Shown here: one piece after another, positions 1 to 64,000 of the stretch
How the letters are laid out: each line of letters starts with the position of its first letter
Position numbering within the stretch: the first letter of the stretch is position 1
Origin: an uncultured Actinomycetes bacterium
GTDB lineage: Bacteria; Chloroflexota; Dormibacteria; Aeolococcales; Aeolococcaceae
Direction of reading: 5' to 3'
NCBI GenBank assembly: GCA_964508345.1
Contig: CAZDTK010000009.1
Span: 14,489-78,488 of the forward strand
DNA length: 64,000 nucleotides
Notes under the pieces: generated by a model
Database searches by the model: none
The model's input: the letters and a program-made list of their open reading frames with translations, nothing else
Told to the model about the DNA's origin: nothing
Made by a program: the position numbers and the translations under genes

Positions 1-7
1 CGCTCCA

Positions 8-466
8 TCAGATGTCGATGGCGATCCGGGCTGCCAGGATGTCGGCGGCGACCACCCTGACCGGCTGGGGCCGTCCCCGGGCTGTGCGCGCCTCCACCTC
101 GACGGTGGGGCCGCCGGTGGCGATCAGCCGGCCCTCCACCACGCGCTCGGCGGTGCCGTCGCGGAAGCGGACGTTCACCCGCCGGCCCAGCGCCGCCCTC
201 CACTCCTCCGGGGTGCGGAGGGGGCGCTCGGCGCCCGGCGAGGAGACCTCGAGCGAGTAGTGGACGTCGATCGGATCGTACGCGTCGAGAATCGCGCTCG
301 CGGCGAGCGAGGCGCGCTCGCAGTCGTCGAGGCCGACGCCGCCGGGGCAGTCGACCACCAGGCGCAGGACGCTCCCCTTCCACTGGACCTCCGCGAGATC
401 GACCCCGACCCCGGCGAGGGCGGGGCGGAGCAGGTCGGCGATGGCGGCGGTGTCCGGGCGGCTCAT
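8..466 (-). CDS. rimP: ribosome maturation factor RimP
   Basis: 152-aa ORF with the RimP-typical motif 'LEVSSPGAERPL' and overall YhbC/RimP-like sequence; high GC3. Confidence 0.85.
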   Translation of the reverse strand: MSRPDTAAIADLLRPALAGVGVDLAEVQWKGSVLRLVVDCPGGVGLDDCERASLAASAILDAYDPIDVHYSLEVSSPGAERPLRTPEEWRAALGRRVNVRFRDGTAERVVEGRLIATGGPTVEVEARTARGRPQPVRVVAADILAARIAIDI

Positions 467-559
467 GGAGGTGTCGGGAAGATCGTACCCAGGATGGACC
501 GGCGGCGCTGGGGTCCGCGGCGCAGCGCCGTCACGCCGGGATGGGACAATCGGCGGGCG

Positions 560-1060
560 ATGCAGAGCCAGCCCATCCCCCGGGCGGTGTCCCTGGCCCG
601 AGGGATTCTGGTGGCCGAGAGCGTGCTCTGGCTGCCCATCGCCCTCTTGCTGGTCATCGCCGGGATCAACGCCGTCGCCACCTTCGGGGGGGCCTGGGCC
701 GATCTGCTCGGGATCATCCTGCTCGGTCTCGCCGCCCTCGGCCTCGGGCTTGTCGTGGCCGGCATCCGCTCCGGCCTTGGGGTGGGCAGGCTGCGCGCCG
801 GCTCACGCGCCACCGCTCTGCAACTCGCCGCACTCGGGGTGGTCGGCGGTGTCCTCCTCGCGTCCACAGGGTGGGCTACCTGGCTCGTCTTCGGTCTGGA
901 GATCGACGTGGATGTCACGGATTGGGGTGCGGCTCCGGAGATCGTCAGCGCCACTCTCGGAAGTGCATTTGTTCTTGGCAATCTCGTCATCATCTGGCTG
1001 CTCACTGGCAACCGCAGGGGTCGCTCGGCCTTCCTCGGGTCTGCCGGTGAGGGTCGGTGA
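560..1060 (+). CDS. hypothetical polytopic membrane protein
   Basis: ORF 260..1060 translates to 4-5 hydrophobic helices from 'MQSQPIPRAVSLARGILVAESVLWLPIALLLVIAG...'. I chose the internal ATG at 560 to avoid overlap with rimP; the start is uncertain (260/494/560). Confidence 0.45.
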   Translation: MQSQPIPRAVSLARGILVAESVLWLPIALLLVIAGINAVATFGGAWADLLGIILLGLAALGLGLVVAGIRSGLGVGRLRAGSRATALQLAALGVVGGVLLASTGWATWLVFGLEIDVDVTDWGAAPEIVSATLGSAFVLGNLVIIWLLTGNRRGRSAFLGSAGEGR

Positions 1061-1138
1061 CCCAGGTAGCCGCGGGCCCGGTCAATGCGAACCAGCGGCC
1101 GCATGCGGGCCCTCCACCCTCGCTCCGGGGGCGGCTGC

Positions 1139-3844
1139 TCAGGAGGTGGCGCGCACGGGCCGGGCGGCGGTCCCACGCTGGGGCCGGCCCGGTGCCTGCT
1201 GGGGGGCCACCTTGTTCCAGGCGACCAGCAGCGTCGAGGCGTTGAAGATCGAGCTGTAGGTGCCGGTGATGATGCCGATCAGGAGGGCGAGCACGAAGCC
1301 CTGGATCGATGCGCCCCCGAAGAGCACCAGCGCGAGCAGCACGAAGATGACGGTGAGGGACGTGTTCAGAGACCGCGCCATCGTCTGCACCGTCGAGAGG
1401 TTGACGATCTGGTCGAAGGTGAAGCGCGGCCCCACCCTGAGGTTCTCGCGGATCCGGTCGAAGACGACGATGGTGTCGTGGATGGAGAACGCCACGCCGG
1501 TCAGGACCGCCGTCACGAAGTAGTTGTCCACCTGCCCCAGCGGGGTGAAGTGTCCGAGGATCGCCCAGATCCCGGCCAGGACGAAGACGTCGTGCAGCAG
1601 CTTGAAGAAGGTGCAGGCCGCGAACCGCCAGCGGCTCACCTGGCGCTGCTTGCCGAACTGGTAGGCGAGGTAGAGGGCGATCATCAGCGAGGACACCAGC
1701 ACCAGCAGCACCGCCTCGGTCACCGCGCTGCTGGCGATGGTCGGGCCGACGGTGTTGAGGCTCTCGGTGTTGGCCTTGAAACCGTAGTCGTTGCTGAGGG
1801 CGGTCTCGACGGTGGCCAGGGTGGAGGCGTCCGCGGGCAGGGTCTGGATCGTGTACGTGTTGCCCCCCAGGCTCTGCACCTGCGGCTCCAATCCCGGGGC
1901 CACACTGTTGATGGTGTTGGTCAGCTGGGAGGCGGTGACCGGCGTGTTGTAGGCGGCCTGCAGCTGGTCGCCGCCGGCGAAGTCGATGCCCAGCCGGAAC
2001 CCCCACCCGAGGATGGCGACGATGCCGGGGATGATGATCGCCAGCGAGAGCAGGAAGAAGAGGTTGCGGTTGCGCACGATGTCGAAGCTGCCCCGCCGCT
2101 TCCCCTGCTCCGCATACTCGGGGTGGATCTCGGTGTAGAGGGTGGGGTTCTTGCCGATCTTCCAGCGCAGCACCAGGCCCAGCAGCGACTGGGTGATCAA
2201 GACCGCGCTGAAGAAGCTGATCGCCACGCCGATGCCCAGCGTGATGGCGAAGCCCTTGACGATGTCCGAGCCGAAGAAGGCGAGGATCACGCAGACGATC
2301 CCGGTCGAGATGTTGCTGTCACGGATGGCCGGAAAGGCGCGCCGGAAGCCCAGCTCGATGGCGGCTCCCACCGAGCGCCCGTGCCGGAGCTCGTCCCGGG
2401 TGCGCTCGAAGATGAGCACGTTGGCGTCGACCGCCATGCCCACCGATAACACGAAGCCGGCGAGGCCGGCCAGGCTCACGGTGACCCCGATGATCTTGTA
2501 GGCGGCCAGGTTGATGAGCGAGTAGAGGATCAGGGCGAGGCTGGCCAGGATGCCCGGGAATCGGTAGTAGCCGATCATGAAGAGGACGACGATGACCATG
2601 CCCACCGCGCCCGCGAGCAGGGTGGCGTTGACGGTCTGGGCGCCGAGGGTCGCGCCCACCGACTCCGACGCCACGGTGCCGATCTCCGCGGGCAGGGCGC
2701 CGGCGTTGATCTGGGACTGCAGGGTCTGGGCCTCGGTGAGGCTGAGGCCGGTGATCTGGGTGTTGTTGGTCGAGGCCTGGACCACGACCGGGGCGCTGAT
2801 CACGTTGTTGTCCAGGAAGATCGCGACCATCGAGGGCGCCGGGCAGGCGCTGTCGGCGCTGCAGTCGTCGTCCGTGTAGGCTTTGTTGGCCGCGGTCGTG
2901 ATCTTGCTCCACTCGTTGGCGCCGGACCCGTTGAAGCTGATGTCGACCGCGGGGGTGCCGTCACTGGCGGTCCCCACCTGGGAGCTGGTGATGTCCGAGG
3001 CGGGCAGCGCGCTGTCGATCTTCCAGTGGTACCCGGAGGGGTAATACATCGCGTTGCTGAGCTGGGAGGGGTTGTAGAGGTTCTGCTGGTCGGCGCAGAA
3101 GGAGTTGGCCGGATTGTCGACGCAGTAGTTGGAGCTCTTGGAGGCCCCCGAGGGAGGGGCCCCGGACACGGCGGTGGCGAAGTGGATCAGGGCGGTCTGG
3201 CCGAGCACGTTCTCCGCCTCCGCGATGGGGACCCCGGGCAGCTCGATGGTGATCTCGTCATTGCCCAGGGCCTGAACGCTCGCCTCCGAGACGCCCAGCC
3301 CGTTGACCCGGTTCTGGAGGACGGGGATGGTGTCGGTCTGGGCCTGGCTGATGCTGATCCCGTTCTTGGGGCCGGAGCGGCAGCTCGCTCCGGGGGGATC
3401 GTTGTAACCCTCGCAGATGGCGATGGTCAGCTCCGACCCGCCCACGATGTCCAGCCCCTTGTGGACGAAGAGCTTGAAGCCAAGCAGGGACGGCGTCGAG
3501 GTCAGCGGGTGGGTGAGGCCGGCGAGCCCCTCGTTCTGGCTGATGGTCTCGCCCGCGGCGGGGACCGGCGAGAGCGCGGTCGCCAGGGTGATGACGTTGC
3601 CGTCGATCGAGCTGATGGTGTCGGGCAGCCCGCCCACCGTCACGCTCTGGCCGGCGATGAAGACGTCGCCGGGGGCGCCGCTGATGGCGAACTGGGTAGC
3701 GGTCGGGGCGGGCGACGAGGCCACGGTGGCCGTCCGGGCGGTGGTCACCCGGGCGATGTACGAATAGCCGTCGACGACCAGGGCGACGACGACCACCCCC
3801 AGGATGACCGCCACCTTCCACCTGGTGACCCGCAACCAGTTCAC
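1139..3844 (-). CDS. secDF: protein translocase subunit SecDF (fused SecD-SecF)
   Basis: 901-aa ORF. The N-terminal SecD-like part has a large periplasmic domain and a TM bundle. The C-terminal SecF-like part has the motifs '...GPTIASSAVTEAVLLVLVSSLMIALYLAYQF...IHDTIVVFDRIREN...'. It is a single frame with no internal stop. Confidence 0.9.
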   Translation of the reverse strand: MNWLRVTRWKVAVILGVVVVALVVDGYSYIARVTTARTATVASSPAPTATQFAISGAPGDVFIAGQSVTVGGLPDTISSIDGNVITLATALSPVPAAGETISQNEGLAGLTHPLTSTPSLLGFKLFVHKGLDIVGGSELTIAICEGYNDPPGASCRSGPKNGISISQAQTDTIPVLQNRVNGLGVSEASVQALGNDEITIELPGVPIAEAENVLGQTALIHFATAVSGAPPSGASKSSNYCVDNPANSFCADQQNLYNPSQLSNAMYYPSGYHWKIDSALPASDITSSQVGTASDGTPAVDISFNGSGANEWSKITTAANKAYTDDDCSADSACPAPSMVAIFLDNNVISAPVVVQASTNNTQITGLSLTEAQTLQSQINAGALPAEIGTVASESVGATLGAQTVNATLLAGAVGMVIVVLFMIGYYRFPGILASLALILYSLINLAAYKIIGVTVSLAGLAGFVLSVGMAVDANVLIFERTRDELRHGRSVGAAIELGFRRAFPAIRDSNISTGIVCVILAFFGSDIVKGFAITLGIGVAISFFSAVLITQSLLGLVLRWKIGKNPTLYTEIHPEYAEQGKRRGSFDIVRNRNLFFLLSLAIIIPGIVAILGWGFRLGIDFAGGDQLQAAYNTPVTASQLTNTINSVAPGLEPQVQSLGGNTYTIQTLPADASTLATVETALSNDYGFKANTESLNTVGPTIASSAVTEAVLLVLVSSLMIALYLAYQFGKQRQVSRWRFAACTFFKLLHDVFVLAGIWAILGHFTPLGQVDNYFVTAVLTGVAFSIHDTIVVFDRIRENLRVGPRFTFDQIVNLSTVQTMARSLNTSLTVIFVLLALVLFGGASIQGFVLALLIGIITGTYSSIFNASTLLVAWNKVAPQQAPGRPQRGTAARPVRATS

Positions 3845-3950
3845 GACGGCGAAGTGTAGCCGCTCGGCTCACCACTCTCGGGTCGGAGATCGGCGAGTTG
3901 GGCGGTGGAGCTCAGCCGCGGACGTCGCGCGGAAGCCCGGGGGCCGCGCC

Positions 3951-4997
3951 TCACGAGCCGAAGAGGGTCTCCTGCCCGCCCCCCGCTCCGGGGGTGCCCG
4001 GGGGTGGGGTCCGCCCCAGGTGCCGGTAGGCGGCGGCGGTGGCCAGCCGTCCGCGGGGCGTGCGCACCAGCAGTCCGAGCCGGATCAGGTAGGGCTCGAC
4101 CACGTCCTCGATCGTCTCGGGCTCCTCCTGGACGGAGACCGCGATCGTCTGGACCCCCGACGGATGCCCGGAGAGGGGGCCGCAGAGCGTCTCCACCACC
4201 CGCCGGTCCATCTCGTCGAGGCCGAGCTCGTCCACCCCCAGGACCTCCAGGGCGGCGGCCGCCACCGCGGCGTCGATCCGCCCCCCGGCGCGCACCTGGG
4301 CGTAGTCGCGGGCGCGCCGGAGCAGCCGGTTGGCGATCCGCGGTGTCCCCCGGGAGCGACCGGCGAGGAGCGCGGCGCCGGCCGGGTCCACCTCCACCTC
4401 CAGGAGCCGGGCGGAGCGGACGACGATCGCGGTCAACTCCTCCACCGAGTAGAAGTCGAGCCGGAAGGTGACCCCGAAACGGTCGCGGAGCGGACCGCCC
4501 AGGGCACCCGCCCGGGTGGTCGCCCCGATCACGGTGAACGGCTTGAGGCTCAATCGGAGCGTCTGCGCTCCCGCCCCCTTCCCGGCCACGAAGTCGAAGG
4601 CGAGGTCCTCCATGGCCGGATAGAGGGCCTCCTCCACGGCCCGGTTGAGGCGGTGGATCTCGTCGATGAAGAAGACGTCGCGGTCCTCGAGGGCGGTGAG
4701 GATGGAGGCCAGCATCCCCTGGTGCTCCAGGGCGGGGCCGCTGGTGAGCCGGGCCTGCACCCCCATCTCGGTGGCGATGATCTGGGCCAGGGTGGTCTTG
4801 CCGAGGCCGGGCGGACCGTAGAGGAGGACGTGGTCGACGGGCTCGGCCCGTGCCCGCGCCGCCTCGATCAGGATGTGAACCTGCTCGCGGATGGCGGGCT
4901 GGCCCACGAAGTCCTCGAGGCGGCGGGGGCGGAGGACGGAGTCGGCGGCCCGCTCCTCCTCCAGCTCCCCGGGGCTGACCAGGCGGCTGTCCGTCAC
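3951..4997 (-). CDS. ruvB: Holliday junction branch migration ATPase RuvB
   Basis: 348 aa; Walker A 'LLYGPPGLGKTTLAQIIA', 'FIDEIHRL', and the RuvB C-terminal winged helix. The stop overlaps the ruvA start. Confidence 0.95.
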   Translation of the reverse strand: MTDSRLVSPGELEEERAADSVLRPRRLEDFVGQPAIREQVHILIEAARARAEPVDHVLLYGPPGLGKTTLAQIIATEMGVQARLTSGPALEHQGMLASILTALEDRDVFFIDEIHRLNRAVEEALYPAMEDLAFDFVAGKGAGAQTLRLSLKPFTVIGATTRAGALGGPLRDRFGVTFRLDFYSVEELTAIVVRSARLLEVEVDPAGAALLAGRSRGTPRIANRLLRRARDYAQVRAGGRIDAAVAAAALEVLGVDELGLDEMDRRVVETLCGPLSGHPSGVQTIAVSVQEEPETIEDVVEPYLIRLGLLVRTPRGRLATAAAYRHLGRTPPPGTPGAGGGQETLFGS

Positions 4998-5611
4998 CTC
5001 GGCGGCCCCACGTCGAGGAGGCGGAGCGCCCTCCCCACCAGGGCGGTGACATCCCCGTCGGCGCCCTCACCGGCCGCGGCGAGCGCCGCCCGCACCGCCG
5101 GGCGCGCCTCCTGCTCCCGGAAGCCGAGACCGACCAGCCCGGCCACCGCGGCCTCCACGGCCTGGGCGGCGGGGGCGGGCGCGGCGGGCTCGAGCGCGAG
5201 GGTCAGCTCGGTGACCCGGTCGCGCAGCTCCAGCACCACCCGCTCCGCGGTGCGCCGGCCGACCCCGGGGACGGTCGCCAATAGGGCGACGTCCCCCTCG
5301 CGGATGGCCCGCACCATGGCGGGGAGCTCAGCCCGGCCGAGGATCGAGAGCGCCGCCTTGGGCCCTATCCGCTCCACCCCGATGAGGAGGCGGAAGAGGC
5401 GCAGCTCGTCCCGGCCGAGGAAGCCGTAGAGGCGGATGGCGTCGTCGGTCACCGACGTGTGGATGTGGAGCGTCACCTCGCGCCCGCCCATCTCGTGGAG
5501 CGCCGCCAGGGTGCGGAGGTGGCAGAGGACCTGGTAGCCGACCCCGCCGGTCTCCAGGATCACCTGGTCGGCGTCCTGGGCCACCACCCGGCCGCGGAGG
5601 CGCGCGATCAC
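4994..5611 (-). CDS. ruvA: Holliday junction DNA helicase subunit RuvA
   Basis: 'VIARLRGRVVAQDADQVILETGGVGYQVLCH...' is RuvA domain I. The GTG at 5611 overlaps the ruvC TGA (GTGA). The long Arg-rich N-extension in the ORF track is not coding. Confidence 0.85.
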   Translation of the reverse strand: MIARLRGRVVAQDADQVILETGGVGYQVLCHLRTLAALHEMGGREVTLHIHTSVTDDAIRLYGFLGRDELRLFRLLIGVERIGPKAALSILGRAELPAMVRAIREGDVALLATVPGVGRRTAERVVLELRDRVTELTLALEPAAPAPAAQAVEAAVAGLVGLGFREQEARPAVRAALAAAGEGADGDVTALVGRALRLLDVGPPR

Positions 5612-6174
5612 GGATGGACGCTGGCCGCGCGCGCCGCGGCGATCGCGCGCTCCAGCCCGGGGCTGGGCGCGGAGCCCGCGAAGGGGGGCGGGGCGCCGGA
5701 GCGCAGGGCCCCCCGGTGGTGGTGGCAGATGGCGGCCGCGCAGGCGTCGGCGGTGTCGTCGGGGCCGGCGATCTGGTCGACGCCGAGCAGGGCGGCGCAC
5801 ATCCGGAGCACCTGGCGCTTGGTCGCCGATCCGTAGCCGGCGATCGACTCCTTGATCTCGTTGGGCGTGTACTCGGCGACCGGCACCCCCGCCGCCGCCA
5901 GGGTGCAGAGGATGACGCCCCGGGCCTGGCTGACCCGCATCGCGGTCTGGCGGTTGGTCGAGAAGTAGAGGCGCTCCACCGCCGCGATGTCGGGGTGGAG
6001 CTCGTCCGCCGATTGGGCCAGGAGGCGGGAGAGAGCCAGCAGGCGGATGCCGTCGTCGTCCCCGGCCCCGGTCTCGATGCAGGTGGCGTGGACCAGCCTC
6101 AGCGACCCGGGGCGGCCCTCCACCAGGGCGACGCCGGTGCGCCCCAGCCCGGGATCGACGCCGAGGACGCGCAC
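5608..6174 (-). CDS. ruvC: crossover junction endodeoxyribonuclease RuvC
   Basis: 188 aa, 'MRVLGVDPGLGRTGVALVE...', RNase H-like fold with catalytic acidic residues; sits upstream of ruvA-ruvB. Confidence 0.9.
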   Translation of the reverse strand: MRVLGVDPGLGRTGVALVEGRPGSLRLVHATCIETGAGDDDGIRLLALSRLLAQSADELHPDIAAVERLYFSTNRQTAMRVSQARGVILCTLAAAGVPVAEYTPNEIKESIAGYGSATKRQVLRMCAALLGVDQIAGPDDTADACAAAICHHHRGALRSGAPPPFAGSAPSPGLERAIAAARAASVHP

Positions 6175-6230
6175 CTCAGCGCGCGGCTCTGGACGCCGGC
6201 GCCGGCGTCACCGGGCCCCGGCCCCGCGCA

Positions 6231-6992
6231 TCAGGAGCCGACCGACTCGAGGACTTCGTCGGGGATCTCCGCGTTGGCGTAGACCTGCTGGACGTCGTCC
6301 TGGTCCTCGAGTCCCTCGAGCAGGCGGATGACCTGGCGGGCCTGGGGGGCGTCGAGGGGCACCAGCGTGCTCGGGTTCATGGTCACCTCGGCGGAATCGA
6401 CGGTGAGGCCCGCCTCCTCCACCCGGCGCCGGGCGTCTTCGAAGAGATGGGGCGCCAGCGTCACCTGGACCTGGTCGCCGTCGACGCTGATGTCGCCATC
6501 CTCGCCCACGTCGAGGAGGTCGAGCAGCTCCAGGGCGATCTCCTCGGGGTCGCGCTTCTCCGCGGCGATCCGGATGACCCCCTGGTTGGCGAACATCCAG
6601 GCCACGCTGTTGGTCTCCCCCAGGGAGCCGCCGGAGCGGGTGAAGAGGTTGCGGATGGCGGCGACGGTCCGGTTCCGGTTGTCGGTGAGGACGTCCACGA
6701 GGACGGCCACCCCATGCGGGCCATAGCCCTCGTAGCGGATCTCCTCCAGCCGCTCCCCCTCCTTGCCCCCGGCCCCCCTCTGGATCGCCCGCTCGATGTT
6801 GTCGGCGGGCATGTTGACCTCGCGGGCCTTCTGGATGGCCAGCCGGAGGCGGAAGTTGCCGACCGGGTCGGCCCCGCCCTCGCGGGCCGCCACCGAGAGC
6901 TCGGCGGCCACCTTGGTGAAGGCCTGGCCGCGCTTGGCGTCGACGATCGCCTTCTTGTGCTTGATCCCAGCCCACTTGCTGTGACCGGACAT
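6231..6992 (-). CDS. yebC: YebC/PmpR family DNA-binding transcriptional regulator
   Basis: 253 aa; 'MSGHSKWAGIKHKKAIVDAKRGQAFTK...' is the canonical YebC N-terminus; sits upstream of ruvC as in many bacteria. Confidence 0.9.
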   Translation of the reverse strand: MSGHSKWAGIKHKKAIVDAKRGQAFTKVAAELSVAAREGGADPVGNFRLRLAIQKAREVNMPADNIERAIQRGAGGKEGERLEEIRYEGYGPHGVAVLVDVLTDNRNRTVAAIRNLFTRSGGSLGETNSVAWMFANQGVIRIAAEKRDPEEIALELLDLLDVGEDGDISVDGDQVQVTLAPHLFEDARRRVEEAGLTVDSAEVTMNPSTLVPLDAPQARQVIRLLEGLEDQDDVQQVYANAEIPDEVLESVGS

Positions 6993-7127
6993 GATGCCTC
7001 CGGGCGGACGAACGGACGTTCAGATTCTAGCGTCCTCCCCCACGCTCAAGTCTACGAGGCGGTGGGAGGGGTGGGCGAGAGCGGTTTTGGGGCAGTGCGC
7101 CAGCTGTGTCATGTCGCCGATGGCTGT

Positions 7128-7156
7128 TGACAGGCGGGCAACCGGGCGTACCCTTG
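7128..7156 (+). promoter_or_regulatory. candidate sigma70-like promoter (TTGACA - 16 nt - TACCCT) facing the non-coding region
   Basis: 'ttgacaggcgggcaaccgggcgtaccct' read on the plus strand. No protein-coding gene lies downstream on the plus strand, so it could drive the structured RNA candidate. Confidence 0.2.
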
Positions 7157-7162
7157 GGGCAG

Positions 7163-7487
7163 AGGCCATCGGTCCACATGGAGGTTGGGATTCGATGCGC
7201 GGTGTCTACCAGCTCCTGAGGCACTCTCGAGCCGAGAGGTGAGGCCCGGCGCGGGCCCCCACCACCGCAGCCCGGCGTGCGCCGCCGTGAGACCGCTTGC
7301 GAGGCGGTCCGGCAGGCAGGTTGGATACCAAGAGCGCCGCGGAGGGCCGGTGACGGGGTGAGCTGCCCGGGCACGTCACCTGGCACCGGAAGGTGCCGCA
7401 CAAGGCCCGGCACAATCCGCTGGGCTGCCGATGATTCGGCAAATTGAAATCGAGGGGCCGGCACCGCCGGCCCCTCTCTCATTCCCC
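7163..7487 (+). ncRNA. candidate structured non-coding RNA (contains SRP-RNA domain-IV-like hairpin with GGAA tetraloop)
   Basis: About 460 bp with no credible ORF lie between yebC and mpg. A perfect hairpin 'GGCACC-GGAA-GGTGCC' is flanked by 'CCGGGC...GCCCGG', and the 3' strand 'GGUGCCGCACAAGGC' resembles the SRP 'GGAAGCAGCCAAGGC'. A long-range pairing 'GCAGCCC'(~7268) / 'GGGCTGC'(~7425) closes it, and a GC hairpin plus a T-rich run follows at 7453-7487. Confidence 0.2.
7453..7487. terminator. GC-rich hairpin (GGGGCCGG-cacc-GCCGGCCCC) followed by TCTCTCATT; possible intrinsic terminator (either strand)
   Basis: 8-bp perfect stem seen directly. On the plus strand a T-rich tract follows it. 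On the minus strand it lies just after the mpg stop and is followed by 'CTCGATTTCAATTTG'. Confidence 0.35.
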
Positions 7488-7568
7488 ACGCGGCAGGCCG
7501 CCCGGGGACCCCTGCTCTTCTCACAGGGGCTCGACGCCCCTCGGCGGCGCGGCGGAGCCGCGCTCGCC

Positions 7569-8147
7569 TCACCCCGCCACGGAACGCGGCGGGGAAGGGG
7601 CCGGCCGGCTGACCGCTGGGTGGCCGGCCCAGGCGAGGCGGAGCGGCTGCTCGGTGGCCCGGCTGATGCCCACGCGGGGGCCGATCGCGAGCGGCACCTC
7701 CGCCTCCCGCCGGATGAGGCGAAGCCGGGCGGCAGGGTCGCAGAGGTCCAGCCCGTTGTCGGTGAGGCTCAGCCCCAGGCCGGTGCCCAGGTTGCCAGGG
7801 CCGCGGAGCAGGGCGGGGGCGGGGAGCCGGGCGGCGGCGCCGCCGCGGCGCGCCCGCACCACCTCCTCTCCCCTCTCCACGCTGGCCGCGCGGAGCAGCA
7901 CCGCCCCCGCCACGCCGGCCGGCTCGCAGACCACGTTGGCGCAGAAGTGGACGCCATAGGAGAGATAGACATAGAGGTGTCCGGGAGGGCCGAACATCAC
8001 CGCCGCCCTGGGGGTGGGGCCGCGGTGGGCGTGGGAGGCGGGGTCGTCGCGCCCCAGGTACGCCTCCACCTCGACGACGAGGGCCTCGACGTGGCGGGGC
8101 GTGCCCGGGTCGCAGACGATCCGAGCCCCCACCAGCTCGCCGGCCAC
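7569..8147 (-). CDS. mpg: DNA-3-methyladenine glycosylase (Mpg/AAG family)
   Basis: 192 aa; 'VEVEAYLG..DPASHA..GHLYVYLSYGVHFCANVV' matches the Mpg family core. Confidence 0.8.
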   Translation of the reverse strand: MAGELVGARIVCDPGTPRHVEALVVEVEAYLGRDDPASHAHRGPTPRAAVMFGPPGHLYVYLSYGVHFCANVVCEPAGVAGAVLLRAASVERGEEVVRARRGGAAARLPAPALLRGPGNLGTGLGLSLTDNGLDLCDPAARLRLIRREAEVPLAIGPRVGISRATEQPLRLAWAGHPAVSRPAPSPPRSVAG

Positions 8148-8194
8148 CGCGAGGGTGGAGCGGGCGAAGAAGGCTCGCCTGAGCGCCGTCCGGC

Positions 8195-8920
8195 TCAGCC
8201 CGCCGCCTGGTCCAGCCGGTCGATGCGGTAACCGACCCCGAAGACGGTCGTGATGCGGAATGGCAGCCTGTCGAAGCGCTCGAACTTCTCGCGCAGCCAG
8301 CGCACGTGCACGTCCACGGTCTTGTGATCGCCGTAGAACTTGCTGCCCCAGATCCGCTGGATGATGACCTGGCGCGACTGCACCTTGCCGGCGTTGAGCA
8401 GCAGCAGCGAGAGCAGGTCGAACTCCTTGGGCGCGAGATGCAGCTCCTCACCGTCGACGTGCACGGTGCGGGCCCCGCGGTCGATCCGGAAGTTGTCCAT
8501 CTCCTCGATCTCGCGACCCGCCACACGCTCCTTGACGGTCATCTCGGCGCGCCGCAGCATCGCCGACACGCGCGCCAGAAGTTCGTTGAGGGAGAAGGGT
8601 TTTGTCACGTAGTCATCGGCGCCGACGTGGAGTCCGACGACCTTGTCGAGCTCGCTTCCCTTGGCGGTCAGCATGATGATCGGCACCGTCATCTCCTGGC
8701 GGAGGATGCGGCACACCTCGAGACCCGAGAGCTCGGGGAGCATGAGGTCGAGCAGGATGAGGTCGGGACGCTGCCGGCGGGCCGCGGAGAGGGCCTCCGT
8801 GCCGGTGCTCGCCTCGGTGATGACGAAGCCCTCCTGGCTCAGGTTGTAGCGCAGGGTCTGCCGGATGGAGTCCTCGTCTTCGACGATGAGCACGTGCTTG
8901 GCGGGCGAAGTGGTCATCGG
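8195..8920 (-). CDS. OmpR/PhoB-family two-component response regulator (PhoP/PhoB-like)
   Basis: Receiver 'HVLIVEDEDSIRQTLRYNL...DLILLDLMLPELSGLEVCR...MLTAKG' followed by a winged-helix domain '...RIWGSKFYGDHKTVDVHVRWLREKF'. The start is placed at 'MTTSPAKHVLIVEDE' (the ORF track starts 16 codons earlier). Lies next to the pst operon. Confidence 0.85.
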   Translation of the reverse strand, partial: PMTTSPAKHVLIVEDEDSIRQTLRYNLSQEGFVITEASTGTEALSAARRQRPDLILLDLMLPELSGLEVCRILRQEMTVPIIMLTAKGSELDKVVGLHVGADDYVTKPFSLNELLARVSAMLRRAEMTVKERVAGREIEEMDNFRIDRGARTVHVDGEELHLAPKEFDLLSLLLLNAGKVQSRQVIIQRIWGSKFYGDHKTVDVHVRWLREKFERFDRLPFRITTVFGVGYRIDRLDQAAG

Positions 8921-9026
8921 AGTCGTGCCGTGGAGCCTCTGCAGGGCGGGGTGAGAGCGAACACGCAACTCATCGGCGCGCTCATTATGGCCCGGGTGGC
9001 CGCGCCGGTGTCACCGGTGGGTGTCC

Positions 9027-9129
9027 GAAGCCCGAAAGATTATCGGAGCATTAAAGATTGCCGCCGCCGCGCGCCCCAATGTTTATCGGAGCATTAACCG
9101 ACGATTGTCAGATGGCCAAAGATCGGTGC
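9027..9129. promoter_or_regulatory. tandem direct repeats in the divergent response-regulator / histidine-kinase intergenic region
   Basis: 'TTATCGGAGCATTAA' occurs at 9030 and 9072 (42-bp phasing). 'AAGATTGCCGCCGCCGCGCGCC' (9042) matches 'AAGATCGGTGCCGCCGCGCGCC' (9107). A shorter 'GATTnnCnG' motif recurs about 6 times at roughly two-turn spacing, including 'GATTGCCGC' at 9046 and 9163. Confidence 0.4.
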
Positions 9130-9181
9130 CGCCGCGCGCCTTCCGGCACCCTCCCGGTGGAGACGGATACCATCTGAGCAG

Positions 9182-10306
9182 TTGATTGCCGCTCGCGCCG
9201 CTCCTCACGCTGGGCCACCACCGATGAACCCCCCGCCCTCCTCCACGGCGGCGAGCCACACCCTGGCCGTGCTCCGTTCCGTGGGAGAGCAGCTGGAGGG
9301 GGGCCACGGGCTGATCGCGGTCGACAGGGCGGGGCGCATCCTGCTCGCCACCGAGGAGGCCTGCCGCCTGCTCGACCTCTCCGGCGAGGGCGAGGGGCAC
9401 ACCCTGGCGGAGCTGGGTGCCGACTTCCGCCTGCTCCGGGTGGTCACCGCCTGCAGGGACGCGGAGGCGGCGGTGGAGCGCGAGATCGCGAGCGCCCGCG
9501 AAGTGATCGTGGTCCGGGCCTTCCCGGTGCCGAACCAGCAGGTGGCGGTCGTCGTGCTGGTGCGCGACGAGACCCGGCTGCGCCGCCTCGAGCGGGTGCG
9601 CCGCGATTTCGTCACCAACGTCTCCCACGAGCTCCGGACCCCGATCACCGCCATCCGCCTGCTCGTCGAGACCCTCCAGAAGGGCGCCCTCGAGGAGCCC
9701 GAGGTGGCCGCCGGCTTCGTCCACCGGATCGCCCTCGAGGTCGGCCACATGGCCCAGATGGTCGAGGAGCTCCTGGAGCTCAGCACGATCGAATCGGGGC
9801 GCCAGACCATGACCCTGGAGCCGGTCCCCGTGGACGAGCTGGTGCGGACCGTCGACCGCCTCCTCCCCCTCGCCGAGGAACGGAGGATCGGGGTGACCAT
9901 CGAGGTCGACCCGTCCACGCCGCCGCTGCTGGGCGATCCCCGCCGGCTGGGTCAGGTCCTCCGCAATCTGGTCCACAACGCGATCAAGTTCACCCCGCCC
10001 GAGGGCCGGATCACCGTGAGCGCCCGGCCGCTCCTGGAGCAGTCGCGGGTCGAGCTGGTGGTCCGCGACAACGGGATCGGGATCCGTCCCGAGGATCTCC
10101 CCCGCATCTTCGAGCGCTTCTGGAAGGCGGACAGCTCCCGCCAGCGCGACGGCGAGGGCTCCGGGCTCGGCCTGGCGATCGCACGCCACGTGGTGGAGGC
10201 ACACGGGGGCTCGATCCGGGTCGTCTCCGAGCCGCGCCGGGGGGCGACCTTCATCGTCGAGCTGCCCGCCGCCCCTCACTCCGCCGGCGACCCGGAGCCG
10301 GCATGA
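9182..10306 (+). CDS. sensor histidine kinase (PAS - HisKA - HATPase_c; PhoR-like, apparently soluble)
   Basis: 'FVTNVSHELRTPITAI' H-box, N/G boxes 'LVHNAIKFTP...VRDNGIGI...GSGLGLAI'; no predicted TM segment; sits divergent to the regulator and directly upstream of pstB. Confidence 0.85.
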   Translation: MIAARAAPHAGPPPMNPPPSSTAASHTLAVLRSVGEQLEGGHGLIAVDRAGRILLATEEACRLLDLSGEGEGHTLAELGADFRLLRVVTACRDAEAAVEREIASAREVIVVRAFPVPNQQVAVVVLVRDETRLRRLERVRRDFVTNVSHELRTPITAIRLLVETLQKGALEEPEVAAGFVHRIALEVGHMAQMVEELLELSTIESGRQTMTLEPVPVDELVRTVDRLLPLAEERRIGVTIEVDPSTPPLLGDPRRLGQVLRNLVHNAIKFTPPEGRITVSARPLLEQSRVELVVRDNGIGIRPEDLPRIFERFWKADSSRQRDGEGSGLGLAIARHVVEAHGGSIRVVSEPRRGATFIVELPAAPHSAGDPEPA

Positions 10307-10506
10307 GCGGCGCCGAGGTGGAGGGCGGCCCGCCGGATGGCGAGCCCCCCTCGGAGGATGCTGCGAAGGAGCCTCCCGGGGATCCCGGGGAACCGGGCTC
10401 ATCCCCGCTCCTTAACCCGCAAGCAACCCGGCCACAATCCGACGATTCTTACTCTCAATCCGTGGTCACCGAATCCCTGCGGATTGCCGGGGTCGACGTC
10501 TCCACC

Positions 10507-11271
10507 ATGGAGGGGACGGCGGCGGGCGTCACCGTCCAGGACCTCAAGGTCCGCTTCAAGGACAGCGAGATCCTGCACGGGATCAGCACCGTCTTCGAGC
10601 CCAACAAGGTCACCGCCATCGTGGGACCGACCGGGTGCGGCAAGACCACCCTGCTGCGGGCCATCAACCGCATGCACGATCACGTCACCGGGATGCGCGT
10701 GGACGGGTCGATAGTGGTCGAGGGCGTTGACATCTACGGCGCGGAAATCAACGTCCGCGAGGTGAGGCGCCGGGTGGGCATGCTCTTCCAGCGCCCCAAC
10801 CCCTTCCCGCGCAGCATTGCCGAGAACGTGGGGCTGGCGCCGCGGGCTCACGGCCTCGCCAACCGGTCCAACGTCCAGGAGCTGGTCGAGGATCAGCTCA
10901 AGCTGGTGGGGCTCTGGGACGCGGTCAGCAACCGCCTGGGCGGCTCCCCCTTCGGCCTCTCCGGGGGCCAGCAGCAGCTGCTCTGTCTCGCCCGCACCCT
11001 GGCGCTCTCGCCCAACGTGATCCTGCTCGACGAGCCGACCTCGGCGCTCGACCCCGACACCACCGAGCGGATCGAGGCGCTCATGAAGACCCTCTCCGAG
11101 AAGATGACTGTCCTCATCGTCACCCATAACCTGGCCCAGGCCAGCCGCATCAGCGACAACGTGCTCTTCCTGATGAAGGGCGACGTGGTCGAGTCGACGT
11201 CGGCCCGGACCTTCTTCCACGACCCGGCCGACGAGCGGAGCCGGGCGTACGTCAGCGGTCGGATCGGATGA
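10507..11271 (+). CDS. pstB: phosphate ABC transporter ATP-binding protein PstB
   Basis: Walker A 'GPTGCGKTT', signature 'LSGGQQQ', Walker B 'ILLDEPTSALD', and 'FFHDPADERSRAYVSGRIG' is the PstB C-terminus. The start is chosen at 'MEGTAAGVTVQDLKVRF' because the ATG at 10303 gives a 68-aa extension with non-coding-like codon usage. Confidence 0.85.
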   Translation: MEGTAAGVTVQDLKVRFKDSEILHGISTVFEPNKVTAIVGPTGCGKTTLLRAINRMHDHVTGMRVDGSIVVEGVDIYGAEINVREVRRRVGMLFQRPNPFPRSIAENVGLAPRAHGLANRSNVQELVEDQLKLVGLWDAVSNRLGGSPFGLSGGQQQLLCLARTLALSPNVILLDEPTSALDPDTTERIEALMKTLSEKMTVLIVTHNLAQASRISDNVLFLMKGDVVESTSARTFFHDPADERSRAYVSGRIG

Positions 11272-11329
11272 GCGCCACGACGGTCCCCTCATCCACCTCA
11301 TCACATCCATCCTTCGAAGGGGAGGTCTC

Positions 11330-12469
11330 ATGAACGTTCGTCGCCACATGGGCATCGGTTTTGCGGCAATCGCCGCCATGGTCGCGGTGGCCGCCTGCGG
11401 CTCCACGAGCACCGCGACCCCGAAGCCGACCGCAACCCCGAGCGCCACCGCAACCGCGGCGCCTGTCTCGACGGGCAACCCGACGACTGCCGTGACGCTC
11501 TCCGAGGCCGGGTCGAGCCTCGTCTACCCGTACCTGCAGAAGCTGGCTCCCGGGATCAACGCCGCCTACCCGAACATCACCCTCACCCCGGCCGCCGGCG
11601 GTTCCGGCACCGGCCAGTCTGAGGCGCTGAGCGGGACCATCGACATGGGCGGCTCGGACGCCTACCTGAGCACCGCCCAGGTGACCGCGAACGCGAGCGC
11701 CCTCAACATCCCGATCGCCGTCTCCTCGCAGGCGGTCAACTACAACCTCAAGGGGTTCCCGGACCTCAAGCTGAGCGGCAACGTCCTGGCCGAGATCTAC
11801 CAGGGCAGCATCACCACCTGGAATGACGCGCAGATCACCGCCCTCAACCCGGGCGTGACCCTGCCGTCCACCCCCATCATCCCGATCCGGCGCGCCGACT
11901 CCTCGGGTGACACGTTCATCTTCACCTCGTTCCTGAGCGCCACCAACAGCGCCTGGTCGAGCGGCCCCAGCTATGGGACCACCGTGAGCTGGCCGTCGGT
12001 CTCGAGTGAGCTGACCGCATCCGGCAACCCGGCCATGGTCACCACCCTGAACAGCACCACGGGGGGGATCGCCTACATCGGGATCAGCGTTGAGAGCACT
12101 GCTCTGGTCGACGGCCTCGGTGAGGCCGAGCTGGAGAACGCTTCGGGCAGCTTCGTTCAGCCCGACGCGACCACCGTCACCGCCGCGGTGACCGCCGGTG
12201 CGGGCAACGTCCCGGCCAGCCTTGCCGCCTCGCTCATCTACGAGATGGGCGCCCAGGCGTACCCGATCGTCAACTTCGAGTACCTCATCGTCAACCCGTC
12301 GACGATCACCTCCACGGCCACCGCCGAGGCCGTGCGCACCTTCATCGAGTGGGCCATCTCCCCGACGGGAGGCGCCACCTCGGACAACCTGGCAGCCGTG
12401 AACTTCGAGCCGCTGCCCACCGCCGTGATCCCGGCCGTCAACGCGGCCGTCGCGAAGATCACCGGCTAA
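11330..12469 (+). CDS. pstS: phosphate ABC transporter substrate-binding lipoprotein PstS
   Basis: Signal peptide with lipobox 'VAVAACGS'; PBP-like domain with 'GSSLVYP...GGSGTGQ...IRRADSSGDTFIFT'; good GGAGG RBS upstream. Confidence 0.9.
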   Translation: MNVRRHMGIGFAAIAAMVAVAACGSTSTATPKPTATPSATATAAPVSTGNPTTAVTLSEAGSSLVYPYLQKLAPGINAAYPNITLTPAAGGSGTGQSEALSGTIDMGGSDAYLSTAQVTANASALNIPIAVSSQAVNYNLKGFPDLKLSGNVLAEIYQGSITTWNDAQITALNPGVTLPSTPIIPIRRADSSGDTFIFTSFLSATNSAWSSGPSYGTTVSWPSVSSELTASGNPAMVTTLNSTTGGIAYIGISVESTALVDGLGEAELENASGSFVQPDATTVTAAVTAGAGNVPASLAASLIYEMGAQAYPIVNFEYLIVNPSTITSTATAEAVRTFIEWAISPTGGATSDNLAAVNFEPLPTAVIPAVNAAVAKITG

Positions 12470-12470
12470 C

Positions 12471-13535
12471 ATGATCCTGGTCCGTCGCCGGGCCGGTGGG
12501 GCTCCCACCGGCCCGGCGCGGGTCGCTCGGACCCGCACGCACGAGCTGACCACCGGGGACCATGTTCTCGAGTGGGTGTCGGCTGCCGCGGCCACCATCC
12601 CGCTGGCGGGGATCCTCTTCATCACCGCGATCCTGATCATCTGGGCGATCCCGGCCATCCTCTACAGCGGGACGACGGTATTCACGAGCGACAAGTTCTT
12701 CATCGGCAACTTCTACAACCCCAACTTCTCTGTCTCGAACGGGATCACCGCCCCGTTCGGCGCCAGCTACGGGGCCCTCACCTTCATCCTCGGCACCCTG
12801 ATCAGCTCGGTGATCGCGCTGGTGCTGGCGGTGCCGGTCTCGGTGGGCGGCGTCCTGATGCTCTCGGAGTGGATCCCGAGGCAGCTGGAGGGCCCGCTCT
12901 CCACCTTCCTCGAGCTCCTCGCCGGCATCCCCAGCGTGGTGTTCGGGTTCTGGGGCCTCGAGGTGTTCGGCCCGGTCCTGGCCCAGCACGTCTTCCCGGC
13001 GCTCTCCCACCTCGGCGTGATCCTGCCGTTCTTCAAGGGCGCCTGGGCCTACAACGGTCAGGGCCTGCTCACCGCGTCACTGGTGCTCACCCTGATGATC
13101 ATCCCGATCATCGCCTCCACCACCCGCCAGCTCGTCAAGCGCGTTCCGGTGCTGGCCAGCGAGGGTGCTCTGGCGTTGGGGATGACCAAGTACGAGACGG
13201 TCCGGGTGGTCACCATCCCCTATGTCCGCACCGGGATCATCGCCTCGGCTCTGCTCGGCTGGGGCCGCGCGCTCGGCGAGACGATCGCCGTGCTGCTGAT
13301 CATCGGGCTGGCCAACAACCCGCCGGTCAACATCTTCGGCACCACCACCACGCTCGCCTCGGCGATCGCCGTCGACCTGGACAGCGCCCTTGGTGACGGC
13401 ACCGGCATGGCGGTGCGCGCCATCGCGATGCTGGGACTCATCCTCTTGGTGATGAGCCTGCTGACCAACCTCGCCGGCCGGCTGGTGGTCCGTCGCATCA
13501 GCTCCGAGGCTCTCCCGGTGGGCCGTGGAGTCTAA
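12471..13535 (+). CDS. pstC: phosphate ABC transporter permease PstC
   Basis: Six or more TM helices and the ABC permease EAA-like loop 'ALGMTKYETVRVVTIPYVRTGIIAS'. Confidence 0.9.
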   Translation: MILVRRRAGGAPTGPARVARTRTHELTTGDHVLEWVSAAAATIPLAGILFITAILIIWAIPAILYSGTTVFTSDKFFIGNFYNPNFSVSNGITAPFGASYGALTFILGTLISSVIALVLAVPVSVGGVLMLSEWIPRQLEGPLSTFLELLAGIPSVVFGFWGLEVFGPVLAQHVFPALSHLGVILPFFKGAWAYNGQGLLTASLVLTLMIIPIIASTTRQLVKRVPVLASEGALALGMTKYETVRVVTIPYVRTGIIASALLGWGRALGETIAVLLIIGLANNPPVNIFGTTTTLASAIAVDLDSALGDGTGMAVRAIAMLGLILLVMSLLTNLAGRLVVRRISSEALPVGRGV

Positions 13536-14391
13536 GTCCCCCCGCTTCCGCCACGTGAAGGGGGCCATCTTCTGGGTGCTCTGCGGGCTCGCCCTGGCGC
13601 TGATCATCGCGCCCGCCATCGCGGTGGTTGTGAGCGTGGTGGTCAAGGCGGCCCCCGAGCTCAAGTGGTCCCTCTTCACCAACACCACCGCCAACCCCAC
13701 CAACCCGGGGCTGCAGAACGCCATCCTGGGCACCCTGGTCCTCTGTCTCGGCGTGCTCGTGGTGGCCGGCAGCGTCGGGGTGCTGGGTGGCATCTACCTC
13801 GCCGAGTTCGCCAAGGGGCGCGTCGGAGGCACGCTGCGTTTCTTCTCCGAGGTCCTCGCCGGGGTGCCGTCGATCGTCATCGGCCTGGTCGCCTACACCG
13901 CGCTGGTGGTCGGCCTGCACTGGGGCTTCTCCGTCCTGAGCGCCATCTTCGCCCTCTCGCTGCTCTGCCTGCCCTACATCGTCAAGACCACCGAGGTCTC
14001 CTTCACCCAGGTGCCGCGCACCCTGCGCGAGGCGGCGATAGCGCTCGGTCTCTCCCGGATCACCACCATCCGCAAGGTGCTTCTGCCCCCGGCGCTGCCG
14101 GGGATCGTCTCCGGGCTCGTGATCGCCATCGCGATCTCCACCGGCGAGACGGCTCCGCTGCTGTACACGGCGAGCTTCAGCCAGACCGATCCCACCGCCG
14201 GGCTGTTCCACAACCCGATCGGCTACCTCACGTATGTCACCTACTACTACGTGACCCTGCCGGGAGCCCAGGACCAGGCCCTGGCCAGCGCCGCCGCCGG
14301 CCTCACCATCCTGTTCGTGCTCCTGCTCATCTTCGGGGGCCGCGCGATCAGTGCCCGGCAGAGCCGGATGGTCTCCCGCCTCGACGTCTAG
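13525..14391 (+). CDS. pstA: phosphate ABC transporter permease PstA
   Basis: 'ALGLSRITTIRKVLLPPALPGIVSGLVIAI' permease loop with the polytopic PstA architecture; overlaps the pstC end. Confidence 0.9.
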   Translation: MESKSPRFRHVKGAIFWVLCGLALALIIAPAIAVVVSVVVKAAPELKWSLFTNTTANPTNPGLQNAILGTLVLCLGVLVVAGSVGVLGGIYLAEFAKGRVGGTLRFFSEVLAGVPSIVIGLVAYTALVVGLHWGFSVLSAIFALSLLCLPYIVKTTEVSFTQVPRTLREAAIALGLSRITTIRKVLLPPALPGIVSGLVIAIAISTGETAPLLYTASFSQTDPTAGLFHNPIGYLTYVTYYYVTLPGAQDQALASAAAGLTILFVLLLIFGGRAISARQSRMVSRLDV

Positions 14392-14469
14392 CCGGTGGCC
14401 GGGTCCCGATCGGGCGCTCCGTCACGCTCAGGACCTCCCGACCCTCGCCGGCGACTCCTTCGCAGGCGA

Positions 14470-15159
14470 CTAACCCAGCTCCTCGATCCGGCCGCTCTCC
14501 AGGAAGATCAGGTCCTCGGCCAGGTTGGTGACCCGGTCCCCGATCCGCTCGAAGTTCTGGGCCACCTTGATCAGCTGGGTGCCCCGGTACACGGTGTCGC
14601 CGTCCTCGGTCATGAGCTGGATCAGGTCGTCGACGATGCGGTGGTGGATGCGGTTCACGCGGTCGTCGCGGGCGGCGATGGTGCGGGCACGGTCGACGTC
14701 GCGGGCGATCAGGGCACCCAGGATGTCGCGCACCTGCACCTCGCAGGCTTCGGAGAGCTGAGGGAGGTCGTCGACCGGGCCGGAGAGCGGGGGAAGGTCG
14801 GCGAGCTCGCGTCCGCTGCGGGCGATGCTGGAGCAGTGGTCGCCCATCCGCTCCAGCTCGCTGGCCATGTGCAGCAGCCCCAGGGCCTCGCGGAGCAGGG
14901 AGGGAACCGAGGTGCGCGCGAGCGCGGTGAAGGTCAGCTCGCGCACCTCGACGAGCAGCGCGTTGACGCGGGCGTCATCGCGCATCACCGCGGTGCACAG
15001 CTCGACGTCCCGGTCGACCAGGCCGCGCGTGGCCCGGGTCATCGCTCGATCGACCAGGTCGCCCATGGAGAGCACGACGTCGCGGATCCGCTGCAGCTCG
15101 GCATCGAACCCGTCTGCGCGGTCGGCGGGAAGGGAGCGCGTGTCGACGGACTCGGTCAC
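14470..15159 (-). CDS. phoU: phosphate signalling complex protein PhoU
   Basis: 229 aa with two PhoU repeats '...MGDLVDRAM...', '...ERIGDRVTNLAEDLIF'; convergent with pstA. Confidence 0.9.
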   Translation of the reverse strand: MTESVDTRSLPADRADGFDAELQRIRDVVLSMGDLVDRAMTRATRGLVDRDVELCTAVMRDDARVNALLVEVRELTFTALARTSVPSLLREALGLLHMASELERMGDHCSSIARSGRELADLPPLSGPVDDLPQLSEACEVQVRDILGALIARDVDRARTIAARDDRVNRIHHRIVDDLIQLMTEDGDTVYRGTQLIKVAQNFERIGDRVTNLAEDLIFLESGRIEELG

Positions 15160-15278
15160 GACATCAGCCAGCTTATGCCATGGGGAGGGGCGCTGGCGAG
15201 GCCGTGCCCCCGGCGCGGTTGGGGGCCGCTACGGGCGGCCACCGGGCGGCCCCCCGGCGGCGAGGCCGCGCGCCGCGC

Positions 15279-15707
15279 TCAGCCCGCCGGGACCTGCGCC
15301 TCGCGCAGCTGCGCCACCCGGATGTGGTTGCCGAACGGATCACGCAGCCCGAAGTCGATGCCGTAGGGTTGCTCGGCTGGCTCCTGGGTGATGTCCACGC
15401 CCTTGGCCCGCAGCTCCTCCCAGCTCCGCCGGGCGTCGTCGGTGGTGAAGAAGAGATGGCCGCCCGTCCTCCCCTTGGTGAGCAGGTCGCGGACGTGCTC
15501 GGCGGTCTCCGGGTCGATCATGGGCGGCCCGGGCTTCTCCAGCAGGATCTGACGCTCCGGCTCTCCGGGCAGGTTGACGGTGAGGAAGCGCATGAAGCCG
15601 AGATCTATGTCGGTGTTGACCTCCAGTCCCAGCTTGCCAACGTAGAAGTCGAGTGCCTGCTCCTGGTCGAGCACGTAGATCTGCGAGATCCTGAGCGAAC
15701 GCAGCAT
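15279..15707 (-). CDS. VOC/glyoxalase-family protein
   Basis: 142 aa; 'ISQIYVLDQEQALDFYVGKLGL...DDARRSWEELRAKGV...DPFGNHIRV' has a glyoxalase-like beta-alpha-beta-beta-beta repeat pattern. Confidence 0.75.
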   Translation of the reverse strand: MLRSLRISQIYVLDQEQALDFYVGKLGLEVNTDIDLGFMRFLTVNLPGEPERQILLEKPGPPMIDPETAEHVRDLLTKGRTGGHLFFTTDDARRSWEELRAKGVDITQEPAEQPYGIDFGLRDPFGNHIRVAQLREAQVPAG

Positions 15708-15746
15708 GCCTGGGGCCTCCTGGTGCCGATGTCCGACGGGCCAAGG

Positions 15747-16136
15747 CTAGCCAGACCGCAGAGGCCTGGCTTCTCCGAAACTGCTGGGTCGTCCCCAGGC
15801 CATCGCGAAGCACGTGGGCACGCCCTCAGGGCCGTTGGCACTCGAGGCGGCGCCACCGCGCCCTCGGTGCCCCGACGGGGACTCCCCAACCACGGCGCGA
15901 AAGGTCCGGCAGAAGGTTCCCAGGCTGGAGAAACCGACGTCGAGGGCGATCTCGGTCACCGGCCGCTCCGTCCTTCGCAGCAGGTACATGGCTCGCTCGA
16001 TGCGCCGTCTCTGCAGGTACCGGTGCGGCGACTCGCCGAATGCGATGCGGAAGGAGCGGATGAAGTGCGCCTCGGACATCAGCGCGATGGCAGCCAGACC
16101 TGCCACGTCCAGCGCCTCCGGATACGAGCGGTCCAT
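15747..16136 (-). CDS. AraC-family HTH domain protein (small, HTH-only or N-terminally longer)
   Basis: The C-terminal 110 aa 'LDVAGLAAIALMSEAHFIRSFRIAFGESPHRYLQRRRIERAMYLLRRTERPVTEIALDVGFSSLGTFCRTFRAVVGESP' is a typical double HTH_AraC. The start is uncertain (ATG 16136 chosen; the upstream part of the ORF is Arg-rich junk). Confidence 0.5.
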   Translation of the reverse strand: MDRSYPEALDVAGLAAIALMSEAHFIRSFRIAFGESPHRYLQRRRIERAMYLLRRTERPVTEIALDVGFSSLGTFCRTFRAVVGESPSGHRGRGGAASSANGPEGVPTCFAMAWGRPSSFGEARPLRSG

Positions 16137-16227
16137 CGCGTCCCGGGCGCGAAGCAGCCGGCGGTTGATCTGCTCGCTGGCTCGGCCCACGACGACCTCC
16201 TGGGAATCCCCTGACGCCGGCACCCGG

Positions 16228-18690
16228 CTAGCGGCGCACCTCGGCCTGGCAGTGCTGGCGCAGGGCGGTGACGACGGCGTCCTGCCGCTCCTGTGCCTCC
16301 TCCGAGGTGAGGGTGCGCTCCGCGCTCCGGAACGTGAGCCGGAAGCTCCACCCCTTGCGTCCCTCCCCCACCTGCCCGCCCCGGAACTCGTCACGCAGCT
16401 CGACCGACTCGAGGAGTGGCGCCCCGGCCTCGCGGATGAGCGCCAGCGCCTCGCCGGCGCGCTGCTGGGCGGGCACGCTGACCGAGAGGTCGTGGCTGAC
16501 CGCCGGGAAGCGCGGCACCGGCCGGTACCGGGTGGGGCGGCGCTCCGACGCGGCCACGGCGTCCACGCAGAGCTCGGCAACCACCACCCGGCCGCGCAGC
16601 TCGAATCGCCCCGCCGTCTCCGGGTCCAGCTCGCCGATGACCCCCACCCGCGAGGCGCCGGCACGGATCCACGCGGCGCGGCCAGCCCGCAGCCCGGGGA
16701 TCTCGTCCGGCTCGGCGAGGGTGGGAGCGCCGCCCAGGTCGTGCGCCAGCCGGTCCAGGAGGGCCTGGGCGTGGCGGAGGGCGGTGGCGGCGTCGCCGGC
16801 GTCCCCATCGACGTGGGTGGCGGTGGCCAGCAGCAGCGGCTCGGCGGGGAGCGGCGGGAGCTCGGCGTCCAGACCATCGGGGGTGGCCCCGGGGACGGGC
16901 TCGAGGCGCCCGCCCTCCCAGAAGACACGCCCCAGCTCGAAGATGGCGGCCCCGACGGCCCCGCGGCTCTGGTTGAGGGCCAGCACCTGGCAGAGGCCGG
17001 GCAGCAGGCTCACCCGCAGGTGGCTCATCTCGTCGCTCAGGGGGTTGAGCAGGCGCAGCGGTGGGCGCGCCTCGCCGAGACCGGGCAGCCAGAGCGCGAC
17101 CTCGGGGCGGATGAAGACGTAGGGCAGGACCTCGTCGAAGCCGGCGCCCACACAGACGTCGCGGACGCGGTCGTCGAGGGGGGCCTCCTCGGCCAGCCGG
17201 TGGACCGTGGTCCGGCTCCCGGGCAGGGTGCTGGGCAGCCGGGAGTACCCGAGCCCCCGGCCCACCTCCTCGGCGACGTCCTCGGGGATGCGCACGTCGC
17301 GCCGGAAGTACGGCGGGTGCACGGTGAGCCGGTCCCCGTCCTGCTCGACGGCGAAGCCGAGGTGGACCAGGGCGGTGGCGGCCTCGTGAGGGTCCACGCT
17401 GTAGCCGAGCAGCCCGGAGAGCCAGGCACCGCTGACCTCGACCGGCAGCAGCTCGGGCAGCGGCGAGGGGTGCTCGTCGATGGGGTCCCGGAGGACGTGC
17501 CCCCCGGCGATGCCGGCGATGAGCGCCGCGGCCCGCAGCAGGGCGATCGGGGCCAGCTCGTCGGGCAGCCCCTTGTCGTAGAGGGCCGAGGCGTCGGTCC
17601 GGATGCCGTGGCGGCGGGAGGTGGCGCGGATCGCGGCGGGGTCCCAGGTCGCGGCCTCGAGCAGGACGGTGCGGGTCGCCCTGTCGATCGCCGTCGGGGT
17701 GCCGCCGATGACCCCGGCCAGGCTGACCGGTGACCCGCCCGCGACGATGACCATGTCGGCGGGGTCGAGCGTCCGGGTGGCGCCGTCGAGGCACTCGAGG
17801 CCCTCGCCGGCCTGGGCACGGCGCACCGCGAGCGTCACCGGACGGCTCTCGCCGGAGAGCGCCGCGAGTCGATCGAGGTCGAAGGCGTGGAGCGGGTGCC
17901 CCAGCTCGTGGGTCACGTAGTTGGTGACGTCGACGACGCTGCTGATCGGGCGCAGTCCGATGGCGCGCAGCCGGCGTTGCAGCCAGTCCGGCGAGTCGCC
18001 GATGGCCACGCCGTCGATCGCGAGCGCGGTGAAGCGGCGGCAGCCGGTGCTGTCCTCGATGCGGACCCGGGCGCGCTGACCCGACGACGTTGCCGAGAGC
18101 AGGCCCTCGGGGATGTCGACGGGGGGCTCGCGGAGCGGTTCGGCGAGGGCCGCCGCCAGCTCTCGCGCGATCCCCAGGTGGCACATGCAGTCCGGCCGGT
18201 TGGTGGTCACCTCCACGTCGAGGACGACGTCGAGGCCCAGCACCTCGTGAAGGGGCTGCCCGGGCCGGCCGCGGTCCAGGATCAGCAGCCCGCCGGCGTC
18301 GTCGCCCACCCCCAGCTCCACCGGGGAGAGCAGCATCCCGGGCGAGCTGTACCTGCCTCCGAACATGGACCGGGTGCCGAGCGGCTCCGGGAAGCCGGGG
18401 AGCACGGTCCCCGGCGGGCCGTAGGGGACCAGGTCGCCGGCCTTGACGTTGGGCGCCCCGGTGACCAGCCGGACGGGGGTGCCGGTACCGACGTCGATGT
18501 CGGCGAGCCGCACGCCGCGCGTGGACTCCGGGATCTCGGTGAGCTCCAGCACCCGGGCCACGATCGCTCCCTCGGCCGAGCGCTCGACGCGGTCCACCTC
18601 GGTGCCGGTGTCTACGAGCGCCTGGACCAGCTCCGGAAGAGGGGCGTCGAGGTCCGCGTACTCGCGCAGCCACTCCAGGGAGATCTTCAC
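16228..18690 (-). CDS. pheT: phenylalanine--tRNA ligase beta subunit
   Basis: 820 aa; 'MKISLEWLREY...' with the tRNA-binding, B3/4, B5, catalytic-like and FDX-ACB domains. Confidence 0.95.
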   Translation of the reverse strand: MKISLEWLREYADLDAPLPELVQALVDTGTEVDRVERSAEGAIVARVLELTEIPESTRGVRLADIDVGTGTPVRLVTGAPNVKAGDLVPYGPPGTVLPGFPEPLGTRSMFGGRYSSPGMLLSPVELGVGDDAGGLLILDRGRPGQPLHEVLGLDVVLDVEVTTNRPDCMCHLGIARELAAALAEPLREPPVDIPEGLLSATSSGQRARVRIEDSTGCRRFTALAIDGVAIGDSPDWLQRRLRAIGLRPISSVVDVTNYVTHELGHPLHAFDLDRLAALSGESRPVTLAVRRAQAGEGLECLDGATRTLDPADMVIVAGGSPVSLAGVIGGTPTAIDRATRTVLLEAATWDPAAIRATSRRHGIRTDASALYDKGLPDELAPIALLRAAALIAGIAGGHVLRDPIDEHPSPLPELLPVEVSGAWLSGLLGYSVDPHEAATALVHLGFAVEQDGDRLTVHPPYFRRDVRIPEDVAEEVGRGLGYSRLPSTLPGSRTTVHRLAEEAPLDDRVRDVCVGAGFDEVLPYVFIRPEVALWLPGLGEARPPLRLLNPLSDEMSHLRVSLLPGLCQVLALNQSRGAVGAAIFELGRVFWEGGRLEPVPGATPDGLDAELPPLPAEPLLLATATHVDGDAGDAATALRHAQALLDRLAHDLGGAPTLAEPDEIPGLRAGRAAWIRAGASRVGVIGELDPETAGRFELRGRVVVAELCVDAVAASERRPTRYRPVPRFPAVSHDLSVSVPAQQRAGEALALIREAGAPLLESVELRDEFRGGQVGEGRKGWSFRLTFRSAERTLTSEEAQERQDAVVTALRQHCQAEVRR

Positions 18691-19712
18691 CCCTGGCCCA
18701 CCATGCGCACGTCGTTCTCGTAGAGGAGCCGCACATCGTCGATGCCGTAGGCGAGCTGTGCCGCCCTCTCGATGCCGAAGCCGAACGCGAAGCCGCTGTA
18801 GCGGCCGGGGTCGACGCCGCCGTTGCGGAGCACGTCGGGGTGGACCATGCCGCTGCCCAGGACCTCGATCCAGCCGCTCTGCTTGCAGAGCCGGCAGCCG
18901 TCGCCCCCGCAGACCATGCAGGAGACGTCCAGCTCCAGGGAGGGTTCGGTGAAGGAGAAGTTGTGCGGGCGCAGCCGGATGGCGCGCTCGGCCCCGAAGA
19001 TGGAGCGGGCGAAGAACTCCAGGGTGCCCTTGAGGTCGCCGGCGGTCACCCCCTCCTCCACCAGCAGCCCCTCCACCTGGTGGAAGACGGGCGAGTGGGT
19101 GGGGTCGTTGTCGCGCCGGAAGACCTTGCCGGGGACGATCACCCGGAGCGGCGCGCCCAGCATCACCATGGCGCGGATCTGCACCGGCGAGGTCTGGGTG
19201 CGCAGCAGCCGCGTGTCGTCGATGTAGAAGGTCTCCTGGGTGTCCCGGGAGGGGTGGCCGGGCGGCATGTTGACGAGCGTGAAGTTGTAGCGGTCGTACT
19301 CCACCTCGGGGCCGGAGAGCGTCAGGTAGCCGAGCTGGGTGAAGACCCGGCGAATGTCGCGGGTCATCCGCGTGACCGGGTGGAGGTGACCGCGCCGGAG
19401 CGCGGGCGCCGGCCAGGTCAGGTCGAGGGCCTCGGCGGCGAGCGCGGCGCTGCGCTGGTCACGCTCCAGGGCGGAGCGCCGGGCCTCCAGGTCCTCCTCC
19501 ACCCGCCGGCACGCCTCGTTGACCGAGAGACCGTACTGGCGCTTGGCCTCGGGGTCGGCGATGCCGCCGATGCGGCGGCGGAGCACGGTCAGCTCGCCGT
19601 CGCCGCGGCCCAGATAGCGGGCCCGCACCTCGTCGAGGGCGGCGAGGCCGTCCGCCTCGCGCACCGCGTCCAGCGCCCGGCCCAGGATCTCGTGCAGGTC
19701 GTCGCCGGCCAC
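18687..19712 (-). CDS. pheS: phenylalanine--tRNA ligase alpha subunit
   Basis: 341 aa; class II motifs '...MPPGHPSRDTQETFYI...' and '...FAFGFGIERAAQL'; 4-nt overlap with pheT. Confidence 0.95.
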   Translation of the reverse strand: MAGDDLHEILGRALDAVREADGLAALDEVRARYLGRGDGELTVLRRRIGGIADPEAKRQYGLSVNEACRRVEEDLEARRSALERDQRSAALAAEALDLTWPAPALRRGHLHPVTRMTRDIRRVFTQLGYLTLSGPEVEYDRYNFTLVNMPPGHPSRDTQETFYIDDTRLLRTQTSPVQIRAMVMLGAPLRVIVPGKVFRRDNDPTHSPVFHQVEGLLVEEGVTAGDLKGTLEFFARSIFGAERAIRLRPHNFSFTEPSLELDVSCMVCGGDGCRLCKQSGWIEVLGSGMVHPDVLRNGGVDPGRYSGFAFGFGIERAAQLAYGIDDVRLLYENDVRMVGQG

Positions 19713-19756
19713 GCTCAGCCCCCCACGCTCACGTCGGGTCGCACCGCCTCCCGCCC

Positions 19757-20119
19757 TCAGGCGGCGGAGAGGGCGCCCTTGGCCACCGCCACCAGACGGA
19801 TGAAGGCGTCGGCGTCGGTCACCGCCAGCTGGGCCAGCTGCTTGCGGTCGATCTCGACCCCCGCCGACTTGAGGCCGTGCATCAGCTGGTTGTAGGGGAG
19901 GCCGTTCTGGCGGGCGGCGGCGTTGATCCGCGCGATCCAGAGGCCGCGCATGTCGCCCTTGCGCTGCTTGCGGTCGCGGTACGCGTAGGCCAGCGAGTGC
20001 ATGACCGCCTCGTTGGCCGACTTGTGCAGCCGGTGGCGGCTCCCCTGCATCCCCTCGGCGCGTTCGAGCACCCGCTTGTGACGGGCGTGCTGGGTGACCC
20101 CCCGCTTGACCCTGGCCAT
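19757..20119 (-). CDS. rplT: 50S ribosomal protein L20
   Basis: '[70 protein letters not shown]' is canonical L20. Confidence 0.95.
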
Positions 20120-20131
20120 GACCGGACCTCC

Positions 20132-20329
20132 TTACAGCGTCGGGGCGTTGCGGCGCACGGCGCGTGCGTCGGCCCTCGACACCGGCTCCTCTCCCGCGAA
20201 CAGCCGCTTGCGCTTCTGGCTCTTCTTGCCGAGGATGTGCGACTGCATCGCGTGACGCCGCATCACCTTGCCGGTGGCGGTCACGCGAAACCGCTTCTTG
20301 GTTCCCCTATGGTTGCGGATCTTGGGCAT
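20132..20329 (-). CDS. rpmI: 50S ribosomal protein L35
   Basis: 'MPKIRNHRGTKKRFRVTATGKVMRRHAMQSHILGKKSQKRKR' is canonical L35 (the ORF track starts 22 codons earlier, in the infC overlap). Confidence 0.9.
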   Translation of the reverse strand: MPKIRNHRGTKKRFRVTATGKVMRRHAMQSHILGKKSQKRKRLFAGEEPVSRADARAVRRNAPTL

Positions 20330-20942
20330 CTGGTTGGTTCCCTTCGGGTCCGGAGTCGGCGCCGGCCGCCACGGCCTCCTGGTCCCGGTCGTCATCGGTT
20401 CGCGTGGTTTCGGTTTTGACCGGCTTCCGGTGAGCCGGGCTCAGGATCATGGTCATGTTCCGGCCCTCGACCAGGGCGTTGCGCTCGATCGCCGCCAGGT
20501 TGCGCAGCTCCTCGGCCATCCGGTCGAGCAGCTTGCGCCCGTATTCCTGGTGGACCAGCTCCCGGCCCCGGAACACGATGGTGAGCTTGACCTTGTCGCC
20601 TTCCTCCAGGAAGTGCTTGACGTATCCGAACTTGGTCTGGAAGTCGTGCTCCGAGATCTTGGGACGGAGCTTCATCTCCTTGACCGTGATGACGTTGTGC
20701 TCGCGCCGGCTCTCCTTCTCCCGCTTCAGCGCCTCGAACTTGAAGCGCCCGTAGTCCATGAGCCGGCACACCGGGGGCTGGGCCTGAGGGGCCACCTCGA
20801 CGAGGTCCAACTCTCGCTCGAGGGCCAACTGCTTGGCCCGCTCGATGGGGACGATCCCAAAAGCCTCTTGGGTGGTGTCGTCGAAGAGACGGACCATGGG
20901 CAGCCGGATCTGGTCGTTGACCCGCAGCTCTCGAAATGCGAT
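20307..20942 (-). CDS. infC: translation initiation factor IF-3 (non-ATG, probable ATC start)
   Basis: The IF-3 N/C domains 'RVNDQIRLPMVRLFDDTTQEAFGIVPIERAKQLALERELDLVEVAPQAQPPVCRLMDYGRFKFE...' continue upstream of the first ATG (20897) with no stop. The in-frame 'ATC GCA TTT CGA GAG CTG CGG GTC AAC GAC' (I A F R E L R V N D) is there, and the only plausible initiator is ATC at 20942, analogous to the AUU/AUC starts known for infC. Confidence 0.8.
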   Translation of the reverse strand: MAFRELRVNDQIRLPMVRLFDDTTQEAFGIVPIERAKQLALERELDLVEVAPQAQPPVCRLMDYGRFKFEALKREKESRREHNVITVKEMKLRPKISEHDFQTKFGYVKHFLEEGDKVKLTIVFRGRELVHQEYGRKLLDRMAEELRNLAAIERNALVEGRNMTMILSPAHRKPVKTETTRTDDDRDQEAVAAGADSGPEGNQPDAQDPQP

Positions 20943-20968
20943 GGGGTGGGACCTCCCGGGAAACCTGC

Positions 20969-20999
20969 TGAAACAAAAAACGGATAGCTTCCGCTATCC
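20969..20999 (-). terminator. rho-independent terminator / possible infC leader attenuator
   Basis: On the minus strand: GGATAGC-GGAA-GCTATCC followed by GTTTTTTGTTT (perfect 7-bp stem, GNRA-like loop, U tract). It lies downstream of tlyA and about 25 nt upstream of the infC start. Confidence 0.6.
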
Positions 21000-21132
21000 A
21001 GGCTGGGGCGGCTGGACCTTCAAGGCGGACCCGGAAGGTGGGGCCGTTCCGCACGGACCCTCTTGGCGGCGCACATGGCGTCCAGCCGCGGAGCATACCA
21101 CGGGGCCGCCGAGCGCCCAACGCCGGCGGCGG

Positions 21133-21861
21133 TCAGGCCCGCGCCTCCGCCCCGGGCCGGCGGGCGTGGAGGAGCGCCTCGCGTGCGCCGCGGGAGCCGA
21201 GGACCGGGGATTCCATGCTCGCCACCACATGCCAGCCGGCGGCGATCACCCCGGCGACCGCGGCCTGGAGGGCCGCCTCCAGGCCGGCGTCGTCGACCGG
21301 GGCGGTGGCCCTGCGCAGCTCGAACATGGGCTTGACCAGGCCGATCAGCTCCGCCCCGGAGGCCAGCTCGATGCGGTCGAGCTGGGCCACGGCGGCGGTC
21401 AGCGATAGGTAGGAGACGTCGACGGTGACCACCTCCACCGGCTCGGGGATGAGCCGGGCGTCCAGGTCGGCGACGTTGGTCGCCTCCAGGTTGACCACCC
21501 GGGGATCCTGACGCAGCGAGCCGAGCAGCTGGCCGTGACCGGCGTCGACGGCGTAGACGCGCTGGGCTCCGGCCTCGAGCAGGGTCCGGGTGAAGCCGCC
21601 GGCGGCGGCGCCGACGTCGAGGGCGATCCGGCCTGCCACGCCGACCGCGAAGCGGGTGAGCGCCGCCCGCAGCTTGGCCTCGCCGCGGAGGGGGGACGGC
21701 CGGCGGCGCCGCACCCGCGCCGTGGCCGGAACCCGAGCCTGGGGGTTGGTGACCACGAAGCCGTCCACCTCGATCTCGCCGGCGCCGACCAGGGCGGCGG
21801 GGTCCCCGCCGAGGCCGAGCGCGGCGACCAGGTCGACCAGGCGGCGTGGGCGGGACGGCAC
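21133..21861 (-). CDS. tlyA: TlyA-family rRNA (cytidine-2'-O)-methyltransferase, paralog 1
   Basis: S4-like N-terminus 'VDLVAALGLGGDPAALVGAGEIEVDGFVV' followed by an FtsJ-like MTase 'ALDVGAAAGGFTRTLLEAGAQRVYAVDAGHGQL'. Confidence 0.8.
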   Translation of the reverse strand: MPSRPRRLVDLVAALGLGGDPAALVGAGEIEVDGFVVTNPQARVPATARVRRRRPSPLRGEAKLRAALTRFAVGVAGRIALDVGAAAGGFTRTLLEAGAQRVYAVDAGHGQLLGSLRQDPRVVNLEATNVADLDARLIPEPVEVVTVDVSYLSLTAAVAQLDRIELASGAELIGLVKPMFELRRATAPVDDAGLEAALQAAVAGVIAAGWHVVASMESPVLGSRGAREALLHARRPGAEARA

Positions 21862-21883
21862 GGCGCCGGGAAGGATACGTTGC

Positions 21884-23695
21884 CTAGGCGAGCCGGCGGC
21901 TGCTGACCTCGTCTCCGAGCAGGCTGATGAGGTCGGCGACGCTGCGTTGCTCGTTCCCGCCGCGGCGGGTGTCGCGCACCGTGACCACGTCGTCGCCGCG
22001 CTCCAGGTCGCGCTTGCCCACCACCACCACGTAGGGCACCTTGCGCAGCTCGGCGTCGCGGATGCGCGCCTGCATCCGCTCCCCCGGGTGGTCGCTGAGG
22101 GCGGCGCGGAGACCGGCCGCCTCGAAGCGCTGCACCAGGTCGCGGACCCGGTCCATCACCGCCTCCACGTCGTCCTGGACCGGGACGACCTCGACCTGGA
22201 CGGCGGCCAGCCAGAGCGGGAGCTGGCCCGCGAAGTGCTCGATCAGGACGCCGATGAAGCGCTCCAGCGAGCCGTAGATGACGCGGTGGATCACGACCGG
22301 GGTGCGCGTCGCGCCGGAGGCGTCGACGTACTCGCAGCCGAAGCGGCGGGGCAGCTGGAAGTCGAGCTGGATGGTGCCGGTCTGCCAGGAGCGCCCGATG
22401 GCGTCCTTCATGAGGATGTCGATCTTGGGCCCGTAGAAGGCGCCGTCGCCCTCCTCGACCGTGAAGCCGCCCTGGCCGGCGTGGCGCTCCAGGATGCGCA
22501 GCAGCGAGGCCTCGGCCCTGTCCCAGGTCTCGATGTCGCCCATGAAGTCGGCCGGGCGCGTCCCCAGACGGAGCGTGTACTCCATGCCGAAGACGCGGTA
22601 GAAGAGGTCGGTGATCTCCAGGATGCGGTCGTACTCCTCCTCGATCTGCTCCTCGGTCACGAAGATGTGGGCGTCGTCCTGCTGGAACTTGCGCACCCGG
22701 AGCAGCCCGTGGAGCGTCCCCGAGCGCTCGAAGCGGTGAAGGGCGTCGATGTCGGAATAGCGGAGCGGCAGCTCGCGGTAGCTGTGCCGGCGCAGGTTGT
22801 AGACGACGTGGGCGTTGGGGCAGTTCATCGGCTTGAGGCCGTAGGTGGTGCGCTCGTCCACCGGAATCAGGAACATGTCGTCGCGGTAGTGGTCCCAGTG
22901 CCCCGAGATCTCCCACAGCCGCTTCTCGCTGATCAGCGGCGTCATGATCTCCTGGTAGCCGCGAGCCCGGTGCTCGCGGCGCCAGAAGTCGATCAGCTGG
23001 TTGAAGACGATCACCCCGTTGGGCAGCCAGTAGGGCATCCCCGGGGAGCTGTCGTCGAAGTGGAAGAGCTCCAGCTCGCGGCCGAGCCGGCGATGGTCGC
23101 GCCGCTCCGCCTCCGCGACCCGCTCCAGGTAGGCATCGAGGTCCGCCTGGCTGAACCACGCGGTGCCGTAGACGCGCTGCAGCTGCGGGTTGCGCTCGTC
23201 GCCCCTCCAGTAGACGCCGGCCACGCGGAGCAGGCGGACCGCGGAGAGCGCACCGCTGTCGGGCACGTGGGGCCCGCGGCAGAGATCGACGAAGTCGCCG
23301 GTGTGATAGACGCCGACGCTCTCCACCTCGGCACCGAGCCGGTCGATGATGGCGACCTTGAAGGGCTGCCCCATGGCGTCGAAGAGATGCCGGGCCTGGT
23401 CGCGCGCCATCACCTCGCGGCGGTAGGGCAGGCGGCGCTTGGCCAGCTCGCCCATCCGCTCCTGGATGGCGGCCAGGTCGGTGTCGCTGAGATGGCGGTC
23501 CCCGGGGAGGAGGAAGTTGTAGAAGAAGCCGTCCTCGATGGACGGGCCGACGTCGTACTGGGCCCCCGGGAAGAGCTCGCAGACCGCCGCGGCCATCAGG
23601 TGGGCGGCGCTGTGACGGAGCACGTCCAGGCTCAGCTCGACCGGTGCCTCCAGGGGCAGCCCGGCCTCGGCGGCGTCATCGACCTCCTCGGGCAC
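21884..23695 (-). CDS. thrS: threonine--tRNA ligase (N-terminally short, no TGS domain)
   Basis: N2 editing domain 'LRHSAAHLMAAAV...', class II catalytic core '...MTPLISEKRLWEISGHWDHYRDDMF...FQQDDAHIF...', and an anticodon-binding domain. The start is placed at GTG 23695 ('VPEEVDD...'). The upstream in-frame part of the ORF-track ORF is Arg-rich non-coding-like with no TGS-like sequence. Confidence 0.85.
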   Translation of the reverse strand: MPEEVDDAAEAGLPLEAPVELSLDVLRHSAAHLMAAAVCELFPGAQYDVGPSIEDGFFYNFLLPGDRHLSDTDLAAIQERMGELAKRRLPYRREVMARDQARHLFDAMGQPFKVAIIDRLGAEVESVGVYHTGDFVDLCRGPHVPDSGALSAVRLLRVAGVYWRGDERNPQLQRVYGTAWFSQADLDAYLERVAEAERRDHRRLGRELELFHFDDSSPGMPYWLPNGVIVFNQLIDFWRREHRARGYQEIMTPLISEKRLWEISGHWDHYRDDMFLIPVDERTTYGLKPMNCPNAHVVYNLRRHSYRELPLRYSDIDALHRFERSGTLHGLLRVRKFQQDDAHIFVTEEQIEEEYDRILEITDLFYRVFGMEYTLRLGTRPADFMGDIETWDRAEASLLRILERHAGQGGFTVEEGDGAFYGPKIDILMKDAIGRSWQTGTIQLDFQLPRRFGCEYVDASGATRTPVVIHRVIYGSLERFIGVLIEHFAGQLPLWLAAVQVEVVPVQDDVEAVMDRVRDLVQRFEAAGLRAALSDHPGERMQARIRDAELRKVPYVVVVGKRDLERGDDVVTVRDTRRGGNEQRSVADLISLLGDEVSSRRLA

Positions 23696-23799
23696 GGTGC
23701 GCGCATTGTACGGAAGCAGCGCCCTGGCTGAGCACAGATCGCCGGGGCGGCCGCGCGCCGGCGCCACCGCGGCGCGTGCGGCGCCGGCCGTCCGCGGCT

Positions 23800-24114
23800 T
23801 CAGCCCAGGCGGGACATCCCCCGGGGCACGTCCTCGCGCAGCTCTCCGACCAGGTCGATCTCGGCCTCCGGATTGGCGAGATGCGAACCCCACATCTCCA
23901 GCGACAGCTGGCGCGCGAGGGGAAGCACGGTACGTCGCGAGTTGCGCTGCGCCTGGTTGCGCAACCGCTCGATCCGCTCCGGATCGATGGCGCAGCAGCG
24001 CACGCTGCAGTACTTGTTGGTCGGTTTCTTCACCGGCTCGCTGCAGCCGATGCGAGCACAAAGTCGCACCGACGGCAGGCGACCATCAGTCGCGTGACGC
24101 ACACCCACCTCCAT
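23800..24114 (-). CDS. small hypothetical Cys-rich (zinc-ribbon-like) protein
   Basis: 104 aa from ATG 24114: 'MEVGVRHATDGRLPSVRLCARIGCSEPVKKPTNKYCSVRCCAIDPERIERLRNQAQ...'. Very high GC3 and typical codon usage, which argues it is coding. Confidence 0.45.
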   Translation of the reverse strand: MEVGVRHATDGRLPSVRLCARIGCSEPVKKPTNKYCSVRCCAIDPERIERLRNQAQRNSRRTVLPLARQLSLEMWGSHLANPEAEIDLVGELREDVPRGMSRLG

Positions 24115-24450
24115 GAGTCCTGCCAGTCTACGACCCCTCACTGCGGGGCTGTCAACACCCAGTATCTGCCCGGACAGCGCCGGTCCCCCGATCGATCCAC
24201 AGTGGGAAAGGCGCGCCGGGTGTGCACAGTGTGGACAACCGAGCGCGCCACATCGGACGGACCACGCCCCCCTTGTGTGAAAGCTGTTGCAAAGTCTCGG
24301 ATGGCGGACCAAACTCCGGCGGCCACCCGGCCCGCAGCCCCGGAGCGAGGCCCGGCGGCAGGGCGGCCGAGCCGTCCCCAGCGGATGATCCGGACGGCCC
24401 GGGGAGCCTCGCCGCCGATCCATCCGCCGGCATGCACGCCCGCGTCACCG

Positions 24451-24524
24451 GGCGGGACGTGGGCGCATCAGGGATCGAACCTGAGACCTCAGCGATGTCA
24501 ACGCTGCGCTCGTACCAACTGAGC
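24451..24524 (-). tRNA. tRNA-Val (anticodon GAC)
   Basis: The reverse complement gives GGGCGCAUAGCUCAGUUGGUACGAGCGCAGCGUUGACAUCGCUGAGGUCUCAGGUUCGAUCCCUGAUGCGCCCA. It has a 7-bp acceptor stem, a D-arm GCUC/GAGC, the anticodon loop UUGACAU, the T-arm GGUUCGAUCC, and discriminator A. CCA is not encoded. Confidence 0.85.
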
Positions 24525-24589
24525 TATGCGCCCGTCCGACCCGCGCAGGTCAGGCCGGGATGATACCGCGCCGCCTGCGGCGCAGGGCC

Positions 24590-24799
24590 TCAGGAGACGG
24601 GCGTCCCCACCCCTCCGGCGGCCTGGGGGGCGTGGCCGGTGGCGGGACTCTGGGCGCCACGGAGGTCGGCGCTGGTGACCTCCACGAGGAGCACCCCCTC
24701 GCAGCCGTGGCAGATCACGTGGAACTGCTCGGGGCGGCGGATCGGGCGGGCCACCGCCTGGCGGTATCCGCAGCACTCGCACGTCACGATGGCTCGCAT
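24590..24799 (-). CDS. small hypothetical zinc-ribbon protein (CxCC...CxxC)
   Basis: 69 aa from ATG 24799: 'MRAIVTCECCGYRQAVARPIRRPEQFHVICHGCEGVLLVEV...'. Strongly GC3-biased codons; lies immediately upstream of the tRNA-Val. Confidence 0.4.
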   Translation of the reverse strand: MRAIVTCECCGYRQAVARPIRRPEQFHVICHGCEGVLLVEVTSADLRGAQSPATGHAPQAAGGVGTPVS

Positions 24800-24939
24800 C
24801 TCTCCCCTTGCGCCTCCACTGTCGTCGGACCGACGCGCCGCTGGGCCGCCACGTCGCGCGAAGTCCACCGAGCTTGGCACCCGGCCCCAGCGGCACCGGA
24901 CCTGACATGGCACCGCGACCCCGCCGTTGCAGCGCTGTA

Positions 24940-26232
24940 TCAGGGGCTGTCAGGCGATCCCGGGAATGTCGCGGTCTCCGCCATCGGTTGGTCGAGGATG
25001 ACCAGCCGCCGCCAGAACACGAACCGGAAGACCAGCGCCGTGGAGACGACCAGGGCGCCGAAGACGTCGACCACCCCGCTGACGGAGTGGAAGAGGTCGA
25101 CGGCCCCGCCGAAGGCGAGCAGGGGCAAGGCGATGGAGGCGTTGATCACGGTGAACACGCCGCCGAAGATGCGCCCCCGGGAGTCCTCGCTGGTGCCCTC
25201 CTGGAGGACGGTGAAGGCGGGGATGAGGAGGGCGCCGAGGGCACTGCCGAAGAGCAGCGCGAGGAGCACCACCATCGGGATGAGCAGCCCGTTGACGCCC
25301 GCCGCCAGGAGGATGGGGGGCACCACCCCCATGGCCACCAGGCAGAGGCCGGTGGTGAGCAGGGCGATGACCGTGAGCGAGCGCCGGGAGATCCTGATCA
25401 TGTGCTGGCCGAGCACGCCCGCCATCGCGACCAGGCCGACCATGGCCGGGATCAGCACGATCGAGATGTCGTTGGGCGACCGGTGCAGCACCTTCTGCAT
25501 GTAGGGCGCGCCGAGCGTGTAGATGGTGAAGACCATGACCAGCGAGAGACCCAGCTGGATCATCCCCCAGCGCAGCGCGGGGCTCTTGCGGAGGATGTCG
25601 ACGCCGTCGCGGAGCTCCTGGAGCATGTGGCTCTGGGTGCCCGACACCCGCCCCACCGCCCGCAGCGACGCGCCGATCCGCCAGCAGGAGAGTGCCGCCA
25701 GCGCGAACAGCCCGGCGGCGATGTAGAAGGGGATCAGGTCCCCGAAGAGGACAAGACAGAGCGGCGCCAGGACGCTGCCCAGGACCAGGGTGAAGATCAC
25801 CGTGGTCATGAAGAGCGACATCGCCCCCTGGATCTGCTCGCGGCTGACCAGCGATGGGATGCTGGCCGCCTCGGCGGGGGCGAAGACCTGCCCCACCGAG
25901 CTGAAGAGGAAGGTGATGACGAGGAGCGGCCAGGCCTGGTGGTGGAGGAAGGGGACCAGCTGGGAGAGCGGGATCAGCACCAGGAAGCCGGCTCGCAGCA
26001 GGTTGGTCGTCACCATCAGCGTCTGCTTGTCGTGGCGGTCGGCGTACACACCCGCCGGGGCGCTGAGCAGAACGCCGGGGAAGGTGAAGGCGACCGCCAC
26101 CGCCGCCACCGCGGTGGTGAGGCCGGTGAGGTCGTAGATGACGACGAGCAGCGCGAACTGGATGAAGTTCTGGGCCAGCTGGCTCCCGCACTGCGCCGCC
26201 CAGAGGTAGCGGAAGTCCCGGCGCCGGAGCAC
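24940..26232 (-). CDS. MFS transporter
   Basis: 12-TM major facilitator pattern ('FRYLWAAQCGSQLAQNF...', 'GVYADRHDKQTLMV', repeated TM helices). The start is uncertain; I chose GTG 26232 to avoid a 40-nt overlap with rsmA (the ORF-track ATG is at 26376). Confidence 0.75.
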   Translation of the reverse strand: MLRRRDFRYLWAAQCGSQLAQNFIQFALLVVIYDLTGLTTAVAAVAVAFTFPGVLLSAPAGVYADRHDKQTLMVTTNLLRAGFLVLIPLSQLVPFLHHQAWPLLVITFLFSSVGQVFAPAEAASIPSLVSREQIQGAMSLFMTTVIFTLVLGSVLAPLCLVLFGDLIPFYIAAGLFALAALSCWRIGASLRAVGRVSGTQSHMLQELRDGVDILRKSPALRWGMIQLGLSLVMVFTIYTLGAPYMQKVLHRSPNDISIVLIPAMVGLVAMAGVLGQHMIRISRRSLTVIALLTTGLCLVAMGVVPPILLAAGVNGLLIPMVVLLALLFGSALGALLIPAFTVLQEGTSEDSRGRIFGGVFTVINASIALPLLAFGGAVDLFHSVSGVVDVFGALVVSTALVFRFVFWRRLVILDQPMAETATFPGSPDSP

Positions 26233-26336
26233 CCGCGCGAAGCCGGCGGCGTCGTCGGGGTGGGGCGGCACCGCCGGCCGGACCGCGTGGAGCGGCTGGG
26301 CGTGGCTCGGGAGAGGCTCGGGCCGGCGCTCCTCCC

Positions 26337-27206
26337 TCACCGCAGCTCCCCGGCGGCGCGCGCCAGGCAGCGCCACTCGTCCAGGTCCAGGGTCTCGGGT
26401 CGCCGCCCCGCGTCCACCCCGCAGCGCTCAAGAACGGCGGTGACGAGGCGGGCGTCGCCGAGGGCGCGGCCGAGGCCGTGGCGGAGCGTCTTGCGCCGCA
26501 TCTGGAAGGCGGCGCGGGCGAGCTGGAGCACGTCGGTCCTTTCGTCCTCGGCCATGGGCCGGTCGGGTTGCATCCGAATGATGCTCGACGCCACCGCCGG
26601 CGGGGGCAGGAAGCTGGCGGCGGGAACGTCCTGGAGGTGCTCCACCCGGGCCACCGAGCGCACCGCGACGGTCGCCAGGCTCCAGCCGCCCGGGGGCGCG
26701 GCGATCCGGGCGGCCACCTCGCGCTGCACCAGGAAGACGGCGCGGCGGGGCGGCCGGTCGGCCTCGAAGAGGTGGCTGAGGAGGGCCCCGGTGAGGTTGT
26801 AGGGGAGGTTGCCGGTGGCCAGGTGGTCGTCGGGGAGGGAGAGGCTGCCCGCGTCGACGCGGAGCGCGTCGCCCTCCACCAGCTCGACGTTGGCGAGACC
26901 GCTCAGGCTGGCGCGCGCCGCCCGGATGCAGGCCGGGTCGAGGTCCACGGCGACCACCCGGGCGGCCCGCAGGGCGAGCTCTCGGGTCAGCACGCCGATG
27001 CCGGGCCCGATCTCCCAGACGGTGTCCGCCCTCCCCGGATCGAGTGCGTCGACGATGGCGTCCAGGGCCAGGCGGTCGACCAGGAAGTGCTGGCCGAGAC
27101 GGCGTTTGGCCGCCAGACCCGCGCGCCGGGCGACCGCGGTCACGGTTCGCGGATCGGTGAGGTCGGGCACCGCGGTCCGCGACACCACGCGGCTCATGCG
27201 GGGCAC
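26337..27206 (-). CDS. rsmA: 16S rRNA (adenine1518/1519-N6)-dimethyltransferase RsmA/KsgA
   Basis: 'GQHFLVD...VWEIGPGIGVLTREL...VVAVDLD...NLPYN' are the KsgA motifs. Confidence 0.9.
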   Translation of the reverse strand: MPRMSRVVSRTAVPDLTDPRTVTAVARRAGLAAKRRLGQHFLVDRLALDAIVDALDPGRADTVWEIGPGIGVLTRELALRAARVVAVDLDPACIRAARASLSGLANVELVEGDALRVDAGSLSLPDDHLATGNLPYNLTGALLSHLFEADRPPRRAVFLVQREVAARIAAPPGGWSLATVAVRSVARVEHLQDVPAASFLPPPAVASSIIRMQPDRPMAEDERTDVLQLARAAFQMRRKTLRHGLGRALGDARLVTAVLERCGVDAGRRPETLDLDEWRCLARAAGELR

Positions 27207-27235
27207 GCGGTGACGGGTGGGGCTGCCGGCATCAT

Positions 27236-28075
27236 TCAGCCACCCAGCCGGTCCCCGGCGGGCAGCGCGAAGAAGCGCTGCGCGCTGGCGGTGGTCGCTG
27301 CGGCGACCTCCGCGAGCGCCACCCCGCGGAGGCGGGCCAGCGCCGCCGCGGTGTCGGCGACGTAGGCCGGGGTGTTCTCCTCGCCGCGGTGGGGGACCGG
27401 GGCGAGGAAGGGGGTGTCCGTCTCCACCAGGTAGCCGTCGGCATCCACCTGGCGGGCGGCCTCCTGGATCGACTCGCTGCGCGAGAAGGTGACCATCCCC
27501 GAGAAGGAGAGCAGGAAGCCGCGCTCCCGGCAGAGGCGCGCGTGCACAGGGTCCCCGGTGAAGCTGTGCATCACGGCGCGCACGCCGGCGACGGCCTCCA
27601 GGGCGGTGAGCACCTCGTCGTGGCTGTCGCGATCGTGGATGACCGCGGGCAGGGAGTGAGCAGAGGCCAATTCCAGCATCTGGTGGAGCGCCGCTCGCTG
27701 CACCTCGAGCGGTGTCTCGTGGTACCCGGGACGCCAGTACTGGTCGAGGCCGACCTCTCCGACACCCACCGCACGGGGATGGCCGAGCAGCTCCTCGAGC
27801 GCCCGCCGCTGGGCGGCGTCCGGCGCGGTGCGCTCGTGGGGATGCCAGCCCACCGTGAAGAAGACCCCGGCATGAGCCTCGGCGATCTCCCGGCAGCGGT
27901 CGCTGTCCTCGAGGTTGAGGCCGGGGCAGATGACCTGCACGACCCCCGCCGCGGCGGCCCGCTCCAGGGCCCGCTCGACGGCTCCGGCCCCGGCTCGTTC
28001 GGCCACCACCTGCAGGTGGCAGTGACTGTCGACGAGCGCCGGAGCACCGGCCGAGGGCGTCGCGGCGTCGCTCAT
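27236..28075 (-). CDS. tatD: TatD-family metal-dependent hydrolase
   Basis: 'LVDSHCHLQ...GEVGLDQYW...VIHDRDSHDEVL...MHSFTGD...GFLLSFSGMVTF...LVETDTPFLAP' match the TatD motifs. The ATG overlaps the metG TGA (ATGA). Confidence 0.9.
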   Translation of the reverse strand: MSDAATPSAGAPALVDSHCHLQVVAERAGAGAVERALERAAAAGVVQVICPGLNLEDSDRCREIAEAHAGVFFTVGWHPHERTAPDAAQRRALEELLGHPRAVGVGEVGLDQYWRPGYHETPLEVQRAALHQMLELASAHSLPAVIHDRDSHDEVLTALEAVAGVRAVMHSFTGDPVHARLCRERGFLLSFSGMVTFSRSESIQEAARQVDADGYLVETDTPFLAPVPHRGEENTPAYVADTAAALARLRGVALAEVAAATTASAQRFFALPAGDRLGG

Positions 28076-29634
28076 CGGCCGCCCAGGATCGCCTCGCGGT
28101 CCAGCCGGGGAAAGAGGATCTCGCCCACCCCCACCGGCTCCCCGGCGTGCAGCCGCGGCCAGGTGCCGACCGCGGCCGTCTGGTCGCCGACCAGCCCGAT
28201 GCCGAGGTCGGTGGCGACCCGCGTCGTCGCCCGCGGCACGAAGGGGTGGAGCAGCAGGGTGCTGACCCGCACCGCCTCGAGGAGCTCGGCGCAGACGGTG
28301 CCGAGGCGCGCGTCTCCGGCGCTGCGCAGCTTCCAGGGGGCGGTCTCCTCGACGTACTTGTTGGCGCGTGCCACCAGCCGGCCCACCGCCGCCAGGGCCC
28401 CGGTGAAATCGAGGCGCTCCATGGCCGCGTCGTAGTCGGGGACGGCGCTGGCGGCGAGCGCGCGCAGCTCGGCGTCGATGGGCTCCTCCCCTCCCCGCTC
28501 GGGGACCCGGGCCTCGAAGTAGCGCTCCACCATCTTCTCGGTGCGCGACACCAGGTTGCCGTAGTCGTTGGCGAGGTCGGCGTTGTAGCGGTCGACGAAG
28601 CCCTCCATCGAGAAGTCGCCGTCGCGGTCGAAGGGGACCTCCGCCATCAGCACGTAGCGGACCGCGTCGCTGCCGAACTGGTCCACCAGCGCGGTGGGCT
28701 CCACGAAGACGCCGCGGGTCTTGCTCATCTTCTCGCCGCCCAGGGTCATGAAGCCGTGGGCGTGGACCCGGACCGGCAGCGGGATGCCGGCGGCCATCAG
28801 CATCGCCGGCCACATCACGGCGTGGAAGCGGGTGATGTCCTTGCCGATGACGTGCACGTCGGCGGGCCAGAAGCGCTCGAAGAGCGCGTCGTCGGACGCG
28901 TAACCCGCTCCGGTGACGTAGGCGATCAGCGCGTCGAACCAGACGTAGACCACCTGGCTGCTGTCGAAGGGCAGCGGGAAACCCCAGTCCGAGAAGCCCC
29001 GGGAGATGCTCACGTCCTCGAGCCCGCCCTGGATCAGGTTGAGAATCTCGTTGCGCCGGGTCTCGGGGACCAGGAAGTCGGGGTGCCGCTCGAAGTGATC
29101 GAGGAGTCGGTCCCGGAAGTCGCTGAGGCGGAGGAAGTAGTTGTCCTCCTCGACCAGCTCGACGGGGCGCTCGTGCACCGGGCAGAGGCCGCCGACCAGC
29201 TCCTTCTCGGAGTAGTAGCGCTCGCAGGAGGGACAGAGCCAGGCGCGGTACCAGTCCTTGTAGACGTAGCCGGCGTCGTGGACCGCCTGCATCAGGCGCT
29301 CGGTGCTGCGCCGGTTGGCGTCGCCGCTGGTGCGGACGAAGGCGGTGTAGGAGATGTCCAGCGAGTCGTAGAGCTCGCGGAAACGCTCCGCCTGGGCGTC
29401 GACGAAGTCCTCCGGGCTCAGACCCTGCTCGCGCGCCGCCCGGAGCACCGACTGGCTGTGCTCGTCGGTGCCCACCGTGAAGCGGACGTCGTCACCGCGG
29501 AGGCGGTGGTGGCGGGCGAGGACGTCGCAGCCGACCTTCTCGTAGACGTGGCCGAGGTGGGGGTCGCCGTTGACGTAGTCGATGGCGGCGGTGATGTAGA
29601 AGGTGCCGTTCATATCCCGACGACGATGGTGCAC
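28072..29634 (-). CDS. metG: methionine--tRNA ligase (short form)
   Basis: 'YITAAIDYVNGDPHLGHVYEKVGCDVLARHHRL' (HIGH), a zinc knuckle 'CPSCERY...CPVHERP', 'KMSKTRG' (KMSKS), and an anticodon-binding domain. Ends after that domain, with no C-terminal tRNA-binding extension. Confidence 0.95.
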   Translation of the reverse strand: MHHRRRDMNGTFYITAAIDYVNGDPHLGHVYEKVGCDVLARHHRLRGDDVRFTVGTDEHSQSVLRAAREQGLSPEDFVDAQAERFRELYDSLDISYTAFVRTSGDANRRSTERLMQAVHDAGYVYKDWYRAWLCPSCERYYSEKELVGGLCPVHERPVELVEEDNYFLRLSDFRDRLLDHFERHPDFLVPETRRNEILNLIQGGLEDVSISRGFSDWGFPLPFDSSQVVYVWFDALIAYVTGAGYASDDALFERFWPADVHVIGKDITRFHAVMWPAMLMAAGIPLPVRVHAHGFMTLGGEKMSKTRGVFVEPTALVDQFGSDAVRYVLMAEVPFDRDGDFSMEGFVDRYNADLANDYGNLVSRTEKMVERYFEARVPERGGEEPIDAELRALAASAVPDYDAAMERLDFTGALAAVGRLVARANKYVEETAPWKLRSAGDARLGTVCAELLEAVRVSTLLLHPFVPRATTRVATDLGIGLVGDQTAAVGTWPRLHAGEPVGVGEILFPRLDREAILGGR

Positions 29635-30263
29635 TCCCCCCGGGGGGGCTGGCGGCGGAACTCCTCGGCCAGCTGGGCCGCGGTGCCGCGATGGAAGGTC
29701 TCGTGGACTTTAGTCAATTCCCGGGCGACGACGAGGGGGCGGTCGCCGGTGAGCGGGCCGATCAGCTCCAGGGTGCGGGCGGCACGGTTGGCGGCCTCGA
29801 AGAGCACCACCGGCAGGCCGAGCCCCAGCGCCGCCTCCACGCTGCGACGCAGCCGTCCCGGTGAGCGCGGCGGGAAGCCGAGGAAGACGAAGCCCCCGCC
29901 CCCGCCCAGGCCGCTCCCGCTGACCGCCGCGGTGACGGCGCTGGGGCCGGGGACCACGGTGACCGGGATGCCCGCACGGTGGGCGGCCGCGACCAGCCGG
30001 CTGCCGGGGTCGCTGATCGCGGGCGTGCCCGCATCGGAGCAGAGGGTGAGCCGATCACCCCTCTCCAGCCGGGCCAGCAGCGCCGGCACCCGCCGCTCCT
30101 CGTCGAAGGCGGGCAGGGAGAGCACGGGGCGGTCGATGCCGAGGGAGCGGAGCAGGATCCGGGTGCGCCGGGTGTCCTCGGCGACCACGGCGTCGCATTC
30201 GCGCAGCGCGCGCTCCGCCCGCCGGCTCACGTCCTCGAGGTTGCCGATCGGCGTGGCCAGCAC
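29610..30263 (-). CDS. rsmI: 16S rRNA (cytidine1402-2'-O)-methyltransferase RsmI
   Basis: 'LATPIGNLEDVSRRAERALRECDAVVAEDTRRTRILL...' tetrapyrrole-methylase-like fold; GTG start at 30263 (the true start could be a few codons upstream). Confidence 0.85.
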   Translation of the reverse strand: MLATPIGNLEDVSRRAERALRECDAVVAEDTRRTRILLRSLGIDRPVLSLPAFDEERRVPALLARLERGDRLTLCSDAGTPAISDPGSRLVAAAHRAGIPVTVVPGPSAVTAAVSGSGLGGGGGFVFLGFPPRSPGRLRRSVEAALGLGLPVVLFEAANRAARTLELIGPLTGDRPLVVARELTKVHETFHRGTAAQLAEEFRRQPPRGECTIVVGI

Positions 30264-30298
30264 CGTGAGCAGGGCACCGGCGGCCGGCTCCGCGTTCG

Positions 30299-31159
30299 TC
30301 AGCGGCCCCAGTCGCGCGGGTAGCGGAAGTCGCGGTCGATGGTCCGGTTGGAGAGCTTGGCGATGAGTGGCGGCCGCCGCTTGTACTGGCTGTCCCGCAC
30401 CCGCCTCCGGATCTGCTCGACGAAGGCGCGGTCGAAGCCCAGCGACGACAGCTCGGCGCGGGTGCGCCGCTCGTCGATCATGTGGTGGAGCAGGAGGTCG
30501 ACGGCGGCATACTCGAAGCCCAGCTCCTGCTCGTCGGACTGGCCCTCCCAGAGGTCGGCCGACGGCGCCTTGTCGATGATCGCGGCGGGCAGCCCGAGGT
30601 GGCGGGCGAGCGCGAAGACCTGGGTCTTGTAGAGGTCCCCGAGCGGGTTGATGGCGTGGGCCATGTCGCCATGGATGGTCCCGTAGCCGAGCAGGAGCTC
30701 GGTCTTGTTGGAGGTGCCGACCACCAGGGCTCCGCGGGCCAGGGAGATGTCGTAGAGGATCGACATCCGCTCGCGCGCCATCTTGTTACCGCGCCGGTTG
30801 CGGTCCGCGTCCGGGCAGGTCGAGAAGTAGGCGTCGATCTGGGGGGAGATGTCGACGACCAGTGGGGTTGCCCCCAGCTGGGTCGCGACCAGCCGGGCGT
30901 CGCGCTCCGACGTGGGACTGCTCGCCCGGTAGGGCATGATCACCGGGATCACGTTGCCGGCGCTCAGCGCCTGGCAGGCCAGGGCGAGCGTCAGCGCCGA
31001 GTCGATGCCCCCGGAGAGCCCGACCACGACCCGCTCGAAGCCGACCTTGCGCACCTCCTCGCGGACGAAGCCGGTGAGGATCTCGGTGACCAGGACGCAG
31101 TCGACGGCGAGTGCGTCCGGCGAGGCGGACGGGGCCGGTGCGCCGTGCGGCTCAACCAC
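30299..31159 (-). CDS. nadE: NAD+ synthetase, synthetase (adenylation) domain ORF
   Basis: PP-loop '[18 protein letters not shown]', '...IMPYRASSP...', C-terminus '[11 protein letters not shown]'. The probable GTG start at 31159 ('[11 protein letters not shown]...') overlaps the stop of the upstream CN-hydrolase ORF. The first ~58 codons of the ORF-track ORF are other-frame junk. Confidence 0.8.
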
Positions 31160-32120
31160 GCTCGCGGTGACGCAGGCGCCGGCTCTCCGCGTCCACGACG
31201 TCGTGGCGCTCGTCGCGGAGCAGGGGGTTGGCGATCCGGGCCCGGCGCAACGCCCCGAGCTCCAGGCGGTGCAGCGGGAGCGCCGCCTCGCGTCCCGCGG
31301 GCTCGCCGTCGACGTGGCCCTCCGGGTCGACAACCCGGGAGCCTCCCCAGAAGTTCACCCCGTCCTCGTAACCGACGCGGTTGCAGTAGACGACGTAGGC
31401 GGTGAAGAGCTGCGCGTAGGTGCGGGTCATGACGTCGTAGCTCTGGGCGGTGCCGAGCTCGGCGCCGCTGCCGACACCGCGGCCCGGCGACGACGACGGG
31501 CAGATGATCAGATCGACCCCGTCGCGTGCCAGCAGGTACGCGGAGCTGGGGTGCCAGAGGTCCTCGCAGATCAGGATCCCGGTGCGCCACGAGCGGCGCG
31601 GCCGCGCCGAGGTGAGCGGCGCCTCGAAGGCGCGGAACCGGTTCCCCGGGGCGACGTCGCGGGCCTCGTCGAAGAGGCCGTAGGTGGGCAGGTAGACCTT
31701 GCGGTGGACGTGGACGATGCCACCCCCCGAGAGGTAGACGGCGGCGTTGTGGAAGCGATGGTCGTCGCTCTCCAGGACGCAGCCGACCAGGCTGTCGATG
31801 CCTGTCGAGGCCTCGGCGAGGGCGGCCAGCTCCGGACCGTCGATGCGGATCGCCATGTCCGTGACCAGGTCCTTGAGGAAGTACCCGGTGAGCGAGAGCT
31901 CGGGGAAGACCATGAGGTCGGCGCCCTGCCTCTGGGCGGTGCGGATCAGCTCGAGGTGGTGATCGAGGTTGGCCGGGAGGTCGCCGAGCCGGGGCGCCAT
32001 CTGCCCGAGCGCCACCACCACGTCGCCGCGCGGTTCCGCGGCCCCGGCGGGGTCGGCGAGCGTGTCCGGCTCGGCGGCGAGCGCCGAAGTGGAGGAGCCG
32101 GCCGTCGTGGTCGTCGTCAC
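31152..32120 (-). CDS. carbon-nitrogen hydrolase (glutaminase) domain ORF of glutamine-dependent NAD+ synthetase
   Basis: Nitrilase-superfamily signatures '[15 protein letters not shown]...[17 protein letters not shown]...[11 protein letters not shown]' (Glu-Lys-Cys triad) plus the linker '...[19 protein letters not shown]'. GTG start at 32120, overlapping the dinG stop. Confidence 0.8.
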
Positions 32121-34933
32121 AGGGTGGATTCTCCGCCATCGGCGGTCCCGCCCACGAATTGGGCGACCCGGGCGGCGACGCCCGAGACCGGCTCGCGCAC
32201 CATGGTGGCGGGCGGGAGGGCCTCCAGGAAGCGGCGCGCGTAGTCGCGGCTCTGGAGGCGGGAGTCGGCGATGACGACGGCGCCCCGGTCGGTCCCCGAG
32301 CGGATCAGGCGGCCGAATCCCTGGCGCAGCCGGATCACCGCCTCGGGCAGGACGTAGCCGCCGAAGGGATCGTGGAGGTCGGCGGTGCGGGCACGGACCA
32401 GGGGGTCGGTGGGCACCGCGAAGGGCAGCTTGGCGATGATCACGCACTGCAGCGCGTCACCCGGAACGTCGATCCCCTCCCAGAACGTGCTGGTCCCGAG
32501 CAGGAGGGTGCGCGGGTTCTCCTGGAAGGAGTTGAGCAGCTGGCGACGGGTGCCATCGAGGCCCTGTCCGAGGACCGAGATCTGGCTGCCCGCCAGGCGC
32601 CGTCCGACCTGGTCGTGGATGCGGCGCAGTGCCCCGTACCCGGTGAAGAGAGCCAGGGTGCGGCCCCCGAGCCGGCGGGCGATGTCGGCGGTGATGCTCG
32701 CCAGAGCCTGCTCGTACTCCGGGGCGTCGTAGGGGGGGATGTCGGTGACCAGGACGCAGAGCGCCTGGCGGAGATAGTCGAAGGGCGAGTCCAGATACAG
32801 CTCCTCGGTGCGCGCTCCCAACCCGAGCCGTTCCCGGATGAAGCCGAAGTCGCCGGCGATGGCGAGCGTGGCCGAGGTGAGCACCACCGTCCGCGCCGCG
32901 TCGAGGAGGGAGTCACCGAGGGCGGCGCCGGCGGCAACCGGGGCGTCGCGCAGCTCGGCCTGCTCCGCCCGGAGCTCCAGCCAGGCGACGTGGCCGCTGC
33001 GGCGGTGGAGCAGCACCTCGTCGACGGTCGAGGCCGCACCCTCCAGCGCGGCCGCCGCCAGGGCGAGCTCCTCCTCGCCGCGGTCGGGCTGGGGGAGCAG
33101 CTCCGCCTCGAGCCCGGAGGGGTCGGCCGCCCGGAGCTCCTCCGCCGCGCGCCGCAGCACTGTGACCGCGTGGTGGGCGTTGCGCACCAGCACCTGCAGG
33201 CGGGGTTCGGCGAGCAGGTCGTCGGTCACGCTCAGGCTCCCCGTAGGCGCGCCCCCTCCCCCGCCGAGCCGTTCGGCGAGCAGCCCCTTGGTCTCGCCGA
33301 AGAGCCGGTTGACCGCGTCACGGCCGTCGGCCAGGGTGGCGGTGAGCGCCGCGCCGGTGACCGCCGGGAGGCGGTCGAGGGCGCGGAGCACGTCGGCGGC
33401 GCGCAGGCGGTGGCCGCCGGCGTTGGTGGCGGACTCCTCGAGGTGGTGCGCCTCGTCGACGACGAGCGCCGCGTAGTCGCCGAGCAGCTGTCCCTCCGCC
33501 GGCTCGTCGCTGAGCAGGAGCGCGTGATTGGTGATGACCAGCTCTGCGGTGGTGGCGGCCCGGCGGGCGGCGACCATGTGGCAGGCGCCGCTCCGCCAGT
33601 TGGCACAGGCACTGCCCAGACAGTCGTCGCCGGTCGACTCGACGACGCGCCACAGCTCCTGCTCGGCGGCCCCGAGGTGCAGCTCGGCGCGGTCGCCGGT
33701 GCGGGTGAGGTCGAGCCAGCGCAGCAGCTTGAGCTTGAAGCGGATGGTGTCGAGGTCGGGCCCGTGGGCACCGACGTCGCCGTGCCGGAGGTGGCGGCGG
33801 AACCGGCGCAGGCTGATGTAGTGGCTGCGCCCCTTGAGCATGGCCCAGGTGAGCGGCCGGGGCAGATGGGGCTCGAGGTCGGGGAGGTCGTGGCCCGCCA
33901 GCTGCTCCTGAAGGGTGATGGTGTGGGTGGCGACGACCGCGCGGCCGCCTCCCCGCTCGATGAAGAGCGCCAGCGGGGCCAGGTAGCCGAGCGTCTTGCC
34001 CACCCCGGTGCCGGCCTCGACCAGCAGCCGCCCGCCCCGCTCCAGGCTCTGGGCGACGGCCCGTGCCATCTGCTCCTGGACGTCGCGGTACTCGTGGCCG
34101 GGACGGCCGGCCAGCGGGCCCCCGGGTCCGATCAGGCAGACCGCGGCCTCCTCGAGGGGGGCGGAGATCAGATCCACCGAACCGCCGGTCGCGGCCCCGG
34201 CCCCCGCCGGTGAGCCCGGCCCGGCGGCGCGGGCGCCGGGCGCCGCCACGTCCGGGGCGCTGGGCGGGGGGGCCGTGGGCGCAGGGGTCGTGGGCGGAGG
34301 GGCGTCGGGCGTCTCCTCCGCTGCGGCGGGGTGGATCCGCTCCTCCTCCGCCAGCTCGAAGAAGCGGGCCAGCGGGGTGTCCGCCTGGGCAGCGACCCGC
34401 CGCATCTCCTGAAACGTGGCAGGCCGCAGGGAGGCGGCGTCCACCAGGAGCCGGCGGAACAGCTCGGCGGTCGCCTGGGCGTCGCTCAGGGCACGGTGGG
34501 GCCGCTCGTGGCGCAGCCCGAGAAGGCGGCCCAGGACACCGAGGTTGTGGCTGGAGGCCGTGGGGAGCAGGATCCGGGCCAGCTCCAGGGTGTCGAGCGC
34601 GGCGCGCCGCCCGAATGTGGCGGGAAGGAGCTGGGCACAGAAGGCGAGGTCGAAGGCGGCCCCGTGCCCGACCAGGTGCGCGCCCTCGCAGAAGCCGGCG
34701 AGCCGGGCCACGGCCTCGACCGGAGAGGGCTGCCCGGCCAGGTCGGCGGTGGAGATCCCGGTCAGGCGCTGCACCGGGAGGGGCACCGGGATGCCGGGGT
34801 CGACCAGCAGCTGGAGCTCGGCCCGGGTGACGCCGTCGAGCCCGAAGCGCACCGCTCCGATCTCGATCACCCGCTCGCTCTTGGGCGAGAGCCCGGTGGT
34901 CTCGAGGTCGAAGGCGACCAGCTCTGTGGCCAT
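32117..34933 (-). CDS. dinG: DinG-family ATP-dependent helicase with N-terminal DnaQ-like 3'-5' exonuclease domain
   Basis: Exo motifs 'VAFDLETTGL...HGAAFDLAF...HRALSDAQATAELF', then a Pro/Ala-rich linker, then helicase motifs 'EAGTGVGKTLGYL', 'VVDEAHHLE', 'VLTSATL', 'GTSTFWEGIDVPG', 'IIAKLPF'. The ATG overlaps the plsC stop. Confidence 0.85.
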   Translation of the reverse strand: MATELVAFDLETTGLSPKSERVIEIGAVRFGLDGVTRAELQLLVDPGIPVPLPVQRLTGISTADLAGQPSPVEAVARLAGFCEGAHLVGHGAAFDLAFCAQLLPATFGRRAALDTLELARILLPTASSHNLGVLGRLLGLRHERPHRALSDAQATAELFRRLLVDAASLRPATFQEMRRVAAQADTPLARFFELAEEERIHPAAAEETPDAPPPTTPAPTAPPPSAPDVAAPGARAAGPGSPAGAGAATGGSVDLISAPLEEAAVCLIGPGGPLAGRPGHEYRDVQEQMARAVAQSLERGGRLLVEAGTGVGKTLGYLAPLALFIERGGGRAVVATHTITLQEQLAGHDLPDLEPHLPRPLTWAMLKGRSHYISLRRFRRHLRHGDVGAHGPDLDTIRFKLKLLRWLDLTRTGDRAELHLGAAEQELWRVVESTGDDCLGSACANWRSGACHMVAARRAATTAELVITNHALLLSDEPAEGQLLGDYAALVVDEAHHLEESATNAGGHRLRAADVLRALDRLPAVTGAALTATLADGRDAVNRLFGETKGLLAERLGGGGGAPTGSLSVTDDLLAEPRLQVLVRNAHHAVTVLRRAAEELRAADPSGLEAELLPQPDRGEEELALAAAALEGAASTVDEVLLHRRSGHVAWLELRAEQAELRDAPVAAGAALGDSLLDAARTVVLTSATLAIAGDFGFIRERLGLGARTEELYLDSPFDYLRQALCVLVTDIPPYDAPEYEQALASITADIARRLGGRTLALFTGYGALRRIHDQVGRRLAGSQISVLGQGLDGTRRQLLNSFQENPRTLLLGTSTFWEGIDVPGDALQCVIIAKLPFAVPTDPLVRARTADLHDPFGGYVLPEAVIRLRQGFGRLIRSGTDRGAVVIADSRLQSRDYARRFLEALPPATMVREPVSGVAARVAQFVGGTADGGESTL

Positions 34934-35643
34934 CACGCGGAGGGCGGCGCGACCGAGCGGTAGTCGGTGTGCCCGTCGAAGATGCCGCGGCGCGACGGGG
35001 GGAGGACCGCGGCAATGCGCTGCATCAGCAGGTCGGCGGCGTCCTGGTTGGTGAGGCGCGCCCCCTGCGGGCTCTCGTCGGGGAGGGGGGCCGCATCGCC
35101 GAAGTGCAGGTGAGCAGGTGCCCGGCGCGGCCATTTCGCGCCCAGCGGGAGGACGCGCTCGGTCCCCCAGAGGGCCACGGGCAGGATGGGCACGCCGGCC
35201 ATCCGGGCCAGGAATCCGGCCCCGGGGTGGGGACGCTGGAGCCGCCCGTCCGGGCTGCGGTGGCCCTCGGGGTAGACGAGCACGGCGTGGCCCTGACCGA
35301 TGAGGTCGAGCACCTGGCGCAGGGCGGCGCGATCGGGCGTCCCGCGGACCACGGGGAAGGCGTGGTAGCCGACGATGAAGAAGCGCCCGACGGCGGTGCG
35401 GAAATAGTCGCTCTTGGCCATGAAGTAGAGATCCCGGCGCGGGAAGTAGGCGCCGGTGAAGGGCGGGTCGACGGTGCCCGCGTGATTGCTGACCACCAGC
35501 AGGCCGCCGCTGCGAGGAACGTTCTCGACCCCGCTGACGTCGATGAGGCCCCCGACCACGAGCCGGGAGAGCCCCCGGATCACCGTCGTCATCCAGCGGT
35601 AGTTGACGTCGCGGCCGGAGGGCGCGGCGTGGGGGCGGGTCAC
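34933..35643 (-). CDS. plsC: 1-acyl-sn-glycerol-3-phosphate acyltransferase
   Basis: 'VVSNHAGTVDPPF' (the HxxxxD-type acyltransferase box, NHxxxD here) and 'VLVYPEGHRSPDG' (EGTR-like box). Confidence 0.85.
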   Translation of the reverse strand: MTRPHAAPSGRDVNYRWMTTVIRGLSRLVVGGLIDVSGVENVPRSGGLLVVSNHAGTVDPPFTGAYFPRRDLYFMAKSDYFRTAVGRFFIVGYHAFPVVRGTPDRAALRQVLDLIGQGHAVLVYPEGHRSPDGRLQRPHPGAGFLARMAGVPILPVALWGTERVLPLGAKWPRRAPAHLHFGDAAPLPDESPQGARLTNQDAADLLMQRIAAVLPPSRRGIFDGHTDYRSVAPPSA

Positions 35644-36323
35644 CCGGGACGCCCCGGCGCACCCAGCCCGGCTGCCGCGCAGTGCGAGAGGGCGAGGTCG
35701 ACCATCTCGTCGATGCCGTGCAGGCCAGTGTCGATGATCACGGCACCGGGCGCCGCCGCGAGGGCGGGGGCGTCCACCTGGTCACGCCGAACGATGGAGG
35801 AGTGCAGCGTGTCGGCGTCGATCGCCGACCCCTGGCTTTCGAGCTGAGCCGCGCGCCGCGCGGCCCGAAGAGATGCCGCAGCGTCGAGATAGAGTTTGAC
35901 CGCCGCATCGGGGAAGACCACGGTGCCGCAGTCGCGCCCGACCGCCACACCTCCACCGGCGGCCGGCGCCCTCTGCAAGGGAAGCAGGAGCAGCCGGACG
36001 TTGGACATCCGGCCGATGGCCGTGAGGAGCGCCGTGTGCCGAGGGTCGCGGATCTCGGATCCGGGATCCGCACCGTCGATGCGCACGTGCCAGCTGTCGT
36101 CGGAGGGGTCGGTGTTGACCTCGATGGAGAGATGCGCCGCAAGTCGGGCGATCTCGCCGACGTCGGCCTCGTCGAGCCCCGCCTTGACGGCGGCGGCCGT
36201 GACCGCACGGTAGAAGAGGCCGGTGTCGATGAACGGCAGACCCAGGGCCAGGGCCAGGCGCCGGCCCAGGGTCGATTTGCCGCTTCCCGCCGTGCCGTCA
36301 ACGGTCACCACGGGGACGCTCAC
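35640..36323 (-). CDS. cmk: cytidylate kinase
   Basis: 'VVTVDGTAGSGKSTLGRRLALALGLPFIDTGLFYRAV' P-loop and the CMP-binding region. Confidence 0.9.
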   Translation of the reverse strand: MSVPVVTVDGTAGSGKSTLGRRLALALGLPFIDTGLFYRAVTAAAVKAGLDEADVGEIARLAAHLSIEVNTDPSDDSWHVRIDGADPGSEIRDPRHTALLTAIGRMSNVRLLLLPLQRAPAAGGGVAVGRDCGTVVFPDAAVKLYLDAAASLRAARRAAQLESQGSAIDADTLHSSIVRRDQVDAPALAAAPGAVIIDTGLHGIDEMVDLALSHCAAAGLGAPGRPG

Positions 36324-37057
36324 GGAGGACTCATCCCCACCGCCGCGTAGAGCGCCCGCTGCTCTTCCTCGGTGAGCGGTCGGACCGCCCCCTCCTCGAG
36401 GTGGCCGAGCCGGAGCGGGCCCAGGGCGACCCGGACCAGGTCCACGACGGGGGCGTCGATGGCGGCGCAGAGGCGGCGGAGCTCGCGCTTGCGGCCCTCG
36501 CCGATGGTGACCTCGATGGCATCGTCCCGGGTGGTGCCGACCCGGCGGACCTCCTGGGGGCGGGCCAGGCCGTCCTCCAGCACCATGCCCTCCCTCAGGC
36601 GCTGCAGGTCGGCGTCGCTGAGGCCGCGGGCGACCCGCAGCCGGTAGCGCTTGGTGATCCCGTGGCGGGGATGGGTGAGGCGATGGGCGAGCTCCCCGTC
36701 GGAGGAGAGCAGGAGCAGACCGCGGCTGTCGGCGTCGAGCCGGCCCACGGGCACCAGGCCGGGCACGCGCTCGCCGAGCAGGTCCATGACGGTGAGCCGG
36801 TGATGGGGATCCCGGACCGTGGTGACGACGCCCGCCGGCTTGTTGAGCATCAGCGTCTCCAGCCGTCGCTCAGCCAGGACCGGCCGGCCGTCCACGGCCA
36901 CGCGATCCCGCCCCGGGTCGACCGTGCCGCCCAGCTCCGCCCCGGCCCCGTTGACGGTCACCCGTCCCTGGTCGATGAGGGCGTCGGCCCCCCGGCGCGA
37001 GGCGACCCCGCGACGGGCCAGGTAGCGGTTGAGCCGCTCCCGGGTGGCCGCCATCAT
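36320..37057 (-). CDS. rluB: 23S rRNA pseudouridine synthase (RluB/RsuA family)
   Basis: S4 domain 'RLNRYLARRGVASRRGADALIDQGRVTVNG' and the catalytic 'GRLDADSRGLLLLSSDGELAHRLTHP'. The ATG at 37057 ('MMAATRE') overlaps the scpB stop. Confidence 0.85.
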   Translation of the reverse strand: MMAATRERLNRYLARRGVASRRGADALIDQGRVTVNGAGAELGGTVDPGRDRVAVDGRPVLAERRLETLMLNKPAGVVTTVRDPHHRLTVMDLLGERVPGLVPVGRLDADSRGLLLLSSDGELAHRLTHPRHGITKRYRLRVARGLSDADLQRLREGMVLEDGLARPQEVRRVGTTRDDAIEVTIGEGRKRELRRLCAAIDAPVVDLVRVALGPLRLGHLEEGAVRPLTEEEQRALYAAVGMSPP

Positions 37058-37818
37058 TCTTGCTCCGACGGAGCGGTCTCGTCGCCGGCAGGGTCGGCCA
37101 GGGCCGCCGCCCAGGCCCGCTCCCGCTCCTCGAGCAACCCAAGGTCGCCGGGCAGAGGTGGGAGCTGATCGATCCGCTCCAGCCCGACCAGCTGGAGGAA
37201 GCGGAGCGTCGTCCCGAAGAGACGCGGCTGCCCCGGGGTCGTCGCCCGCGCGATCTCGGCGATCAGTCCCCTGCGCTCCAGGCTCTCCAGGACCGCCTCG
37301 CAGTTCACCCCGCGGATCGACTCGATCAGGGCGCGGGTCACCGGCTGGCGGTAGGCGACGATGGCCAGGGTCTCCAGGGCCGGCCGGCTCAGGCGTGCCG
37401 GACGCTCCGGGTTGAGGGCGCGCTGGACCGCCCAGGCGGTCACCGGCCGGGTGACGAGCTGAACTTGGTCGCGGTGGCGCTGGAGCATCAGGCCGCGGCC
37501 CCGGAGCTGCTCGGCCAGAGCCGCGGCCGCCCGGTCGACGGCGTGGGGGTGGCGGCCGAGGATACCCGCCAGCTCGCTGAGCGTCACCGGTCGGTTCAGG
37601 ACAAAACAGACAGATTCCAGCGCGATGGCCAGGTCCTCGGGCTCGCTGTCCTCGACCCACTCCGGGACCCGGGGGCGGCCGGCCTCGTCGCGCTCCAGCT
37701 CGACGCCCTCCTCCTCGCCCTCGTCCGCGCCGTCATCGTGCGGGTGGGGGACCGTGGCCGCGCGCGACTCGTCCGCCTCTCCCGGAGGTTCCCCGATCCC
37801 GGCTCCGTCCTCGTCCAT
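37054..37818 (-). CDS. scpB: segregation and condensation protein B
   Basis: Two winged helices 'LAIALESVCFVLNRPVTLSELAGIL...' and 'LETLAIVAYRQPVTRALIESIRGVNCEAVLESLERRGLI', preceded by an acidic ~60-aa N-terminus. The start at ATG 37818 is uncertain. Confidence 0.8.
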   Translation of the reverse strand: MDEDGAGIGEPPGEADESRAATVPHPHDDGADEGEEEGVELERDEAGRPRVPEWVEDSEPEDLAIALESVCFVLNRPVTLSELAGILGRHPHAVDRAAAALAEQLRGRGLMLQRHRDQVQLVTRPVTAWAVQRALNPERPARLSRPALETLAIVAYRQPVTRALIESIRGVNCEAVLESLERRGLIAEIARATTPGQPRLFGTTLRFLQLVGLERIDQLPPLPGDLGLLEERERAWAAALADPAGDETAPSEQE

Positions 37819-38003
37819 CCGGATGCCCTCGGGGGCTGTCGACTGGCCCGGCGCGCGCCCGCCCTCAGCGTCCACGGCGGCTCCCCTCCACCCCGCGTCC
37901 CGGTCGCCCGGAACGGCCGGCCACGGCGGAGACGCGCTCGAGCAGCTCGCGCTCCGCCAGCGCGTCATGGGCGACCTCGCCATCCCTGCTCCCCGGCCCG
38001 TCG

Positions 38004-38741
38004 TCAGCCGGCATCCGAGCGCACCCGGATGGGCCCGAAGGGCTCGGGTTGGTCGACCACGGCGCGGCCCCGCTTGAGCAGCTCGAGCAGAGCCAGGAAG
38101 CAGGCGACGGCCTCCAGGCGCGTGGTCACCTCGGCGAAGATCGTCTCGAAATCCACCGGACCCCGGCTGAGCAGCTCGAGCAGCCAGGTGGCCTTCTCCT
38201 CGACCGAGAACGTGACCATGCCGACGGGAAGGGGCGCTGCGTCCTGGAGGCGTTCGAGCACCTGGCGGAAGGCGGCGGCGAGCCGGTCGGGGGGAATGCG
38301 CAGCCGCTCGACCGGCAGGACCTCGGGGGCCACCAGGCCCAGGAAGCTGCGCTGCCCGGTCTCGGCCGGCTCCAGGAGAAGAGCCTCCATCGCCGCCCGG
38401 AAGAGGCGGTACTCGGCGAGACGGCGGCCCGCCTCCCCCTCCACGACCGGCTCCTCCTCCGGCTCCACGTCCGTCTCGGTGACGCGCGCCGCCTTCATCG
38501 AGAGCAGCCGCGCCAGCAGCCCGAGCGCCTCGGCGGCATCCCGCAGGTCCCCCTCCAGCTCGACCCCGGAGAGCTGGCGGCTCACCTGGGTGGTCACCAG
38601 CGCCACCGGAAGCTCGCGGAGGTCGACGTCGCCCCGCTGAGCGGCGAGCACCAGCTCCTCGAGGCTGCCACTGAACTCGCCCACCTCCACGGGGAAGCGC
38701 CGGGGTGCCACGGCGCGCCCACCCGCCTCGCTCTCGCTCAT
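38004..38741 (-). CDS. scpA: segregation and condensation protein A
   Basis: 'FPVEVGEFSGSLEELVLAAQRGDVDLRELPVALVTTQ...' is the ScpA N-terminus, with the C-terminal winged helix 'ETIFAEVTTRLEAVACFLALLELLK'. Confidence 0.85.
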   Translation of the reverse strand: MSESEAGGRAVAPRRFPVEVGEFSGSLEELVLAAQRGDVDLRELPVALVTTQVSRQLSGVELEGDLRDAAEALGLLARLLSMKAARVTETDVEPEEEPVVEGEAGRRLAEYRLFRAAMEALLLEPAETGQRSFLGLVAPEVLPVERLRIPPDRLAAAFRQVLERLQDAAPLPVGMVTFSVEEKATWLLELLSRGPVDFETIFAEVTTRLEAVACFLALLELLKRGRAVVDQPEPFGPIRVRSDAG

Positions 38742-39218
38742 GGCGGCCCATGGTACGTGGTCGGGAAGCGTCGGTCGCGGAAGCGCGGCCCGCCTCAACT
38801 GCTGTTGCCGGAGAGGCAACCGGCGTTCCCCGCAGCCGCCGAGTCAGGACTGGGCGAGCCGCTCGATTGGCCATGGTCCGCCCGCTGCACTGGCGGCAGC
38901 CGTCAGCCGCTCCGTCCTCCTCGTTGCGAAGGATTGGAGGTGGTGGGGCGCGACGGGGAATGCCGAGAGGGCGGTGGCAGCGGACCCTAGACCCGCGGGA
39001 ACCGCGGAGCCGACGGTCGCGCTGATGACCGGCCGGCATCCCAGCAGTCGTCACCGTCATCGGGCCGGCCCTGGTAATGTGCCCGGGCAGGGCGACGCGC
39101 CCGGCGGGGATGGCGTGAAGATCACGTCCGCGTCGTCGCCAGCCAATGCCGGGCCGGCGCGTGCCCAGGAACACCAGCCGACGGACGGACCAGCGCACAG
39201 GAGGGGCAAGCCAAGGTC

Positions 39219-39821
39219 GTGGCGATAGGCTCCTGCCGGCTCGTGGGGCTGGATGGAACGCACGGCGTGGGCAAGACCTCCGCCGCTCTCGCACTCACAT
39301 CGAAGCTCCAAGCCAGAGGATTCGTGGCGAGGTGCGTGCCCGAGGTGGTGCGGACCAGCCCCTACTTCGACCAAGGCACGCTGCGGTGGCCCGGGCCGGC
39401 CGGCGAGCTGGACGTCTTCGGGGAGCAGATAGCCGCCGAGCAGCGGGCAGCCATTGGCTGTGAGGTACTCATCTGCGACCGCACCGTGCTCAGCGCGATC
39501 GCCTACTGGCAGGCACGGGTGACGCGCGGGCGAAACTCGGAGACGGCACTGCTGCGCGCCGCGGTGGCGTTCGCCCGGGCTTATGCTCGCCTCTACGACC
39601 TGTTCTTCCTCATGAACGTGCCCCTCTCGGGCGCGCCGGCCGACGACGGCTTTCGCGTGAGGGACCCCGCCTTCCAGGCGCAGATGGCCAACCGGATGCG
39701 CAGTCTGTGCCAGAAGCTCGACGTCGCCGCCGAACCCCTGCCGCTCGCCGAGTCCCCGGACGCGACTGCGGATCGAATGATCCTGCGCATCGATCAGGCT
39801 GGATGGCGGCCCGACCACTGA
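39219..39821 (+). CDS. P-loop NTPase / nucleotide-kinase-like protein (island gene)
   Basis: Walker A 'GLDGTHGVGKTSAALAL', a Walker B-like 'VLICDRTVL', ~200 aa. GTG start preceded by AGGAGGGG. Codon usage is noticeably lower in GC3 (ATA, AGA, CAA, ACA, GGA) than neighbouring core genes. Confidence 0.7.
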   Translation: MAIGSCRLVGLDGTHGVGKTSAALALTSKLQARGFVARCVPEVVRTSPYFDQGTLRWPGPAGELDVFGEQIAAEQRAAIGCEVLICDRTVLSAIAYWQARVTRGRNSETALLRAAVAFARAYARLYDLFFLMNVPLSGAPADDGFRVRDPAFQAQMANRMRSLCQKLDVAAEPLPLAESPDATADRMILRIDQAGWRPDH

Positions 39822-39929
39822 CGCCATGGGGACTTCGCCGATCGATGCTCCGACGCCGGGGGCAGAGCGCTCCTGTCGATCCGGGGTGTCGGTAGTGGGG
39901 TTGTTTGAGACGCGCCCAGGTCGACAGTA

Positions 39930-40025
39930 GGCGGCCCGCAACCCCTACCCGCGGACCCCGGCGATGGCCGCCGGCGTGGCCGACCACGTCTGGCGGATCG
40001 AGGAGATCGTCGGACTGCTAGCGTA
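39930..40025 (+). pseudogene. transposase C-terminal remnant
   Basis: A short frame opening just after a TAG encodes 'AARNPYPRTPAMAAGVADHVWRIEEIVGLLA*'. The '...MAAG.TDHVW..EE..' tail is a recurrent C-terminal motif of DDE transposase fragments. There is no N-terminal part. Confidence 0.3.
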
Positions 40026-40031
40026 GGGGCC

Positions 40032-40235
40032 GTGGCTCAAGCCTCTAAGTTCCGGCGAATCAGGCGCGAATGGTTTGATGCTGGTTGCCCACCTTGCGAG
40101 CACAAGTACACCGACAAGGAGCACGAGCTGGGCGCCCAGACGGGTGACCGGGGCTGCCTTGGGTGCGGCGATACTTGGTGGGCCGATGGTCCCGCGCCCC
40201 AGCCGTGGCGAGGCGGCGATCCCCCTCCGATCTGA
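40032..40235 (+). CDS. possible small zinc-ribbon ORF (island)
   Basis: 67 aa with 'CPPC' ... 'CLGC' (CxxC-x17-CxxC). GTG start with AGGGG 6 nt upstream; low-GC3 codons consistent with the island. Weak evidence. Confidence 0.25.
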   Translation: MAQASKFRRIRREWFDAGCPPCEHKYTDKEHELGAQTGDRGCLGCGDTWWADGPAPQPWRGGDPPPI

Positions 40236-40414
40236 TCCTCTTCTGAAACTGACCCACTACCGGGGTGTCGGTCGCCTGGACGAGCGCCGACTCGCCCTGA
40301 TATGCTCGCGCCGCGATGGCTCGGCGACAACGCCAATCGACAGGCTCCCTGTTCACCATCGCGCCGCCCGCCTTCACCGACGTCCGCCCGGCGGCCGGGC
40401 TCGGAGATTGACAG

Positions 40415-40960
40415 GTGTCAGGGCCCCTGACCTCCTCCCAGATTCGCAAGAGGATTGACGATTCTGGACTTGTGCGGCAGGCCGACGCGCGCTCCTTCGC
40501 GCCGGCCAGCTACGAGATGCGCGTCGGCAGCTACTACAGCCCGGCGGAAGGGGAGCCCATCTCGCTGGTTGCCGGAGACGGGGTGGCGCTGGCGCCCGGC
40601 GGTTTCGTGCTCATCGGCACCCTGGAGGAGGTGTCTCTTCCACGCGACATCCTGGGCATGATGTATCTGCGATCCACCTATGCGCGACGTGGGTTCTCCG
40701 ATTGGTTTCAGGGCCTGGTCGACCCCGGCTACCGCGGGGCCCTGACGGTCGCACTCCACAACCTGACGGATCACCCGCTGGTCATCCTGGGTGGTGATCG
40801 CATCTGTCACCTTCTCTTCTACCCGCTCGACGAGATGACGGACGAGTACGACGGCCGGTACCAGGGGTCCACGGCCGCCACCCCTGACGCCTATGGGGAT
40901 CGGGAAGTGAGCTCGTTCCCGATCGTGGGAGCTCCGCGGCAGAGTGTGGGCCCCCCATGA
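40415..40960 (+). CDS. dCTP deaminase-family protein (dUTPase-fold, Dcd-like)
   Basis: 181 aa; 'MYLRSTYARRGFS...LVDPGYRGALTVALHNLTDHPLVILGGDRICHLLFYPLDE' aligns with the Dcd catalytic Ser / Asp-Pro-Gly region and the C-terminal beta-strand. Confidence 0.8.
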   Translation: MSGPLTSSQIRKRIDDSGLVRQADARSFAPASYEMRVGSYYSPAEGEPISLVAGDGVALAPGGFVLIGTLEEVSLPRDILGMMYLRSTYARRGFSDWFQGLVDPGYRGALTVALHNLTDHPLVILGGDRICHLLFYPLDEMTDEYDGRYQGSTAATPDAYGDREVSSFPIVGAPRQSVGPP

Positions 40961-41567
40961 CGGTGCCCCACGATGGCCACGCGCTGCCGAGCGCGCAACG
41001 CCGGTGAGGGGGCTGCCCTCCGCCGCCGCGGGTGGCCGCCGGCGGCCCGACAAGCAGACATACAACCTCCTGCTTGCCGTCGCGGCACGAAGTCGTGCCG
41101 ATTGTCTGGACCGGCGGGTCGGAGCGATCATCACTCGGGATGATCGCGTGCTGAGCACGGGCTACACGGGCACGCCCTTCGGCATGCCCAACTGCTCTCA
41201 GGGCGGGTGCGCCCGCTGCGCTGCGGGGCCGCTGGACGGCGCCCCGCTCACGGGGGGCTACGACGTCTGCCTGTGTGTGCATGCCGAGCAGAACGCGATA
41301 CTTCACGCCAGCCGCTTCGGACAGCAAACGCTGGGCGCGTCGATGACATCGACGCTGCAACCGTGCTTCGGGTGCCTGAAGGAGATGCTGCAGGCAGGGA
41401 TCGAGGAGGTGCGCTTCCTCCATTACCGCCGCACGGGAGATGCCTACGACGACCGGGAGCTAGAGGTTCAATACCTCGCCCTGCAGAGTCGCTTTCGCGT
41501 ATTTGACCAGGTCGGCGACGAGAGCGCCGATTCGGAGGATCTCTTCGCCAGCTTCACCGGGAGTTGA
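40944..41567 (+). CDS. dCMP/cytidine deaminase, zinc-binding (CDA fold)
   Basis: 'VGAIITRDDRVLSTGYTG...' and the zinc ligands 'CVHAEQNAI' and 'PCFGC' (H(A/C)E ... PCxxC). Overlaps the dcd-like ORF by 17 nt. The start is perhaps GTG ~41004, because the first ~20 codons of the ORF-track ORF are Arg-rich. Confidence 0.8.
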   Translation: MWAPHDGAPRWPRAAERATPVRGLPSAAAGGRRRPDKQTYNLLLAVAARSRADCLDRRVGAIITRDDRVLSTGYTGTPFGMPNCSQGGCARCAAGPLDGAPLTGGYDVCLCVHAEQNAILHASRFGQQTLGASMTSTLQPCFGCLKEMLQAGIEEVRFLHYRRTGDAYDDRELEVQYLALQSRFRVFDQVGDESADSEDLFASFTGS

Positions 41568-41621
41568 TCCTGCAGGATGGACGCCCGCTGACTTGTCATC
41601 GAAGGCCTGAGGAGGCTTGCC

Positions 41622-42611
41622 GTGTCCGATGGGAGGATGCTCGCCGGGAGCACGCTTGCGACGGTTCTGAAGAGCGGTCGTGTTTTCCATCCCGACACCG
41701 TTGCCGACGGGAACATCGGTGCCGTCTCCTACGATCTCCGCCTCGCTGCCGAGCACACCTTCGTGACCGGCGATCCCAAGCCTGAGCCCGGCGGAGGGAT
41801 ATTCCTGAAGCCGGGGGAGAGCGCCTTCGTGTGCACCATGGAGCGCGCGCAGTTCGCCTGGGACGTTGCGGGGATCATCAGCGCGCCCTTCAGTCTGTCA
41901 TCCCGAGGGCTGCTCATCCTTCACGGACAGGTCGTCGATCCGGGCTATGGCCTGCGTCTGATCAACGGGGGGTGGGTGCCCTGCGAGGACACTCGACTCC
42001 ACCTGGTGTTCGCCAATGTCGGAGGCCGTGAGGTGACCCTCGCGCCGGGAGAGACGGTGGCGTCTCTGCAGCTGTTCGACGTCGAGGCGTTGCCGCCGGC
42101 CCAGCGACGCGAGATCGTGGCACCGACCCCAGGGCGGCCACTGGCGTTCTTCAGTCAGGCAGGTGTGGTCCTGCAGTCCGCGACGCGCACGCTGCGCAGG
42201 GCAGAGAGGCAGCAGGTGCAGATTGACAAGGCGGTGGCTCGGGTGACGACGGTGGAGAGAGGCTCCAGCTTCGTTGTCACGTTCGGGGTGTTCTTGGTGA
42301 CCGTGACGCTGCTCGGCGTCGTGCTGACGCTTCTGCTGCAGACCATGATCAACTTCCCGAAGCATCCTCCGCTGGATCTGGTGGTCACGGCGATCGTCGG
42401 CGGCGCGGTGGTTGCCCTGGGCACCCTCGCCGCGGTGGCGATCGGCCTGATGCACCTTGCCCGGATGAGCGCGGAGCCTCAGTTCCGGGCGACGTCCTCC
42501 GACGCCTCGGCGCCCGGCGAAACCGGGGAACCCGGGTCGCCACCGATCGCCAGCGACACGGCGCGGTCCCCGTCCGGTCCCGACGTTCCCGGGCGCCCGA
42601 CCCTCCCCTAG
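41622..42611 (+). CDS. Dcd/dUTPase-fold domain protein with C-terminal coiled-coil and two transmembrane helices
   Basis: The N-terminal ~170 aa 'AVSYDLRLAAEH...GIISAPFSLSSRGLLILHGQVVDPGYGLRL...LVFANVGGREVTLAPGETVASLQLF' repeat the Dcd motif order. Then comes 'TRTLRRAERQQVQIDKAVARV', then the hydrophobic helices 'VVTFGVFLVTVTLLGVVLTLLL' and 'LVVTAIVGGAVVALGTLAAVAIGLM', then a Pro/Ser-rich tail. The TAG stop lies inside the IS target duplication. Confidence 0.75.
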   Translation: MSDGRMLAGSTLATVLKSGRVFHPDTVADGNIGAVSYDLRLAAEHTFVTGDPKPEPGGGIFLKPGESAFVCTMERAQFAWDVAGIISAPFSLSSRGLLILHGQVVDPGYGLRLINGGWVPCEDTRLHLVFANVGGREVTLAPGETVASLQLFDVEALPPAQRREIVAPTPGRPLAFFSQAGVVLQSATRTLRRAERQQVQIDKAVARVTTVERGSSFVVTFGVFLVTVTLLGVVLTLLLQTMINFPKHPPLDLVVTAIVGGAVVALGTLAAVAIGLMHLARMSAEPQFRATSSDASAPGETGEPGSPPIASDTARSPSGPDVPGRPTLP

Positions 42612-42612
42612 C
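42607..42612. repeat. target-site duplication CCTAGC (left copy) of IS481-family element
   Basis: The identical 6-mer CCTAGC immediately flanks both inverted repeats. It matches the NCTAGN target preference described for IS481-like elements. Confidence 0.6.
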
Positions 42613-43733
42613 ATGCACGGCTTTCGAGATGTAGAGACACCTGGGGGGCTTCCCCAGACATAGAGAAGCGACCCATCCTCGGGGTGTTCAAGGTCCTGAG
42701 GAGGGTCGCCCGTGACCAATGATGACCTGCTCTACCGGCACCGGGTCAAGTTGTTCGCGCGGGCACGAGAGGTGGGGGTGACACAGGCCTGCCGGGAGTT
42801 TGGGTACCACCGCTCCAGCTACTACCGGCTGCGCCACCAGGTGCTGCGCCAGGGGCTGGAGATGCTCCGCCCCCGGGAGCGCCGCCGGCCGCGGATGCCC
42901 AACTAGGTGCCGCCCTGGCTGGAGGAGCGAGTGGTCGCTTTCGCCCTGGGTCACCCCGGCCTGGGCCCGCGCCGGATCGCGGCCCAGCTGAGGCAGCCGA
43001 TGTGGGGCGGCCTGGTGATCTCGCCGAGCGGCGTCTACAGCGTCCTCGGCCGCCACGGCTTGCGCACCCGTGGAGCCCGGCTCTCCCTGGTGGCGGGGTA
43101 TGCCGCCCCACACGAGCCACAGCCGCCGCCCCGGCTCGCTCCCGGCCATCTGGAAGCCAGCGTGCCGGGGGAGCTCGTCCAACTCGATTGTTTCCACATC
43201 GGCCGGCTCACCGGCACCAAGGGCCGGGTCTGGCAGCACACCGCCATCGACGTGGCTAGCTCCTTCACCTGGGCGGAGATCCACGTGACCCCGCTCAACC
43301 CCGCCGCCCGCCACACCTCGGCCCTGGTGCGCCGGGTGGCCGCTGAGCTGGCCGCCGCGGGCTGGAAGCTGCAGGCCGTCTCCACCGACAACGGCTCGGA
43401 GTTCCGCTCCCAAGAGTTCCGCCGGGCGGTGCAGGCCACCGGCGCCCAGCAGCGCTTCATCCGCGCCGGCCGGCCCCAGACCAACGGCTGCGTGGAGCGA
43501 GTCCAGCGGACCATCCTTGAGGAGTGCTGGCGACCCAGCTTCGCCCGCTCTCTGGTGCCCAAGGTGACGGCCCTGCAGCGCGACCTGGTCAAGTACCTCG
43601 CCTACTACAACTTCGAGCGCGCCCACACCGGCCTGCGCACCGGTGGCCTGACCCCCGCAGCTCTGGTCTACGGTGCTAGAAAGATGAGGCCCCGGTGAGC
43701 CGCTTCTGTCGCCTCATCTTGGAATCCGTGCAC
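42613..43733 (+). mobile_element. IS481-family insertion sequence (~1.1 kb) with imperfect terminal inverted repeats
   Basis: IRL 'ATGCACGGCTTTCGAGATG' (42613-) matches the reverse complement of IRR 'GTGCACGGATTCCAAGATG' (-43733), 15/19 nt. The internal transposase has the IS481-type N-terminal HTH ('LFARAREVGVTQACREFGYHRSSYYR') and an rve DDE core. Confidence 0.75.
42712..43698 (+). pseudogene. IS481-family transposase interrupted by an in-frame TAG (codon 65)
   Basis: ORF 42712..42906 (HTH) and ORF 42907..43698 (DDE core 'LDCFHIG...TDNGSEF...' with the D, D, E region) are in the same frame, separated only by TAG at 42904-42906 ('CGG ATG CCC AAC TAG GTG CCG CCC'). Confidence 0.6.
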
Positions 43734-43739
43734 CCTAGC
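43734..43739. repeat. target-site duplication CCTAGC (right copy)
   Basis: See the left copy. Confidence 0.6.
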
Positions 43740-43796
43740 AGGTCGCCGTCCCGGTCGTCCGCGGACCAGGTGCACCCGGACGGACCGAGGAGCCCG

Positions 43797-45509
43797 TCAC
43801 CCCGCCTCCTGGCGCTCCGGCGCGCTCGCGCCTCCCTCGTGGAGCAGCTCGGTCGCCCGCGCCAGCGCGGCCTCGGTGGTGCGTCCCGACATCATCCGGG
43901 CGACCTCGGTGACGCGCTCCTCACCGGCGACGCGGCGCACCTCGCTGCTCACCGCTCCCTCGCGCTCGGTGCGCGCGACCAGCAGATGCCAGGCGGCGCG
44001 TGCAGCGATCTCGGGCCGGTGAGTGACCGCGATGACCTGGCGGGAACGGCCGATCGCGGCGAGCAGATCGCCGACCCGCGCGGCGGTCTCGCCGCCGATT
44101 CCGGTGTCCACCTCGTCGAGCACGAGCAGCGGCTGGCCACCTGATCCCCCGGCCGCGGCCAGGGCCAGCGCCAGGCGGCTGAGCTCGCCCCCCGAGGGCC
44201 CCTCGTCGAGCGGGAGCGGGACGCCGCCGCGATTGGCGGCGAGACGCATCTCCACCTGATCGACCCCGTCGGCGTCGCAGCGGAGCGGTCCGTCGCCGAG
44301 ATCGACCCCGTCCGGGTCGGCGGCGACGCCGAGGGTCACCCGGAAGCGGGCGTCGGGGAGCTCGAGCATGGCGAGGTTCCGCTCCACGGCGCGCTCCAGG
44401 GCATGAGCCGCCTCGCGCCTCGCGGCGCTCAGCTGCGTCGCCGCCTCGGCGGACCCGAGCTGGGCGTTCCGGGCCTCCGCCTCCAGGGCGGCGACGTCCA
44501 GGCCGCCGCGGGCGGCGTCGCAGATCCGGCGGGCGGCCTCCAGGCTCGAGAGGGCGGCCCTGAGGGACCCGTGACGCCGCTTGACCCGGGCCAGGGCGTC
44601 GAGGCGCTCCTCCACCGCCTCCAGGCGGCCGGGGTCCACCTCGACGCGGTCGGCGAGGCGGTGGGCGGTGATCCCCAGCTCGCGCAGGGCGACGGCGAGG
44701 GAGGACGCCTCGGTGCCCAGATCGGCGAGCGCCGGATCGACGCCGCTCAGAGCTTCGACGTCGACGAGGGCCCGCTCCAGGGCATCGGCGGCACCCGCCT
44801 CGTCACCGCTCGCGGCGTCGGCGAGCTGGATGGCGGCGCGGGCGATGCCGGCGGCGTGGCGCAGGCGCAGCCGCTCGGCGCCCAGCTCGTCCTCCTCACC
44901 CTCGCGCAGGCGGAGCGGCTCCAGCTCGGCGATGGTCGCCTCCGCCTCGGCAAGCTCCGCGGCGGTCCTGCGGCTGGCGACACGGGCGGCGCCAAGCCCC
45001 GTCTCTGCGATCCGCCAGCGCCGGTGGGCGCCGGCCATCGTGGTGCGAGCGTCGGTGACCGCGGCTCCTCCGGAGTCGTCCAGAGCGCGGCGCTGCCAGC
45101 TTCGCTGGAGCATCCGGTGGCTGGCACCCTGAGCGGTCACGTCGGCGAGCTGGTCGCCCAGCTCGCGGAGGGTCGCCTGCGAGACCAGGGCGCCGTTGAC
45201 CCGGCACGTCGAGCGCCCGCTGCTGCCGGCCTCGCGCGTGAGCGTGACCAGGTCGTCGATCGGGATGCCGAGGCTGGCGAGCAGAGCGGCGCTCTCCGGG
45301 CTCGGCTCGAAGACGGCCCGCACCGAGGTCCTCTCCCCCACGGCCTCGCCCTCGGCACGCGCTCCCAGCGCCCAGCGGATGGCCGCGATGCAGAGCGACT
45401 TGCCCGCCCCGGTCTCGCCGCTCAGCGCGCCGAACCCCGCGTCACAGTCGAGGCGCGCGTCGCGGGCGAGGGCGAAGTTGCGCAGGCGGAGCTCGAGCAG
45501 ACGGCTCAC
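43797..45509 (-). CDS. recN: DNA repair protein RecN
   Basis: 570 aa; N-terminal Walker A 'LSGETGAGKSLCIAAI', a long coiled coil, and C-terminal 'LLVLDEVDTGIGGETA' (Walker B) / signature. Confidence 0.9.
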   Translation of the reverse strand: MSRLLELRLRNFALARDARLDCDAGFGALSGETGAGKSLCIAAIRWALGARAEGEAVGERTSVRAVFEPSPESAALLASLGIPIDDLVTLTREAGSSGRSTCRVNGALVSQATLRELGDQLADVTAQGASHRMLQRSWQRRALDDSGGAAVTDARTTMAGAHRRWRIAETGLGAARVASRRTAAELAEAEATIAELEPLRLREGEEDELGAERLRLRHAAGIARAAIQLADAASGDEAGAADALERALVDVEALSGVDPALADLGTEASSLAVALRELGITAHRLADRVEVDPGRLEAVEERLDALARVKRRHGSLRAALSSLEAARRICDAARGGLDVAALEAEARNAQLGSAEAATQLSAARREAAHALERAVERNLAMLELPDARFRVTLGVAADPDGVDLGDGPLRCDADGVDQVEMRLAANRGGVPLPLDEGPSGGELSRLALALAAAGGSGGQPLLVLDEVDTGIGGETAARVGDLLAAIGRSRQVIAVTHRPEIAARAAWHLLVARTEREGAVSSEVRRVAGEERVTEVARMMSGRTTEAALARATELLHEGGASAPERQEAG

Positions 45510-46426
45510 CTTCGCCGCTCCTCCTCCGTGGCGGTGCCCCCGCGCTCACGCACCGGGTCGCGCTCCTCCGGCTTGAGGGGGAGCCCGAAGTGAACCTTGT
45601 CGCGGAGCTGGCGCAGGAACGAGGGGGACTCGGCGCTGCGCACCACGGTCAGCTCGGGACCGGGGCCGATGCGAACCCTGCCACCGGAGACGAGCTGGGC
45701 CTGGTGCCGGCCGTCGGCGGCGACGAAGACGTGACCGTGCCGGACCGTCACCTCGATCACGGTGGCCTCGGGGAGGACGATCGGCCGGGTGATGACCGCG
45801 TGGGGGGCGAGCGGCACCACGCTGATGGCACGGACACGCGGGTCGATGGGTGGCCCGCCGGCGCTCAGCGCGTAGCCCGTGGAGCCGGTCGCCGTGGCCA
45901 CGACGACGCCGTCGGCGTCGAACTCGCCGAGGAGCTCCTGGTCGGCCTCGACCCGCAGCCGGACAAGCTCGACCTCCGGGGAGCGGATCGCAACATCGTT
46001 GAGCGCGACCAGCTCGAGACTCGCAGCGCCGTCCGCGCCCTCGGCACCGTCCCGATGGATCCCCTCGATGGTGGCGCTCAGCATGCCGCGCCGCTGGGTC
46101 GCGGTGCGGCCCTCGGCGAATGCCCGGATGGCGCCGGGAAGGGCCTCCATCTCCATGTCGGTGAGGAAGCCCAGCCGGCCGCGGTTGACCCCGAGCACCG
46201 GGATGTCGCGGGGCGCGGCCAGACGCGCTCCGAAGAGGAAGGTGCCGTCACCGCCGACGGTGACCAGCAGCACCGTCCCCGGCGCCTGCTCGGCGACGTC
46301 CTCGACGGGGCGCACGCTGGTGGTCCAGGTCCGGTATCCGCACTGGGTCGCGATCTCCACCGCGGCGGATACGGCGGCAGGGCTCTCGCCCGGATGGAGC
46401 AGGAACCCGATGGCGCCGCGGCTCAT
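45506..46426 (-). CDS. nadK: NAD+ kinase
   Basis: 'LLVTVGGDGTFL' (the GGDG motif), 'NDVAI', '...ATGSTGYALSAGGP'. The start at 'MSRGAIGFLLHP' overlaps the tlyA-2 stop. Confidence 0.9.
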   Translation of the reverse strand: MSRGAIGFLLHPGESPAAVSAAVEIATQCGYRTWTTSVRPVEDVAEQAPGTVLLVTVGGDGTFLFGARLAAPRDIPVLGVNRGRLGFLTDMEMEALPGAIRAFAEGRTATQRRGMLSATIEGIHRDGAEGADGAASLELVALNDVAIRSPEVELVRLRVEADQELLGEFDADGVVVATATGSTGYALSAGGPPIDPRVRAISVVPLAPHAVITRPIVLPEATVIEVTVRHGHVFVAADGRHQAQLVSGGRVRIGPGPELTVVRSAESPSFLRQLRDKVHFGLPLKPEERDPVRERGGTATEEERRR

Positions 46427-47193
46427 GCCGCCGCCCCGGCCGGTGCGGATGCGCAGGGCATCCGGAGGTGGACGAGAAGCTCCTGGTTGCCACGCGTCCC
46501 GCGGATCGGCGCAGGGATCGGGCCTCCCAGCGGCTCGGCTCTGAGCTGGGCGGCGCACCACTCCAGGAACCCGACCGCCGCCTGGTGCGCGGCCGCCTGG
46601 TCACGCACCACACCGCCCCGCGGCACCGCATCCCTCCCCAGCTCGAACTGGGGCTTGAAGAGCGCGACCACATCCGCCCCGGGGGCGAGCCGGGCCACCG
46701 CCGGGAGGACCAGCCGCAGCGAGATGAACGAGACGTCGAGGGTGACCAGCGTCGGCGCCTCACCCGGCAGCTCCTCGAGGTGCCGGAGGTTGGTCCGGTC
46801 CAGGACGATGACGCGCGAGTCCCCGGCGAGCCGCGGCAGGAGCTGACCGTGGCCGACATCGACGGCGTAGACGCGGGCCGCCCCGCGGGAGAGGAGCACG
46901 TCGGTGAAGCCCCCCGTGGACGCTCCCGCGTCGAGGCAGACGCGGTCGCGACACTCCACGGCGAAGGCGTCGAGCGCCGCCTCCAGCTTCTCGCCGGCTC
47001 GACTCGCCCACTGGCTCCCCTCCCCCACGGTGCGCAGCTGGGTGGCCTCGCCCACGCGCTGGGCGGCGCTCCGCGCCTGCTGCCCGTCCACCTCGACCAT
47101 CCCCGCCGCGACCAGCGCCTGGGCGCGCTCACGGGTGGTGGCGATGCCCCTCTCCACCAGCGCGACGTCGAGGCGCTGCAGCGTCACCGCCAT
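46423..47193 (-). CDS. tlyA: TlyA-family rRNA (cytidine-2'-O)-methyltransferase, paralog 2
   Basis: S4 domain 'LDVALVERGIATTRERAQALVAAGMVEVDG' and FtsJ MTase 'LDAGASTGGFTDVLLSRGAARVYAVDVGHGQL'. In the conserved tlyA-nadK-recN arrangement. Confidence 0.85.
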   Translation of the reverse strand: MAVTLQRLDVALVERGIATTRERAQALVAAGMVEVDGQQARSAAQRVGEATQLRTVGEGSQWASRAGEKLEAALDAFAVECRDRVCLDAGASTGGFTDVLLSRGAARVYAVDVGHGQLLPRLAGDSRVIVLDRTNLRHLEELPGEAPTLVTLDVSFISLRLVLPAVARLAPGADVVALFKPQFELGRDAVPRGGVVRDQAAAHQAAVGFLEWCAAQLRAEPLGGPIPAPIRGTRGNQELLVHLRMPCASAPAGAAA

Positions 47194-47573
47194 TAGAACG
47201 GGATCTCGTCGGGGTCAATCTCCAGCTGCTGCTCGCGGCGCGGGGCGGGGCCGGCCGGTGCCCCGGGCGCGACCACGCCCAGCTCGGGGACCTCGCGCTC
47301 GGAGGCGAGCGGCTTCTCGGCAATCCTGCCCCCCGCCCCCACCACCAGCTGGCTGATCTTCTGCTCGGTCCGGTCGAGGAGGTCGCCGCAGTGCTGGGCG
47401 AGGCGCGCCCCCCGCTCGTAGGCGGCGATCGCCTCGTCGAGGGCCACCGTTCCCCGTTCCAGGCGCTCGATGATCTGGTCGAGCTCGGCGAGCGCCCGCT
47501 CGTAGCTCAGCCCGTCGATGTCAGCGTCTGCCACCGTCGCTCCCCCGGAGGTCCCGCCACCGTCGCCTTTCAT
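47193..47573 (-). CDS. xseB: exodeoxyribonuclease VII small subunit
   Basis: 'LSYERALAELDQIIERLERGTVALDEAIAAYERGARLAQHCGDLLDRTEQKI' is the XseB helical hairpin; a Gly-rich N-extension. Confidence 0.8.
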   Translation of the reverse strand: MKGDGGGTSGGATVADADIDGLSYERALAELDQIIERLERGTVALDEAIAAYERGARLAQHCGDLLDRTEQKISQLVVGAGGRIAEKPLASEREVPELGVVAPGAPAGPAPRREQQLEIDPDEIPF

Positions 47574-48967
47574 CCTCTCTCCGCAGTGCCGTGTCCGGTA
47601 TCGTACATCCGTTCGTCGCTCGCCGGGGACGCCTCGGGGTCCGCGGTGCTGCTCACCACCCCCCCGGCCAGCCGGGTCCGCAGCCGCTGCCCGGGCCGCA
47701 CCGAGCCGGGGTCGGTGAGCACCGCTCCGCTCACGCCGTCCATGGTGATGGAATAGCCGCGCTCCAGCACGCGCAGCGGGGAGAGCGCCTGGAGCCGGTC
47801 GCGGCGGGCCCGGACCTCCTGGCTGCGCTGGGCCAGCGCGCCGCCGATGACCCGGACGAGGCGCTGGCGCTGCCCGCCCAGCCGCTGACGCTCCAGTGCC
47901 AGCCGCTGGCCCGGCGAGGCGACCTGGAGCCGGGCGGTGGCGGCGTCCAGCCCGCGCCGCTTGGCGGTGAGCGAGGCGAGCAGGCCCGCCCGCAGCCGCT
48001 CGGCGCGGAGGTCCAGCTCCTGGCGGTGGCTGGGGAGACGTCGCAGTGGCGAGGCGTTGCCCAGGCGCAGGCGCTGACGCTCCATGGCGGCGCGCTTGAC
48101 CGAGAGCTCCTGGCGGGCCGCGGCGGCCAGGCGGGCGCGCCGGGCCCCCAGCTCGGCGGCGAGCCGGCGCGAGTCGGGCGCCACCAGCTCGGCGGCGGCC
48201 GACGGGGTGGCGGCGCGGCGGTCCGCGGCCAGGTCGGCGATCGTGGTGTCGGTCTCGTGGCCCACCCCGCAGACGACCGGCAGCCGGCCGGCGCGGATCG
48301 CCCGGGCCAGGCGCTCGTCGTTGAAGGGCATGAGGTCCTCCAGCGATCCCCCGCCGCGGACCAGCAGCACCACCTCGGCGCCCCTCACCTCCTGGGCGCG
48401 CTCCAGGGCCAGCACCAGGGTCTCGACAGCCCCGTCCCCCTGCACCGTCGCCGGGGAGAGCACCAGGTCGATGCAGGGGGCGCGGCGGCCGATGATGGTG
48501 AGCACGTCGGAGAGCGCGGCCCCGCTGCGCGAGGTCACCACCACCACCCGCCGGGGCAGGAGCGGCAGCGGCCGCTTGCGGGCATCATCGAAGAGCCCCT
48601 CGGCGGCGAGGGCCCGGCGCCGCTGCTCCACCGCCAGGGCCAGCGCGCCCACTCCCGACGGCTCCATCCGGTCCGCGTAGAGCTGGTAGCGGCCCTGGGC
48701 GTCGTAGACCTCGATCCGCCCGTGCACGATCACCGTCATCCCGTTCCCAGGACGGAAGGGGATCTCCGCACGCTGCGACCGCCAGATCACGCAGCTCACC
48801 GACGCCCCCCTGTCCTTGAGGGTGAAGTAGACGTGACCGGAGGCGGGCAGGGAGAGGTTGCTGATCTCCCCCTCCACCAGCACGTCCTCCAGCTCCGGGC
48901 TCTGGGCGATCATGCCGCGGATGATCGCGGTGAGCTGGGCGACGGTGAGCGCCCGGCGGAGGGTCAT
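47570..48967 (-). CDS. xseA: exodeoxyribonuclease VII large subunit
   Basis: OB-fold 'VLVEGEISNLSLPASGHVYFTLKD' and the catalytic domain 'VVVVTSRSGAALSDVLTII...GGGSLEDLMPFNDE'. Confidence 0.9.
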   Translation of the reverse strand: MTLRRALTVAQLTAIIRGMIAQSPELEDVLVEGEISNLSLPASGHVYFTLKDRGASVSCVIWRSQRAEIPFRPGNGMTVIVHGRIEVYDAQGRYQLYADRMEPSGVGALALAVEQRRRALAAEGLFDDARKRPLPLLPRRVVVVTSRSGAALSDVLTIIGRRAPCIDLVLSPATVQGDGAVETLVLALERAQEVRGAEVVLLVRGGGSLEDLMPFNDERLARAIRAGRLPVVCGVGHETDTTIADLAADRRAATPSAAAELVAPDSRRLAAELGARRARLAAAARQELSVKRAAMERQRLRLGNASPLRRLPSHRQELDLRAERLRAGLLASLTAKRRGLDAATARLQVASPGQRLALERQRLGGQRQRLVRVIGGALAQRSQEVRARRDRLQALSPLRVLERGYSITMDGVSGAVLTDPGSVRPGQRLRTRLAGGVVSSTADPEASPASDERMYDTGHGTAERG

Positions 48968-49089
48968 CGCTCACCCCCCAACGCGGGTCGGACGGGATCG
49001 GCCGGGGGGTGCGGGGCTCGGCTCATGAGCGAACATATGATCGCTCAAGCGAGGGCCCGCCGGCGCGCCCCGCCCCCATCTCCACGGCG

Positions 49090-49506
49090 TCAGACCCGCT
49101 CGCGGGCGATCCGGCCGAGAACCCCGTTGACCAGGGGGACGGCGTCCTCGCCGGCGTAGACGCGGGCCAGCTCCAGGGACTCGTCGATGCTCACCGCCAC
49201 CGGCGTGGACGGCTCGAAGAGCACCTCGAAGGTCCCCAGCCGCAGCACCGCCCGCTCCACCTTGCCGAAGTCCACCAGGTCCCAGTTGACACTCGCCTCG
49301 CCGATGGCGGCGTCGATGCGGCCGACGTGCTCGAGGGTGCCCTCGACCAGGGCCCGGGCGTACTCGAGGGCGTCGGCCGGCGCCCCCATCTCCGCCGCCT
49401 GGTATTCCAGCGTCGGGCGCGGTTCCTTCTCGGTCCCCTCCAGCTCGAAGAGGACGCGCAGGGCCAGCTCCCGGCCCCGGCGCCGCCGCCCTGCCGGGCG
49501 GCTCAT
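49090..49506 (-). CDS. nusB: transcription antitermination factor NusB
   Basis: 'RRRRGRELALRVLFELE...VDFGKVERAVLRLGTFEVLF...PLVNGVLGRIARE' is canonical NusB; the start overlaps the asp23 stop. Confidence 0.9.
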   Translation of the reverse strand: MSRPAGRRRRGRELALRVLFELEGTEKEPRPTLEYQAAEMGAPADALEYARALVEGTLEHVGRIDAAIGEASVNWDLVDFGKVERAVLRLGTFEVLFEPSTPVAVSIDESLELARVYAGEDAVPLVNGVLGRIARERV

Positions 49507-49895
49507 GGCGCGAAGACCACCTCGCTGACGTGGACGTTGATGGTCCCCACCTGGAGACCGAGCATCCTCTCCACGGCGTCGGCGACCCGGTGCTGGACCT
49601 CGGACCCGACCTTGGGGACGGAGTGACCGGAGACCACGACCACCCAGAGGTCGACGTCCAGGGTGCTGTCGTCGCGCAGCTCGACCCGGGCGCCGCGATG
49701 AGCGTGCGAACGGCGCAGGATCCGCTCCAGGGACTGGCCCACCGCCTGGTACATGGCGTGGACGCCGGGCACCTGGAGCGCGGTGAGCACCGCGATCCAC
49801 GCCACCACCTCGTTGGTCACCCGGGTCACTCCCAGGGGCCGGCGACCGTCGGGGCGGCCGCCGTCCGTCGCGGGCCCGGCGGAGGCTTCCATCAC
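49503..49895 (-). CDS. Asp23/Gls24-family envelope stress protein
   Basis: 'VTNEVVAWIAVLTALQVPGVHAM...VDLWVVVVSGHSVPKVGSEVQHRVADAVERMLGLQVGTINVHVSEVVF' is the alkaline-shock-protein-23 family pattern. Confidence 0.75.
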   Translation of the reverse strand: MMEASAGPATDGGRPDGRRPLGVTRVTNEVVAWIAVLTALQVPGVHAMYQAVGQSLERILRRSHAHRGARVELRDDSTLDVDLWVVVVSGHSVPKVGSEVQHRVADAVERMLGLQVGTINVHVSEVVFAP

Positions 49896-50449
49896 GCCCG
49901 CTCCTGGTAGCGGCCGTTGCGGGTGTCGATGCGGATCCGGTCCCCGGTGCTGACGAAGAGCGGGACGTCCACGACCGCGCCGGTCTCCAGCGTCGCCGGC
50001 TTGGTGCCGGCGTTGGCCGTGTCGCCCCGGAAGCCGGGCTCGGTCTCGGTCACCTCCAGCTCCACGGAGATGGGGAGCTCGACGCCCAGGATGCGGTCGT
50101 CGTAGGTGAGCAGGGTGACGGTGTCGTTCTCCTTGAGCCAGCGCACGCCGTCGCCGATCTGCTCGGCCGTGAGCGGCGTCTGGTCGTAGGTCTGGGTGTT
50201 CATGACCACGAAGTCGCCGCCGTCGCGGTAGAGGTACTGTGCCTCGGTGCGCTCGATCCGGGCCCGGCCGAACTTCTCCTCGGGCCGGAACGTCTCCTCG
50301 GTGACGGCTCCGGTGTCGATGTTCTTCAGCTTGGTGCGGACCACCGCGGTGCCCCGGCCGAGCTTGATGTGGGCGAACTCCAGCACCTGGAGCAGCTGCC
50401 CGCCCCGCTCCACCGTGGCCCCCGGGCGAAGGTCTCCTGCGCTGATCAT
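49892..50449 (-). CDS. efp: elongation factor P
   Basis: 'MISAGDLRPGATVERGGQLLQVLEFAHIKLGRGTAVVRTKLKNIDTG' with Lys at the modification-loop position; 185 aa. Confidence 0.95.
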   Translation of the reverse strand: MISAGDLRPGATVERGGQLLQVLEFAHIKLGRGTAVVRTKLKNIDTGAVTEETFRPEEKFGRARIERTEAQYLYRDGGDFVVMNTQTYDQTPLTAEQIGDGVRWLKENDTVTLLTYDDRILGVELPISVELEVTETEPGFRGDTANAGTKPATLETGAVVDVPLFVSTGDRIRIDTRNGRYQERA

Positions 50450-50901
50450 GGGGTTGATTCTCCCCTCTCGTGGACCATCCGCGCCGCCGCCTCGAGGGCG
50501 AGGGCGTAACCGGACGCCCCCAGCCCCAGGATGAGCGCGTCCGCCGCCTCGGCGGTGAGCATGACCCGGCGGTAGGCCTCGCGCTGCAGGGTGTTGGTCA
50601 GGTGCACCTCGACGACGACGCCCGGGAAGGCCCGGAGGGCGTCGAGGAGGGCCACGCTGGTGTGGCTGAAGCCCCCGGGGTTGATGACCACCGCATCGGC
50701 GTGACCGGTCTCGGCCTCGATCAGGCCGATCAGCTCGCCCTCGCCGTTGCGCTGCTCGGCGCGGATCTCCACGCCCAGCGCGGCGGCGCGCTCGCGCAGC
50801 TCGCTCTCGACGTCGGCCAGGCTCCGGCCGCCGTACAGCTCGGGCTCGCGCCGGCCCAGGCTCGCCAGGTTGGGACCGTTGAGGACGAGGACTCGGGTCA
50901 T
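50446..50901 (-). CDS. aroQ: 3-dehydroquinate dehydratase, type II
   Basis: 'VLVLNGPNLASLGRREPELYGG...ELIGLIEAETGHADAVVINPGGFSHTSVAL' is the DHQase II signature. Confidence 0.9.
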   Translation of the reverse strand: MTRVLVLNGPNLASLGRREPELYGGRSLADVESELRERAAALGVEIRAEQRNGEGELIGLIEAETGHADAVVINPGGFSHTSVALLDALRAFPGVVVEVHLTNTLQREAYRRVMLTAEAADALILGLGASGYALALEAAARMVHERGESTP

Positions 50902-52490
50902 CGGTGTGACACCACCTCCAGAAGGGTCTCGCGAACCAGCGCGGCGGGGACCTGCTGATCGATGACCGGCTCGCCGCGGCCGGCGAGCAGGACCCAGCGC
51001 GCCTCGCCCCCCACCGCCTTCTTGTCGAGACCGAGGTGGCGCAGCAGCGCCAGGGGCTCGACGGCCGGCAGCGAGGGCATGTCGAGCCGGTCGAGGAGGC
51101 GCTCCTGCCATTCGAGGTCGGCGGGCGGCAGCCCGGCCAGCTCGGTGGAGAGGCGCCCGGCAACGCGCATCCCCGCCGCCACCGCCTCGCCGTGAAGGAC
51201 GGTCCCGTAGCCGGTCGCCGCCTCGATGGCGTGGGCGACGGTGTGCCCGTAGTTGAGGATCGCGCGCAGGCCGGACTCCCGGGGATCGCGCCCCACCACC
51301 TGGGCCTTGACGGCCGCGCAGCGCTCGATGATCGCGGTCAGGGTGGGGACATCGCCGTGGCGGGCGCGCTCCAGGCCGCCGTCGAGGAGGGCGGGGAGGT
51401 CGGTGTCGGCGATCATGGCGTACTTGGCGATCTCGCCGAACCCGGAGGCGACCTCGCGGGGTGGGAGGGTGGCGAGCACGCCGGGGTCGACGAGCACCGC
51501 GCGCGGCTGCCAGAAGGCGCCGGCGAGGTTCTTGGCGGCGCTGAGGTTGACCCCGGTCTTGCCCCCTATGGAGCTGTCCACCATGGCGAGCAGCGTGGTG
51601 GGCACCACCACCCAGGCGATGCCCCGGCAGTAGGTGGCGGCGGCGAAGCCGGCGAGATCGCCCACCGAACCTCCCCCCACCGCCACCAGCGCATCGCGCC
51701 GCCCCAGCCCGAGCGACGCCAGGCGGTCGAGGACGCGGCCGGCCTCTCCCCAGCTCTTGACGGCCTCGCCGCCCTCCAGGGAGACCACCGTCGCCTCGCG
51801 GCCGGAGGCCGAGACGAGCCCGGCGAGGCGGTCCGCGAAGGGCTCCACCCGCCGGTCGGCGACGACCGCGACCCGGCGGCAGTCGGCGGGCAGATGGGCC
51901 CCCGTCCGGTCGGGGGCTCCCGCGCCGACGATCACCGGGTAGGCGGAGGCGCCGGCGAGCACCGGGACCGCGCCGGCCAGAGCGCGGATGGCGGCCTCCG
52001 CCGCATCCGGGGAGCTGGCACTCGTGTCGATGCGGAGGTGGGCCTCCGCGTGGGCGCGCTCCCGGCGCCGGCGCAGCTCGGCGAGACGGCCGCTCACGTC
52101 GCCGCGCAGGAGCGGCCGGTCGGAGGCGGTGCCCAGCCGCTCCAGGAGGGTCGGGTCGGGGGCGTCGAGGGCGACCACCCAGGCCCCCTCGAGAAGCCTC
52201 CGTCTCGCCGCGGGCTCGTTGAAGAGCCCGCCGCCGCAGGCGATCACCGCCGGCCGGGGATCCTCGAGCAGCTCGATCACGGTGGAGAGCTCCAGGCGCC
52301 GGAAGGCCTCCTCGCCGTCCATGTCGAGGATCTGGGCCGGGCTGCGCCCGGTCCGCCGCTCGACCTCGGCGTCCGTGTCGCGCAGCTCCCAGCCCAGGCT
52401 CGCGGCCAGCCGCCGGCCGAGCGTGGTCTTGCCGCTGCCCGGCAGTCCCACCAGGGCGACCGGCCGCGGCCGGGAGGCGGGCGGCGTCAC
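50898..52490 (-). CDS. bifunctional shikimate kinase / 3-dehydroquinate synthase (aroK-aroB fusion)
   Basis: One uninterrupted frame. The N-terminal ~175 aa are shikimate kinase ('VALVGLPGSGKTTLGRRLA...', 'VIACGGG'). These are followed directly by DHQ synthase ('DRRVEPFADRL...LVAVGGGSVGDLAGFAAATYCRGIAWVVVPTTLLAMVDSSIGGKTGVN...NYGHTVAHAIE'). The GTG start overlaps the aroC TGA. Confidence 0.85.
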   Translation of the reverse strand: MTPPASRPRPVALVGLPGSGKTTLGRRLAASLGWELRDTDAEVERRTGRSPAQILDMDGEEAFRRLELSTVIELLEDPRPAVIACGGGLFNEPAARRRLLEGAWVVALDAPDPTLLERLGTASDRPLLRGDVSGRLAELRRRRERAHAEAHLRIDTSASSPDAAEAAIRALAGAVPVLAGASAYPVIVGAGAPDRTGAHLPADCRRVAVVADRRVEPFADRLAGLVSASGREATVVSLEGGEAVKSWGEAGRVLDRLASLGLGRRDALVAVGGGSVGDLAGFAAATYCRGIAWVVVPTTLLAMVDSSIGGKTGVNLSAAKNLAGAFWQPRAVLVDPGVLATLPPREVASGFGEIAKYAMIADTDLPALLDGGLERARHGDVPTLTAIIERCAAVKAQVVGRDPRESGLRAILNYGHTVAHAIEAATGYGTVLHGEAVAAGMRVAGRLSTELAGLPPADLEWQERLLDRLDMPSLPAVEPLALLRHLGLDKKAVGGEARWVLLAGRGEPVIDQQVPAALVRETLLEVVSHR

Positions 52491-53641
52491 CTCAGCGTCC
52501 GTATGGCGCGGCGGTAACCGGCCAGATTGCGGCGCATCTCGGTGATCGAGTCGCCGCCCAGCTTCTCGGCCATGGCGGCGGCGACGACCCAGGCGAGCAT
52601 CGCCTCGGCGACCACGGCGCCCGCCGGGACCACGCAGACGTCGCTCCGCTCGTAGTGGGCGTTGACCTCCTCCCCGGTGCGCGCGTCGACCGAGCGCAGC
52701 GGGGCGAGCAGGGTGGAGATCGGCTTGAAGTGGACGCTGGCCCAGACCGGTTCCCCGTCCGTGACCCCGCCGGTCAGGCCGCCCTGGCGGTTGCTCAGGT
52801 GCCGGAATCCCTCGCCCTCGACGTAGCGCGGGGAGTCGTGGACCTGGGAGCCGGGGGAGCGGGCGGCGAGCAGGGCCGCACCGATCTCCACCCCCTTGAC
52901 CGAGGGGATGCTGCAGAGGGCCTGGGCGATCAGGCCGTCCAGCTTGCGATCCCACTGCGCGTAGCTGCCCAGACCGGCGACCACTCCGGTCGCGACCACG
53001 ACGGCGGTCCCGCCCAGGGTGTCGCCGCGCTCCCGGGCGGCGTCGATGGCGGCGACCATCCGCGCCGAGGCGTCGGGGTCCGGGCAGCGCACCGGCGATG
53101 CCTCCACCGCCGCCTGGTCGACGCTCCCGGTGCCTTCGATGGCGACCTCGCCGATCCGCTGCACCCAAGAGCTGACCCGCACCCCGAGGCGGCCCAGCAG
53201 GGCGATCGCGACCGCCCCGGCCGCAACGCGCGCCGCCGTCTCGCGGGCGCTGGCCCGCTCCAGCACGTCGCGGGCGTCCTCGAGGTCGTACTTGAGCATG
53301 CCGGCGAGGTCGGCGTGCCCGGGCCGGACCCGGCTCACCAGCTTGCGCTTGAAGCCGCGGGCGGTCACCTGCATCGGGCCCCGCCAGTTCTCCCAGTCGC
53401 GGTTGACCACGACCAGGGCCACCGGCGACCCGAGCGTGAGCCCGCCCCGCACCCCGCCGACGATCTCGGCATGATCCTGCTCGATCTGCTGGCGCTTGCC
53501 CCGGCCGTACCCCCCCTGGCGGCGGACCAGGTGCGGGTCGATGTCGCGCCGGGCGTCCAGGCTCAGGCCGGCGGGCAGCCCCTCGACGATCACGGTCAGC
53601 TGCGGTCCGTGGGACTCCCCGGCGGTCAGGAAGCGCAGCAA
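52487..53641 (-). CDS. aroC: chorismate synthase (TTG start)
   Basis: 'LRFLTAGESHGPQLTVIVEGLPAGL...GGRSSARETA...' is canonical AroC. The ORF has no ATG/GTG near the N-terminus; TTG (53641) precedes 'LRFLTAGESHG'. Confidence 0.9.
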   Translation of the reverse strand: MLRFLTAGESHGPQLTVIVEGLPAGLSLDARRDIDPHLVRRQGGYGRGKRQQIEQDHAEIVGGVRGGLTLGSPVALVVVNRDWENWRGPMQVTARGFKRKLVSRVRPGHADLAGMLKYDLEDARDVLERASARETAARVAAGAVAIALLGRLGVRVSSWVQRIGEVAIEGTGSVDQAAVEASPVRCPDPDASARMVAAIDAARERGDTLGGTAVVVATGVVAGLGSYAQWDRKLDGLIAQALCSIPSVKGVEIGAALLAARSPGSQVHDSPRYVEGEGFRHLSNRQGGLTGGVTDGEPVWASVHFKPISTLLAPLRSVDARTGEEVNAHYERSDVCVVPAGAVVAEAMLAWVVAAAMAEKLGGDSITEMRRNLAGYRRAIRTLR

Positions 53642-53681
53642 CGGCGTGGCAGGGTCGCGGATCCGAGAGGCACGCGGTGGA

Positions 53682-55157
53682 TCATGCCACCGGATAGCCG
53701 TCGCGGACGTAGATCCAGATTCCGCCCGAGCGCAGCAGCTGAAAGTCGGAGGCGACATACGCCTGCAGCGGAGCGTAGGTGCCGGTGAGCCAGCTCTGGA
53801 CGCTGACCCCCAGCACCAGGTAGTCGGTGTGGTCCAGCGCCTGGCGGAAGAGCTCGACACCGGTCCCCGGGTCGTCGCTGTAGGCGAGCATGGTGCCGAA
53901 GGGATCGAGCATCTCCGTGCAGCCCGGGACGCTCGACACCAGCCGGTCGCTGGGAACCAGCACCCGAGGCCCGTTGGAGAGGGTGCAGGCGCCGCTCGGC
54001 ACCACGGCGTCCACCGCCGGCGCGGGGTCCGGCGTCGACGATCCCTGCACGGTCGCGGCCCGGGCGCCGAGGAGCACCAGCAGGATGACGCCCGCAACGG
54101 CGAGCGCCGCCGCCGGTCGCCGCACGAGGGCGGCCAGGCGGTCCACCGCGACCGCCAGGACGATGGCCAGGAAGGGGGCCAGCTGGGCCGCGTACTGCGG
54201 GTAGTACTGGGAGGGGACGAACTGCACGATGGCGACCAGCAGCAGGGTGGCCGCGGCGAACCACTCCAGGGCGCTCCGCCGCCGCCCGGGTACGGCCATC
54301 CCGGCCACGATGACGGCGAGCAGCACGCAGGCGACGGCGAGCGCGGTGGCGTCGGTGGAGGTTCCCGTCATCCCCTGCAGACGCTCCCCGAGCGGTGCCC
54401 GGCCCCCGCTGGGCAGCCGTCCCAGCTGGCTGATCAGCACGTCGCGGACGAACGATCCCGGCGCGGCCGCGAAGAAGGCTGCGCAGGGGACGGCGAACCC
54501 CGCGACCCCGCCGGCGAGCAGCGGCAGCAGGCGGCGGCGCGGGTCGGGTAGGCACATCGCGGCGAGCACCAGCGCGGGGACCAGCGCGGGGAGCTTGACG
54601 GCCACCGCGAAGCCGATCGCCAGCCCGCCGAGCAGCCAGCGCCGCGGCGAGCGCGCTCCCTCTCCCGCCTCGAAGACGGAGGCGGCGGCGAGCAGACAGA
54701 AGAGGTTGACCAGCGGCTCGAGCAGCCCGGCGTTGAGCGCGTACAGCTCGGCCGGGTAGGCCGCCATCACCCCGCCGGCGACCAGGGCCGGGAGCGGACC
54801 GCGGTGGCGCACCAGCCTGGCCGCCAGGACGGCGCTGCCGGCCGCGAGCAGAACGGTCGCCAGGCGAACCGCCTCCAGCGCCCAGCGGGTCCCGGTGAGA
54901 TAGGACAGCAGCCCGGCGGGGCTCAACAGGAGCGCGATCCCCGGAGGCTGAACGATGACGAAGTCCCGGTAGGGCAGGACGCCGTGGACGAGCCGGACGG
55001 CCGCCCCGAAGAGGACGCCGATGTCCGGCGTGCCCCCCAGGAGGTAGCCGGGGCGAGTCAGCTGGAGAGCGTCCAGGCCTGCCGCCGCCAGGGCGCAGAG
55101 GGCGATGACCGTGCTGGTCGCGCGGGTGGTCGCCGCCCCGCGAACCGCGTCCGTCAT
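53682..55157 (-). CDS. polytopic membrane protein, ArnT/PMT/GT87-like (DUF2029-type) putative glycosyltransferase
   Basis: 491 aa with ~10-12 TM helices and loop motifs typical of C-type membrane glycosyltransferases ('LPYRDFVIVQPPG', long hydrophobic stretches, soluble C-terminal domain). Confidence 0.55.
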   Translation of the reverse strand: MTDAVRGAATTRATSTVIALCALAAAGLDALQLTRPGYLLGGTPDIGVLFGAAVRLVHGVLPYRDFVIVQPPGIALLLSPAGLLSYLTGTRWALEAVRLATVLLAAGSAVLAARLVRHRGPLPALVAGGVMAAYPAELYALNAGLLEPLVNLFCLLAAASVFEAGEGARSPRRWLLGGLAIGFAVAVKLPALVPALVLAAMCLPDPRRRLLPLLAGGVAGFAVPCAAFFAAAPGSFVRDVLISQLGRLPSGGRAPLGERLQGMTGTSTDATALAVACVLLAVIVAGMAVPGRRRSALEWFAAATLLLVAIVQFVPSQYYPQYAAQLAPFLAIVLAVAVDRLAALVRRPAAALAVAGVILLVLLGARAATVQGSSTPDPAPAVDAVVPSGACTLSNGPRVLVPSDRLVSSVPGCTEMLDPFGTMLAYSDDPGTGVELFRQALDHTDYLVLGVSVQSWLTGTYAPLQAYVASDFQLLRSGGIWIYVRDGYPVA

Positions 55158-55180
55158 GGCGCTTCCTCCCGGATGCTAGG

Positions 55181-56617
55181 GTGCCGGCGATGGGAATGGA
55201 GGCCGCCTCCGGGCCGACGCCCGTCGCCACCGCAACCTTCCCCTCCGCGCCCCCGCGCGGCGGCCGCTGGGGAGTCTGGCACGCGCGACTGTCGCTCCAC
55301 CCGCGATGGTGGCTTGCCGGCGCGGCGCTGGCGACCGCACTGCTGTGGTGGTCGCACCTGCCCTCCCTGCTGCTCCAGGCGCAGCTCTACGCCGACGACG
55401 GCAACTGGTACCAGGGGGCGTACGTGCACGGGCCGATAGGGTCCCTGCTCCTTCCGGCCAACGGCTACCTGGTCCTGCTCCAGCGGGGCACGGCGTCCCT
55501 GTCACTGCTCCTGCCGCTCATCGCGGTGCCGGCGTTCTTCAACCTGGCGGCGCTGCTCGTCGAGGTCGGCGGCATCTGCTACCTGCTCTCGTCACGGATG
55601 GCCGCGGCCATCCCCCACCTCGGGGTGCGGATCGCCATCGCCGCCCTGGTCATCGCGGTCCCCAACGCCTACGACACCAGCGGCAACCTGACCAACGCGC
55701 AGTGGCACCTCGGCCTCATCGCCTTCCTGGTGGTTTTCGCCGCACCCCCGCGGCGCGCCGGGGGCTGGGTGACCGACGCGGTGGTGCTCATCCTCTCCGG
55801 TCTCAGCGGCCCGTACTGTCTGCTGCTCGAGCCCATCGTGGGCTGGCGCTGGCTGCGGGGGCGCGCCGATCGGCGGGGAGCGCTCATCCTCGTGGCCAAC
55901 TCCGCCTGCGCCGTGGTGCAGCTCGCCGTCATCGCCGCCACCGCCAGCGTCCGCCAGGGTCTCACGGCGCTGGACCCGAGCCCGACCTCGCTGGTCACAA
56001 TCCTGGGGCGCCAGATCACCCTGGGATTGACCGTGGGAGCCCACGGCCTCACCACCCTCGTCGGAACGCCCTTGGGCGGCGACCCCGTGGTCCTCGGCCT
56101 GCTGGCGGCCCTTCCGGTTCTCACCTGCGGCTGGGCGATGTGGCGGGGCCCAGCCGTGCTCCGTGCCTTCTGCCTCCTCGCGACCCTCGAGCTGCTGCTC
56201 GCCCTGGCCACGCCGTCGATCGCGGCCCCACGGTGGCCGAACCTCGGCAGGCCCGCCGACATCGTGAACTTCCACCCCGGCGGCATCCGCTACTTCCTCT
56301 ACCCCCTGCTCGCCCTCGCGCTCTCGCTGGGGTGGCTCGTGGTGGTGGGGGTGCGCCGGGAGCTGGCCCGCAGGGGCGGTCAGGGAGCGGGGTCGCGCCG
56401 GCTGCCGCTCGCCGGAGCACGGGCCGTGGCCTCCGTGGCAGCCGTCCTGCTCTTCGTGGCCGCGCTCGACGGGGTTCCCGCGGACTGGGAGTACCCACCG
56501 TACCTGGACCTGCACTGGGGCGCCGAGGTTCAGCGCTGGGAGACGGCGGCCCCGGGCACGCCGGTGAGCTTCCCCCTCAATCCCCCGGGCTTCACGATGA
56601 CCCTGGTCGCCCGCTAG
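55181..56617 (+). CDS. hypothetical polytopic membrane protein (divergent partner of the GT-like gene)
   Basis: 478 aa with ~10 TM helices and Trp/Tyr-rich loops ('LYADDGNWYQGAYVHGPIGSLL'); high GC3. The start could be a few codons downstream because only 23 bp separate it from the divergent gene. Confidence 0.55.
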   Translation: MPAMGMEAASGPTPVATATFPSAPPRGGRWGVWHARLSLHPRWWLAGAALATALLWWSHLPSLLLQAQLYADDGNWYQGAYVHGPIGSLLLPANGYLVLLQRGTASLSLLLPLIAVPAFFNLAALLVEVGGICYLLSSRMAAAIPHLGVRIAIAALVIAVPNAYDTSGNLTNAQWHLGLIAFLVVFAAPPRRAGGWVTDAVVLILSGLSGPYCLLLEPIVGWRWLRGRADRRGALILVANSACAVVQLAVIAATASVRQGLTALDPSPTSLVTILGRQITLGLTVGAHGLTTLVGTPLGGDPVVLGLLAALPVLTCGWAMWRGPAVLRAFCLLATLELLLALATPSIAAPRWPNLGRPADIVNFHPGGIRYFLYPLLALALSLGWLVVVGVRRELARRGGQGAGSRRLPLAGARAVASVAAVLLFVAALDGVPADWEYPPYLDLHWGAEVQRWETAAPGTPVSFPLNPPGFTMTLVAR

Positions 56618-56644
56618 CGGGATTGGCGGCGCCCCGCGAGAGGC

Positions 56645-57196
56645 TCAGAGCCCCTGGTGGGCGGGCACGCGCCCGCCGGGTTCCTCGGCCCCCTCGGGGG
56701 TCGCGCCGAGACGGCGGTAATCCTCGATCGCCTGCAGGATCTGGGTGTAGAAGCGGTCGGGCCGGGGCACCAGTCGGAGGACCTCGGTGCCGTCGCGTCC
56801 GGCCGACTGGATCTCCACCGAACCCGCTCCGATGAGGCGCTCGGCGAAGGGCCGCCGGACCACCGTGTCCTGGATGCGGTCGAGGCCGATGGATTCGGAG
56901 ACCTGGGAGATGACACCCTTGGAGAGGATGATGCGGTGCGTGGTGAGCGTGTAGCTCTCGCAGCGCCAGCGCAGCACGCGGATCACGAACCAGCCGACCA
57001 CCAGCACGGCCACCACCGCGTCGGCGACGGCCTTGACGGTGCCGGTCGACTTGCCGAAGGCGCTGCCGGGCACCAGCTGGATCAGGACCAGCGGCACTCC
57101 GAGGCAGACGATCGCCACCAGCACGGCCGGTACCAGCACGGCGACGTGCTGGCGCTCCACCGTGATCACGCTCTCACCGGACAGCAGGTGCGGCAT
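56645..57196 (-). CDS. bacterial PH-domain (YdbS/DUF304-like) membrane protein
   Basis: Two N-terminal TM helices, then 'CESYTLTTHRIILSKGVISQVSESIGLDRIQDTVVRRPFAERLIGAGSVEIQS', which matches the bPH_2 fold pattern. Confidence 0.65.
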   Translation of the reverse strand: MPHLLSGESVITVERQHVAVLVPAVLVAIVCLGVPLVLIQLVPGSAFGKSTGTVKAVADAVVAVLVVGWFVIRVLRWRCESYTLTTHRIILSKGVISQVSESIGLDRIQDTVVRRPFAERLIGAGSVEIQSAGRDGTEVLRLVPRPDRFYTQILQAIEDYRRLGATPEGAEEPGGRVPAHQGL

Positions 57197-57271
57197 ATCG
57201 CGACATGATGGCGCATCCGGCGGAGGTCAGGCGAGGGCGATCCGGCTAAGGATCGGTGGAGCTGCGCCGGC

Positions 57272-58036
57272 TCAGGTGAACGGAAAGCTCTGGAAGATGA
57301 CCAGGGCCGCGCCGGCGCAGAGGAAGGGCCCGTACGGGATCGGGTCCTTGAGGCTGCGCACCCGGGTGACCAGGAGGACGAGGGCGACGGCGCCGCCCAG
57401 GAAGACGCCGAAGGCGACCGCGTAGACCGCCTGGAGGTGCGAGGGGCTGTCGAAGCCGAGACCGGTGAGGGCGCCGATGAGGGCGGCCAGCTTGACGTCG
57501 CCCAGCCCGATGCCCCGACGGGAGATGAGGTGGAAGAGCAGGAAGAAGGCGCCCATGACCGCCGCACCGATCAGCGCCCGGGTGAACGAGAGCCCCGGCG
57601 TCACAGCCGAGAGCACCACGGCCAGCGCCAGCGCGGGATAGGTCACCTTGTCAAGGATCAGCCGGTGCTTGAGGTCGAAGGTGACGATCTGGACGAAGAC
57701 GGCCATCCAGAACAGGTTCTCGATCGTCACCCAGGTGAGCCCCTCACGGCTCGCGAACAGGCCGAAGGCGAGCGCCCCCAGGACCGGGGCGGCGCCCCAC
57801 TCCAGCCAGGTCCAGCCGTACCGCTCCGGCAGCCAGGGCGGGGCGGGCTCGGGTTCCTCGCCCCGGGTGGCCGCCTCGGCGGCCTCCTTGGCGACCTCGG
57901 CCTCGTACTCGGCGCGTTCCTCGTCCTCCTCGACGCGGAGCCCCTCCCACCGCTCGAGCGCGACGTCGAGCCAGCCGATGCCGAATCCCGACCCGGCGCC
58001 GACCACGGCCGCCCCGATCGTGAAGAGCAGGTTCAC
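57272..58036 (-). CDS. A24-family prepilin peptidase
   Basis: Catalytic-region motif 'GIGLGDVKLAALIGALTGL' and a polytopic membrane core. Has an acidic cytoplasmic insert and no N-terminal zinc-finger domain. The GTG start overlaps the aroE TGA. Confidence 0.8.
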   Translation of the reverse strand: MNLLFTIGAAVVGAGSGFGIGWLDVALERWEGLRVEEDEERAEYEAEVAKEAAEAATRGEEPEPAPPWLPERYGWTWLEWGAAPVLGALAFGLFASREGLTWVTIENLFWMAVFVQIVTFDLKHRLILDKVTYPALALAVVLSAVTPGLSFTRALIGAAVMGAFFLLFHLISRRGIGLGDVKLAALIGALTGLGFDSPSHLQAVYAVAFGVFLGGAVALVLLVTRVRSLKDPIPYGPFLCAGAALVIFQSFPFT

Positions 58037-58878
58037 CGTGCCAGCTCCTCCTCGAGCGCGGTGCGGGCGGCGTGCCACGGGGGGTCCACCCCGGTCCAGC
58101 GCTGGAAGCTGAGCATCCCCTGGAAGAGCAGCATCTCGACACCATCGACCGCGCGCAGCCCCGCCGCCAGCGCGGCGGCCACCACGTCCACGGGCCGCGG
58201 CCGGTAGCGGAGGTCGACGACGACGCAGCGGGTGGGGAGCAGGTCGAGACGGAGCGGGAGGCCGGCGAGGTCCACGGGCGCGGCGTTGACCAGGATCTCG
58301 GTCTCGTGGGCGGCGCGCGCGATCGCGGCGGCGTCCTGCCATACGAGGTGGCGGGCGGTGCCGGGGGCGACGCGCTCGCAGAGCTGCTCGGCCTGCTCGG
58401 GCCGGCGGGCCACGACGACGACCTCATCGAGGCGCATCCGGCGCAGCGCGAGAACGCAGGCGGCGGCGGCGCCCCCCGCCCCGAGCACAATAGCCCGCCC
58501 CTCGGAGGCCGGCTGGACGCGCTGGTAGGCGAGGGCGAGGGCGAAGCCGCGGGCGTCGGTGTTGTCGCCGATCAGGGCCCCCTCGTGCCCCACCACTGTA
58601 TTGACGGCCCCGCAGAGCTCGGCGTCCCCCTCCAGGCGGTCGCAGGCCGCGGCCACGACCCCCTTGTAGGGGATGGTGACGTTGCAGCCGGCGAGCGCTC
58701 CCTCGCGAAGCCGCCCGAGCAGACCGGGCAGCTCATCGGGGCTGACGTCCAGGAGCGCGTAGTCGCCCTCGAGCCCGCGGGCCCGGAGCGCCGCGCGCTG
58801 CATCGCGGGCGACGGCGAGCCCCCTATCCCCGACCCGATGAGCCCGAGCTGGAACTGGCGCGGCCCGGCTAGAGGCAC
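58033..58878 (-). CDS. aroE: shikimate dehydrogenase
   Basis: 'LGLIGSGIGGSPSPAMQ...NVTIPYK...NTD..G...VLGAGGAAAA' are AroE motifs. Confidence 0.9.
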   Translation of the reverse strand: MPLAGPRQFQLGLIGSGIGGSPSPAMQRAALRARGLEGDYALLDVSPDELPGLLGRLREGALAGCNVTIPYKGVVAAACDRLEGDAELCGAVNTVVGHEGALIGDNTDARGFALALAYQRVQPASEGRAIVLGAGGAAAACVLALRRMRLDEVVVVARRPEQAEQLCERVAPGTARHLVWQDAAAIARAAHETEILVNAAPVDLAGLPLRLDLLPTRCVVVDLRYRPRPVDVVAAALAAGLRAVDGVEMLLFQGMLSFQRWTGVDPPWHAARTALEEELAR

Positions 58879-58894
58879 CGGCGGCGTGGCCTAC

Positions 58895-59917
58895 CTAGGA
58901 ACATGAGTTCTCATATTCGGCAACCTGCTGCTCGTGCTGGGCCTCGGTGACGGAAAAGTGGGCGACCCCGCACGGGTCGGTCACGTAGAAGAGGTAGGAG
59001 GTGGAGGCGGGGGCGAGCGCCCCGCGGAGGGCCGCGGCCCCGGGGTTGTCGATCGGGGTGGGGGGCAGCCCTGGGTTGAGGTATGTGTTGTATTGGGTTT
59101 GCGTCGCCTCGTCGGCTCCGGACATCGACTGGCCCGCCTCCTTGAGCCCGTACATCACCGCCGAATCGATCTGCAGGCGCATGTTGACGGCCAGCCGGTT
59201 GTTGATGACCGAGGCCACTCCGGCGTAGTCGGGGGGCAGCGCCTCCGCCTCGAGCAGCGAGGCGGTGGTCAGATCGGCGTAGGCCTGGGAGCCCGAGGTG
59301 GGCAGCAGCGGCACGGCGTCGGACTGGAAGGCGTTCAGCTGCTGTTGGACGATGTACTGGGCACTGGCACAGTCCGGCACGGTGTAGGTGGCCGGGAAGA
59401 GGAAGCCCTCCAGCGACGTGTCCCCCGCCGGTCGCATGGAGAGGAAGGGCGCGTCGTAGCCGCCGCCGGCGACCGCGTCGAGGTACTCCTGGCGGGTGAC
59501 GTCCAGCCCCTTGGTCGAGGCGATCCGCGTGGCGATCTGGCTCACGTTGAACCCCTCGGGGATCACGAAGGTCACGCCCGGGCAGAAGGGCGCGGCCTGC
59601 AGGACGTTGACGATCTCGGCGGCGGCCATCCCCGAGGAGAGCTGGTACTCGCCGGCGCGCAGCTCGACTCCCTGCAGCCGGGCGTAGGCGGAGAAGAAGA
59701 AGGCGCTGTTGATCACCCCCTTGCTCTGCAGGTCGTCCGAGAGCTGCTCGAGGGTCTCTCCGGGCTTGACCGTCACCACCAGAGGGGCGCCGGCACCGAC
59801 CGCCCCCAGCTCCACGTGCGCGTAGACGAGGGTGGCGCCGGCGGCCGCGACCAGGAGCACGATCACCGCCACCAGGGCGAACACCAGCCCGAGCGCGCCC
59901 CCCTGAGCCCGCCTCAC
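58895..59917 (-). CDS. mltG: endolytic murein transglycosylase MltG (YceG family)
   Basis: N-terminal TM 'LVFALVAVIVLLVAAAG', YceG domain '...GEYQL...VTFVIPEGF...LEGFLFPATY...ASLLEAE...SVINNRL...LQID'. The GTG start overlaps the ruvX TGA. Confidence 0.85.
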   Translation of the reverse strand: MRRAQGGALGLVFALVAVIVLLVAAAGATLVYAHVELGAVGAGAPLVVTVKPGETLEQLSDDLQSKGVINSAFFFSAYARLQGVELRAGEYQLSSGMAAAEIVNVLQAAPFCPGVTFVIPEGFNVSQIATRIASTKGLDVTRQEYLDAVAGGGYDAPFLSMRPAGDTSLEGFLFPATYTVPDCASAQYIVQQQLNAFQSDAVPLLPTSGSQAYADLTTASLLEAEALPPDYAGVASVINNRLAVNMRLQIDSAVMYGLKEAGQSMSGADEATQTQYNTYLNPGLPPTPIDNPGAAALRGALAPASTSYLFYVTDPCGVAHFSVTEAQHEQQVAEYENSCS

Positions 59918-60396
59918 TGCCGCGTACCGCCGGGGTGGGCGTCCAGGTAGCTCTGCAGGATGAGGCTGGCGGCCATGGCGTCCACCTTGCCGCGACGGTC
60001 CGAGCGCCGCACCCCGGCGGCGATGAGCGAGCGCTCCGCCTGCACCGTGGTCAGCCACTCGTCCCACATCTCGACGGGGAGCCCGAGCCGCCTCTGCGCA
60101 TCGGCCGCGAAGCTGCGTGCCGCGGCGGCGGCCACCCCCTCGGCGCCGTCCAGCCGCCGGGGCAGACCGATGACGAGGAGCCGGCACTCCCGTTCCGCGC
60201 AGGTGCGCTCGAGCTCGGCCCAGAAGCGCGGGTGGCGCCGCTTCAGGATGCCCAGCGGGGTCGCGATCGTCCCGGTGGGGTCGGCACCCGCGAGCCCCAC
60301 CCTCCGGGTGCCCAGGTCGACTCCAATGGCGGCGGTCTCTCCCGTTCCGCCGCGGCTCCCGCTCAGCGGCTCAGCCTCCGCTGCTCGACGAGCCAC
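59914..60396 (-). CDS. ruvX: Holliday junction resolvase-like protein RuvX (YqgF)
   Basis: 'IGVDLGTRRVGLAGADPTG...LLVIGLPRRLDGAEGV...LPVEMWDEWLTTVQAE' is the YqgF fold. The true start may be internal (the N-terminal 20 aa overlap the upstream gene). Confidence 0.85.
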   Translation of the reverse strand: MARRAAEAEPLSGSRGGTGETAAIGVDLGTRRVGLAGADPTGTIATPLGILKRRHPRFWAELERTCAERECRLLVIGLPRRLDGAEGVAAAAARSFAADAQRRLGLPVEMWDEWLTTVQAERSLIAAGVRRSDRRGKVDAMAASLILQSYLDAHPGGTRQ

Positions 60397-62449
60397 CCGC
60401 CGGGGTGACGTACGTCTCGACGATCTTGATGTTGGAGCTGAACAGCGGCATGAAGAACAGCTGGACCGGGCTGATGTGCACGCTCACGCTCTGCACGTCG
60501 GGAATCTGCTGCTCGACGAGGGTGGCCACGTCGCCGGGGCTGTGCCCGGTGAGCTGGCTCTGGAGCTGGGTGAGGCTGACCGCCACGGGATGGTAGTAGT
60601 CGACGCCGGTGACCGACATGGCGAAGGTGCCGTCACTCCCCGACTGGATGACCTGGAGGTTCTTGAGCTGGAGCTGGCTGGCGATCAGGGTGTCGCCGGA
60701 GGGCAGGTTGGTCGACTTCTCCAGGTCGGCGAGCACGATGGCCTGCACAGCCGCCGGGTTGTAGACGGTCTCCGACGCGGTCATGGTCACGGTGACCGTC
60801 TCCGCCGTCATCACGGTGTTCGCAGCCACCGTCGAGAAGCTGGTGGGGCTGATGGTGAAGGAGACGGTTCTGCCGTCGCCGTTGGGGTCGATGGCCGGCT
60901 TGTCCTGGCCGGCCTTGGCCGCGAGGTCGGCATCGGCTGCCTCCGTGAGCGCGGTCTCACTCTGGCTCACCTCGTCCTGCCATGTGGCGACGTCGGAGGC
61001 GTCGGCCACCGTCTCCGTCGTCGCGTTTGTCCCCCCGGTTGTCGCGGCCGAGTTGGCGACCGTGACGGACGTGGCCGTCCCGTAGACGCCGCAGCCACTC
61101 GATGTACACGGATCGTTTACCCACGTGTCGATAGCCTCTTGAGCCACATCTCCGGTTGCGCCCTCGGCCACCGCTTGGACGGAGATCGGAGCGGTCGAGT
61201 CGTTGCCCGGATACAGGAAGACCTGGCCCGTGCCGGTGGTCTCGAACTCGATGGCGGTGGCGGTTTGGAATATGAGCGGCGAGCTTGCTGTGTACGGGTA
61301 ACTCAGGTCGGCGCCGGAGTTGGCAGTCACGACGACGTTTCCAGTCGCAAAGGTGGCAGGCACCGGCTGCGTCCCCGACGGACTCGCCTGAAACGATTGG
61401 CTGGTCGAGGCTGATGGACCATCCGTCACCACCATGCTCTGCACGAAGTTGCTGGTGCCGCTGGTGGGGGCGGTGGTCGCGCCCTGGATGGTCGGGGTGA
61501 CCGTGAGCGGCTGTTCCGCCACCGTCACGCTGACCAGCGCGGACGGGCTGAGGACCAGGAAGGCGATGAGACCGATCACCACGACGGCGATGGCGATGAA
61601 GATCATCGCGGTGCGGTTCTGCAGCAGGGTGCGGGTCCGGCTCTGAGCCGGCGCGGGGAGGCGGCTGGGCATGGGCCCGCGACCCGGAGGGACGGGTGGT
61701 GGCGGCGGGTAGCCGGGCTGCCGCGCTCCCAGGACCGTTCCGGCCACCCCTGGCTCGAACGGATCGCGCGAGCGGCCCGCCGCCCAGGGCGGTGCCGGCT
61801 CCTCCCAGTCCGAGGCTTCGGGCCCGGGGCTCCACTGGGTCCCCGGGCGTGGCGTGAACGGGGTCCCCGGAGTGGGGGTGGCGACGGGAGCGACCCCCGC
61901 CGCATCCAGGACCGGCGGCACGCGCGGGCGCAGCGGCCCGGCCGGGGCGTCCCATGGGTCCTGGGGGCCGCCGGGAGCGGTCCAGGGCCCCAGGGGAGTG
62001 GCGGGCGGAGCCTGCAGGGGCGTGCCGGGAGTGGCGCCGAGGCCGTTGCCGCCCCCGACCGGCCCCGGCACCGAGGCCGCCCCTCGGGGAAGGAACGGAG
62101 GCTGGGGGCGCGGCGCAGGCGTCGGGCCCACCCCTGCCCGGTATGCCGGCGCGTTGGGGCGCGCGCTGAGCGGCACGCCCCCCTCGTAGGCGGCGACCGA
62201 GGCGTAGGCGGAGACGCCCACGCTCCGGGCCAGCTCCTGGATCCGCGGGTCCGGGCTGACCACCGACGCGGTCAAGCCGCGCCTGGCGCCGACGCTGCGG
62301 AGCAGGCGGACGTTGAGCGGCGACTGGAACGCCTGGGCTCCCGGCGGGACCACCAGGGCGACCTCGTCACCGGGGTCCGCCGCCTGCATCTTGCCGGCGA
62401 GGTCCGATACGTCGTCCTCGGGGCCGACGTAGATCAGCCTCTTGGCCAT
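60371..62449 (-). CDS. hypothetical single-pass membrane protein: cytoplasmic N-domain, Pro-rich linker, TM, long Thr/Ser/Ala-rich extracytoplasmic domain
   Basis: 692 aa. The N-terminus 'MAKRLIYVGPEDDVSDLAGKMQAADPGDEVALVVPPGAQAFQSPLNVRLLRSVGARRGLTASVVSPDPRIQELARSVGV' is followed by ~170 aa of P/G/A-rich sequence, then the TM 'AMIFIAIAVVVIGLIAFLVL', then ~400 aa that are rich in T/S/A/V. High GC3 throughout. Confidence 0.65.
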   Translation of the reverse strand: MAKRLIYVGPEDDVSDLAGKMQAADPGDEVALVVPPGAQAFQSPLNVRLLRSVGARRGLTASVVSPDPRIQELARSVGVSAYASVAAYEGGVPLSARPNAPAYRAGVGPTPAPRPQPPFLPRGAASVPGPVGGGNGLGATPGTPLQAPPATPLGPWTAPGGPQDPWDAPAGPLRPRVPPVLDAAGVAPVATPTPGTPFTPRPGTQWSPGPEASDWEEPAPPWAAGRSRDPFEPGVAGTVLGARQPGYPPPPPVPPGRGPMPSRLPAPAQSRTRTLLQNRTAMIFIAIAVVVIGLIAFLVLSPSALVSVTVAEQPLTVTPTIQGATTAPTSGTSNFVQSMVVTDGPSASTSQSFQASPSGTQPVPATFATGNVVVTANSGADLSYPYTASSPLIFQTATAIEFETTGTGQVFLYPGNDSTAPISVQAVAEGATGDVAQEAIDTWVNDPCTSSGCGVYGTATSVTVANSAATTGGTNATTETVADASDVATWQDEVSQSETALTEAADADLAAKAGQDKPAIDPNGDGRTVSFTISPTSFSTVAANTVMTAETVTVTMTASETVYNPAAVQAIVLADLEKSTNLPSGDTLIASQLQLKNLQVIQSGSDGTFAMSVTGVDYYHPVAVSLTQLQSQLTGHSPGDVATLVEQQIPDVQSVSVHISPVQLFFMPLFSSNIKIVETYVTPAGGSSSSGG

Positions 62450-62462
62450 TCTCCGGCCCTCA

Positions 62463-63725
62463 TCACACCTTCATCGCCTTCATGACGCGCCGCATCAGTC
62501 CGCCCAGCGGTTCGTCGGCGTCATCTTCCAGGGACACCGCATGATACGCAAGCCCCATGGGCGTGACATCCTGGCTGCCGACCAAAAGGCCGGTGGAGTC
62601 GTGGATTCCCTGGACGTCGCCGGGGCCCAGCACCTTGATCCGCGGCTGGCGGGTCATCCCCATCTCCGTCCAGTCCAGCGTCCCCAGCTGCTCCCCCACC
62701 TCGGGGAGGCCGGCGCCGCCGCCGGCCAGGTAGAGCGCGGGCGGAAGCGGCTCCTTGCCGGAGAGCTCCTCGAGGGTGAGCGCGACCCCCTGGGCCAGCA
62801 CCTCGGCGGTGGGCACCACGGTGATCCGGGCGGCGGCGTCCTGCTCGGCGGGCAGCCGCCCCTCGGCGTGGGCCAGCTTGAACCGCTCCGCCTCCTCCAG
62901 GGTCATGGTCAGCTCGTTGGCGATCCTGCGGGTGAAGGAGCGCCCTCCCAGGGCGAACATGCGGATCGCCTCGATGCCGCGCCGCACCACGGCGATGTCG
63001 GTGGTCCCCCCGCCGACGTCGACGTAGACGCCGCCGTACTCGTACACCTCCTCGGTGGCGCAGCCGCGGGTGAGCGCGTAGGGCTCGGCGACGGTCGCCA
63101 CCAGCTCCAGGTCCAGCTCCTGGGCGATGGTCTGGAGCGCCCCGATGTGGGTCAGCGGGGCGAAGGTGTTGAAGACCGATATCTCCAGCACCTGCCCCTG
63201 GAAGTCGATGGGGTTGGTGACCGCGTAGCCGTCGATGTGCACCGCCGTGATGCTGCTGTGCACGAGCTTGACATTGACCTCAGCCACCCCCAGCTCGTGG
63301 GACATCTGGCGCACCGCCTCGCGCATCGCGCGCCTCTGGACCGCCTGGAGGGCGGTGGCGATGTCGGTCTGGGTGATCCGGGCCTGGGGCTGGGTCCGGG
63401 GCATGGTCATGGTGGTGCTGAAACCCCGGACCTGCTCGCCGGCGATGCCCATCACCACCTGCCCGGGGATGGTGCCGCACATGTCCTCGGCCTGGGTGAG
63501 CGCGCGGTCGCAGTTGTCGATGACGCCCTGGATGTCGGCCACCGCGCCCGCCTGCATGTCGGTCAGCGATTGGCGGATCTTGCCGACGCCGATCACGATG
63601 CCCTCGCCGGCCTCGCGCTTCACCACCAGCGCCTTGACGAACTCGGTGCCGATGTCGAGCACCGTGTAGTGGCTGTGGAACTCGCCGCGCCGCCGCAGCA
63701 GGGCGAACTTCTTGCGTCCCATCAC
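62463..63725 (-). CDS. FtsA-like actin-fold ATPase (cell-division protein FtsA family)
   Basis: 420 aa; 'YTVLDIGTEFVKALVV' (phosphate 1), 'GVYVDVGGGTTDIAVV' (phosphate 2), and the adenosine motif 'LYLAGGGAGLPEV'. The C-terminal amphipathic 'GGLMRRVMKAMKV' resembles the FtsA membrane-targeting helix. Confidence 0.75.
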   Translation of the reverse strand: MMGRKKFALLRRRGEFHSHYTVLDIGTEFVKALVVKREAGEGIVIGVGKIRQSLTDMQAGAVADIQGVIDNCDRALTQAEDMCGTIPGQVVMGIAGEQVRGFSTTMTMPRTQPQARITQTDIATALQAVQRRAMREAVRQMSHELGVAEVNVKLVHSSITAVHIDGYAVTNPIDFQGQVLEISVFNTFAPLTHIGALQTIAQELDLELVATVAEPYALTRGCATEEVYEYGGVYVDVGGGTTDIAVVRRGIEAIRMFALGGRSFTRRIANELTMTLEEAERFKLAHAEGRLPAEQDAAARITVVPTAEVLAQGVALTLEELSGKEPLPPALYLAGGGAGLPEVGEQLGTLDWTEMGMTRQPRIKVLGPGDVQGIHDSTGLLVGSQDVTPMGLAYHAVSLEDDADEPLGGLMRRVMKAMKV

Positions 63726-64000
63726 CGCCCCACCCCCTCGAGCCCGGCGCGGAAGACGGCCAGCGCCTCCGCGCGCCGGCCGTTGTCGCCGAGCCCGCCA
63801 CGGGCGAACCCGGCCTGACCGCCGCCCTTTCCCCCCGACGCCTGGGCGGCGGCGCGGACCAGACGGCCCGCGTCCACGCCGTGTTCCAGCGCGGCCCCGC
63901 CCACCTTGGCGCAGAGCGTGCTGCGGCCGAAGACGGCGGCCACGCCGTCCCCGCCGAGCCGCTCGGCGAAGAGGCGATCCACCAGCAGGGCGGTGTCGCC
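63722..64000 (-). CDS. alaS: alanine--tRNA ligase (3' end only; gene continues beyond the window)
   Basis: The C-terminal 85 aa '...AAAQASGGKGGGQAGFARGG...' match the conserved AlaRS C-terminal 'GGKGGGRPDMAQAGG' DHHA1 tail. In the expected position upstream of ruvX-mltG. Confidence 0.75.
   Translation of the reverse strand, partial: GDTALLVDRLFAERLGGDGVAAVFGRSTLCAKVGGAALEHGVDAGRLVRAAAQASGGKGGGQAGFARGGLGDNGRRAEALAVFRAGLEGVGR

Follow-up and report, generated by a model that had tools for sequence, protein, structure and literature searches.

The window analysed here, a stretch of 64,000 nt, carried a compositionally foreign island of about 5 kb between scpA and recN, with an IS481 copy alongside. 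The scpA, recN and IS481 flanks named in a sequence-only reading of this DNA were identified by profile match (recN by TIGR00634, E 1.4e-101), and the four forward-strand open reading frames it had proposed, g1 to g4, were all present and matched the expected Pfam families above the gathering score. The GC content was 0.63-0.70 in the island against 0.72 for the window, and the island genes had a GC3 of 0.78-0.85 where scpA and recN had 0.90-0.92, which upheld the description of a lower-GC3 island with rare codons. In seven flanking genes 8.0% of the codons ended in A or T; in the island 17.9% did (Fisher p = 2e-15), with ATA (4 vs 0), CAA (5 vs 2), TCT (4 vs 2) and AGA (2 vs 1) enriched there. 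Foreign composition and the adjoining IS481 transposase agreed with horizontal acquisition, as had been proposed, and the island is a horizontally acquired set of pyrimidine-deoxynucleotide enzymes.

The left edge, in the gap between scpA and g1, was a non-coding leader (38820..39218, unstranded) with no frame-specific GC3 signal, for which an Rfam search gave no match and the RNA fold was ordinary (z = -0.97). At the right edge an IS481-family transposase gene (42712..43698, forward strand; HTH_28 and rve; NF033577, E 1.3e-46) was interrupted by an in-frame TAG at 42904-42906. The JGI source contig terminates within the IS481 element. The neighbours of the island were core genes; no recognised defence gene adjoined it, and no phage structural or replication genes were found near it.

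The first gene, g1 (39219..39821, forward strand), encoded a stand-alone P-loop kinase of 200 aa, which matched Pfam AAA_28 (E 1.3e-13) and, weakly, Thymidylate_kin, and contained the Walker A motif GTHGVGKTS followed by DRT. It also matched the phage family phrog_2107 'thymidylate kinase' (E 1.1e-8), and the top matches of its low-confidence AF2 model (pLDDT 61) were thymidylate kinases with TM of about 0.5; neither the PDB searched by sequence nor PADLOC gave a match. Judged by these motifs and profiles, g1 is a thymidylate-kinase-like P-loop kinase of the AAA_28 type. A 373-bp insert (39890..40262, unstranded) lay in the gap between g1 and g2, enclosed by the 21-nt arms of an imperfect inverted repeat (I8, 81% complementary). 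It contained a 67-aa CxxC..CxxC ORF (40032-40235) and, at 39936-40026, what may be the C-terminal tail of a transposase. The insert showed no coding GC3 signal (GC1/2/3 = 0.68/0.62/0.69) and was probably an IS or MITE remnant. Since this element parts g1 from g2, and the C-terminus of g2 is shorter than in its homologues, the four-gene set in the window may be partly decayed.

A soluble Dcd-fold protein of 181 aa was encoded by g2 (40415..40960, forward strand), with matches to Pfam DCD (E 3.4e-23) and dUTPase (E 2.7e-8). It had been taken for a Dcd-type dCTP deaminase, but its score against TIGR02274 was 88.0, under the cut-off of 92.8, and its top PDB sequence matches, 9ln0 (E 3e-19) and 8y1w (E 1.8e-18), were both dUTPases, the closest solved relatives being archaeal Dcd-like dUTPases. 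Ala stood at the position of E. coli E138, the RST..AR of motif II was retained and the Gln of motif IV was replaced by His, and all three features were conserved in 31 homologues. Against phages, g2 matched phrog_1663 (E 6.5e-34) and shared no more than 34% identity with any phage protein; PADLOC gave no match. Most likely g2 would act as a dUTPase-type dNTP pyrophosphatase. Elsewhere, g2-like genes accompanied a dNK kinase and a NACHT protein, or were part of Tn7-like cargo.

The third gene, g3 (40944..41567, forward strand), encoded a zinc dCMP deaminase of 207 aa when read from GTG 40944, with Pfam dCMP_cyt_deam_1 (E 8.4e-17) spanning residues 36-158 of that ORF. The 17-nt overlap with g2 described earlier held for this start and was lost with the alternative start GTG 41004 (187 aa), which was called in other assemblies, while the 139-aa JGI call truncates the deaminase domain, which begins at residue 36. 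The catalytic motifs H113-A-E115 and P-C141-x-x-C144 were both intact. Matches were found to phrog_174 'dCMP deaminase' (E 3.7e-33) and, in the PDB, to T4 Cd (1vq2), S. mutans (2hvv), cyanophage (4p9c) and human DCTD proteins. By its residues g3 is the sole demonstrably intact deaminase of the island.

The key gene of the island is g4 (41622..42611, forward strand; 329 aa; Pfam DCD, E 3e-8), which encoded a Dcd-fold domain followed by a long helix, a pair of TM helices and a tail that is disordered, and whose family is called DcdTM here. The Dcd-fold domain covered residues about 10-160 (41649..42101) by alignments with E. coli Dcd and the AF2 model, in which the mean pLDDT was 79 and exceeded 90 in this domain; Foldseek matched it to Mtb Dcd, E. 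coli Dcd and T. pacificus dUTPase (TMt 0.74-0.81). The long helix, possibly a coiled coil, comprised residues 175-243 (42144..42350; DSSP on the AF2 model) and continued into TM1, and a second helix was modelled at residues 251-284. Hydropathy placed TM1 at residues 221-239 (42282..42338) and TM2 at 258-276 (42393..42449), all on the forward strand, so that Pfam, AF2 and hydropathy together confirmed the Dcd-fold domain with two TM helices described before.

VDPGYG was retained in the g4 domain, while E. coli Ser111 was aligned with Phe and Glu138 with Val, and a family-specific insert terminated in R125-L-H127. The same pattern was seen among 149 DcdTM representatives: the Glu138 position was hydrophobic in most and the Ser111 position was Phe in 120, whereas a basic residue at R110 (142/149), Asp128 (116/149) and the sugar-stacking aromatic (147/149) were retained. 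g4 lacked part of the triphosphate-binding set and kept the deoxyribose-recognition residues, with newly conserved R125 and H/Y127 on the active-site strand. Two TM segments were present in 133 of 150 representatives. TM1 matched the Dcd core in conservation (mean top-residue fraction of 0.53 against 0.50) and held a near-invariant F221-G222 motif (FGVFL; G222 at 0.99, F221 at 0.92), and K+R counts of 3.2 after TM2 against 1.4 in the loop would fit an in-out-in topology. As read from these alignments, g4 is a Dcd/dUTPase-fold nucleotide-binding domain which has lost the deaminase residues and is membrane-anchored via the long helix. Profile searches sustained AAA_28 in g1 and DCD in g2 and g4. 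By their residues g2 and g4 are not canonical Dcd deaminases, and of the two extra deaminase activities claimed for the island only that of g3 can be shown to be intact.

DcdTM is apparently an undescribed family, comprising at least 269 clusters at 50% identity with representatives at E <= 1e-30. The block g1-g4 was not found beyond one near-clonal population; what recurred was g4 with varied (d)CMP-modifying partners. Across about 25 loci DcdTM was the constant member and the partner enzymes differed. Most loci included an enzyme altering the cytosine of (d)CMP, either a dCMP deaminase or a ThyA-like protein, and the remaining ones had just a kinase or a further Dcd-like protein as partner. 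A dCMP deaminase was present in the window and in L005, whose deaminase shared 51% identity with g3, and a soluble Dcd-like gene in the window and L015. ThyA-like proteins adjoined DcdTM in 13 loci and scored far under the thymidylate synthase cut-offs; all 11 full-length ones had the catalytic Cys, and in all 11 Asp replaced Asn177 of thymidylate synthase, as with Asp179 of T4 dCMP hydroxymethylase. A cassette of HAD, DcdTM, Ham1, ThyA-like protein and kinase was found in 7 loci, and several cassettes included phosphatases (HAD, NT5C). The linked kinases (AAA_28 in the window and L006/7, AAA_33 in 4 loci) came from unrelated P-loop families, a non-orthologous displacement which suggests that kinase function is selected.

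In L004 the DcdTM cassette directly followed a complete HmaABC system encoded on its own strand; in L002 DcdTM directly followed an HmaB-like methylase and an SNF2 helicase. Toxin-antitoxin genes surrounded L005, a TrwC relaxase adjoined L015, DcdTM was split by an IS in L012, and IS1634 was present in L006. These settings make the conflict role suggested earlier plausible; a recognised defence system adjoined only 2 of about 10 loci whose flanks could be used. A scan of 185,579 species genomes, limited by its search pattern, gave 3 DcdTM loci, so the distribution appears patchy, and the cassettes are accessory.

Our preferred reading, at a rough probability of 0.4, is that the island is a deoxycytidylate-targeting conflict module, probably anti-phage. 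From the domain identities, the catalytic residues present or absent, the gene associations and the accessory, foreign character of the DNA, we infer every catalytic step, which way the flux runs, what g4 does and a role in defence. Once switched on, the module would draw dC nucleotides from the canonical pool: g2 would convert pyrimidine dNTP to dNMP, g3 would convert dCMP to dUMP, and g1 would re-phosphorylate pyrimidine dNMP, while g4 might serve as a membrane-located deoxynucleotide-binding control or effector subunit with no deaminase role. Several points count against this reading, among them the core-gene neighbours of the island, the small share of loci beside a recognised defence system and the possible decay of the four-gene set. 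Simple depletion needs no kinase, and g2, if a dUTPase, would oppose dU accumulation. DcdTM was also close to cmk in three settings (the window, L003/L013/L014 and the 43%-GC L020), and in Solirubrobacterales MAGs of two or more species a DcdTM+AAA_33 pair lay at one shared site between aroA and cmk, which fits a resident metabolic role.

It is possible, though rather unlikely, that the enzymes produce a signal. The partners, a kinase with the dCMP deaminase in the window or with a ThyA-like protein elsewhere, would make a base-modified pyrimidine deoxynucleotide (for example dUTP or 5-modified dCTP) during infection, and g4 would sense it, open or perturb the membrane and abort the infection. 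The Dcd fold is an obligate trimer in g4 relatives, which would give 3 x 2 TM helices, and g2, Ham1 or NUDIX might hold the background signal low. The loss of deaminase residues with deoxyribose recognition kept, the constancy of DcdTM beside varying enzymes, and the precedent of Kongming, where a deaminase and a dNMP kinase make dITP, are consistent with sensing, and the conservation of TM1 with its FG motif would be unusual for a mere anchor. However, differing partners imply differing nucleotides, yet the pocket residues are largely uniform across the family; the HAD and NT5C phosphatases suit degradation better than signalling, and conserved R125 and H127 could equally mean catalysis.

A housekeeping role is unlikely. 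DcdTM and its partners would sanitise or balance dC/dU nucleotides beside cytidylate kinase and the host dcd/dut, with no part in conflict; the cmk neighbourhoods and the conserved aroA-cmk position argue for it, as do Ham1, NUDIX, HAD and NT5C, which are classic house-cleaning enzymes. Against it stand the apparently patchy distribution, the foreign composition of the cassettes, the IS elements in and around them, the location of some next to Hma systems or on an element with a relaxase, and the cytosine-type Asp of ThyA-like partners that score so far below thymidylate synthases.

Quite unlikely is a DNA-modification toolkit of a mobile element or prophage, in which the enzymes would swap a canonical pyrimidine in the element's DNA and the island would be a stranded remnant. 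PBS2-type uracil DNA, made by conversion of dC to dU with a dUMP kinase, could be the model for the window, and the T4-type hm-dC pathway, in which a pyrimidine of phage DNA is replaced, for the ThyA-like cassettes; the five-gene cassette, with its NTP pyrophosphatase, Asp-type ThyA-like protein and NMP kinase, resembles the T4 hm-dCTP pathway. It would also suit the relaxase beside L015 and the higher scores of g1, g2 and g3 against phage families than against cellular equivalogs. But a tblastn search of 50,697 phage genomes gave nothing for g4, 72,556 plasmids contained no match to it, an IMG/VR pattern scan showed no relative, and the viral structure matches (BFVD) of g4 were limited to the Dcd domain. 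These results, with the low identity of g2 to phage proteins and the lack of phage genes near the island, spoke against the recent prophage origin that had been offered as an alternative.

It is very improbable that the island is a split form of the defensive dCTP deaminase, with g2 and g4 adding Dcd-type activities and three enzymes depleting dCTP: both have the Dcd fold, a kinase gene is present and the anti-phage models match g3, but Ala (g2) and Val (g4) occupy the place of the catalytic Glu138, g4 has Phe for Ser111, both families conserve these changes, and the closest characterised relatives of g2 are dUTPases. As additional dCTP deaminases, g2 and g4 are contradicted at the level of catalytic residues.

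The comparison with the known defensive enzyme had in fact been inverted, since that enzyme has the zinc deaminase fold and not the Dcd fold of g2 and g4. The anti-phage dCTP deaminase models (PADLOC PDLC02373 and NCBIfam NF041025) matched only the deaminase core of g3, at E 4.6e-20 for PADLOC dCTPase and at 58.7 bits against a cut-off of 400 for NF041025, and their kinase part did not match g1. PADLOC gave no match for g1, g2 or g4, in keeping with the earlier view that no described defence system has this gene combination, and the DcdTM cassette family may be a new anti-virus system. A precedent is the DefensePredictor system DS-4 of E. coli, which has been validated and includes a thymidylate-synthase-like (TS) protein and a dNMP kinase (PMC13092281); the DS-4 TS shared 22-28% identity with the DcdTM-linked ThyA-like proteins. 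In Kongming, a deaminase and a dNMP kinase produce dITP, and the response to it involves KomB, of a pyrophosphatase family, in complex with the SIR2 protein KomC (10.1101/2024.12.20.629578; PMC13454610).

Four plus-strand ORFs (named g1 to g4) and an IS481-family transposase gene were identified between two minus-strand genes, scpA (38004-38819) and recN (43797-45509), and the neighbours of this island in the window were core genes plus one IS. GC content fell across 39.7-42.7 kb from 0.72-0.78 to 0.63-0.70 (about 72% for the window overall), GC3 was 0.78-0.85 in g1-g4 versus 0.90-0.92 in scpA and recN, and A/T-ending codons made up 17.9% of the island versus 8.0% of seven flanking genes (Fisher p = 2e-15). 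The four-gene island of low GC and GC3 that a sequence-only reading had placed here was confirmed by the ORFs, the Pfam/NCBIfam matches and the composition, and the rare codons named in that reading were indeed enriched when codon counts were compared with those of flanking genes. Seven or more contigs, drawn from several metagenome samples, carried the same island with 0-1 differences (SNPs) in 5 kb; it is therefore not an assembly artefact.

The IS481-family transposase gene (42712-43698, plus strand) contained an in-frame TAG at 42904-42906, which leaves a 64-aa HTH part and, without a change of frame, a 263-aa rve part; the gene is likely a pseudogene or dependent on read-through. The JGI source contig stops within this element. 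A 373-bp stretch between g1 and g2 (39890-40262), bracketed by an imperfect 21-nt inverted repeat (39890-39910 / 40242-40262), looks like an insertion remnant. It held a transposase-like C-terminal tail (ending in TPAMAAGVADHVWRIEEIVGLLA before the stop codon) and a 67-aa CxxC..CxxC ORF showing no coding GC3 signal, and no repeat copy of the stretch was found elsewhere within the window. Neither NCBIfam nor tblastn gave a family assignment for the tail (39936-40026), which may resemble the C-terminus of an IS transposase. When the island was scanned against Rfam and the g1 leader was folded, no match, no unusual structure and no sRNA-like element came to light.

The first gene, g1 (39219-39821), encoded an AAA_28 P-loop protein (Pfam E 1.3e-13), for which Pfam, NCBIfam and PHROGs each gave a weak thymidylate-kinase signal. 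The best matches of its AF2 model were also thymidylate kinases, which is indicative only, the model having been built from a three-sequence input with low confidence (pLDDT 61). No match to g1 was found among PDB sequences, nor to the anti-phage dCTP deaminase models NF041025 and PADLOC dCTPase PDLC02373 at E <= 0.01, their kinase part included. PADLOC models gave no matches to g1, g2, g4 or the 67-aa ORF.

The second gene, g2 (40415-40960), encoded a soluble Dcd-fold protein (Pfam DCD E 3.4e-23), which scored 88.0 bits against TIGR02274, the canonical Dcd equivalog, just below the 92.8-bit cut-off. Its active site has Ala at the position of Glu138 (E. coli Dcd numbering, used throughout) and keeps Ser111, as do 31 homologues, and a canonical dCTP deaminase is ruled out by this Ala. 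These 31 homologues formed a tight subfamily, in which Glu138 was never present, motif II RS(S/T)xAR was kept, and motif IV read RICH, with His replacing the Gln of R-x-x-Q. The closest solved relatives, 9ln0 (E 3e-19) and 8y1w (E 1.8e-18), carry the sequence annotation 'dCTP deaminase', yet they are dUTPases, namely P45 of P. furiosus and the enzyme of Thermococcus pacificus. These archaeal Dcd-like dUTPases and g2 both lack the deaminase Glu and both keep RS(S/T)xAR, whereas the g2 family differs in the Gln to His change of motif IV and in a second family-specific His (LHN). On these sequence grounds g2 is treated as a putative dUTPase-type pyrophosphatase, 'dUTPase' being a working label only. 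Most g2 homologues have a 40-aa C-terminal extension, which is missing from the C-terminally short g2 of the window. Close g2 homologues were seen in other settings. One (L031, 204-4591; about 50% identity) was paired with a dNK-family deoxynucleoside kinase and adjoined a NACHT/nSTAND3 protein, and another (L029, 1-12600) lay in Tn7-like cargo beside TniQ, two M78 peptidases and an HD protein. A soluble Dcd-like protein and a kinase may form a separate two-gene module.

The third gene, g3, reads as an intact zinc dCMP deaminase, ordinary and phage-like in look. Both the HAE (H113-A-E115) and the PCxxC (P-C141-F-G-C144) motifs were intact, and the score against Pfam PF00383 was 61.4 bits (gathering cut-off 25). 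T4 Cd (1vq2) was the best PDB match, and it and other dCMP deaminases were the proteins nearest to g3, while g3 reached 64.5 bits against the ComEB equivalog, below the 219-bit cut-off. The 17-nt overlap of g2 and g3 proposed before holds with a start at GTG 40944 but not with GTG 41004, which gives the 187-aa form called in other assemblies; the 139-aa start of the JGI annotation was rejected, as it cuts into the deaminase domain.

The defensive dCTP deaminases described so far had been assumed in the sequence-only reading to be of the Dcd type, but it was g3, the zinc deaminase, that the published models matched, and neither the PADLOC dCTPase model nor the NCBIfam anti-phage dCTP deaminase model matched g2 or g4. 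The match of g3 (E 4.6e-20 for PDLC02373, 4.8e-16 for NF041025) was confined to the deaminase core; the best match to NF041025 covered model positions 338-386 of 437, and the whole-protein score was 58.7 bits, far below the 400-bit cut-off. The g3 protein, with 187-207 aa, is a deaminase domain alone and has no N-terminal kinase-like domain, g1 being a separate gene. Since g1 matched neither model and g3 matched in its core only and far below the cut-off, identification of the island as the known defensive enzyme in split form could not be upheld and was rejected.

The fourth gene, g4 (41622-42611), encoded a 329-aa protein with a confidently modelled Dcd-fold domain (residues 10-160), followed by a long helix (175-243) running into TM1 (221-239), then TM2 (258-276) and a disordered tail. 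Its model matched Dcd/dUTPase-fold structures in Foldseek with TMt of 0.62-0.81 (0.62-0.75 for canonical and bifunctional Dcd entries), and it scored 27.1 bits against TIGR02274, under the 92.8-bit cut-off. Pfam DCD matched g4 as it did g2. Both proteins have the fold in common with canonical Dcd and bifunctional Dcd-dUTPase of E. coli, M. tuberculosis and M. jannaschii, and they retain the Asn141 equivalent as well as the (V/I)DPG(Y/W)xG motif. Unlike the canonical enzymes, both lack Glu138; g4 is also without Ser111, Arg115, Arg126 and the C-terminal lid, and has gained a loop insert, the long helix and the two TM helices. With Glu138 replaced by Val and Ser111 by Phe, g4 is ruled out as a dCTP deaminase. 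In the sequence-only reading, then, the island and its set of enzyme genes stood, while two enzyme labels and the comparison with known systems had to be corrected from the catalytic residues and the model matches.

A word-indexed search with g4 returned 14 relatives, and an exhaustive profile search returned 3261 hits at E <= 1e-3; at E <= 1e-30 it gave 269 cluster representatives, almost all of them about 300 aa long. At 50% identity this family, named DcdTM here, comprises 269 clusters or more. Its defining features are a length of about 300 aa; a Dcd fold at the N-terminus, with VDPGYG, Phe in place of Ser111 and a hydrophobic residue in place of Glu138; a long helix; and a pair of TM helices, of which TM1 carries a FGVFL motif. 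Every one of these features was present in g4, which scored 316 bits against the family profile. Two TM segments were predicted in 133 of 150 representatives. In the column statistics the Glu138 position was mostly hydrophobic and Ser111 was Phe in 120/149, while a basic residue at Arg110 (142/149), Asp128 (116/149) and the sugar-stacking aromatic (147/149) were retained; in the same 149 representatives the insert brings a conserved Arg and a conserved His/Tyr onto the active-site strand. Conservation of TM1 equalled that of the enzyme core, and its Phe-Gly was near-invariant. Members are currently annotated as 'dCTP deaminase', which the catalytic residues contradict. No description of the family was found in PADLOC or in the literature searched, and it is apparently undescribed.

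About 25 DcdTM loci from public metagenomes and MAGs were examined for neighbouring genes, and a pattern scan built from a 7-sequence alignment with a narrow TM1 pattern gave at least three genome loci and at least 12 metagenome loci. No second instance of the exact g1-g4 set was found among the loci examined. The commonest neighbour was a thymidylate-synthase-like (ThyA-like) protein, at 13 loci and often with a 4-nt overlap, and a five-gene cassette of HAD phosphatase, DcdTM, Ham1, ThyA-like protein and AAA_17 kinase occurred at seven loci. Other sets included HAD or NT5C with ThyA-like, NUDIX with HAD and ThyA-like, a dCMP deaminase 51% identical to g3 (L005), radical SAM with AAA_28 (L006/7), a soluble Dcd-like gene (L015), and, at four loci, a convergent AAA_33 kinase. 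At some loci only a kinase or another partner was seen. The associated kinases have nothing in common beyond the Walker A motif. At most loci the common denominator was DcdTM with an enzyme altering the cytosine of (d)CMP, usually accompanied by a kinase and a phosphatase or pyrophosphatase.

The catalytic Cys and the phosphate-binding Arg residues were retained in each of the 11 full-length ThyA-like partners, and each had Asp at the position of thymidylate synthase Asn177. In T4 dCMP hydroxymethylase, Asp179 is the switch of specificity from uracil to cytosine. The ThyA-like partners at L002, L004, L009, L012, L016-L019 and L021-L024 also had Ser, Gln or His at the position of E. coli ThyA Asp169, presumably a folate-binding position, and a C-terminal extension of about 80 aa. 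Because of this replacement and extension, their use of cofactor may differ from that of thymidylate synthase.

In several DcdTM loci the GC3 of the cassette was below that of its flanks. IS1634 adjoined the cassette at L006, a TrwC relaxase adjoined that at L015, and ParE and MazE modules flanked that at L005. At L012 (7950-10873) the DcdTM gene was split by an insertion of about 1.9 kb with transposase-like ORFs. The Ham1-like gene downstream was apparently frameshifted, and this locus, from an Actinomycetes MAG, is a decaying copy of the five-gene cassette. A complete Hma system (HmaA 2e-194, HmaB 1e-129, HmaC 6e-115) lay directly upstream, on the same strand, of a ThyA-like and DcdTM pair at L004 (1-10990), and at L002 (314-10849) a HmaB-like methylase and a SNF2 helicase took the corresponding position. 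At these two loci the restriction-modification-like system may be functionally coupled with the cytosine-modifying cassette.

Given these domains, residue patterns and gene associations, the island is best read as a deoxycytidylate-targeting conflict module, with a probability of roughly 0.4. What is shown are the domain assignments, the residue patterns and the gene associations; the chemistry and biology of the module are inferred, in that g2 would convert pyrimidine dNTP into dNMP, g3 would convert dCMP into dUMP, g1 would phosphorylate pyrimidine dNMP, and g4 would be a membrane-bound deoxynucleotide-binding control or effector subunit. Several points count against it: the island has core genes and an IS as its only neighbours, DcdTM genes recur close to cmk, g2 is C-terminally short, plain depletion needs no kinase, and a dUTPase would oppose the accumulation of dU. 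By analogy with Kongming logic, the island might instead encode a membrane effector that is gated by a nucleotide and receives a base-modified signal, which we consider unlikely. Extended to the whole family, DcdTM proteins would be trimeric deoxynucleotide-gated membrane effectors, whose non-catalytic dUTPase-fold domain senses a base-modified pyrimidine deoxynucleotide, and whose stalk and six-helix bundle collapse the membrane potential; this wider proposal is distinctly unlikely. The neighbouring (d)CMP-modifying enzyme and kinase would make the sensed nucleotide, and the helical stalk would relay its binding to the membrane bundle. If true, DcdTM would bring in a new class of effector and the second case, after Kongming, of base-modified nucleotides as immune signals.

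DcdTM adjoined cmk, or lay only a few genes away from it, in three cassette types and lineages: the window (cmk 35640-36323, 227 aa), Solirubrobacterales MAGs (L003 10001-12682, L013, L014) and a 43%-GC contig (L020, 1740-4096). Such proximity looks more frequent than chance, and it may represent a metabolic link to CMP/dCMP phosphorylation, instead of or besides a conflict role. Housekeeping sanitation of the nucleotide pool, linked to cmk, draws on these three settings and on the conserved site of DcdTM between aroA and cmk in the Solirubrobacterales MAGs; we regard it as improbable for the island. The cmk genes adjoining DcdTM in these MAGs (L003 11687-12682, L013 8007-9095, L014 9447-10529) encoded 331-362 aa versus 227 aa in the window, and cmk of L013 and L014 had a GC3 of 0.77, near that of the DcdTM/AAA_33 pair (0.72-0.80). 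The long form may contain an extra domain or be part of the same acquired block.

That the island is a stranded DNA-modification toolkit of a mobile element appears quite improbable, since no relative of g4 was found in 50,697 phage genomes (tblastn) or in an IMG/VR pattern scan, and no BFVD viral structure matched its full architecture. No g4 relative was found in plasmids by tblastn, and other DcdTM members gave only weak plasmid matches to ordinary dcd genes, plus one 231-aa Acuticoccus protein of uncertain membership. This protein, a weakly DcdTM-similar 'deoxycytidine triphosphate deaminase' on an Acuticoccus sp. MNP-M23 plasmid (NZ_CP133481.1; L041, 5167-10843), had as neighbours HTH, ImmA/IrrE and C1 peptidase genes and a UDG and MazG pair resembling a gene combination among the predicted defence systems of DefensePredictor. 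Last, the three-deaminase model of the sequence-only reading, with two deaminase activities added to the first, is very improbable, as g2 and g4 are without the catalytic Glu138 and only g3 is clearly competent.

Whatever the function, the annotation of both the g2-type and the g4-type gene family is corrected, and the DcdTM family with its deoxycytidylate-centred cassettes is apparently a coherent, undescribed candidate system. Read as a conflict module, the island resembles the anti-phage dCTP deaminase (Tal et al. 2022 type) and AvcD in the genetic coupling of a zinc CDA-fold deaminase, with deoxycytidine nucleotides as its substrates, to a P-loop kinase-like protein. It differs in that kinase and deaminase are separate genes, 1.1 kb apart, and these enzymes have no counterpart to its two Dcd-fold genes or its membrane protein. 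AvcID consists of a fused P-loop NTPase-deaminase (AvcD) and the antitoxin sRNA AvcI, whereas the domains here are unfused and neither an Rfam match nor an unusually structured leader was detected.

DefensePredictor DS-4 of E. coli, which was validated experimentally, comprises a TS-like protein, a dNMP kinase, a 5-hmdU DNA kinase-like protein, a TIR protein and NMAD (PMC13092281). It is a defence operon that combines a thymidylate-synthase-like enzyme, a nucleotide kinase and an effector, and such an enzyme and a kinase are likewise found in DcdTM cassettes. The TS-like protein of DS-4 is distantly homologous to the ThyA-like partners of DcdTM (22-28% identity, E down to 3e-17), but it keeps the uracil-type Asn where these have Asp, its effector is a TIR protein and not a Dcd-TM one, and the kinases of the two are unrelated. 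The window itself has neither a TS-like nor a TIR gene, the distant TS-like homologue occurring only in related loci.

In Kongming, a deaminase and a dNMP kinase produce a base-modified dNTP, and an NTP-pyrophosphatase-family protein helps respond (10.1101/2024.12.20.629578, PMC13454610). KomABC acts on purines (dAMP to dITP) with a phage-supplied kinase and a SIR2 NADase effector, whereas the island would combine pyrimidine chemistry, a self-encoded kinase and a putative membrane-bound effector. Pfam scans of g1-g4 detected neither an adenosine deaminase nor a SIR2 domain, and the likeness is one of logic only. Known nucleotide-targeting defences work either by dNTP depletion (dCTP deaminase/AvcD, dGTPase) or by a modified-nucleotide signal (Kongming). 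If the island is defensive, it would represent a third design, in which a membrane-anchored Dcd-fold protein is combined with interchangeable enzymes that deaminate or C5-modify deoxycytidylate.

Follow-up and report, generated by a model that had tools for sequence, protein, structure and literature searches.

The gene at 41622-42611 of the window (the whole stretch of 64,000 nucleotides that was analysed) is real, and its product, referred to here as DCD-2TM, consists of a dCTP-deaminase/dUTPase-fold domain lacking the deaminase glutamate, a coiled-coil stalk, and a two-helix membrane hairpin. What began as a curiosity of one window has become a defined family whose gene context is reproducible: DCD-2TM is a sizeable uncharacterised family found in mobile operons of deoxycytidine-nucleotide enzymes, and because of this setting it is probably a candidate component of an undescribed anti-phage system. 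The architecture is unusual, as the original prediction held, and a literature search found no description of it. The protein begins with a Pfam DCD domain; next come a helix with heptad repeats and a pair of strongly hydrophobic helices, and a disordered Pro/Ser tail ends the chain:

41609..41615, forward strand: Shine-Dalgarno sequence GAGGAGG, 6 nt upstream of the GTG start (sequence inspection)
41622..42611, forward strand: DCD-2TM gene, an open reading frame that fills the interval exactly (329 amino acids, GTG start)
41640..42077, forward strand: Dcd/dUTPase-fold domain (aa 7-152), from Pfam, PDB profile matches, Foldseek, and mapping to E. coli Dcd
42138..42269, forward strand: hinge (GLxFF motif; here RPLAFF) and heptad-repeat stalk helix (aa 173-216), from the AlphaFold2 model and alignment
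42270..42350, forward strand: first transmembrane helix, TM1 (aa 217-243), Kyte-Doolittle value up to 2.65, motif VVxFGV(F/Y)Lxx(x)TxLG
42372..42470, forward strand: second transmembrane helix, TM2 (aa 251-283), Kyte-Doolittle value up to 2.31 over aa 251-280, followed by basic residues
42471..42608, forward strand: disordered Pro/Ser-rich C-terminal tail (aa 284-329), pLDDT <50 over residues 289-329

The start codon at 41622 is favoured because of the Shine-Dalgarno sequence that precedes it; one public gene call (P0163) places the start at an ATG at 41637. The gene is also present in at least 12 metagenome contigs, its DNA being identical in every one, and the same four-gene arrangement as in the window recurs unchanged in many samples. 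The other genes of this arrangement, and the element that bounds the island, are as follows:

39219..39821, forward strand: P-loop kinase-like protein (Pfam AAA_28, 1.3e-13)
40415..40960, forward strand: soluble Dcd-like protein of 181 amino acids (Pfam DCD, 3e-23)
41004..41567, forward strand: dCMP/cytidine-deaminase-fold protein directly upstream of DCD-2TM (Pfam dCMP_cyt_deam_1, 8e-17)
42712..43698, forward strand: IS element, with a helix-turn-helix ORF at 42712-42906 and a DDE integrase-core ORF extending to 43698 (Pfam HTH_28, rve, rve_3)

The start of the deaminase varies between gene calls (40944, 41004 or 41148), and its best PADLOC match is the dCTPase model (4.6e-20). The soluble Dcd-like protein has Ala at the position of Glu138 and keeps the R-S...R motif and a C-terminal YQGS lid, on account of which dUTPase/dCTPase activity is predicted for it, and not deamination; its best PDB matches are the archaeal dUTPases 9ln0 and 8y1w (3e-19, lid included). 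A gap of approximately 590 bp with an apparent IS remnant, the likely transposase relic lying at 39950-40026, separates the kinase-like gene from the DCD genes. Scans of the island revealed no convincing promoter or terminator signals, no att-like direct repeats, and no match to Rfam, the last including the gap, where an AvcI-like RNA could have lain.

The Dcd/dUTPase fold that the original prediction gave to the N-terminal domain is borne out by profile and structure searches. Pfam DCD (PF22769) covers residues 7-152 at E=3e-8 (34.4 bits, cut-off 27 bits), and a family profile searched against the PDB retrieves Dcd-like dUTPases and Dcd at 1e-10 to 1e-5. The AlphaFold2 monomer model has a pLDDT >90 across most of this domain, and the best Foldseek matches to the modelled head are Dcd, Dcd-dUT, and archaeal dUTPase, with a target TM-score of 0.7-0.8 (top structures 2qlp, 2v9x, and 8y1w, at E ~1e-9). 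A family-specific insert of about 13 residues follows DPGYG. The score against the NCBIfam Dcd equivalog TIGR02274 is 27.1 bits, which is far less than its cut-off of 92.8 bits.

Catalytic residues were scored by MAFFT mapping of 161 family members onto E. coli Dcd. The position of the catalytic glutamate (E138) is occupied by V129 in the window protein and by Leu, Val or Ile across the 161 members, and an HMM alignment to 9ln0 likewise places a hydrophobic residue there; the suspicion that catalytic residues might be missing was thus correct as regards deamination. The "catalytic Ser region" reported earlier exists as a motif, but the serine itself (E. coli S111) is Phe in the window protein (F90), as it is in 131 of the 161 members. 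The R115 position varies across the family and is Ser in the window protein. Furthermore, the C-terminal lid (the Y..KY..Q region) is absent, the chain beyond residue 155 consisting of hinge, stalk helix, and TM1. The head, then, has the dUTPase-like β fold, and of the features that define Dcd it has neither the catalytic Glu, nor Ser111/Arg115, nor the lid. Judged by these residues, DCD-2TM is not a dCTP deaminase (EC 3.5.4.13), since the glutamate is hydrophobic, Ser111 is Phe, and the stalk replaces the lid; the "dCTP deaminase" annotation that these proteins now carry is wrong. Two residues upstream of the Glu position lies a conserved His/Tyr (H127 in the window protein), and this, together with the conserved R125, could represent a new, family-specific set of catalytic residues.

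Motif III tells against a wholly dead domain. V105-D106-P107-G108-Y109 is retained in the window protein, and P107, G108, Y109, and N132 are conserved across the 161 members. Position 109 is Tyr or Phe in 158/161; position 106, which in our reading of the motif alignment would be the equivalent of dUTPase D90, is Asp in 124/161 and His in 26/161, the latter an odd replacement for a catalytic base and tolerable where the residue serves in binding. To call the protein an "inactive scaffold" therefore goes too far, the hydrolytic Asp and the deoxyribose-stacking Tyr being kept in most members, and hydrolysis by the head may be possible on the strength of the same two residues. The Arg-Ser of dUTPase motif II is replaced by P89-F90 in the window protein and by K/R-F in the family, and the C-terminal arm of motif V is absent from both. 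The phosphate-binding Lys/Arg at the R110 position, present in 154/161 members, is the residue replaced by P89. The window protein departs from its family also in having Val for W27 and Gly for R33 and in lacking a segment of about 15 residues before the hinge. On account of P89 and the missing segment, its ligand may differ from that of the family, or the protein may be in decay.

The remainder of the predicted architecture, that is the coiled-coil-like stalk, two transmembrane helices, and Pro/Ser tail, is likewise recovered by hydropathy, the AlphaFold2 model, and alignment. AlphaFold2 reveals one unbroken helix from residue 174 to 243, running from the stalk into TM1, and a second from 251 to 283; Kyte-Doolittle hydropathy, calculated as 19-residue means, peaks at the values listed above and confirms that both C-terminal helices are strongly hydrophobic. 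The hinge residues L174, F176, and F177 are conserved, and among the 161 homologues the hydrophobic residues of the stalk are spaced by three or four (180, 183, 187; 197, 201, 204, 208, 211), a pattern compatible with a trimer, although no proof of one. TM1, which bears the top motif of the family, is the most conserved stretch of the protein (F221 in 143/157 sequences, G222 in 154/157, L225 in 130/157, and T229 in 110/157), whereas variation would be expected in a helix that did no more than anchor the protein. TM2 is poorly conserved, with low column information; a conserved Arg pair follows it shortly afterwards, of which the window protein has R289, then A290. The Pro/Ser tail is lineage-specific and missing from most homologues.

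For the transmembrane region, assignments to MARVEL (17.7 bits against a Pfam cut-off of 32.8), Colicin_V, and holin-X (weak matches in only 2/14 members) were rejected, their scores being below threshold and inconsistent among members; Phage_holin_3_6 gave E=0.095, at 13 bits against a 28-bit cut-off. When a profile of the stalk-TM module was searched against 5.8 billion proteins only one fragment of a family member was recovered, and no fusion to another sensor head, so that modular "effector" behaviour is at most putative.

The architecture is common to at least 267 clusters at 50% identity, and exactly two C-terminal hydrophobic segments are found in 137 of 161 members. As the copies of the window lineage are identical in DNA, and hence uninformative, dN/dS was calculated for two related pairs from elsewhere in the family; the values were 0.07-0.12 in N-domain, stalk, and TM parts alike, by which measure all three are under purifying selection. 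Such ratios throughout, together with the constancy of the two segments, indicate that the architecture is more than chance. Members occur in Actinomycetes, Dormibacterota, Gemmatimonadota, and Planctomycetota metagenome-assembled genomes, and a contig scan with two peptide patterns placed the family in at least two species genomes. It was not found in IMG/VR, in 50,697 phage genomes, or among 72,556 plasmids. PADLOC has no model for the DCD-2TM protein, nor for its TS-like, Ham1, or HAD partners.

These partners were counted in 23 distinct loci, a sample biased towards close relatives of the window protein. The recurrent one is a thymidylate-synthase-like (TS-like) gene, present in 15/23; kinases, of AAA_28, AAA_17 or AAA_33 type, occur in 9/23, HAD or NT5C phosphatases in 9/23, and Ham1 in 7/23. 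A dCMP deaminase replaces the TS-like gene in two loci, one of them the window, which contains no TS-like gene; a deaminase of 50% identity adjoins the DCD-2TM gene of locus L007. The idea that the upstream soluble Dcd is the defining partner did not hold, as only 2/23 loci (the window lineage and L016) have a soluble DCD-like gene along with that for the TM protein, and the two soluble products are not orthologous (19% identity, E=0.037). The TS-like partners keep C146, R126/127, and R166, and in 8/8 examined the N177 position is Asp, as in phage pyrimidine hydroxymethylases; the Ham1 partners keep their catalytic Asp pair. Judged by these active-site residues, the operons contain enzymes that make an unusual nucleotide as well as enzymes that break it down. 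No partner enzyme was seen in L003, L020, and L028, the housekeeping gene cmk lies near three loci, and L009 contains a B12/radical-SAM enzyme.

The surroundings are those of mobile and defensive DNA. Hma systems lie directly upstream in L005 (PADLOC, 1e-130) and L006 (1e-115), a PNP-type effector-like protein is found beside the L024 operon, L007 is flanked by ParE and MazE genes, and L016 possesses a TrwC (ICE) relaxase. IS elements occur in the window, L002, and L008, the related operon in L002 being visibly broken by insertions, and the loci form islands of low GC3 relative to their flanks. These surroundings make plausible the defence-type role that had been suggested for the window protein.

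The reading that we favour, tentatively and at rather less than even confidence, is that DCD-2TM detects a deoxypyrimidine nucleotide and is the membrane effector in a horizontally mobile, nucleotide-based candidate defence. The cytoplasmic head, though without the Glu of deaminases, the Ser of motif II, and the lid, would still recognise deoxyribose through V-D-P-G-Y. It would presumably trimerise like its fold relatives (trimeric dUTPases have their active sites between subunits), so that the stalk would have three strands and the membrane bundle six helices, the stalk passing straight from the head into the conserved TM1 and TM2 probably returning the chain to the cytoplasm. During infection the partner enzymes would make a non-canonical deoxypyrimidine nucleotide, the candidate makers being the TS-like dCMP C5-(hydroxy)methylase with a kinase or, in the window, the dCMP deaminase with a kinase; in uninfected cells Ham1, HAD or NT5C (in the window, perhaps the soluble dUTPase-like Dcd) would hold it low. 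Once accumulated, the nucleotide would bind the head and the stalk would transmit the signal, whereupon the TM bundle would open or disrupt the membrane and infection would be aborted. In favour of this reading are the loss of catalytic residues, the His at position 106 in some members, the conservation of TM1, the heptad spacing of the stalk, the purifying selection on all three parts, the set of partner enzymes, and the defence and mobile setting, with Kongming and DS-4 as precedents; against it stand the motif-III Asp and Tyr, the Pro and the missing segment of the window protein, the failure to find the module with another head, the loci devoid of a partner enzyme, the three near cmk, and the bias of the sample. 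A more exact version, in which the family is a trimeric deoxynucleotide-gated pore whose dead head reads 5-(hydroxy)methyl-dCTP (dUTP in the deaminase variant) as an operon-made second messenger and whose stalk opens the six-helix bundle, seems unlikely to be right in full.

Of the other explanations, the one that survives best, possible though somewhat doubtful, is that DCD-2TM is a membrane-tethered deoxypyrimidine triphosphate pyrophosphatase (dCTPase/dUTPase), which would feed its partner enzymes much as gp56 does in phage T4. It would convert dCTP to dCMP, from which dCMP deaminase would make dUMP, or the TS-like enzyme 5-(hydroxy)methyl-dCMP, so that dCTP was depleted or the dNTP pool corrupted; the TM hairpin would localise the pathway, or would sense phage-induced membrane perturbation and switch the enzyme on. 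The association of a Dcd-fold protein with a TS-like enzyme of dCMP type, a dNMP-type kinase, and in some cases a dCMP deaminase parallels T4 gp56/gp42/gp1/cd, and the retention of Asp and Tyr in motif III is in agreement with catalysis. In 8y1w and 9ln0, the nearest solved relatives by sequence, the Glu is likewise missing, and both are monofunctional Dcd-like dUTPases. Furthermore, dCTP depletion is a proven defence, and it is the dCTPase model of PADLOC that the neighbouring deaminase matches. However, the motif-II Ser is Phe, the lid (motif V), on which efficient hydrolysis depends in proteins of this fold, is missing, the putative catalytic Asp is His in some members, and the window protein lacks the phosphate-binding Lys/Arg. 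The conservation of TM1 and of the heptad stalk exceeds what an anchor needs, and a kinase, Ham1, and HAD in one operon would constitute a futile cycle if depletion were the sole goal.

It is improbable that the operons serve the biosynthesis or salvage of a modified pyrimidine deoxynucleotide or nucleoside, for modification of self DNA or as an antimetabolite, with DCD-2TM as membrane scaffold or export regulator. TS-like hydroxymethylase-type enzymes, kinases, and phosphatases are indeed used by phages to hypermodify DNA (the phage MW202657 cluster is an example) and by pathways to nucleoside natural products, HAD and NT5C phosphatases would free a nucleoside, and the radical-SAM enzyme of L009 would suit such a route. 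Yet no glycosyltransferase, DNA-modifying or transporter genes recur among the family loci, the operons are small, mobile, and low in GC3 and adjoin Hma, toxin-antitoxin, and PNP-effector genes, and the phage records and IMG/VR lack the family. Least probable of all is that the window gene is a decaying or non-functional copy without a current role in a mosaic island of IS debris, for although its substitutions at positions 89, 27, and 33, the pre-hinge deletion, the apparent transposase remnant and intact IS on either side of the genes, the missing TS-like partner, and the broken operon of L002 would suit decay, the reading frame is intact with a good ribosome-binding site, the head is modelled confidently, the four-gene arrangement is unchanged across many samples, and the pairing of deaminase and DCD-2TM recurs in the distant L007.

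To our knowledge, immune signalling by base-modified dNTPs is so far known only from Kongming. If DCD-2TM is indeed a sensor and effector, such signalling would take in pyrimidines as well and would gain a membrane output, and it would be easier to explain why validated defence operons, DS-4 among them, contain TS-like enzymes and dNMP kinases. A deoxynucleotide-gated pore would represent a second, pyrimidine-based case of base-modified-nucleotide signalling, and with it ligand-gated channels would gain a new class, derived from a nucleotide house-cleaning fold; an enzyme would provide a new membrane-coupled route to dCTP depletion.

Among known proteins, those that the head matches best in sequence and structure are the archaeal Dcd-like dUTPases of Thermococcus pacificus (8y1w) and P45 (9ln0/9ln3) and the bacterial Dcd and Dcd-dUT (1xs1, 2qlp). 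In the archaeal dUTPases, as in DCD-2TM, the Glu of Dcd is replaced by a hydrophobic residue, in their case Met. These enzymes are soluble, of about 155-190 residues, with an R-S-S motif and a C-terminal lid, whereas DCD-2TM has K/R-F-S (P-F-S in the window), the 13-residue insert, no lid, and a stalk with two TM helices. Phage T4 employs gp56 dCTPase/dUTPase, gp42 dCMP hydroxymethylase, gp1 dNMP kinase, and cd dCMP deaminase, and the same four enzyme classes co-occur with the DCD-2TM family, the TS-like partners having the dCMP-type Asp at N177; unlike the T4 enzymes, DCD-2TM is encoded in bacterial chromosomal islands, where Ham1 and HAD hydrolases accompany it, and is anchored in the membrane. 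AvcD, an anti-phage dCTP deaminase, is a kinase-like domain fused to a zinc cytidine-deaminase (CDA) domain. It too targets the deoxycytidine nucleotide pool, and the window possesses genes for a P-loop kinase-like protein and a CDA-fold deaminase, the latter having its best PADLOC match in this family. The Dcd/dUTPase β fold of DCD-2TM is, however, unrelated to the CDA fold, and neither a CDA domain (Pfam) nor a PADLOC match was found in the protein; the window deaminase is not fused to the kinase, an IS remnant lying between them, and it scores 58.7 bits where NCBIfam antiphage_deaminase (NF041025) requires 400.

The transmembrane effectors of CBASS, Pycsar, and type III CRISPR systems (Cap14/15, PycTM, Cam1) are gated by nucleotides. 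By analogy, DCD-2TM would likewise couple a cytoplasmic nucleotide-binding domain to a small TM module in an oligomer that compromises the membrane; it differs in its ligand-binding fold and predicted trimeric state, and no sequence relationship is evident (no PADLOC match). The DS-4 operon ("NTTI", DefensePredictor, PMC13092281), validated in E. coli, encodes TS, dNMP kinase, a 5-hmdU-DNA-kinase-like protein, TIR, and NMAD; no discussion of its mechanism was found in the main text of that paper. It shares with the DCD-2TM operons a TS-like enzyme with a C-terminal extension and a small P-loop kinase, the TS of DS-4 and the TS-like partner being 27% identical over 172 residues, catalytic Cys included. 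DS-4 has no Dcd-fold or TM protein, and the DCD-2TM loci have no TIR, NMAD or DNA-kinase-like genes, nor the window a TS-like gene.

Kongming consists of the adenosine deaminase KomA, KomB, a dead HAM1 (catalytic Asp to His) that serves as the dITP sensor, and the SIR2 protein KomC (Zeng et al. 2025; bioRxiv 10.1101/2024.12.20.629578). None of the three is encoded in the window, and no SIR2 was seen in any DCD-2TM locus. The Ham1 of the related operons, in contrast to KomB, keeps its catalytic Asp pair. The HAM1 fold of Kongming would have its counterpart here in the Dcd/dUTPase fold, its purine (dA to dI) chemistry in that of a pyrimidine (dC), and its SIR2 NADase output in the proposed two-helix membrane module. 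What the two systems would have in common, on the analogy proposed here, is a base-modifying enzyme and a kinase step that yield a non-canonical dNTP, and a house-cleaning NTP-pyrophosphatase fold that, minus a catalytic residue, serves as its receptor.

An intact ORF of 329 codons, with a GTG start codon and the ribosome-binding site GAGGAGG 6 nt before it, is found at window positions 41622-42611 (+). This is the DCD-2TM gene, whose product combines a Dcd/dUTPase-fold head, a stalk helix and a hairpin of two transmembrane (TM) helices. The DNA around it has a G+C content of approximately 72-75%. The gene lies in a + strand block (39219-43698) which breaks into a − strand housekeeping array, with cmk, rluB, scpB and scpA flanking it at one end, and recN, nadK, tlyA and xseBA at the opposite end. 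The G+C content of the block is 0.665 versus 0.71-0.76 outside, and its GC3 is 0.80-0.85 versus 0.86-0.95; an IS element with HTH and rve ORFs forms its end. The same gene arrangement, identical at the DNA level, is present on at least 12 metagenome contigs, which indicates that a single uncultured high-GC organism carries it stably.

Gene order of the DCD-2TM variant in the window
39219-39821, + strand: AAA_28 kinase-like gene
gap of about 590 bp: apparent 3′ end of a transposase
40415-40960, + strand: soluble Dcd-like gene
about 41004-41567, + strand: dCMP-deaminase-fold gene
41622-42611, + strand: DCD-2TM gene

A short reading frame within the gap (39950-40026, +) ends in PAMAAGVADHVWRIEEIVGLLA and a stop codon, and resembles a DDE transposase at its C terminus; this suggests a mosaic island, in which the AAA_28 gene may not be co-transcribed with the others. 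A 67-codon ORF (40032-40235, +) carries two CxxC pairs and resembles a zinc ribbon, with all of its Pfam and NCBIfam matches sub-threshold; since its GC3 (0.69) is below that of every neighboring gene, it may be spurious. The nearest solved relatives of the soluble Dcd-like protein are archaeal monofunctional dUTPases (3e-19), the C-terminal YQGS lid included, and it has Ala at the position of Glu138; from these features its predicted activity is that of a dUTPase or dCTPase, not of a deaminase. In PADLOC the window deaminase matches best to the model for anti-phage dCTP deaminases (4.6e-20); its score is far under the NCBIfam cut-off for that family. Public gene calls give this gene (40944-41567, +) three starts, corresponding to 207, 187 and 139 residues, the shortest of which would cut into the deaminase fold. 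Alignment with the homologue at locus L007 starts near 41043, favoring the 187-residue form (41004) or a longer one.

The original prediction described a Dcd-fold domain, a coiled-coil stalk, two TM helices and a tail, and every one of these elements is borne out by Pfam, Foldseek, AlphaFold2 and hydropathy. Residues 7-152 match Pfam DCD (PF22769) with a score exceeding the gathering threshold (E=3e-8), and a profile built from 14 homologues scores 1e-10 to 1e-5 against dCTP deaminases and Dcd-like dUTPases of solved structure. The AlphaFold2 model (mean pLDDT 79.9, with the head mostly >90) comprises a β-rich head, an unbroken helix (174-243), a second helix (251-283) and a disordered tail. 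Foldseek neighbors of the head are Mycobacterium tuberculosis Dcd-dUT, E. coli Dcd and the Thermococcus pacificus dUTPase (E approximately 1e-9; target TM-scores 0.7-0.8). Hydropathy peaks of 2.65 and 2.31 mark the two TM segments; the hairpin has basic residues at both ends and a short inter-helix loop, which, read by eye, would place both termini of the protein in the cytoplasm.

A word-indexed search returned 14 relatives only; when 1.84 billion cluster representatives were searched exhaustively with HMMER, 3244 matches were obtained, 267 of them with E <1e-30. Among the best 150, almost all are approximately 300 residues long, with the profile covered from the head through TM2, and exactly two C-terminal hydrophobic segments are present in 137 of the 161 members collected. 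The dN/dS ratio in two moderately diverged gene pairs is 0.07-0.12 in each of head, stalk and TM region. On this comparative evidence DCD-2TM is a family, and a chance fusion may be dismissed. Named members come from Longimicrobiaceae, Schlesneria, Actinomycetes and Dormibacterota MAGs, where they are annotated as “dCTP deaminase (domain-containing protein)” or “hypothetical protein.” Searches of IMG/VR, 50,697 phage genomes and the PLSDB plasmids yielded no member, no PADLOC model matches the family, and no description of the architecture or the operon was found in the literature.

Alignment of the family to E. coli Dcd (from MG1655) reveals which active-site residues have been lost and which retained.

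Head residues in E. coli Dcd, the DCD-2TM family and the window protein
E138 (catalytic Glu): family L/V/I; window V129
S111: family Phe in 131/161; window F90
R115: family variable; window S94
R110: family Lys/Arg in 154/161; window P89
D128-P-G-W131: family D (124 Asp, 26 His)-P-G-Y/F; window D106-P107-G108-Y109
N141 and E95: family invariant; window N132 and E74

In the Dcd/dUTPase fold the Asp of the D-P-G-W motif binds the 3′-OH and is the catalytic base in dUTPases, with the deoxyribose stacked against the aromatic residue; reading the motif alignment, we assign the same putative roles to the family D-P-G-Y/F. A family-specific insert of approximately 13 residues with a conserved Trp follows DPGYG, succeeded by the conserved R125 and H/Y127, and the C-terminal lid (motif V) is missing. 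As judged from these residues, the head is no dCTP deaminase and probably still binds a 2′-deoxynucleotide.

A conserved hinge, G-L-x-F-F, precedes the stalk helix, in which hydrophobic positions 180, 183 and 187, then 197, 201, 204, 208 and 211, with charged residues between them, form a heptad pattern. In the model this helix runs unbroken into TM1, the best-conserved stretch of the entire protein (V218, V219, F221 in 143/157, G222 in 154/157, V223, F/Y224, L225, T229 and G232). TM2 is merely hydrophobic, and an Arg pair conserved in the family shortly past it corresponds to R289 and A290 in the window protein. This pattern exceeds what is expected of a simple anchor and suggests that the helices pack specifically or line a pore. 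No Pfam family covers the stalk-TM region, and a profile of it alone found zero matches beyond DCD-2TM.

Across 23 distinct loci, a thymidylate-synthase-like (TS-like) protein of about 330-345 residues adjoins the DCD-2TM gene in 15; in many of these the stop and start codons overlap. Also present are a P-loop kinase (AAA_17, AAA_28 or AAA_33; 9/23), a HAD or NT5C phosphatase (9/23), a Ham1/RdgB-type pyrophosphatase (7/23) and a NUDIX hydrolase (1/23). A dCMP deaminase is found in the window and L007 (the two being 50% identical), and a soluble DCD-like protein in the window and L016 (the two being unrelated). One recurring order is HAD, DCD-2TM, Ham1, TS-like, kinase. The TS-like proteins retain the nucleophile C146 and the phosphate-binding R126, R127 and R166, and the N177 position is Asp in all eight examined; mutagenesis has established that this residue separates dCMP hydroxymethylases from dUMP-specific thymidylate synthases. 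Their nearest phage relatives (31% identity) are annotated “pyrimidine hmase.” The Ham1 partners retain the catalytic Asp pair. The common denominator of these partners is deoxycytidylate conversion at C5 or C4, accompanied by anabolic (kinase) and catabolic (Ham1, HAD) steps.

All TS-like partners (e.g., L010 3513-4511 and L005 6973-8004) possess a C-terminal extension of approximately 110 residues which ThyA and phage hydroxymethylases lack; the TS of the validated E. coli defence system DS-4 has a long extension too. This extension could serve for partner binding or regulation. For the nearest relatives of the window protein (P0003), the neighboring genes (L008 2399-3277; L009 837-2357) encode an AAA_28 kinase, a radical-SAM enzyme of the B12-binding type and a 292-residue protein without family match, a third operon flavor.

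A complete Hma (helicase/methylase/ATPase) defence system lies directly upstream of the TS-like and DCD-2TM pair at L005 (1-8849), where a SNF2 helicase matches HmaA among other helicase models in PADLOC, and at L006 (1-8990; HmaB 1e-130, HmaC 1e-115); functional coupling beyond mere island sharing is a possibility. At L024 (3915-5608, −) a 431-residue PNP_UDP_1 protein of the phosphorylase superfamily matching the PADLOC “Effector PN-superfamily” model, together with an uncharacterized 132-aa gene, is divergent from a HAD, TS-like, DCD-2TM operon in the same low-GC3 island. ParE and MazE genes flank L007, a TrwC relaxase precedes L016, and L008 contains an IS1634 transposase. Operon GC3 is far under that of the flanks in several loci. 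At L002 (7950-14779; Actinomycetes MAG CAWIHB010000004.1) two insertions of high GC3 interrupt the HAD, DCD-2TM, Ham1, TS-like, kinase operon (GC3 approximately 0.45-0.55) and leave the DCD-2TM gene in two parts, a head (7950-8663) and a TM piece (10586-10873), an example of an inactivated system. The family context points to defence and mobility. In three unrelated loci the DCD-2TM gene is, moreover, just a few genes away from cmk: the window (cmk 35640-36323; island 39219-43698), L004 (8001-10682, with an AAA_33 kinase, between aroA and cmk) and L020 (1740-4096, abutting plsC-cmk). This could reflect a common insertion hotspot or a functional tie to dCMP metabolism.

The architecture stands as originally observed; the original interpretation is supported in part. 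The best-supported reading, which we offer tentatively, makes the head a receptor that recognizes a non-canonical deoxypyrimidine nucleotide and is coupled through the stalk to a membrane-compromising TM bundle. The partner enzymes would make this nucleotide, perhaps upon infection, and the accompanying hydrolases would hold its level low; on binding by the head, a presumably trimeric stalk would pass the signal to the TM bundle, which would then compromise the membrane, possibly as a pore. The analysis itself supplies the fold, the lost deaminase residues, the retained deoxyribose motif, the heptad stalk, the conserved TM1, the chemistry of the partners and the setting of defence and mobility; trimerization, the identity of the ligand, its synthesis upon infection and pore formation are inferred. 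In the main rival, which we consider rather doubtful, the head would be catalytically active, a dCTP/dUTP pyrophosphatase like T4 gp56, feeding dCMP to the deaminase or TS-like enzyme, with the hairpin localizing it or sensing envelope perturbation; the variability of the motif Asp (124 Asp, 26 His) argues mildly for binding over catalysis. Lesser rivals are functional decay of the window's own copy, favored by the IS debris and by Pro89 of its product, and a non-immune modified-nucleotide pathway.

One precedent for this reading is the experimentally validated E. coli system DS-4, which brings together a TS, a TIR protein and a dNMP kinase (PMC13092281); its TS is distantly related to the TS-like partner described here. 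When tested against the defining features of the Dcd, dUTPase, AvcD and Kongming families and of DS-4, the DCD-2TM protein falls outside each, and it is filed as a nucleotide-centered candidate defence with a membrane effector.
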